Below are positions 1 to 24,792 of a stretch of 24,792 nucleotides of DNA, one piece after another. The notes below the pieces were generated by a model. That model was not told the origin of the DNA. It worked only from the letters and a program-made list of their open reading frames with translations, and searched no databases. The translations under genes and the position numbers were made by a program. The stretch lies in assembly GCF_006345805.1 (NCBI RefSeq), contig NW_021836457.1:1-24792 (forward strand), written 5' to 3'. The stretch is from Octopus sinensis. Its lineage: Eukaryota. Every line of letters starts with the position of its first letter. Position 1 is the first letter of the stretch.

Positions 1-134
1 TCGATTTTGTTTTATCTCCAAGGGTGTTTGGAGCGTAACACTCGAGTTGAAGAACATCGTGACAAGCAGTATAATAATCTGCATACCTTATGTCTTAGAG
101 GAAGAAGATCCCTGACACTTTTGGAGGAAAGGAG

Positions 135-890
135 TGTGGTTTGTCGCTGCAGATCCACTATGGATTCTTCTCGTCCTCCACTCATTTTCATAGTGCTGGC
201 TGCCCTCCACGCCATGTCGCCCTTAACGAAATCATAATGTATGGCATAGACGCCGCAGTCTTCTTTTCCCAACTCAAACCAGCGGGGATACATCAAAAGG
301 ATGCTAAAAAGCCTGACGGTATGACAATTAACCCGTTGCGAAGGCGGTATGCTGGCAGAATCGTTAGCACGCCGGGCGAAATGCTTAGCAGTATTTCGTC
401 TGCCGCTTCGTTCTGAGTTCAAATTCCGCCGAGGTCTATTTGCCTTTCATCCTTTCGGGGTCGATTGAATAAGTACCAGTTACGCACTGGGGTCGATATA
501 ATCGGTTCAATCCGTTTGTCTGTCCTTGTTTGTCCTCTCTATGTTTAGTCCCTTGTGGGTAGTAAAGAAATATGTATGACAATTAACTCGTTCCGTTGCT
601 GTGGCCACCTTATGTGGGATGTCACATGTTGTGACGCCTTTTCCATCGACAACTTGGTACGTTCAGCGACCATCCCAAGCTCCACTGCTGGTCAGACCAA
701 GAAAGCAGACTGTCAACGTATCGGTCGCTCTCCGACAGGTTTATGGAAACCTCTGGCGTTCGCGGTCCTCGAACCATCTCCTTGCACACCGTTATTAGGG
801 CGGAGGTGGCTATCCATAAGTGCAAACCCTGTGAGTCAGAATGTCCGTTCAAGCGCATATCCCTCGCCGTCCTCCATTTTGTCTGTCGGG
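135..890 (+). pseudogene. Decayed C-terminus of an RLE non-LTR retrotransposon (CRE-like), split by a SINE B insertion at 338-573
   Basis: Stitched across frameshifts and the SINE: VCRCRSTMD / SAGCPPRHVALNEII..KPAGIHQKDAKKPDGMTINP | FRCCGHLMWDVTCCD / YRSLSDRFMETSGVRGPRT..KRISLAV. This matches the zinc knuckle-RH-RPDG-WDxTxxD-KY-ETxGxxG-RISLAV order of CRE-type RLE domains. Element may extend left of 135. Confidence 0.8.
338..573 (+). mobile_element. SINE B (tRNA-derived), tail type 1, full length
   Basis: Head with B-box-like GAGTTCAAATTCC; core GCCTTTCATCCTTTCGGGGTCGAT..AATAAGTACCAG; 19-bp TSD gtatgacaattaac(c/t)cgtt at 319-337 and 574-592. Confidence 0.9.
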
Positions 891-1032
891 ACCATGAGAC
901 AGTCTGAGTTACAGAAAGTCGAGAGAATGTAAAAACAGAATTAGGTGGATTGTTAATAAAAGAAAACGACGAAAGAAAATAAAACACGCATAATCAAAGC
1001 AAAAAAGCAAAAAAAAAAAACAACTTGACTTC

Positions 1033-1115
1033 AGTACTTGAATGGTGCTTTATTTTATCGGTCTCGGTAGAATGAATCGCAAAGTCCATTTTGGCTGACT
1101 TTCAACCCAGAATAT
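1033..1115 (-). mobile_element. Highly decayed SINE B-like core (duplicated at about 1560-1642)
   Basis: gtacttgaatggtgctttattttatcgg..gaatgaatcgcaaagtc resembles the minus-strand B core. Confidence 0.45.
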
Positions 1116-1123
1116 AAATGCAA

Positions 1124-1466
1124 CTCTCTTACTCTTTACTCTTTTACTTGTTTCAGTCATTTGACTGCGGCCGTGCTGGAGCACCGCCTTTAGTCGAGCA
1201 AATCGACTCCAGGATTTATTCTTTGTAAGCCTAGTTCTTATTCTATCGGTCTCTTTTGCCGAACCGCTAAGTTACGGGAACGTAAACACACCAGCATCGG
1301 TTATCAAGTGATGTTGGGGGCGACAAGCACAGACACACAAACACACACATATAAAAATATATATATCTAACGGGCTTCTTTCAGTTTCCGTCTACCAAAT
1401 CTACTCACAAGGCTTTGGTCGGGCCGAGGCTATATTAGAAGACACTTGCCCAAGGTGCCACGCAGT
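1124..1466 (-). mobile_element. SINE A body and tail; head displaced to 1686-1740
   Basis: Reverse complement of the A consensus seen at 16480-16993, with (TTTTAC) tail repeats and central CA/TA microsatellite; breaks at ccacgcagt. Confidence 0.9.
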
Positions 1467-1685
1467 CTGAGTTATAGAAAGTCGAGAGAATGTAAAAACA
1501 GAATTAGGTGGACTGTTAATAAAAGAAAACGACGAAAGAAAATAAAACAACTTGACTTCAGTACTTGAATGGTGCTTTATTTTATCGGTCTCGGTAGAAT
1601 GAATCGCAAAGTCCATTTTGGCTGACTTTCAACCTAGAATATAAATGCAACTCTTTTACTCTTTTACTTGTTTCAGTCATTTGAC
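1463..1685 (+). repeat. Direct duplicate of 900-1165
   Basis: Near-identical sequence (cagtctgagtt..catttgac); this copy lacks the A-rich segment at about 987-1020. Confidence 0.92.
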
Positions 1686-1740
1686 CCGGAACCATGTGGT
1701 TGGTAAGCAAGCTACTTACCACACAGCCATTCCTGCGTCT
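1686..1740 (-). mobile_element. SINE A tRNA-like head fragment
   Basis: Reverse complement agacgcaggaatggctgtgtggtaagtagcttgcttaccaaccacatggttccgg = A head. Confidence 0.88.
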
Positions 1741-2071
1741 AAATACCACAAATTGTTTCGTACGAAAATCCGTAATAATAAAAATCTGTGCATTACATGT
1801 TAACAGTTACGATTTTGAAAACAGTCGAAGACAGAAAATGGCAACATCACAGGTATGTTCGGGCCTATATATCAATCTGTTGCTTGTTAAAATTTTATCG
1901 ACAAATTGGTAATTTTGATTTTTGGAGTTATTTCCATTAACAGACATAAAGCAAAAGTAGGATATTGTTCTATATTAAATAGGAGAATAACCTATCCTGA
2001 TAGTGTTTAAGTGACTGATGAATTATCTTGTGAAGATAATACAGTACAGTTAAATCAGTAGAAACAATATA

Positions 2072-2483
2072 TCTTCTTTATATATAAAAGTGAGGTTGTG
2101 TGCTGTCTGTCTCCTACGATTTAGATTCCTAACTACTCCCACATTTTGCGGTGCAGTTTAACCAAAACCGGGTATCTTATAGTCGTGATTCATATCGAGC
2201 CCTTCTGGGTGCTAGCGCGCGTCTACGATGAGTCTACGATGAGTCTACGATTAAAAAAAAAAATTACCATCAATTTTTCCCATTTTTAATGCATTTTTGG
2301 CATATATAAGGGAAGTAACTCTCTAAAAATTTATTATTAAATCTCAGAACGTAAAAAGCTACAGTAACACCCCCACCCTTTGTGGTTAGCCATATTGAGA
2401 TAGCTATTATACTTTACATCTCTAAAAATGCTTATATAGTTATTTCCCTTACAAACCCGAGCAACGCCGGACGATACTGCTAG
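2072..2483 (+). mobile_element. Non-autonomous Helitron, copy 1
   Basis: A|TC 5' end (2072; tctttatatataaaag from 2075); GC-rich hairpin cccgagcaacgccgg shortly before CTAG (2480-2483)|T; no TSD; nearly identical to 18989-19407. Confidence 0.85.
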
Positions 2484-3134
2484 TAGTTTATATATTTGGA
2501 AAGATGGAACGACAGTTTATACAATATGTGGATAACACCCACCAAACGATATCTACATGACTTGAGTTTTATTAGTTGCCTCATTGTTTATTTCTCTTTC
2601 AAAATATTACTTATAATCTCTAATATCTGTAACTTATGCCATGCTTAACATTGAAGGAATCTAAAATACTTCTAACTTAATAAGATAATTATTAGGGTGA
2701 GTCAATGGGCAAACCTGAAGATTTTGCTTTCTACATTGCATCTACAAGTCAATTTAGCGGCTTTTATCGCTCTCTCCAGTATCAGGACTTGATCTTGAAA
2801 CTTTAGATATTTATATTTTGATAGACAGATTTAAAAAATAATTTTTTGTAACTAAACACTTTCAAACTTCGTATACTGGTAGAATGTGTCACATAAAACA
2901 TCTTTTACTCTTGGCGTTGTTGAGAAAATTCTGTATTTTGGAAGTTATTTCTTGTTAAAGTTGTCGTATTTCGGTAGTTTCAACCAGTCAAAGACGTGTA
3001 TTCAGCTGAATAAAATTACTGCCGTTGTTTGTCAACAACAACTATCGGCAGTGTATATTTCGTCAATAACCATAACAACAACCACAACAAATACGCCCTT
3101 AGCCATAACGACAACATTAACAACTGCTTTTAGT

Positions 3135-3310
3135 TGTTTCACAAGGCTAGCCATGTTGAGAGGAGGGGATAATTCGATACTATCGACCCCGGTACTTGAC
3201 TGGTATTTTATTTCATTGAATCAAAAGGGATGAAAGGTGAATTTGACCTCGGCGAGATTTGAACCCCGAACATAAAGAAGACTCTAACGAGTCTGCCAAC
3301 ACGCCGCCTT
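3135..3310 (-). mobile_element. Diverged, internally deleted SINE B (tail type 3-like)
   Basis: atcgaccccggtacttgactggta..ggatgaaaggtgaatttgacctcggcgagatttgaac..ctgccaacacgccgcct. Confidence 0.7.
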
Positions 3311-3326
3311 CGACAATCACAACATT

Positions 3327-3540
3327 GGTTTAAAATGTTGGCTCAAGGCTAACAGTTTTAGGGAAGCGGGTAACTGTATTACATTGACCCCAGTGCTCAA
3401 CTGGTACTTACTTTATCGACCAGAAAGGATAAAAGTCAAAGTCGATCTCGTCGGAACTTGAACTTAGAACGAAAAGATAGGAAAGAAATAGCGCAAAGCA
3501 TTTTTCTGACGCTCTAATGATTCTGCCATTACGCTACCTT
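3327..3540 (-). mobile_element. Diverged SINE B, tail type 3
   Basis: gaccccagtgctcaactggtactta..gtcaaagtcgatctcgtcggaacttgaac; tail ggtttaaaatgttggctcaagg resembles the reverse complement of 20960-20980. Confidence 0.75.
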
Positions 3541-3620
3541 CGACAGCTAAAGCAATAACATCAAGGCGCAAAGAACTAATTCATGACAATTCCAAGCGTG
3601 GCAACAACACTAACAACTAT

Positions 3621-4100
3621 TATTGTGACCTTCCTCGGTCATGACTGACCATGGGATTGCACCTAGAAAGTTACCCTCCGAGGCACAAGTCTGGGCAAGG
3701 TTGTTTATTGAAGACCACGCATACCAGCATCCCTCATCACTGATCTTATCCAAGGGAAAGGCAAAGGTCGATACAGCTTGGCACCAGTGACGTCGCAGCT
3801 CATTTATTAGCGTGCAAGTGGCTGAGCACTCCACAGACACTTAACGTAGTTCTCGGGGAGATTCAGAGTGTGACAAGGCTGGCCCTTTGAAATACAAGTT
3901 CAACAGAAACAGGAAGAAAGTGTGAGAGAAAGTTGTGGTAAAAGAGTACAGCAGGGTTCACCACCACCCTCCGCCGGAGCTTCGTGGAGCTTTAGGTATT
4001 TTCACTCAATAAACACTCACAATGTCCGGTCTGGGAATCGAAACCGCGTTCCTACGACCGCAAGTCCGCTGCCCTAACCACTGGGTCATTGCGCCTCCAC
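3621..4100 (-). mobile_element. Chimeric SINE: C head/body (3811-4100) fused to E 3' part (3625-3810)
   Basis: 3811-4100 matches 21727-22035; 3625-3810 matches 24226-24430; one TSD actaacaactat at 3609-3620 and 4101-4112. Confidence 0.82.
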
Positions 4101-4689
4101 ACTAACAACTATAGAAATAACCCTATAGCAAGAAGAGCGACGTAGCAACTACAACAACAATAATCGAAACACAAACATCACAACAGCGGGCATAACAGTA
4201 ACAACTTTGACAATAATTATCACAACAGTTGTAAATTTAACGGCAACAAACAACAACAAAACCAATACCAGCAACAGAATAAACGTCTCAGCAATCGTAA
4301 CAGAACGGCAACATTGAATACACGTTGTCTACTACTAACATGATTATACTATAACGATCTCAAATATTGGCAGAATTATTGGAAAACATCATCACCTGGC
4401 CATATTTGCAGAATTTGCTTATCTGTCAGTTGATGTCGTCTGCTGGGAGGAGTAAGTGTCCATTAAAATAGCAGACGACACTTTGCGCGGCCATTCATTC
4501 ATTCGCTGTCGGAACGCAGCATTGTTTTATCATCAACAGTCAATGAAATAAGGTCAGTGAGGAACAGTGAGAAATATTTCAAGCTCGGCAGACACTTTAG
4601 AATGTCATACTCTACACACTAACTCTGATCTGTTGTGTTTCATAGCCATTAACTTACTGTTTCACGTCACTGCTATTACATCACACCCC

Positions 4690-5260
4690 TCTCACACCAT
4701 CTCTTTTGCACCCCTCTCTCTCTTATTGCCATTACATCACATTCCTCCTTTTCCTCTCTACGTCTCTCTCTCTCTCTCTCTCTTCCCCTTTCTCTTACTA
4801 CCATTACGCTTCATCCCTCCCCCCCTCTCTGCAAGCTGCTTCTCTCATTCCTTTTGCATAACATCTCCCCTCACCGTCTCTTTCTCTATTTCTCTCTCCT
4901 TCTCTCTCTTTCTGTGCACCCTGCTCCTTTCTCGCTGTCAACACATCACACTCTTTCTTCTCCCTCTGTGTCCTCCCTCTTATCTTTATCATATCTCTTC
5001 CTCTACTTCCCTCTCCCCACACAATCATTTCCTTCCTACTACCTTGCTTCTCTCCTTTTCTACTGTCACTACATCATTCGTCTCGCTCTCCTCCTCCTAC
5101 TACTCTCACTATTGTTACACCGTTTGCTTTCTTTTATCTTATCGCTTATCACTTTTTCCTCCCTCTCCTCCATACTGGTTACTCTTTCTCTTCTCCACCT
5201 CTATCTTTCATTCACTCTCTCCCTCTTCCTCTTTTCCCTCTCTCCTAGTGCACATATTTA
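4690..5260. repeat. Degenerate pyrimidine-rich (CT) low-complexity tract
   Basis: C/T-dominated plus strand; explains ORFs 4567-5265 and 4854-5261. Confidence 0.85.
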
Positions 5261-5320
5261 GATAGCATCATTCACTTTACTTTCAAACTTTATCTCTTTA
5301 TAACACTCTCGTCTTCCCGT

Positions 5321-5402
<82 letters not shown>

Positions 5403-5549
5403 GTCTATCTGTATGTCTGTCTGTCTGTCTGTCTAATTATGTACCTACCAATTTTCCCCTCTCTCCCCTCTCTCACCCTAACTTTTTCCCCCTGTCTCTC
5501 TCTCACCCTACTGTCTCTCTCTCACCCCCTGTCTCTCTCTCACCCCCTG

Positions 5550-5580
<31 letters not shown>

Positions 5581-5629
5581 AATTACGTACCAACCAACCG
5601 TCCTCCCTCTCTCTTTCTCTCACTCCGCA

Positions 5630-5660
<31 letters not shown>
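5321..5660. repeat. (TATC)n/(TGTC)n/(CT)n microsatellite mosaic
   Basis: Direct reading; includes short ctgtctctctcacccc tandem units at about 5490-5550. Confidence 0.9.
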
Positions 5661-5663
<3 letters not shown>

Positions 5664-6278
5664 GCAGCAACAGTCTTCCTGCTTTTCCCCTCTATCACTC
5701 TCACAGCCTCTCATTTCCCTTCCTCCTAAGTGTCTCCTTCACTCTTTCCCCACTTATTGTCCCACTCACTCTACTCTCTCTTCCTTACATTCGCTTAGAT
5801 ATTTGCATACACTTTCTCTCGCTTTCTCTCCTCATCCAGCCTTTCCTCTTCGCATCTCTCTCACTCCCCTTTAAACAATTTGTCTCTTCGCCGCCAACCT
5901 CATCTCCTCCACCTCACTTTCTCTCATTTTTTCCTCCCACTTCCTTTCTATCTCCCCCTGCTACTCTTCCTTGTTCACTCACAGTTCAACCCCTGTGAAC
6001 CAGCTGACTGACAAACGTTTCGGATCACTGAACAGCCTATGTCATTCCCTTCAAATAACTCCTTTGTTGTAAAGTAAACAGTTATGATGGCCTACGTCGG
6101 CAATAATTAGTGAATACAAAGAGATAAAAAGTGGAATAAATTGGTTTGCCATGATGAGTAGGGGGGAAAGTCTTCCTAACAGCAAACCAATTCATTTGAT
6201 TTTTCCCTCCGGCCAAAGCTCTCCATCAGAGGTAGATGTTTTCTGACGGAAACCGAATGAATAAATTACAAGGTGAGG

Positions 6279-6310
<32 letters not shown>

Positions 6311-6542
6311 TGGAAGGAAATATAGCTGAGAATAGTTGAAAGGAAGAGAATGGAAACTGCCTTACCAGCAGATATTAGTGTATGTTTGTATGCGTATGAC
6401 TTTCAGTCAGTATCTTAGTTGACTGCCCTCTCTTTAGCATACTTGCTTTTTGGTAAGGACTCGGTGATGTGATTGAAGTTGATCTGCAGAAACAGCTAAA
6501 ATCTCCAGCACGTTTCACTCAGAGACTGTCGAGCCCAGCTAT

Positions 6543-6804
6543 CCTCTTGGTTTCAGCCAGAACCAATTTTTATCTTTTATCTTTCATCTTTCACCTGTTT
6601 CAGTCAGTCATTACACTGCGGTCGTGCTGGGGCACCGCCTTGAAGAATTTTTTCTCCAAAGAATCGACCCCCAGTACTTATTTTTTTTCAAATTCTGGTA
6701 CTTATTCTATCGGTCCTTTTGCCGAACCGCTAAGTTATAGGGACGTAAACACACCATCACTGGTCGTCAAGCGGTGGTGGGAGACAAACAGACACAAACA
6801 CACA

Positions 6805-6870
<66 letters not shown>

Positions 6871-7072
6871 ACACACATGGTTCATACAAACATTTCGGTT
6901 ATTTTTCGTTACGTTAGCGCCTGCCTTACGAGCACCAACAATTTGACCTCTTTAAAAGTCCGATAGATCTGTCATTTTAATGAATTTTAATTACCTTTTT
7001 CTGATGATATCTGAAAAGAAACAGCAATTTTGGCAAAACATATTAAGCAACACTAATAGCGAATCAAAAACC
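6543..7072 (-). repeat. Left arm of long inverted repeat (SINE A 3' half plus Tc1-like fragment); inverted copy of 7575-8049
   Basis: Reverse complement matches 7575-8049 throughout apart from microsatellite length and a few substitutions; minus-strand ATG at 6975 reads MTDLSDF*RGQIVGARKAGANVTK. Confidence 0.92.
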
Positions 7073-7314
7073 CCGCCATGGATAGAGAGAATGGAGGAAG
7101 TACGAGAGAGGGAGAGAGAGCTAACTACCGTGAGTTTGGCTGATAACTGCTGCAACAAAGAGTAGGGAACGAGGTATTTGCCAGCAGAATTTGGAAACCG
7201 AGAGTTTGCAGTTTGTACCCTGAGTGAGTCATATGGAACCCCAGGCATTACAAACACGAGAAGAAGATGAACCATTAAGAACAATGTAGAGACTGCTGAG
7301 AAAACATATAGAAA

Positions 7315-7767
7315 GGCGCAGGCGTGGTTTTGTGGTCAGAAGTTTGCTTCCCAACCACATGGTTCCGGGTTCAGTCCCACTGCGTGACACCTTGGGCAAA
7401 CGTCTTCTATAGCCTGAAGTCAACCAAAGCTTTGTCAGTGGATTTGGTAGACAGACACTAAAAGGAGCCTGTCGTATATACACAGTGGTTAGACAAAATA
7501 ATAGAAACACCTAGCGTCATAGCATTGTAATTTTGAAATATCTATAAAACCGTCAAAAGCTTATTTATTTTTATGGTTTTTGATTTATTATTAGTGTTGC
7601 TTAATATGTTTTGCTAAAATTGCTGTTTCTTTTCAGATATCATCAGAAAATGGTAATTAAAATTCATTAAAAAAACAGATCTATCGGACTTTTAAAGAGG
7701 TCAAATTGTTGGTGCTCGTAAGGCAGGCACTAACGTAACGAAAAATAGCCGAAATGTTTGTATGAAC

Positions 7768-7817
<50 letters not shown>

Positions 7818-8028
7818 TGTTTGTCTCCCACCACCGCTTGACGACCAGTGATGGTGTGTTTACGTCCCTGTAACTTAGCGGTTCGGCAAAAGGACCGATA
7901 GAATAAGTACCAGAATTTGAAAAAAATAAGTACTGGGGTCGATTCTTTGGAGAAAAAATTCTTCAAGACGGTGCCCCAGCACGGCCGCAGTGTAATGACT
8001 GAAACAGGTGAAAGATAAAAGATAAAAA
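7315..8028 (+). mobile_element. SINE A interrupted in its central TA repeat by a Tc1-like fragment
   Basis: Head ggcgcaggcgtgg..GGTTCAGTCCC at 7315; body to cgtatata at 7480; resumes with (TG)n at about 7770 and A 3' half to the gataaaa tail. Confidence 0.88.
7481..7765 (+). mobile_element. 5' fragment of a Tc1-like DNA transposon
   Basis: TA followed by TIR-like CACAGTGGTTAGACAAAATAATAGAAACACC; 7678-7760 translates DLSDF*RGQIVGARKAGTNVTK/IAEMF, the N-terminal HTH of Tc1-like transposases (DLSDFxRGQIVGAR). Confidence 0.78.
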
Positions 8029-8367
8029 TTGGTTCTGGCTGAAAAGAGGTGATCGGCGGTGGTCAACAGAATGTCACTTAGACACAGGTTCAAGCTTGAT
8101 TAACATAGGTTATGTCGTCTGTGCAAGAGTATGTTGTAAGTGTCGAAACAGCCAGTGTCTCCAGAGTACAACACTGACGATGTGCCGAAAGCATAGCATC
8201 CGTAGATGTGCGTCGAACAATTATATTATTATTCTTTTCCGCTAACCTTGACTCACTCTTTCATGTTTGATTTAGGACTAGTTACCAAATGTTAGTGAGA
8301 AGTTAATTGTAATAAGCTGCTGTCAAATCAGAAGACATTTTTTTTATATTAGTATGCACACACGTAG

Positions 8368-8570
8368 GGCGGCGACCTGGCAGAATCGTTAGCGTGCTGG
8401 ACTAAGTGCTTATTTCGTCCGTCCTTACGTTCAGAGTTCAAATTCTTCTGAGTCGGCTTTGCCTTTCACCCTTCCAGGGTCGGTAAAATAAGTATCAGAT
8501 GAGTACTGGGGTCGATGTAATCGACTATCCCCGTCCTCCAAATTTCAGGCATTGTGCGTTTAGTAGAAAG
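8368..8570 (+). mobile_element. SINE B, tail type 2
   Basis: ggcggcgacctggcagaatcg head, B core, distinct tail ccccgtcctccaaatttcaggcattgtgcgtttagtagaaag. Confidence 0.8.
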
Positions 8571-8582
8571 GGTTAATATACA

Positions 8583-8812
8583 CGGCGAGCTGGCAGAAAC
8601 GTTAGCACGCCGGGCGAAATGCTTAGCAGTATTTCGTCTGCCGTTACGTTCTGAGTTCAAATTCCGCCGAGGCCGACTTTGCTTTCATCCTTTCGGGGTC
8701 GATTAAATAAGTACCAGTTACGCACTGGAGTCGATATAATCGACTTAATCCGTGTGTCTGTCATTGTTTGTCCTCTCTGTGTTTAGCCCCTTGTGGGTAG
8801 TAAAGAAATAGG
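8583..8812 (+). mobile_element. SINE B, tail type 1, near full length
   Basis: High similarity to 338-573 including tail agccccttgtgggtagtaaagaaatagg. Confidence 0.92.
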
Positions 8813-8814
8813 TC

Positions 8815-8963
8815 TTTACGTTTTGAGTTCAAATTCCGCCGAGACCCACTTTGTGTTTCATCCTATCAGGGTCGATCAAATAAGTACCAGTTAAACATTG
8901 GGGTCAATGTAATCGACTTAGGTTTCCCTCGAACCTGCTGGTCCCGTGCCAAAATTTGAAATC
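8815..8963 (+). mobile_element. 5'-truncated SINE B, tail type 3
   Basis: B-box and core followed by ctggtcccgtgccaaaatttgaaatc, as in 20950-20980. Confidence 0.8.
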
Positions 8964-9045
8964 ATTAATATACACACATACAGCACAAGTGTGTATTGCG
9001 GTATTTTCGTGTTTCTACAACTTCCGCCTTCCTACATCATTCTAT

Positions 9046-9128
9046 AACAACAACAACAACAGCAACAACAACAACAACAACAACAACACAACAACAACAA
9101 CAACAACAACAACAACAGTAACAAAAAC

Positions 9129-9183
<55 letters not shown>
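9046..9183. repeat. (AAC)n followed by (AAT)n microsatellite
   Basis: Direct reading; AAT begins at 9129. Confidence 0.97.
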
Positions 9184-9612
9184 GAAATGCAAAGATCCTA
9201 TGGGATTTTATGATTCATGAGATAGAGACTAGGAAGCTAGACATAGTCTTAATTGAGAAAGAAAACAAACTATGCTGGATCATAGCTATAGAATGCCCAG
9301 CTGACAACAAGGTATGCAGTAAGGAAGAAAGAAAAGTTGAGAAATATGACAGGTTAGCTTGGGAAGTTAAGCGGTTGTGGTCGATGAAAAAAGTAGCAGT
9401 AGTATCAATAATTGACAGAGCCCTGGGAACAGTGAACAAAAATCTCGAGAAGTATGTGGAACAAATAGAGGCTGCAATTAGGGTGGAACACTGCTTGGAA
9501 CCGCTCGACTACTCCGGAAGGTGCTCGAAAAATAAGAGGTGTTACCTTAGTTCACTGGTAGTGAACAGCTTACGCCGTAGTACATCTCAAGCGTTAGAAG
9601 CCGTGCAAAGGC
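9184..9612 (+). pseudogene. 5'-truncated R4/Dong-like non-LTR retrotransposon (RLE domain plus 3' UTR) inside (AAT)n
   Basis: NAKILWDFMIHEIETRKLDIVLIEK..CWIIAIECPAD..KEERKVEKYDRLAWEVKRLW..ALG, then a shifted frame from 9491 LLGTARLLRKVLEK* (TAA 9533-9535); typical R4/Dong RLE C-terminus; AAT on both sides. Confidence 0.85.
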
Positions 9613-9670
<58 letters not shown>

Positions 9671-9671
<1 letters not shown>

Positions 9672-9968
9672 GGGATTCTTTGGGGTTTGAATAATTCACC
9701 TTTGGAAACATGGGTGTTTCATTCAACATCCTTAAACAACCCTTAATCAGGGACCTTTTGAGCGGGATAGGTTACCCGACCAGAAGAAAATTCTAACTGG
9801 GCCCCACCCGCAAGGTCATGCGCTGTTTATCTTGGTATGAGATCACCATGTCGCGCACATATGGTTGTGATGCATGTGCCTTATCAGACGAGTAGTCATG
9901 ACGGGTATACTGGGTTTCGTATATTTTAACCCAGTGTCACTTTGATGGCATGCACTGCTCTCTCACTC
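9671..9968 (+). mobile_element. Element D copy 1 (3' part), bounded by (AAT)n
   Basis: Matches 10277-10552; ends ctctcactc|aataat. Confidence 0.85.
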
Positions 9969-10027
<59 letters not shown>

Positions 10028-10029
<2 letters not shown>

Positions 10030-10552
10030 GCCCTGATGCAGTACCAGGCAGTGGCTCTCATGGCTTCTGATCTTAACTGATTGGAAGTGTTATCATGTAC
10101 ATTGTTTTGTCTTGGTGTAAAAATGGGCTACAGCAAATATTCTGCTCAATACCACAGATTTGCTTGTCAGTTGTTTGACCTAACCAGTTGAGCATGTCCC
10201 TTAGTGGCTGACGATATGTGCATCTCTGATCACGATCAGAAGTATGGGGGAGCATCATAGCCATGTGTTGAGAAGGATTCTTTGGGGTTTGAATAATTCA
10301 CCTCTGGAAACATGGGTGTTTCGTTCACGTCCTTTTGAGCGGGATGGGTTACTCGATCTGAAGAAAATTCTAACTGGGCTCCACCTGCAAGGTCTGTGCT
10401 GTTTTCTCTTGATATGAGATCACCATGTCGCGCACATATGGTTGTGATGCATGTGCCTGGTGTACCCTTATCAGACGGGTAGTCATGACGGGTATACTGG
10501 GCTTCGTATATTTTACTCCGTGTCACTTTGATGGCATGCACTGCTCTCACTC
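10028..10552 (+). mobile_element. Element D copy 2 (longest), bounded by (AAT)n
   Basis: Same 3' end as D1 and D3; no tRNA-like A/B box and no recognisable protein motif. Confidence 0.85.
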
Positions 10553-10562
10553 AATAATAATA

Positions 10563-10630
<68 letters not shown>

Positions 10631-10633
<3 letters not shown>

Positions 10634-10735
10634 TGCCTGGTGTACCCTTATCAGACGGGTAGTCATGATGGGTATACTGGGCTTCGTATATTTTACCCCA
10701 GTGTCACTTTGATGGCATGCTCTGCTCGCTCACTC
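10631..10735 (+). mobile_element. Element D copy 3 (last about 100 bp), bounded by (AAT)n
   Basis: Matches 10451-10552; ends cactc|aataat; AAT continues to about 10835. Confidence 0.85.
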
Positions 10736-10770
<35 letters not shown>

Positions 10771-10789
10771 TGATAATAATAATGATAAT

Positions 10790-10835
<46 letters not shown>

Positions 10836-10837
10836 TA

Positions 10838-10870
10838 CAGGTTGGCCAAAAGTCCCCGGACAGTAAATCA
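10838..10870 (+). mobile_element. Possible solitary Tc1/mariner-type terminal inverted repeat
   Basis: TA|CAGGTTGGCCAAAAGTC resembles CAGGG/TGGCCAAAAGT-type TIR starts; no partner TIR found in the window. Confidence 0.3.
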
Positions 10871-11261
10871 AAATTCCATAAATACTATCTGTAATTCTGT
10901 ATTGACTTGGAAAAATGTGTCACTGAAGGAAGACTTCATTTTGAACAATTTTCATGATTTTTCATATTTAGATGCTTTTCATTAAATCCATTCAGTTGTT
11001 AAAACATAAATAAATCTTGGAATCAAAAATGGTTTTGATTTACTGATCAGGTGACTTTTGTAAAAAATGAACTAATTTGAACTTTGCTGATAGTCGCACA
11101 CATTCTTCACAGGGAATTTGAAAGAGGATTTCATTAATGGTTTTTTTTTTTAAACTGAAATCATCAGTGATAATATTTATTATGTATCTATCTGTTCAAA
11201 TTTTTCGGATATGGTGGCGTTCTTACATATCATCTACGAGTTGTCGGTCTATTTCTTGATA

Positions 11262-12110
11262 CTTCCTTCCTTCCTTCTTTATTTCCTTAATTCTTTCTTT
11301 TCATCCTTCATTCTTCCTTCTTTCTTACTCCCCTCCCTCATTCCTTCCTTCCTTCCTTCCTTATTTCCTTCCCTCATTCATTCTTTTTTCCTTTCTTTCT
11401 TCCTTTCTTCCTTTCTTCCTTTCTTCCTTCTTTCCTTCTTTCCTTACTTCCTTACTTCCTTCCTTCCTTCCTTCCTTCTTGTCTTTCCTTCCTTCCTTTT
11501 TTCTTTCCTCCTCCCTCCATCATTCGTTCGTTCGTTCGTTCCTCCCTTCCTTCCTTCCTCCCTCCCTCCTTCCCTCCCTCCTCCCTCCCTCCCTCCCTCC
11601 CTCCCTCCCTCCATTCCTTCCTTTCTTCCTTCCTTCCTTCTTCCTTCCTTCTTCCTTCCTTCCTTCCTTCCTTCTTCTCCCTCCCTCCTCCATTCCTTCA
11701 TTCTTCCTTCCTTCCTTCCTTCCTTCCTTCCTTCCTCCTCCCCCTCCCCTCCATTCCTTCCTTCCTTCCTTCCTTCCTTCCTTCCTTCCTCCCTCCCCCC
11801 TCCTCCCTCCCTCCCTCCCTCCCTCCCTTCCTTCCTTCCTCTTCCTCCTCCCTCCTTCCTTCCTTCCTCCTTCCTCCTCCCTCCCTCCCTCCCTCCTTCC
11901 TTCCTTCCTCTTTCCCTTCCTTCCTTCCTCTTTCTTCCTTCCTTCCTTCCTTCCTTCCTTCCTTCCTTCCCTCCTCACTCCCTCCCTCCATTCCTTCCTT
12001 CCTTCTTTCCTTCCTTCCCTACACCCCTCCCTCCCTCCCTCCCTCCCTCCCTTCCTTCCTCATTTCCTTGTCTTCTTCTTTCTTTCTCTTTTCTCTTTTT
12101 CTCTCTCCCT
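11262..12110. repeat. (CCTT)n/(CCCT)n polypyrimidine tract
   Basis: About 850 bp almost purely C/T on the plus strand; source of the LPSF and GRKE ORFs. Confidence 0.97.
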
Positions 12111-12368
12111 AAGATTTCCAGTGTTCCTGGTACAAAAAAACCCACTTCGCCTCGGGACTCACTTATTTTCCTCTGTTATCATAGTTTTGTTTTTCTTTTT
12201 GCACTCCTCTCACTCTTATTCCTTTGGTACCTTCAGACAACATCACACTCACATAAGATATACTTTAGGGATGGAGATGGCGGCGCAATGGTGCTTGGGG
12301 GTGGGGGTCAACGTTAACAGTTTCAGAATTTATAAATTAATATATATATTAAAATAAATATATTAAAA

Positions 12369-12833
12369 GCACGCACGCACGCACACACACACACACACAC
12401 ATACACACACGCCTGCACGCACGCACATACACACGTAAATACACACACAGACGCACACATACACACACTCATGCACGCACACATACACACGCACGCACGC
12501 ACACACACATACACGCATACGCACACACACAGACACACACACATACACACTCACGTGCACACACATACACACACACACGCACACATACACACACGCCTGC
12601 ACGCACGCACATACACACGTACATACACACACACGCACGCGAACATACACACACTCGCGCACGCACACATACACACGCACGCACGCACACACACATACAC
12701 GCATACGCACACACACATACACGCATACACACACACAGACACACAGACATACATGCTCACGCACGCACACATACATACACAAACGTACGCACACACATAC
12801 ACACACGCGCACTCACACACACACACACACACA
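12369..12833. repeat. Compound (CA)/(CACG)/(CATA) microsatellite with a higher-order unit of about 184 bp
   Basis: gcctgcacgcacgcacatacacacgta recurs at 12411 and 12595. Confidence 0.93.
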
Positions 12834-13197
12834 TTGGTCTGATTAAATTGTCAGTGAAGTAATAAAAAAATAATGTTTATCGCCACTTCAACATGGATGT
12901 CCCGCTACTGCCGTTTTTAACCCCAGGGGGACGCATCCTCCAGTTGGTCATCGATGCAATCTGCACCCAATATATATCGCAAGCAAGGGAACTAACCATT
13001 ACCATCTTCGACGGAGTAAAATTTTTTCGGTTTTCTTTGGGTGAGACTTTGCACGGTCATATGAAGAGCACAGAGAACGGTTTCACAATTTCAGATTGTT
13101 GCGTATTGGTGTCAGTTTAGCTAGAATTGATCGAGGAATTGCAAGTCGCAATGAGCAAAGAGAGAGAGAGAGAAAAAAAATTGGAATCGTTGATATA

Positions 13198-13388
13198 GGC
13201 GTAGGAGTGGCTGTGTGGTAAGTAGTTTGCTTACCAACCACATGGTTCCGGGTTCAGTCCCACTGCGTGGCACCTTTGGCAAGTGTCTTCTACTATAGCC
13301 TCAGGCCGACCAAAGCCTTGTGAGTGGATTTGGTAGACAGAAACTGAAAGAAGCCCGTCGTATATATGCACATATATATATATATATG

Positions 13389-13471
<83 letters not shown>

Positions 13472-13680
13472 TGCATGTGTGTATGTGTTTTTCCAGCCAA
13501 CATCGCTTGACAACCGATGCTAGTCTGTTTACGTCCACATAACTTAGCGGTTCGGCTAAAGAGACCGATAGAATAAGTACTAGACTTACAAAGAATAAGT
13601 CCGGAGGTCGATTTGCTCGACTAAAGGCAGTGCTCCAGCATGGCCGCAGTCAAATGAAACAAGCAAAAGAGTAAAAGAGT
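13198..13680 (+). mobile_element. SINE A, tandem unit 1
   Basis: A-box-like TGGCTGTGTGG, B-box-like GGTTCAGTCCC, CORE-like CACCTTTGGCAAGT, central (TA)n, (AAAAGAGT) tail. Confidence 0.93.
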
Positions 13681-13685
13681 AACCA

Positions 13686-13874
13686 GGCGCAGGTGTGGCT
13701 GTGTGGTAAGAACTTTGCTTCCCAACTACATGGTTTCGGGTTCAGTCCCACTTCGTGGCACCTTGGGAAAATGTCTTCTATTATAGCCCCGGCCGACCAA
13801 AGCCTTGTGAGTGGATTGGTAGACAGAAACTGAAAGAAGCCCGTCGTATATATGCACATATATATATATATATG

Positions 13875-13948
<74 letters not shown>

Positions 13949-14168
13949 ATATATATGCATGCATGTGTGTATGTGTTTTTCCAGCCAACATCGCTTGACA
14001 ACCGATGCTAGTCTGTTTACGTCCACATAACTTAGCGGTTCGGCTAAAGAGACCGATAGAATAAGTACTAGACTTACAAAGAATAAGTCCGGAGGTCGAT
14101 TTGCTCGACTAAAGGCAGTGCTCCAGCATGGCCGCAGTCAAATGAAACAAGCAAAAGAGTAAAAGAGT
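13686..14168 (+). mobile_element. SINE A, tandem unit 2 (recombinant of units 3 and 1)
   Basis: Head diagnostic bases as unit 3; body and tail as unit 1. Confidence 0.93.
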
Positions 14169-14173
14169 AACCA

Positions 14174-14670
14174 GGCGCAGGTGTGGCTGTGTGGTAAGAA
14201 CTTTGCTTCCCAACTACATGGTTTCGGGTTCAGTCCCACTTCGTGGCACCTTGGGAAAATGTCTTCTATTATAGCCCCGGGCCGACCAAAGCCTTGTGAG
14301 TGGATTTGGTAGACGGAAACTGAAAGAAGCCCGTACACACACACACACACACATACACACACACATATATATATATACATATATATATGTATGTGTATAT
14401 GTATGTATATATGTATGTATGTATGTATATATATGTAACTATATTTAGGCGTGTGTTCCTTTGTGTCTGTGTTTGTTCCTCCACCATCGCTTGACAACCG
14501 GTGTTAGTATGTTTGACGTCCTCGTAACTTAACTCGGTTCAGCAAAAGAGACCGATAGAATAAGTACTAGGCTTTCAAAGAATAAATCTTGGGATCGATT
14601 TCTTCGACTAAAGCCCTACAAGGCGTTGCTCCAGCATGGCCGCAGTCAAATGGCTGAGACAAGTAAAAGA
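14174..14670 (+). mobile_element. SINE A, tandem unit 3
   Basis: Complete A structure with CA/TA/TATG centre; gtaaaaga(g/t)taacca on both sides is a possible TSD. Confidence 0.92.
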
Positions 14671-14717
14671 TTAACCAAGTACCTTTTTATTTGAAAGTTA
14701 CTTGATGCCCTTGAATG

Positions 14718-14900
14718 TGGTGCTCCAGCGTAGGCACCACCTTAATGGGTTTAGTCAAACAAATTGACACCAGAACTTGTTTATTTTTAATAATGTCTGG
14801 TACTTATTCTAACGGCTTCTTAGACCGAGCCGCAGAGTTGCGGGGACATAAACTAGCCAACACCGGTTGTTAAGCGGTGGTGGGGAACAAATACAAAGAC
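14718..14900 (-). mobile_element. Diverged SINE A 3' half
   Basis: tctggtacttattcta..ccaacaccggttgttaagcggtggtggggaacaaatac is the reverse complement of the A 3' module. Confidence 0.7.
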
Positions 14901-15689
14901 GCGCGCGCACATATATGTATAACCCCTCCACACGCACAGACATACACAAACACATACACAGACACACAGACAGAGATACAGGCACACATAGAGACCGACA
15001 GACACAGACACACACAGACACACACACAGACACATACAGATACACACACACACGCAGACACACATACACACACAGATACACACACACACAGATACACACG
15101 CGCATACTCACAGATACAAATGCGCACGCACACGCACAGATACACACGCGCACACACACAGACACACACACACATACGCACACATACACACACGCACACA
15201 CACGCACACACGCACGCAACACACACAGACGCAGAACACACACAGATACACACAGACACATACACAGACACACAGACAGAGATACAGACATACATAGAAA
15301 TCCACAGACACAGACACACACAAATACACACATGCAGATACACACAGACACACACAAAAAACAGACAGACACACAGACACACACAACACAGATACACAGA
15401 CACACACACACACGCAGACACACAGATACACACACAGACACACACAAACACACATATACAGATACACACAGACACACACAAAAACAGACAGACACACACA
15501 GACACACTCAACACAGATACACAGACACACACAGATACACACACACACGCTGACACACATACACACACACACATACAATCACGCATACACACAAGCACGC
15601 ACACACACTCACACTCACAAATACATACACGCACGCAGACACACAGATGCACACACACACGCACACTCACAGATACACACACACACACA

Positions 15690-15728
<39 letters not shown>
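14901..15728. repeat. Compound (CA)/(CAGA)/(CAGATA) microsatellite field
   Basis: Direct reading; explains the HT/CV-rich ORFs. Confidence 0.96.
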
Positions 15729-15860
15729 AGAGCGGTTGCTGCATATACATTTACCCATTATGAAACAAACGGAAACATTGTTATTCGCAAAAATAGTTGC
15801 AAATGTTGTATAACAATTCCTGCCATTCCGTTGCTTTATTGTTTTCATTCTCAATTAAAT

Positions 15861-16470
15861 ATGGCAGCTCAAACAAAACGTGAATACTTTGTAGTATTGA
15901 AAATGGCTGGTATAAAAGGACTGCGAGAGGATAAAAACAGTTGAATGTTTGCAGAAAAACTGTTTTTAATCTGTAGAAAAAATATCGAGAGATGGAGTCA
16001 ACCTCAACAAATCCAGTTCCAGAAAGAAACGGTTCAGTTCGTATCAGAAGAGTTATTGAGGATGAAAAGGAATCCACAAAGTTGCGTGAGAAAATGGCGA
16101 AAATGCTGAGTATTTCGAGTAGGTTGTTAAAGACTATTGTGAAAGAGGATTTAAGGGAAAAACCATGCAAGATTCGATGACGGCTGCTATCAAGTGACCC
16201 CCGAGTAAAAACGGCTTGACAGTAGGGTGAGAGTGTTGAAGGCGATACAGTGTGCTGCAGACAAAATATTCGTTTGGTCGGACGGGAATTTTTCATTGAG
16301 GAGGCTGTGGTCAACTATCAAAGGCTCCAGGACACATTCCAGGGGACAGAAACCATCTGGTGTTGTGGTTTAGGCCGCTGTTGCTTCCGATGGCTCGAAA
16401 TCGCCCTTGGTGCACGTTGAAGAAGGAGTGTAAATGAATAGCAGAGTTTGCCAGTAAACGTTAGAGAGAA
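15861..16470 (+). pseudogene. Decayed Tc1/mariner-superfamily transposase, maT (DD37D)-like, 3'-truncated
   Basis: MAAQTKRE..QLNVCRKTVFNL*KKYRE..SVRIRRVI..KMAKMLSIS..IVKEDL..FVWSDG/FIEEAVVN..QKPSGVVV*AAVASDGSKSPLVHVEEGV*MN; only the first catalytic D is present; several stops and frameshifts. Confidence 0.8.
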
Positions 16471-16479
16471 AATATTATA

Positions 16480-16993
<514 letters not shown>

Positions 16994-17160
16994 AAAAAAG
17001 AGTATAGGTTAAGGATAAAGCAAAGAGTGGTCATTTTGAATTGTAAATATATGTAAAATGTTGTTTGTAAATATAACAATCAGTCTGTAAACTTTCATTA
17101 AACAAAACCTAAAACTTTTTATTTTTCCTTTTATGATAAAATGAAAAATGAGTGTATATA

Positions 17161-17323
17161 CGACGAGCTTCCACGCAGTTTCCGTCCACCAAATTCACTC
17201 ACATTGCATCAGTCTGCCCGGAACTATAGTACAAGTCGCCTGCCCGAAGGAGTCCACAGCTACTGAATCCGAAACCACGTGATGGCAAAGTGAGCATCTT
17301 AATCACACAACCATGCCTGCCGC
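17161..17323 (-). mobile_element. Old SINE A-like 5' half
   Basis: Reverse complement begins ggcgcaggcatggttgtgtga..ggtttcggattcagt; continues to tggtggacggaaactgcgtggaagctcgtcg. Confidence 0.7.
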
Positions 17324-17557
17324 CAGCTTAAAAAAAAACCCCAAAGCAAATAAGGTAAAAAACGAAAAGGAAAACATCAGAAAATAAAACAGGCATGGTC
17401 AGTTGTAAAGTGAAGAAACCATAGGTAAACGAACATCTATAATGTTACTCCTTATATGCTAGGTTGATTGAGATTCTCAGGTCAACATATACAAATATGA
17501 GTAATTAAACATGGCGCATGTATACCTGACAATACTGCATGTCTGTTTGACTGTCTG

Positions 17558-17643
<86 letters not shown>
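17558..17643. repeat. (TATC)n microsatellite
   Basis: Direct reading. Confidence 0.97.
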
Positions 17644-18331
17644 GTCACACCTCCTTCCTTCAAACGGGAAGGAAGAGCTATTTTCATCATCCTTGTGGCT
17701 ATAGCGAAAGAATGTATCTGGTGGACGCGTCTGAAAGGATTGGAGACAAACACTTTCTTCTCTGGTTAACCTCTCATCAACTTCTTCAAGTACCACTTGA
17801 AAAGGAAAGTGAGAGTAGAGAGGCAAGTTTTGTCTAGCGAACGTTTTAAAAAAAGATGGGTGAATGTAGCAAGGATGGCACGTATGAATGACGAAGCCAC
17901 CTTGAACATAATCCTATGAACCCAGAAATTGAAAACTGAGGGTTACTCACTTGCAAACAAATGTGGTAAGATATAACAATATTGACCAAGGTTACCGTGG
18001 TCTTTTTCGCAGGCTTTTCTTCCCACGGATAAACCTTACTTGCTTTCCCCTTTACACCATACATCATGACACTGTGATACACGATCCCTATTGATCGTTT
18101 TTTTTCCTCTTCCTCTTTTTTTCCTCTTTTTTCTTCTTTCTTCATTTTTCTTTTCCCTTCTTTCTTTTTTCTTTTCCTTTTTTTTTGTTTTTTTTCCCTT
18201 TTGCGATCCCTTTTGATGGAAAACCTACGCCACCCTTTTTTTAATTCTTTTTTTTTCATCCCCCAAAAGAAAAGCTCTACCTTGTAACTTGTCCCATCTG
18301 TGTGCAGCCCTGTGTGGCCAATAAAGAAACT
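17644..18331 (+). pseudogene. 5'-truncated Tx1/L1-clade non-LTR retrotransposon (ORF2 C-terminus plus 3' UTR) inside (TATC)n
   Basis: One frame 17644-17919 with a single internal stop (17767): ..LVAIAKECIWWTRLKG..G*PLINFFKYHLKRKVRVERQVLSSERFKKRWVNVARM..L*; resembles the IW..R/F..W C-terminus of Tx1-like ORF2; T-rich UTR; AATAAA at 18320; TATC on both sides. Confidence 0.7.
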
Positions 18332-18636
18332 TATCTATCTATCTATCGATAGATAGATAGATTCATAAATAGCTTGTTAAATAGGTAGATAGATAGATGA
18401 ATAGATAGATAGATGTCTGACTCTCTGTCTATGTATGTATGCATGTATGTATGTATGTATGTATGTATGTATGTATGTATGTATGTATGTATGTATGCAT
18501 GTATGTATGTATGCATGCATGCATGTATCTATCTATCTATCTATCTATCTATCTTCTATTTATCTATCTATCTATAGATAAATAGATAAATAGATAGATC
18601 CATAAATAGTTAGCTAGTTAGCTAGATATACGGATG

Positions 18637-18673
<37 letters not shown>

Positions 18674-18740
18674 GTAGGTAGATTAATATATAGATAGATA
18701 GACAGATAGATAGATAAATAGCTAGCTAGCTAGCTAGATT
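18332..18740. repeat. (TATC)/(GATA)/(TATG) mosaic with alternating orientation
   Basis: Direct reading. Confidence 0.93.
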
Positions 18741-18988
18741 GATAGTGATATCTGTGTATATATGTTCTTTATTTATAATTGTTTGAAATCTTTCTGTGAT
18801 GAAGGAGCTGGTTTCTACGAAAAGGTACGAAGTTCCATCTTTGGAATGTAGATAACGAAAATAAATTCACATTTTGAACGTAAGAAAAGTCTTACATATT
18901 TTTACTGTTCTTCTTTCATGTAGGAAGGTGGACCTTATGGAAATACGAAATGACAGCAATGCACACTTGTACTGTTTGTATGCTATAA

Positions 18989-19407
18989 TCTTTATATATA
19001 AAAGTGACGTTGTGTGCTGTCTGTCTCCTACGATTTAGATTCCTAACTACTCCCACATTTTGCGGTGCAGTTTAACCAAAACCGGGTATCTTATAGTCGT
19101 GATTCATATCGAGCCCTTCTGGGTATTAGCGCGCGTCTACGATGAGTCTACGATGAGTCTACGATGAGTCTACGATTAAAAAAAAAATTACCATCAATTT
19201 TTTCCATTTTTAATGCATTTTTGGCATATATAAGAGAAGTAACTCTCTAAAAATTTATTATTAAATCTCAGAAGGTAAAAAGCTACAGTAACCCCCCCAC
19301 CCTTTGTGGTTAGCCATATTGAGATGGCTATTATACTTTACATCTCTAAAAATGTTTATATAGTTATTTCCCTTACAAACCCGAGTAACGCCGGGCGATA
19401 CTGCTAG
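18989..19407 (+). mobile_element. Non-autonomous Helitron, copy 2
   Basis: A|TCTTTATATATAAAAG 5' end; hairpin cccgagtaacgccggg at 19380-19395; CTAG 19404-19407|T. Confidence 0.88.
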
Positions 19408-19526
19408 TTCAATATAAAAGATTTTCTCCTGGATATGAGAGCAGCTTATAACAGTTAACTTCCCGCTAACTAATCCTAAATCAAACACGAGCAGAGTGGT
19501 TCAGAGTTCAGATCTTATGCGTAAGC

Positions 19527-19565
<39 letters not shown>

Positions 19566-20024
19566 AAGATGTAGTTTAGCTCAAGTTTGTGTTAGGACTT
19601 AGTTATAAAATCTGTGGGCATGTTACCTGCAAAAGACTGCTGATGTAACCCGAAAATAGTTCTCTTATCATTACACACATACTCACACATACACGCGCGC
19701 GTGCACACGTACAGACACTGTAACACACACACACACCACACACATGTATTATAAATGTGTACTGAGGTCTCTCCATAAATATTGTAAGAAATAAACACTA
19801 AATATAGTATATTGAAAACTGTGACCTAAAACCCAGAGTTGCAACGGAGCGAAGAATCAGGTCAATATAAATGAATATACTCTCGTATATGCATTGAGAA
19901 CTTTTTATCTGTTTGCATGCTCCAATGATCACAACGAGTAAGCCGAAACTTCGAAGTCACTGTCGACTTTTTCCTAGTAAAAATTAATAAATACAAAGCA
20001 CCGACGTAGAAAACAAAAACAATG

Positions 20025-20765
20025 TCATATTTTAGACTTGAGAAAAGTCTTGCATAGTTTTACAGTTCCTCTTACAGATTGTATTTGTAATGTGCAATTT
20101 ATCTGATTGGTTTCTCTTACTGAAAATCCCAGCTTACCAGATTGTCGCTTAGGCATTTGCTCACAAAAGCAAGTCCATAGATTGTTATTGGTACAAATAT
20201 GAATTTGTAATTTGGATATAGGAGCTGGAGAGTTCGAAGCATTTGTCCATAGTTATCTTTTCTCTCTTTCACTTTCAAAGAGATATTCACGTCAGCAGGA
20301 CAGCTGACCTCTACGACGGAACATACTTATTCATGTCTGTCTCAAACAACAATATGCGGCCTGTTATGTTTCCGCTTGACAGACATTTTGAAGAGAATGT
20401 CCCGCCAATATTCCTTGCGTTGATGGTTTTGTATGCATTCAATACCAAGGGGATTCTCTATATTCATTCTAGAACAGTCTTCTTTTCCGAATGGCGTTAT
20501 ATAGTGTTCTTGCGACAATGTCGTATCGCATAGGGAGTGAGTACCTTGATGAAGTTTCCAGGCAGCTGATAAATCATACGTGATATCTTCCACAGAAATG
20601 ACAATCTACATTTTCGGTTGCATCTTGAAGCCCCAAGGGCTTTCCTGCCTCTTTTGTTTACTAGGTATTCCGTAGCAATCTTCTGTTTTTGGATTGCAAA
20701 TGCATAGCCTACGAAGTGTGATGTAATGTAGCTGTCATGAGTCTCAGAAAGGGGGCGCTTCATGC
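20025..20765 (-). pseudogene. Decayed C-terminus of an RLE non-LTR retrotransposon (clade unresolved; R4/Dong-Hero/NeSL-like group)
   Basis: Minus strand, stitched: YITSHFVGYAFAIQKQKIATEYL..KCRL/VEDI..SSRYSLPMRYDIVARTLYNAIRK/EYWRD..KHNRPHIVV*DR..VVEVSCPADVNI..KDNYGQMLRTLQLLYPNYKFIFVPI..KLGFS..LQIQSVRGTVKLCKTFLKSKI* (TGA at 20025-20027). Confidence 0.8.
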
Positions 20766-20774
20766 CTTCTACAA

Positions 20775-20980
20775 GGCAGCGAACAAACAGAAATCGTTAG
20801 CGCGCTGGGAAAAATACTTAGCGGCATTTAGTCTGTTCTGAGTTCAAATTCCACCGAGATTGACTTTACCTTTTATCCTTTTGGTGTTGATAAAATGAGT
20901 ACCACTTGATCACTGGGGTCGATGTCATCGACTTATTCCCTCGCCTCTAACTTACTGGTCTTGTGCCAAAATTTGAAACC
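20775..20980 (+). mobile_element. SINE B, tail type 3
   Basis: GAGTTCAAATTCC B-box, core, tail ctggtcttgtgccaaaatttgaaacc. Confidence 0.82.
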
Positions 20981-21100
20981 GATATTACTGTCATCTTCAA
21001 GGCCTCGGGAAACAGACACATGCTTAGTTATTTTTGCTACGCTGAGCGTTTCACATCCAATTTTTCTTTGAGGTATGTTAGTCCGGCTGTTTTGGGGGTT

Positions 21101-21175
21101 GTATGTATGTATGTATGTATGTAAGTATGTATGTATGTATGTATGTATTTATGCATGTATGTATCTGTATGTATG

Positions 21176-21209
<34 letters not shown>

Positions 21210-21351
21210 TGTATGTATGTATGTATGTATGTATGTATGAATGTATGTATGTATGTATGTATGTATGTATGTATGTATGTATGTATGTATCTGTATGTAT
21301 GTATATATGTATCTATATGTATGTGTGTGTCTGTCAGTCTCTCTCCCATTC

Positions 21352-21426
<75 letters not shown>

Positions 21427-21430
21427 ATCT
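21101..21430. repeat. (TATG)n followed by (TATC)n
   Basis: Direct reading. Confidence 0.96.
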
Positions 21431-21648
21431 ATCAATCTAATATCTGGTCACTCGTGAGTGCGGTTGGCAACATGTAACCTAGTACACCTTGTTACATCGT
21501 CGAGTAGTCATCGATCAAACCGAGAAATGTCTGTATTAGCCAGCCCGATGTAGTGGGATTGCTACAAATACGGCAAGACAAAAATAAAAAAAAATAAAAA
21601 ATAAGATCCGAAAACCTATCAAAAGAACGAATGAATCCAGAGATGATG

Positions 21649-22035
21649 GATGGAAGCACTCCGTCGGTTACGACGACGAGGGTTCCGGTTGATCCGAATC
21701 AACGGAACAGCCTGCTCGTGAAATTAACGTGTAAGTGGCTGAGCACTCCACAGACACGTGTACCCTTAACGTAGTTCTCGGGGATATTCAGCGTGACACA
21801 GAGAGTGACAAGGCCGGCCCTTTGAAATACAGGTGCAACAGAAACAGGAAGTAAGAGTGAGAGAAAGTTGTGGTGAAAGAGTACAGCAGGGTTCACCACC
21901 ACCCCCTGCCGGAGCCTCGTGGGGCTTTAGGTGTTTTCGCTCAATAAACACTCACAACGCCCGGTCTGGGAATCGAAACCGCGATCCTATGACCGCGAGT
22001 CCGCTGCCCTAACCACTGGGCCATTGCGCCTTCCG
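21649..22035 (-). mobile_element. SINE C (tRNA-derived), full length
   Basis: Minus-strand A-box TGGCCCAGTGG and B-box GTTTCGATTCC; 17-bp TSD tgaatccagagat(g/a)atg at 21632-21648 and 22036-22052. Confidence 0.9.
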
Positions 22036-22476
22036 TGAATCCAGAGATAATGTCTATCTAGCAACTGTGCACGGGGACAAGGAAATGACCAACAGTGAGA
22101 CTCATGAAAGCAATGGGAAGAGTTGTGCTCTTTGACCATAGTGAAGGCCGCTTATCTATGACATGATATTTAAGAATAAATATTACTCAGTCACTATAAT
22201 CTTTGATCTCCCACTATTTGTAATAGCCAATGAGCTTAGTGTGTTTGGTGATTGTGTTTATTACTGAGTCAGGCAGTACTGTGGTGTGTTAGCGATATCT
22301 GTCTCTGTATTACAGAAATCCCTTCCCGCCACGGGTTTTCATCTGTGGTTGCCTTCGATTATTCAAGCTGAATATCAGTCTCGTCCAATTGGTCAGTATG
22401 GGAAGAACTGTGACAACATGGATTCAGTCTCTTGTGTGAGAAGCTGTATTTAAAAATAATATATATATTTCATGTA

Positions 22477-22664
22477 GGCGCAGGAGTGGCTGTGTCGTAA
22501 GTAGCTTGCTTACCAACCACATAGTTCCAGGTTCAGTCCCACTGCGTGGCACCTTGGGCAAGTGTTTTTTACTATAGCCTCGGGCCGACCAAAGGCTTGT
22601 GAGTGGATTTCGTAGACGGAAACTGAAAGAAGCCCGTCGTATGTATGTATATATATAATGAATA

Positions 22665-22738
<74 letters not shown>

Positions 22739-23102
22739 AAAGTCCATCTGGTGACGTTGATCGCCTGGGGCTAAAAGCATCAGTAACACCCCCACCCCCA
22801 GTGGCTAGCCACATTCAGATGGCTAGTACACCTTACGTTGTCGAGCGGTTACTGTTTATATCTCGTTCAGAGATTTATTATTGCTTATATATATATATAT
22901 TTATATATATGTTTGTGTATTTGTGTTTGTACCCCAGCTTCGCTTGACGACCGATGCTGGTGTGTTTACGTCCCCATTACTTAGCGGTTCGGCAAGAGGG
23001 ACCGATACAAAGAATAAGGCCTGGAGTCGATTTTCTCGACTAAAGGCGGTGCTCCAGCATGGCCGCAGTCAAATGACTGAAGCAAATAAAAGAATAAAAG
23101 AA
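22477..23102 (+). mobile_element. SINE A with an insertion of about 150 bp in the central TA repeat
   Basis: A head 22477-22645, (TA)n, foreign segment at about 22738-22885, A 3' half to the gaataaaag tail. Confidence 0.88.
22740..22860 (+). mobile_element. Decayed Helitron-related fragment
   Basis: cagtaacacccccaccc..gtgg(c/t)tagcca..gatggcta..ttac matches 2362-2418 and 19285-19340. Confidence 0.55.
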
Positions 23103-23170
23103 TGTACTCATGCATCTCCCCATTCCTCCTCCTTCCGTCCGTCCGTCCATCCATCCATCCATACATACAT

Positions 23171-23388
23171 TCAAAATGTGACCGCGTGTGTACCGTTGGC
23201 GATTTTTTTACCTCCGTCTTCCCTTCTCTGGATCTTTCCTTCTCCTATGTTTCCGACGAAGAGCTCCGCTCGAAACGTTAAACCCTCCTTCTTTCCTTCT
23301 TTCCTGAGCGTCCAATAATACTATATTTGTTCCACATCCACGCGTTGTTGTGTTTTTTTTGTGCTTTCTTGTTTGGATTAACTTTACA
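23171..23388 (+). mobile_element. Probable Penelope-like element LTR fragment inside a (CATA/CATC)n tract
   Basis: Non-repetitive island between CATA-type repeats, carrying a minimal hammerhead motif; no ORF, so the family is inferred from the ribozyme type only. Confidence 0.45.
23249..23283 (+). ncRNA. Candidate minimal type I hammerhead ribozyme
   Basis: GTTT-CCGACGA-A-GAGC-tcc-GCTC-GAAA-CG-TT-AAAC: helix I GTTT/AAAC, helix II GAGC/GCTC, palindromic AACGTT in place of helix III; core has C instead of U at position 4. Confidence 0.55.
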
Positions 23389-23907
23389 AACATACATACA
23401 TCCATACATACATCCATGCATACAAACATACATTTGGTGGGAGAAGCTCCATATGGAAGAGACTATTCCTTAAACATAAAATGAATACTTTCTGCAGTAT
23501 TAAGGCCACAATTGCCAAACCTTGTTAAATAATTGGCTATTTTTTTTATATATATATCAACTTAAGTAACCATTCAATCAAAATGATACGGATAAGCGGC
23601 TGACACGTGAATCTACCACATTGGAATTTACTACGAATAACGTGACTGGAAGCAACGGCATTAACGACGGGAAAAGAATCAAAGGAAAACATCTGTGATG
23701 GATTGTGTAAAAAAGGAACACGTGACCAAGGAATATAACACAAGGACAAAGAAATATGGTCCTCAGAACTTACCTCATACATTAAAATCAATAGCCCTCA
23801 ATGTATTTGCTATATTAATAATACTCATACTAACTTTTAGGTTATTCGATCAGACGCTAGATGAACAGCTAATTGATGTTAAAACCCGAATGTTATTAAC
23901 CCATACC

Positions 23908-24074
23908 TATTTCTTTATTGCCCACAAGGGGCTAAACACAGAGGAGACAAACAAAGACAGACATAGGTATTAAGTCGATTACATCGACCTCAGTGCGTAA
24001 CTAGTACTTTATTTATCGACCCCGAAAGGATGAAAGGCAAAGTCGACCTCGGCGGAATTTGAACTCAGAACGTA
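23908..24074 (-). mobile_element. 5'-truncated SINE B, tail type 1
   Basis: Core and tail 1 on the minus strand; 11-bp TSD taacccatacc at 23897-23907 and 24075-24085. Confidence 0.9.
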
Positions 24075-24214
24075 TAACCCATACCAGGAATTTCCACACC
24101 TACATTGATACAGATCGCCTCTACTTAAAACAGAGACAAGGCGGCAGATATTTAACACAATTCAAAGATTTTCTTGAATGTTACAATATATTCCTTCGAT
24201 AATATTTATAAACT

Positions 24215-24746
24215 CAGCTGATGCTGAGACCCCCTTCGGTCATGACGGACCGTGGGATTGCACCTAGAAAGCTACCCGACCAGGCACAAGTCCGGGCAAG
24301 GTAGTTTATCGAAGACCAGCAGTCGCCCATGCATACCAGTCTCCCCTCTTCACGCTACCGATGTTATCCAAGGGAAAGGCAAAGGCCGATATAGCTTGAC
24401 ACCTGTGACGTCGCAACCCATTTCTACAGCTGAGTGAACTGGAGCAACGTGAAATAAAGTGTCTTGCTCAAGAACACAACACGCAGACCGGTCCGGGATT
24501 CGTACTCACAACCTCATGATCAGAAAATGTTGTCAAAGCCGACAGGAAGCGTTCGATGCTTCCTAGGGCTAAACAGCGGTGTTGTAATTCCCATACGGGT
24601 CTGTCACGTTAAGTTGACAGTATACAACCACTCTATCTTTTTTTATATATCAACTTAAGTAACCATTCAATCAAAACGATACGGACAAGCGGCCGAAACG
24701 TGGATCTACCACTCGAAGCTCTAACCACTGAGCCATGCGCCTTCAC
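24215..24746 (-). mobile_element. SINE E (tRNA head plus CORE/V-like centre), head split by an insertion at 24522-24711
   Basis: Minus-strand head gtgaaggcgcatggctcagtggttagagc (24746-24717), continues tgatcatgaggttgtgagtacgaatccc (from 24522), then gttcttgagcaagacacttt..cagctgtagaaatggg; 11-bp TSD atttataaact at 24204-24214 and 24747-24757. Confidence 0.85.
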
Positions 24747-24792
24747 ATTTATAAACTACCATAAGGTAAATACACACCACGAAATTTGGAGG

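What the first reader, a model, noticed from the sequence alone, without database searches (positions are those of the whole stretch)
9046..10836. (AAT)n microsatellite colonised by four same-orientation retro-insertions: candidate microsatellite-targeting system
Seen: AAT-[Dong-like fragment]-AAT-[D1]-AAT-[D2]-AAT-[D3]-AAT. All are on the plus strand, all end precisely at C|AATAAT, 5' ends are variable, and there is no unique spacer DNA. Established: Dong elements (R4 clade, RLE) are sequence-specific for TAA repeats, and 3'-coterminal, 5'-truncated copies are the signature of target-primed reverse transcription. Inference: an autonomous Dong-like enzyme and a non-coding passenger share the target, and each insertion regenerates AAT on both sides, so arrays grow.
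Basis: partly seen in the sequence, partly recalled or inferred. Interest (0 to 1): 0.78.

Follow-up and report, generated by a model that had tools for sequence, protein, structure and literature searches.

The report
Dong-type retrotransposons nested in AAT microsatellite
An (AAT)n microsatellite in an octopus-type genome holds one dead fragment of a Dong/R4-type retrotransposon and three copies of a ~555-base non-coding retroposon. This is a clear but ordinary case of a targeting habit known since 1993-2004.

Summary
Positions 9129-10835 read AAT-[F1]-AAT-[D1]-AAT-[D2]-AAT-[D3]-AAT, all on the + strand, with only AAT repeats between the elements.

F1 (9184-9612) is the dead, 5'-truncated end of a non-LTR retrotransposon that carries a restriction-like endonuclease (RLE). 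Full-length relatives have a reverse transcriptase, a CCHC zinc knuckle and a C-terminal RLE, but no AP endonuclease. Their best solved-structure match is R2.

In 30 metagenome loci these relatives end in sense-strand (AAT)n. Several have AAT on both sides or sit head-to-tail with AAT between them. That is the published Dong/R4 hallmark, including in molluscs, and Dong-R4 is already reported as abundant in Octopus.

D1-D3 are copies of one non-coding element. D2 is full length: an Octopus bimaculoides copy has the same 5' end and AAT-type repeats on both flanks. Different truncation points and indels argue for independent insertions, not local duplication.

Still only inferred: that the Dong enzyme mobilises D. 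D's 3' end is not significantly similar to F1's 3'UTR.

Verdict: real, well explained, and a new member of a known kind. Low-to-moderate interest.

The parts
9046..9130 (+). (AAC)n microsatellite of about 28 units, running directly into the first AAT tract. Probably the decayed 5' part of the original A-rich trinucleotide microsatellite.
   Evidence: TRF, 87% matches; sequence. Similar AAC/AAT mixtures lie upstream of Dong-like copies in L017 and L021.
9129..9183 (+). (AAT)18, pure. The 5' flank of F1.
   Evidence: TRF, 100% matches.
9184..9612 (+). F1: a dead, 5'-truncated copy of a Dong/R4-type RLE non-LTR retrotransposon. The coding remnant runs from 9186 to the stop codon at 9533-9535. It matches residues ~1000-1119 of the 1122-aa relative P0017, i.e. 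the RLE domain. A deletion with frameshift lies near 9491. The 3'UTR is 9536-9612 (77 nt).
   Evidence: 63% amino-acid identity to P0001 and P0002. tblastn with the full-length relative P0017. Alignment A3 shows two changes in F1 relative to its relatives: PD is LD, and IID is IIA. Frame analysis. A profile of relatives matches R2 through RT, CCHC and RLE with E = 1.5e-75.
9613..9671 (+). (AAT)19.7, pure. The tail of F1 and the 5' flank of D1.
   Evidence: TRF.
9672..9968 (+). D1: a 5'-truncated copy (297 nt, roughly the 3' half) of the ~555-nt non-coding D retroposon. It has a 10-nt deletion that removes the 5' arm of the D hairpin.
   Evidence: Alignments A1 and A5. 90.7% identity to D2 and 89.9% to the O. 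bimaculoides copy in ungapped columns.
9969..10027 (+). (AAT)19.7, pure. The tail of D1 and the 5' flank of D2.
   Evidence: TRF.
10028..10552 (+). D2: a full-length D copy of 525 nt, carrying a 25-nt internal deletion relative to D1 and the O. bimaculoides copy. Its 5' end is ATGCCCTGATGCAG.
   Evidence: Same 5' terminus as L033:70546. All six reading frames hold several stop codons; the longest ORF is 104 aa on the - strand. No tRNA or Rfam match.
10553..10632 (+). (AAT)27, 97% matches. The tail of D2 and the 5' flank of D3.
   Evidence: TRF.
10633..10735 (+). D3: a severely 5'-truncated D copy (the last 103 nt). It starts at the base of a predicted 13-bp hairpin.
   Evidence: Alignment A5. 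95.1% identity to D2 and 93.7% to D1. Predicted fold.
10736..10835 (+). (AAT)33, impure, with GAT and ATT variants. The tail of D3 and/or the old 3' remainder of the original microsatellite. It is followed by unique DNA.
   Evidence: TRF, 93% matches; sequence. The solo D copy in L033 has a similar GAT-containing AAT tract downstream.

Best explanation
The region is an A-rich trinucleotide microsatellite, (AAC)n(AAT)n, in an octopus-type genome. Retroelements that end in (AAT)n have inserted into it repeatedly.

F1 is a copy of a Dong/R4-type LINE that was already 5'-truncated on arrival. This type has a single ORF: N-terminal DNA-binding region, reverse transcriptase, CCHC knuckle and C-terminal restriction-like endonuclease.

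Proposed mechanism, inferred by analogy with R2 and Dong:
- The element's protein recognises and nicks (TAA/TTA)n DNA.
- The freed 3' end primes reverse transcription on an RNA whose 3' end is (AAU)n.
- Synthesis often stops early, which gives copies with a common 3' end and variable 5' truncation.
- Because the break lies inside the repeat, every new copy has AAT on both sides. Those tracts are targets for the next insertion, so same-orientation arrays without spacer DNA build up.

D1, D2 and D3 are three independent insertions of a ~555-nt non-coding, non-tRNA retroposon with its own (AAT)n tail. They most likely borrow a Dong-type enzyme in trans; this step is inferred and I put it at about 0.6.

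Shown here: the anatomy, the identity of F1, the clade-wide AAT association, the full length of D, and the independence of the D copies.
Inferred: the enzyme's cleavage specificity and the dependence of D on it.
For: F1 identity:
- The 143-codon remnant is 63% identical to P0001 and P0002.
- An exhaustive HMMER search finds 10,184 relatives.
- All 19 full-length relatives tested have RVT_1, 18 of 19 have zf-RVT, and none has an AP-endonuclease or an N-terminal zinc-finger domain.
- Their profile matches solved R2 proteins (9nl3, 9dou, 9nl2, 8gh6) from RT through CCHC into the RLE, pairing kPDLIFV..ALVVDV with rrPDivvvdk..aliidv, at E = 1.5e-75.

Targeting in relatives:
- Of the 3' ends I could judge, most run from an ~80-180-nt UTR straight into sense-strand (AAT) of at least 4 units: L001 copy B, L003-L009, L011, L017, L019, L026.
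- 26 of 29 AAT runs in L001-L032 lie on the + strand, to which each locus's matched copy was oriented.
- The one full-length copy with both ends in its contig (L006) has (AAT)11 upstream and (AAT)12 downstream. The next copy's 5' end starts right after that.
- L014, L021, L026 and the second copy in L007 have AAT directly 5' of truncated copies.
- L007, L017 and L019 are head-to-tail arrays with AAT between copies, sometimes of different families.

Literature:
- Dong targets (TAA)n in Bombyx, Anopheles and the snail Biomphalaria (PMC3812793).
- R4/Dong has RT plus REL-endonuclease, no N-terminal zinc fingers, and a (TAA)n target in insects, molluscs and cnidarians (PMC7998251).
- Dong transcripts are cut from upstream TAA repeats by a 5' ribozyme (PMC3774820).
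- Octopus has full-length and recently active Dong-R4 families (PMC9115989, PMC13282606).

D family:
- The four copies agree on the 3' end. D2 and the O. bimaculoides copy (L033:70546-71101) also agree on the 5' end.
- The solo copy has GAAATAATAAT on its 5' side and (AAT)11GATAATAATGATG on its 3' side.
- D1, D2 and D3 have different 5' ends and different indels (25 nt, 10 nt).
- In several diagnostic positions D1 matches the unlinked copy rather than D2.
Against: - D's last 103 nt are not significantly similar to F1's 3'UTR (local alignment p = 0.07 against D3, 0.34 against full D2). The usual LINE-SINE shared-tail evidence is therefore missing for this pair.
- F1's own lineage was not found in octopus databases. 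Its closest relatives are only 63% identical and come from unidentified metagenome hosts.
- Assignment to R4/Dong rather than another RLE clade rests on architecture and target, not on an RT phylogeny.
- No HDV-like 5' ribozyme was detected.
- The window copies are slightly closer to each other (91-95%) than to the L033 copy (87-93%). This could reflect a species difference, gene conversion or some local history.
- Only 4 D copies could be examined.
- Some relatives have no AAT at their ends (L002, L025, L028).
Confidence: 0.8

Rival explanations
1. Tail-annealing only, with no enzyme-level microsatellite specificity. The AAT tracts would simply be the elements' own 3' tails. D, and possibly F1, would be mobilised by a LINE with ordinary A/T-rich nicking, such as an AP-endonuclease RTE-type element with a microsatellite tail. 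Clustering would arise because an (AAU)n RNA tail anneals best to nicks made inside existing (ATT)n/(AAT)n tails.
For: - Octopus RTE elements end in a microsatellite (PMC9115989), and RTE tails seed microsatellite families in Lepidoptera (PMC2887409).
- D's 3' end shows no significant similarity to F1's 3'UTR.
- AAT tracts attract other elements too. In L003 an unrelated tRNA-like SINE sits in reverse orientation at the edge of the AAT tail, with a ~15-bp target-site duplication.
- The common octopus SINE carries (ATT)n tails.
Against: - For the F1 clade, AAT also lies at the 5' side of full-length and truncated copies in many unrelated hosts, always on the sense strand.
- These proteins have an RLE and no AP endonuclease.
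- Dong's (TAA)n specificity is published (PMC3812793, PMC7998251).
- The solo D copy has AAT-type repeats on both sides and no other visible target-site duplication.
Confidence: 0.2
2. One event rather than four. A single TPRT reaction would have produced a concatemer because the reverse transcriptase jumped from the end of one template to the (AAU)n tail of another RNA. End-to-end template jumping is a property I recall for R2 reverse transcriptase; I did not look this up. Some or all of F1-D1-D2-D3 would then have arrived together.
For: - All units have the same orientation, only tail repeats lie between them, and three of the four are 5'-truncated.
- The three internal pure tracts are nearly the same length: 55, 59 and 59 nt.
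Against: - D2 is full length.
- The tracts differ in purity (100% versus 93-97%), which suggests different ages.
- Similar arrays in other hosts mix full-length copies (L006).
- Nothing in the data requires a single event.
Confidence: 0.1
3. Local tandem duplication or unequal crossing-over between AAT tracts made the D copies from one original insertion.
For: The window copies are 91-95% identical to each other, slightly more than to the unlinked L033 copy at 87-93%.
Against: - Unequal exchange between AAT tracts would copy whole units with identical 5' ends. Here the 5' ends differ, with lengths of 525, 297 and 103 nt.
- Each copy has private indels: a 25-nt deletion in D2 only and a 10-nt deletion in D1 only.
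- D1 shares several diagnostic bases with the unlinked copy rather than with D2.
- F1 is a different element altogether.
Confidence: 0.03

Closest known systems
Dong (Bombyx mori, Xiong & Eickbush 1993) and Dong-like elements DongAg and DongBg (Kojima & Fujiwara 2004); R4/Dong clade
   Same: - Single-ORF LINE with RT, CCHC and a C-terminal restriction-like endonuclease; no AP endonuclease and no N-terminal zinc fingers.
- Inserts in (TAA)n with the repeat on both sides.
- Present in molluscs.
Sources: PMC3812793, PMC7998251, PMC3774820. Here.
   Different: - F1 is only the last ~430 nt of a dead copy.
- Its lineage is only 63% identical to the nearest database proteins.
- Clade assignment by RT phylogeny was not done.
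- The 5' ribozyme known for Dong was not detected in relatives.
Octopus Dong-R4 families (Albertin 2015 repeat library; Petrosino 2022, PMC9115989; O. vulgaris annotation 2026, PMC13282606)
   Same: Same host group and same LINE class. They are reported as full-length and as the largest recently active LINE group, with 5 families and 1,129 insertions.
   Different: Those papers, as far as I read them, do not describe AAT arrays or a non-coding partner.
R2 and its non-autonomous SIDEs (short internally deleted elements)
   Same: - RLE-type, sequence-specific TPRT that produces copies with a common 3' end and 5' truncation.
- Non-autonomous derivatives use the same target.
- R2 is the best structural match of the F1 family.
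   Different: - R2 targets 28S rDNA and has N-terminal zinc fingers.
- SIDEs keep the parent's 5' ribozyme and 3'UTR. D shows neither relative to F1. What I say about SIDEs is from memory.
Microsatellite-associated RTE and SINE families (for example lepidopteran RTE tails, PMC2887409); Kibi, Koshi, Mino and Waldo microsatellite-specific LINEs (PMC3812793)
   Same: Retroelements whose tails are microsatellites, or whose targets are. They create families of microsatellites with shared flanks.
   Different: Those are AP-endonuclease elements with other repeat motifs. Here the coding partner is RLE-type and the motif is AAT.

Membership tests
R4/Dong clade non-LTR retrotransposon (for F1) | Single ORF with a central RT, a CCHC motif and a C-terminal restriction-like (PD..D..K) endonuclease; no AP endonuclease | tested here: met
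   - 19 of 19 full-length relatives have RVT_1, 18 of 19 have zf-RVT, and none has Exo_endo_phos.
- Their profile aligns to R2 through the RLE at E = 1.5e-75.
- F1 itself covers only the RLE part, and both motif residues are mutated.
R4/Dong clade non-LTR retrotransposon (for F1) | Insertion into (TAA)n, with the repeat on both sides of the element | tested here: met
   - The window has AAT on both sides of F1.
- Relatives: L006 is full length between (AAT)11 and (AAT)12.
- L014, L021, L026 and L007 have AAT at truncated 5' ends.
- Most of the 3' ends I could judge run into sense-strand AAT.
R4/Dong clade non-LTR retrotransposon (for F1) | N-terminus without zinc fingers but with a divergent Myb/SANT-like domain (PMC7998251) | tested here: inconclusive
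   No zinc-finger family hit at the N-terminus in 19 of 19 relatives, but also no Myb hit with hmmscan. The paper needed HHpred to see it.
R4/Dong clade non-LTR retrotransposon (for F1) | RT phylogeny groups with R4 and Dong rather than R2, NeSL, HERO or CRE | not tested
   No reference R4 or Dong sequence is available in the tools. Only R2 proteins are in the PDB set.
R4/Dong clade non-LTR retrotransposon (for F1) | HDV-like self-cleaving ribozyme at the 5' end (PMC3774820) | tested here: inconclusive
   Rfam finds nothing in 8 loci with 5' ends. My own crude descriptor finds nothing either, and it also hits 65% of shuffled sequences, so it is uninformative. F1 lacks its 5' end.
SINE in the strict sense (for D) | Head derived from a pol III gene (tRNA, 5S or 7SL) | tested here: not met
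   ARAGORN finds no tRNA in the window. Rfam finds nothing at gathering threshold or at a relaxed threshold over 9000-10900, apart from AAT artefacts.
SINE in the strict sense (for D) | 3' end shared with the partner LINE | tested here: inconclusive
   Against F1's 3'UTR: p = 0.07 for D3 and 0.34 for D2. Only the (AAT)n tail is shared. Other octopus Dong-R4 families could not be fetched.
Non-autonomous TPRT retroposon (for D) | Defined full-length 5' end, common 3' end, variable 5' truncation, simple-repeat tail, no coding capacity | tested here: met
   - D2 and L033:70546 share the 5' end.
- All four copies share the 3' end followed by AAT.
- Lengths are ~555, 525, 297 and 103 nt.
- All six reading frames hold several stop codons.
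SIDE-like deletion derivative of an RLE LINE (for D) | 5' and 3' ends derived from the parent LINE | not testable with these tools
   No full-length octopus Dong-R4 sequence was reachable. There is no significant similarity to F1's 3'UTR.

The most novel reading that the evidence does not exclude
D is a dedicated non-coding parasite of Dong/R4-type enzymes. It would be recognised through little more than its (AAU)n tail, perhaps together with its 13-bp hairpin ~100 nt from the 3' end. It would have no pol III-derived head and no 3'UTR borrowed from a LINE. Dong and D together would then be a self-reinforcing generator of AAT microsatellite arrays in octopus genomes. I know of no described partner of this kind for the R4/Dong clade, but I could not check Repbase or Dfam.
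Probability: 0.3. Interest if true: 0.45.

Novelty: new member of a known kind. Interest (0 to 1): 0.25.

Why it matters
- It is a clean, compact illustration of how microsatellite-specific retrotransposons split and multiply their own target.
- It shows that AAT tracts in octopus genomes are partly made by transposable elements, which matters for repeat annotation and for designing microsatellite markers.
- The D family also feeds an AAT-encoded poly-Asn exon into a predicted O. bimaculoides PP2A-B55 isoform. That is a warning for gene models.
- If D depends on Dong enzymes through its tail alone, it would give a handle on template choice by RLE-type reverse transcriptases. These are of current interest because R2-type enzymes are being developed for site-specific insertion (my own knowledge).

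Tried and rejected
- **Pfam and PDB on short queries.** Pfam on the F1 peptide and PDB with the 219-aa P0002 gave nothing useful. Full-length relatives and a profile were needed.
- **DNA scans for D.** Exact-pattern scans for a conserved D 24-mer found 0 hits in JGI metagenomes, GTDB genomes and IMG/VR.
- **Exact look-ups.** The two window ORFs are not on record.
- **Octopus transcriptome.** D words were absent from the stored part of the O. vulgaris transcriptome supplement, and no Dong consensus sequence is held there.
- **Six-frame D2 search.** It gave no LINE-like protein, only an exonised D copy in an O. bimaculoides gene model. That hit did give 85.7 kb of octopus genome.
- **Orthologues for an empty-site test.** The PP2A-B55 search returned no other Octopus species, so the test could not be run.
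- **RNA families.** Rfam found nothing real in the window or at the 5' ends of relatives. The CrcZ matches are AAT artefacts.
- **Ribozyme descriptor.** My home-made HDV-like descriptor is uninformative, because 131 of 200 shuffles also hit.
- **Conserved 3'UTR hairpin.** By eye several relatives have a short hairpin at or after the stop codon. The folds are not comparable enough to claim conservation or a match to D.
- **Large alignment.** The search for related loci with the 17-sequence alignment failed for lack of a conserved stretch. A 5-sequence alignment worked.
Full report
**1. Observation**

The sequence between 9046 and 10835 is laid out as follows:
- (AAC)n at 9046-9130
- (AAT)18 at 9129-9183
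- a 429-nt block, F1, at 9184-9612
- (AAT)19.7 at 9613-9671
- D1 at 9672-9968
- (AAT)19.7 at 9969-10027
- D2 at 10028-10552
- (AAT)27 at 10553-10632
- D3 at 10633-10735
- (AAT)33, impure, at 10736-10835

Unique DNA follows. D1, D2 and D3 align to one another, share the same 3' end and start at different points. Every element ends in C followed by AAT, and nothing but AAT separates the elements. The window holds no other copy of F1 or D and no other AAT run of at least 5 units. By comparison, an 85.7-kb octopus locus has about one such run per 7.8 kb, spread over both strands. Five same-strand runs within 1.7 kb are therefore not chance.

**2. What F1 is**

Read in frame from 9186, F1 encodes 143 codons that are 63% identical to two database proteins, P0001 and P0002.

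An exhaustive HMMER search with P0002 found 10,184 relatives. In full-length proteins of 1100-1300 aa this domain sits at the extreme C-terminus. All 19 full-length relatives examined have a central RVT_1 domain, and 18 have the zf-RVT knuckle. None has an AP-endonuclease domain or an N-terminal zinc finger.

A profile built from them matches solved R2 retrotransposon proteins at E = 1.5e-75. The alignment runs through the RT and the CCHC motif into the restriction-like endonuclease, pairing kPDLIFV..ALVVDV with rrPDivvvdk..aliidv. LINE-1 ORF2 proteins match the RT part only.

F1 is therefore the RLE-domain end plus the 3'UTR of an RLE-type non-LTR retrotransposon. The copy is dead:
- The conserved PD motif reads LD.
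- The conserved IID motif reads IIA.
- Three codons are missing.
- A deletion near 9491 shifts the frame.

The real stop codon is at 9533-9535 and the 3'UTR is 9536-9612.

**3. Is the family microsatellite-specific?**

I fetched 30 loci encoding relatives from metagenome contigs, plus two ENA loci.

*3' ends.* In most of the 3' ends I could judge, the 3'UTR (~80-180 nt) runs straight into sense-strand (AAT)n. These are L001 copy B, L003-L009, L011, L017, L019 and L026. L016, L020 and L027 show weaker, imperfect AAT traces. L002, L025 and L028 have none. Of the 29 AAT runs of at least 4 units in these loci, 26 lie on the + strand, to which each locus's matched copy was oriented.

*5' ends.*
- L006 holds a complete element between (AAT)11 and (AAT)12. 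After the 3' tract the element's 5' end (AGCGCCAGT..) starts again, so it is a head-to-tail tandem.
- L014, L021, L026, the second copy in L007 and copy A in L001 have AAT directly upstream of their 5'-truncated ends.
- L007, L017 and L019 are arrays of two copies with AAT between them, sometimes from different families.

This is exactly the window's pattern, seen in unrelated hosts.

*Published picture.*
- Dong targets (TAA)n in Bombyx, Anopheles and the snail Biomphalaria (PMC3812793).
- Dong RNA is cut out of a TAA-repeat co-transcript by a 5' ribozyme (PMC3774820).

I did not run an RT phylogeny, because no reference sequences were reachable. 'Dong/R4' therefore rests on architecture and target.

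**4. What D is**

All six reading frames of D2 hold several stop codons. It has no tRNA or Rfam match and no similarity to the Dong-like proteins.

A six-frame search found one hit, an NCBI model of Octopus bimaculoides PP2A-B55 (P0153). In that model, the last ~170 nt of a D copy and its AAT tail are read as an exon with a poly-Asn run.

The encoding locus, L033 (GCA_001194135.2, 85.7 kb), holds that D copy at 70546-71101. It starts with the same ATGCCCTGATGCAG as D2. It contains both the 25-nt block missing from D2 and the 10-nt block missing from D1. It ends in ..CTCACTC followed by (AAT)11. Its flanks are ..GATGATATAAAGAAATAATAAT on the 5' side and GATAATAATGATG.. after the tail. It therefore sits in a short, imperfect AAT/GAT tract with no other target-site duplication.

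So D is a ~555-nt non-autonomous retroposon with a defined 5' end. D2 is full length, and D1 (297 nt) and D3 (103 nt) are truncated. The hit also places the window in Octopus or a close relative. Other window repeats match L033 at 85-90%.

**5. Independent insertions or local duplication?**

Ungapped identities are as follows:

| Pair | Identity |
|---|---|
| D1-D2 | 90.7% |
| D2-D3 | 95.1% |
| D1-D3 | 93.7% |
| D copies to the unlinked L033 copy | 87.0-93.3% |

The three copies have different 5' ends and private indels. D1 shares several diagnostic bases with the unlinked copy rather than with D2. Unequal exchange between AAT tracts would copy whole units with identical 5' ends, so local duplication is very unlikely. 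A single-event concatemer made by template jumping cannot be excluded from one locus.

**6. Does D use the Dong enzyme?**

For:
- The tail motif is the same and lies on the same strand.
- All four copies have AAT on both sides.
- D shares this array with a Dong copy.
- The copies have a common 3' end and are 5'-truncated to different extents.
- Dong-R4 is the largest recently active LINE group in O. vulgaris (PMC13282606).

Against or missing:
- D's 3' end is not significantly similar to F1's 3'UTR (p = 0.07 against D3, 0.34 against D2).
- No other octopus Dong family could be compared.
- Octopus RTE elements also end in a microsatellite (PMC9115989).
- The common octopus SINE carries (ATT)n tails on the opposite strand sense.
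- AAT tracts attract unrelated elements too (L003).

I put the partnership at about 0.6.

**7. Mechanism**

Shown here:
- The anatomy of the array.
- The identity of F1.
- The clade-wide presence of AAT at both ends.
- The full length of D and the independence of its copies.

Inferred from R2 and Dong biology:
- The protein binds and nicks the TAA repeat.
- The nick primes reverse transcription on an (AAU)n-ended RNA.
- Early termination produces 5' truncation.
- Each insertion leaves AAT on both sides, and those tracts serve as new targets.

**8. Novelty and verdict**

However, the system is the long-known Dong/R4 (TAA)n specificity, in a host where Dong-R4 is already reported as abundant. 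The possible new part is D as a non-coding, non-tRNA partner. That remains an inference from four copies. I rate it a new member of a known kind, with interest 0.25.

Noticed in passing
L033:70930-71165 (O. bimaculoides CM046622.1), protein P0153 residues ~93-165: The last ~170 nt of a D copy plus its (AAT)11 tail are read as a coding exon, with a poly-Asn run, in an NCBI PP2A-B55 regulatory-subunit isoform model. This is either exonisation of a transposable element or an annotation artefact.
   Followed up: partly
L033:45880-45990, 35540-35640, 74332-74400, 84170-84250: The common octopus tRNA-like SINE ends in ..gtggcaaaatttgaaaccatc followed by (ATC/ATT)n. It often lies head-to-tail with the next SINE. 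Many AAT/ATT runs in the octopus genome are therefore SINE tails of the opposite strand sense to the D and Dong tails.
   Followed up: partly
window 13197-14613: A tandem array of 2.9 copies of a 488-bp unit built from a tRNA-like SINE plus a (TA)n tract (TRF score 2206, 90% matches). This looks like a local tandem duplication of a SINE-containing unit.
   Followed up: no
L006:1-3824: A full-length Dong-like element lies between (AAT)11 and (AAT)12. The same 5' end starts again after the 3' tract, so this is a head-to-tail tandem of complete copies. Its 5'UTR carries four repeats of the motif CTAAGGGAG..AACCCTGACAGAAAA.
   Followed up: partly
L002:5170-11540: An inverted duplication. On both strands an internally deleted Dong-like copy (residues 386 to 905 missing) is followed ~110 nt later by the 5' end of another copy. 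Here the junction is AAGAACACAACAAT rather than an AAT run.
   Followed up: no
L003:2960-3352: An unrelated tRNA-derived SINE sits in reverse orientation at the edge of a Dong-like AAT tail, with a ~15-bp target-site duplication (AATAATAATAACTAGT). AAT tails are also hit by AP-endonuclease-type elements.
   Followed up: no
window 10636-10681 (D3), 10456-10501 (D2); absent in D1: D carries a predicted 13-bp hairpin (GCCTGGTGTACCC ... GGGTATACTGGGC) about 100 nt from its 3' end. D3 starts at its base, and D1 has lost the 5' arm through a 10-nt deletion. Its function is unknown.
   Followed up: partly
window 11262-12060, 12370-12833, 14929-15726 and others: The window is unusually rich in long microsatellites: (CTTC)n of ~800 bp, (CA)n-type tracts of ~460 and ~800 bp, and several (TCTA)n, (TATG)n and (TGTA)n tracts.
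   Followed up: no
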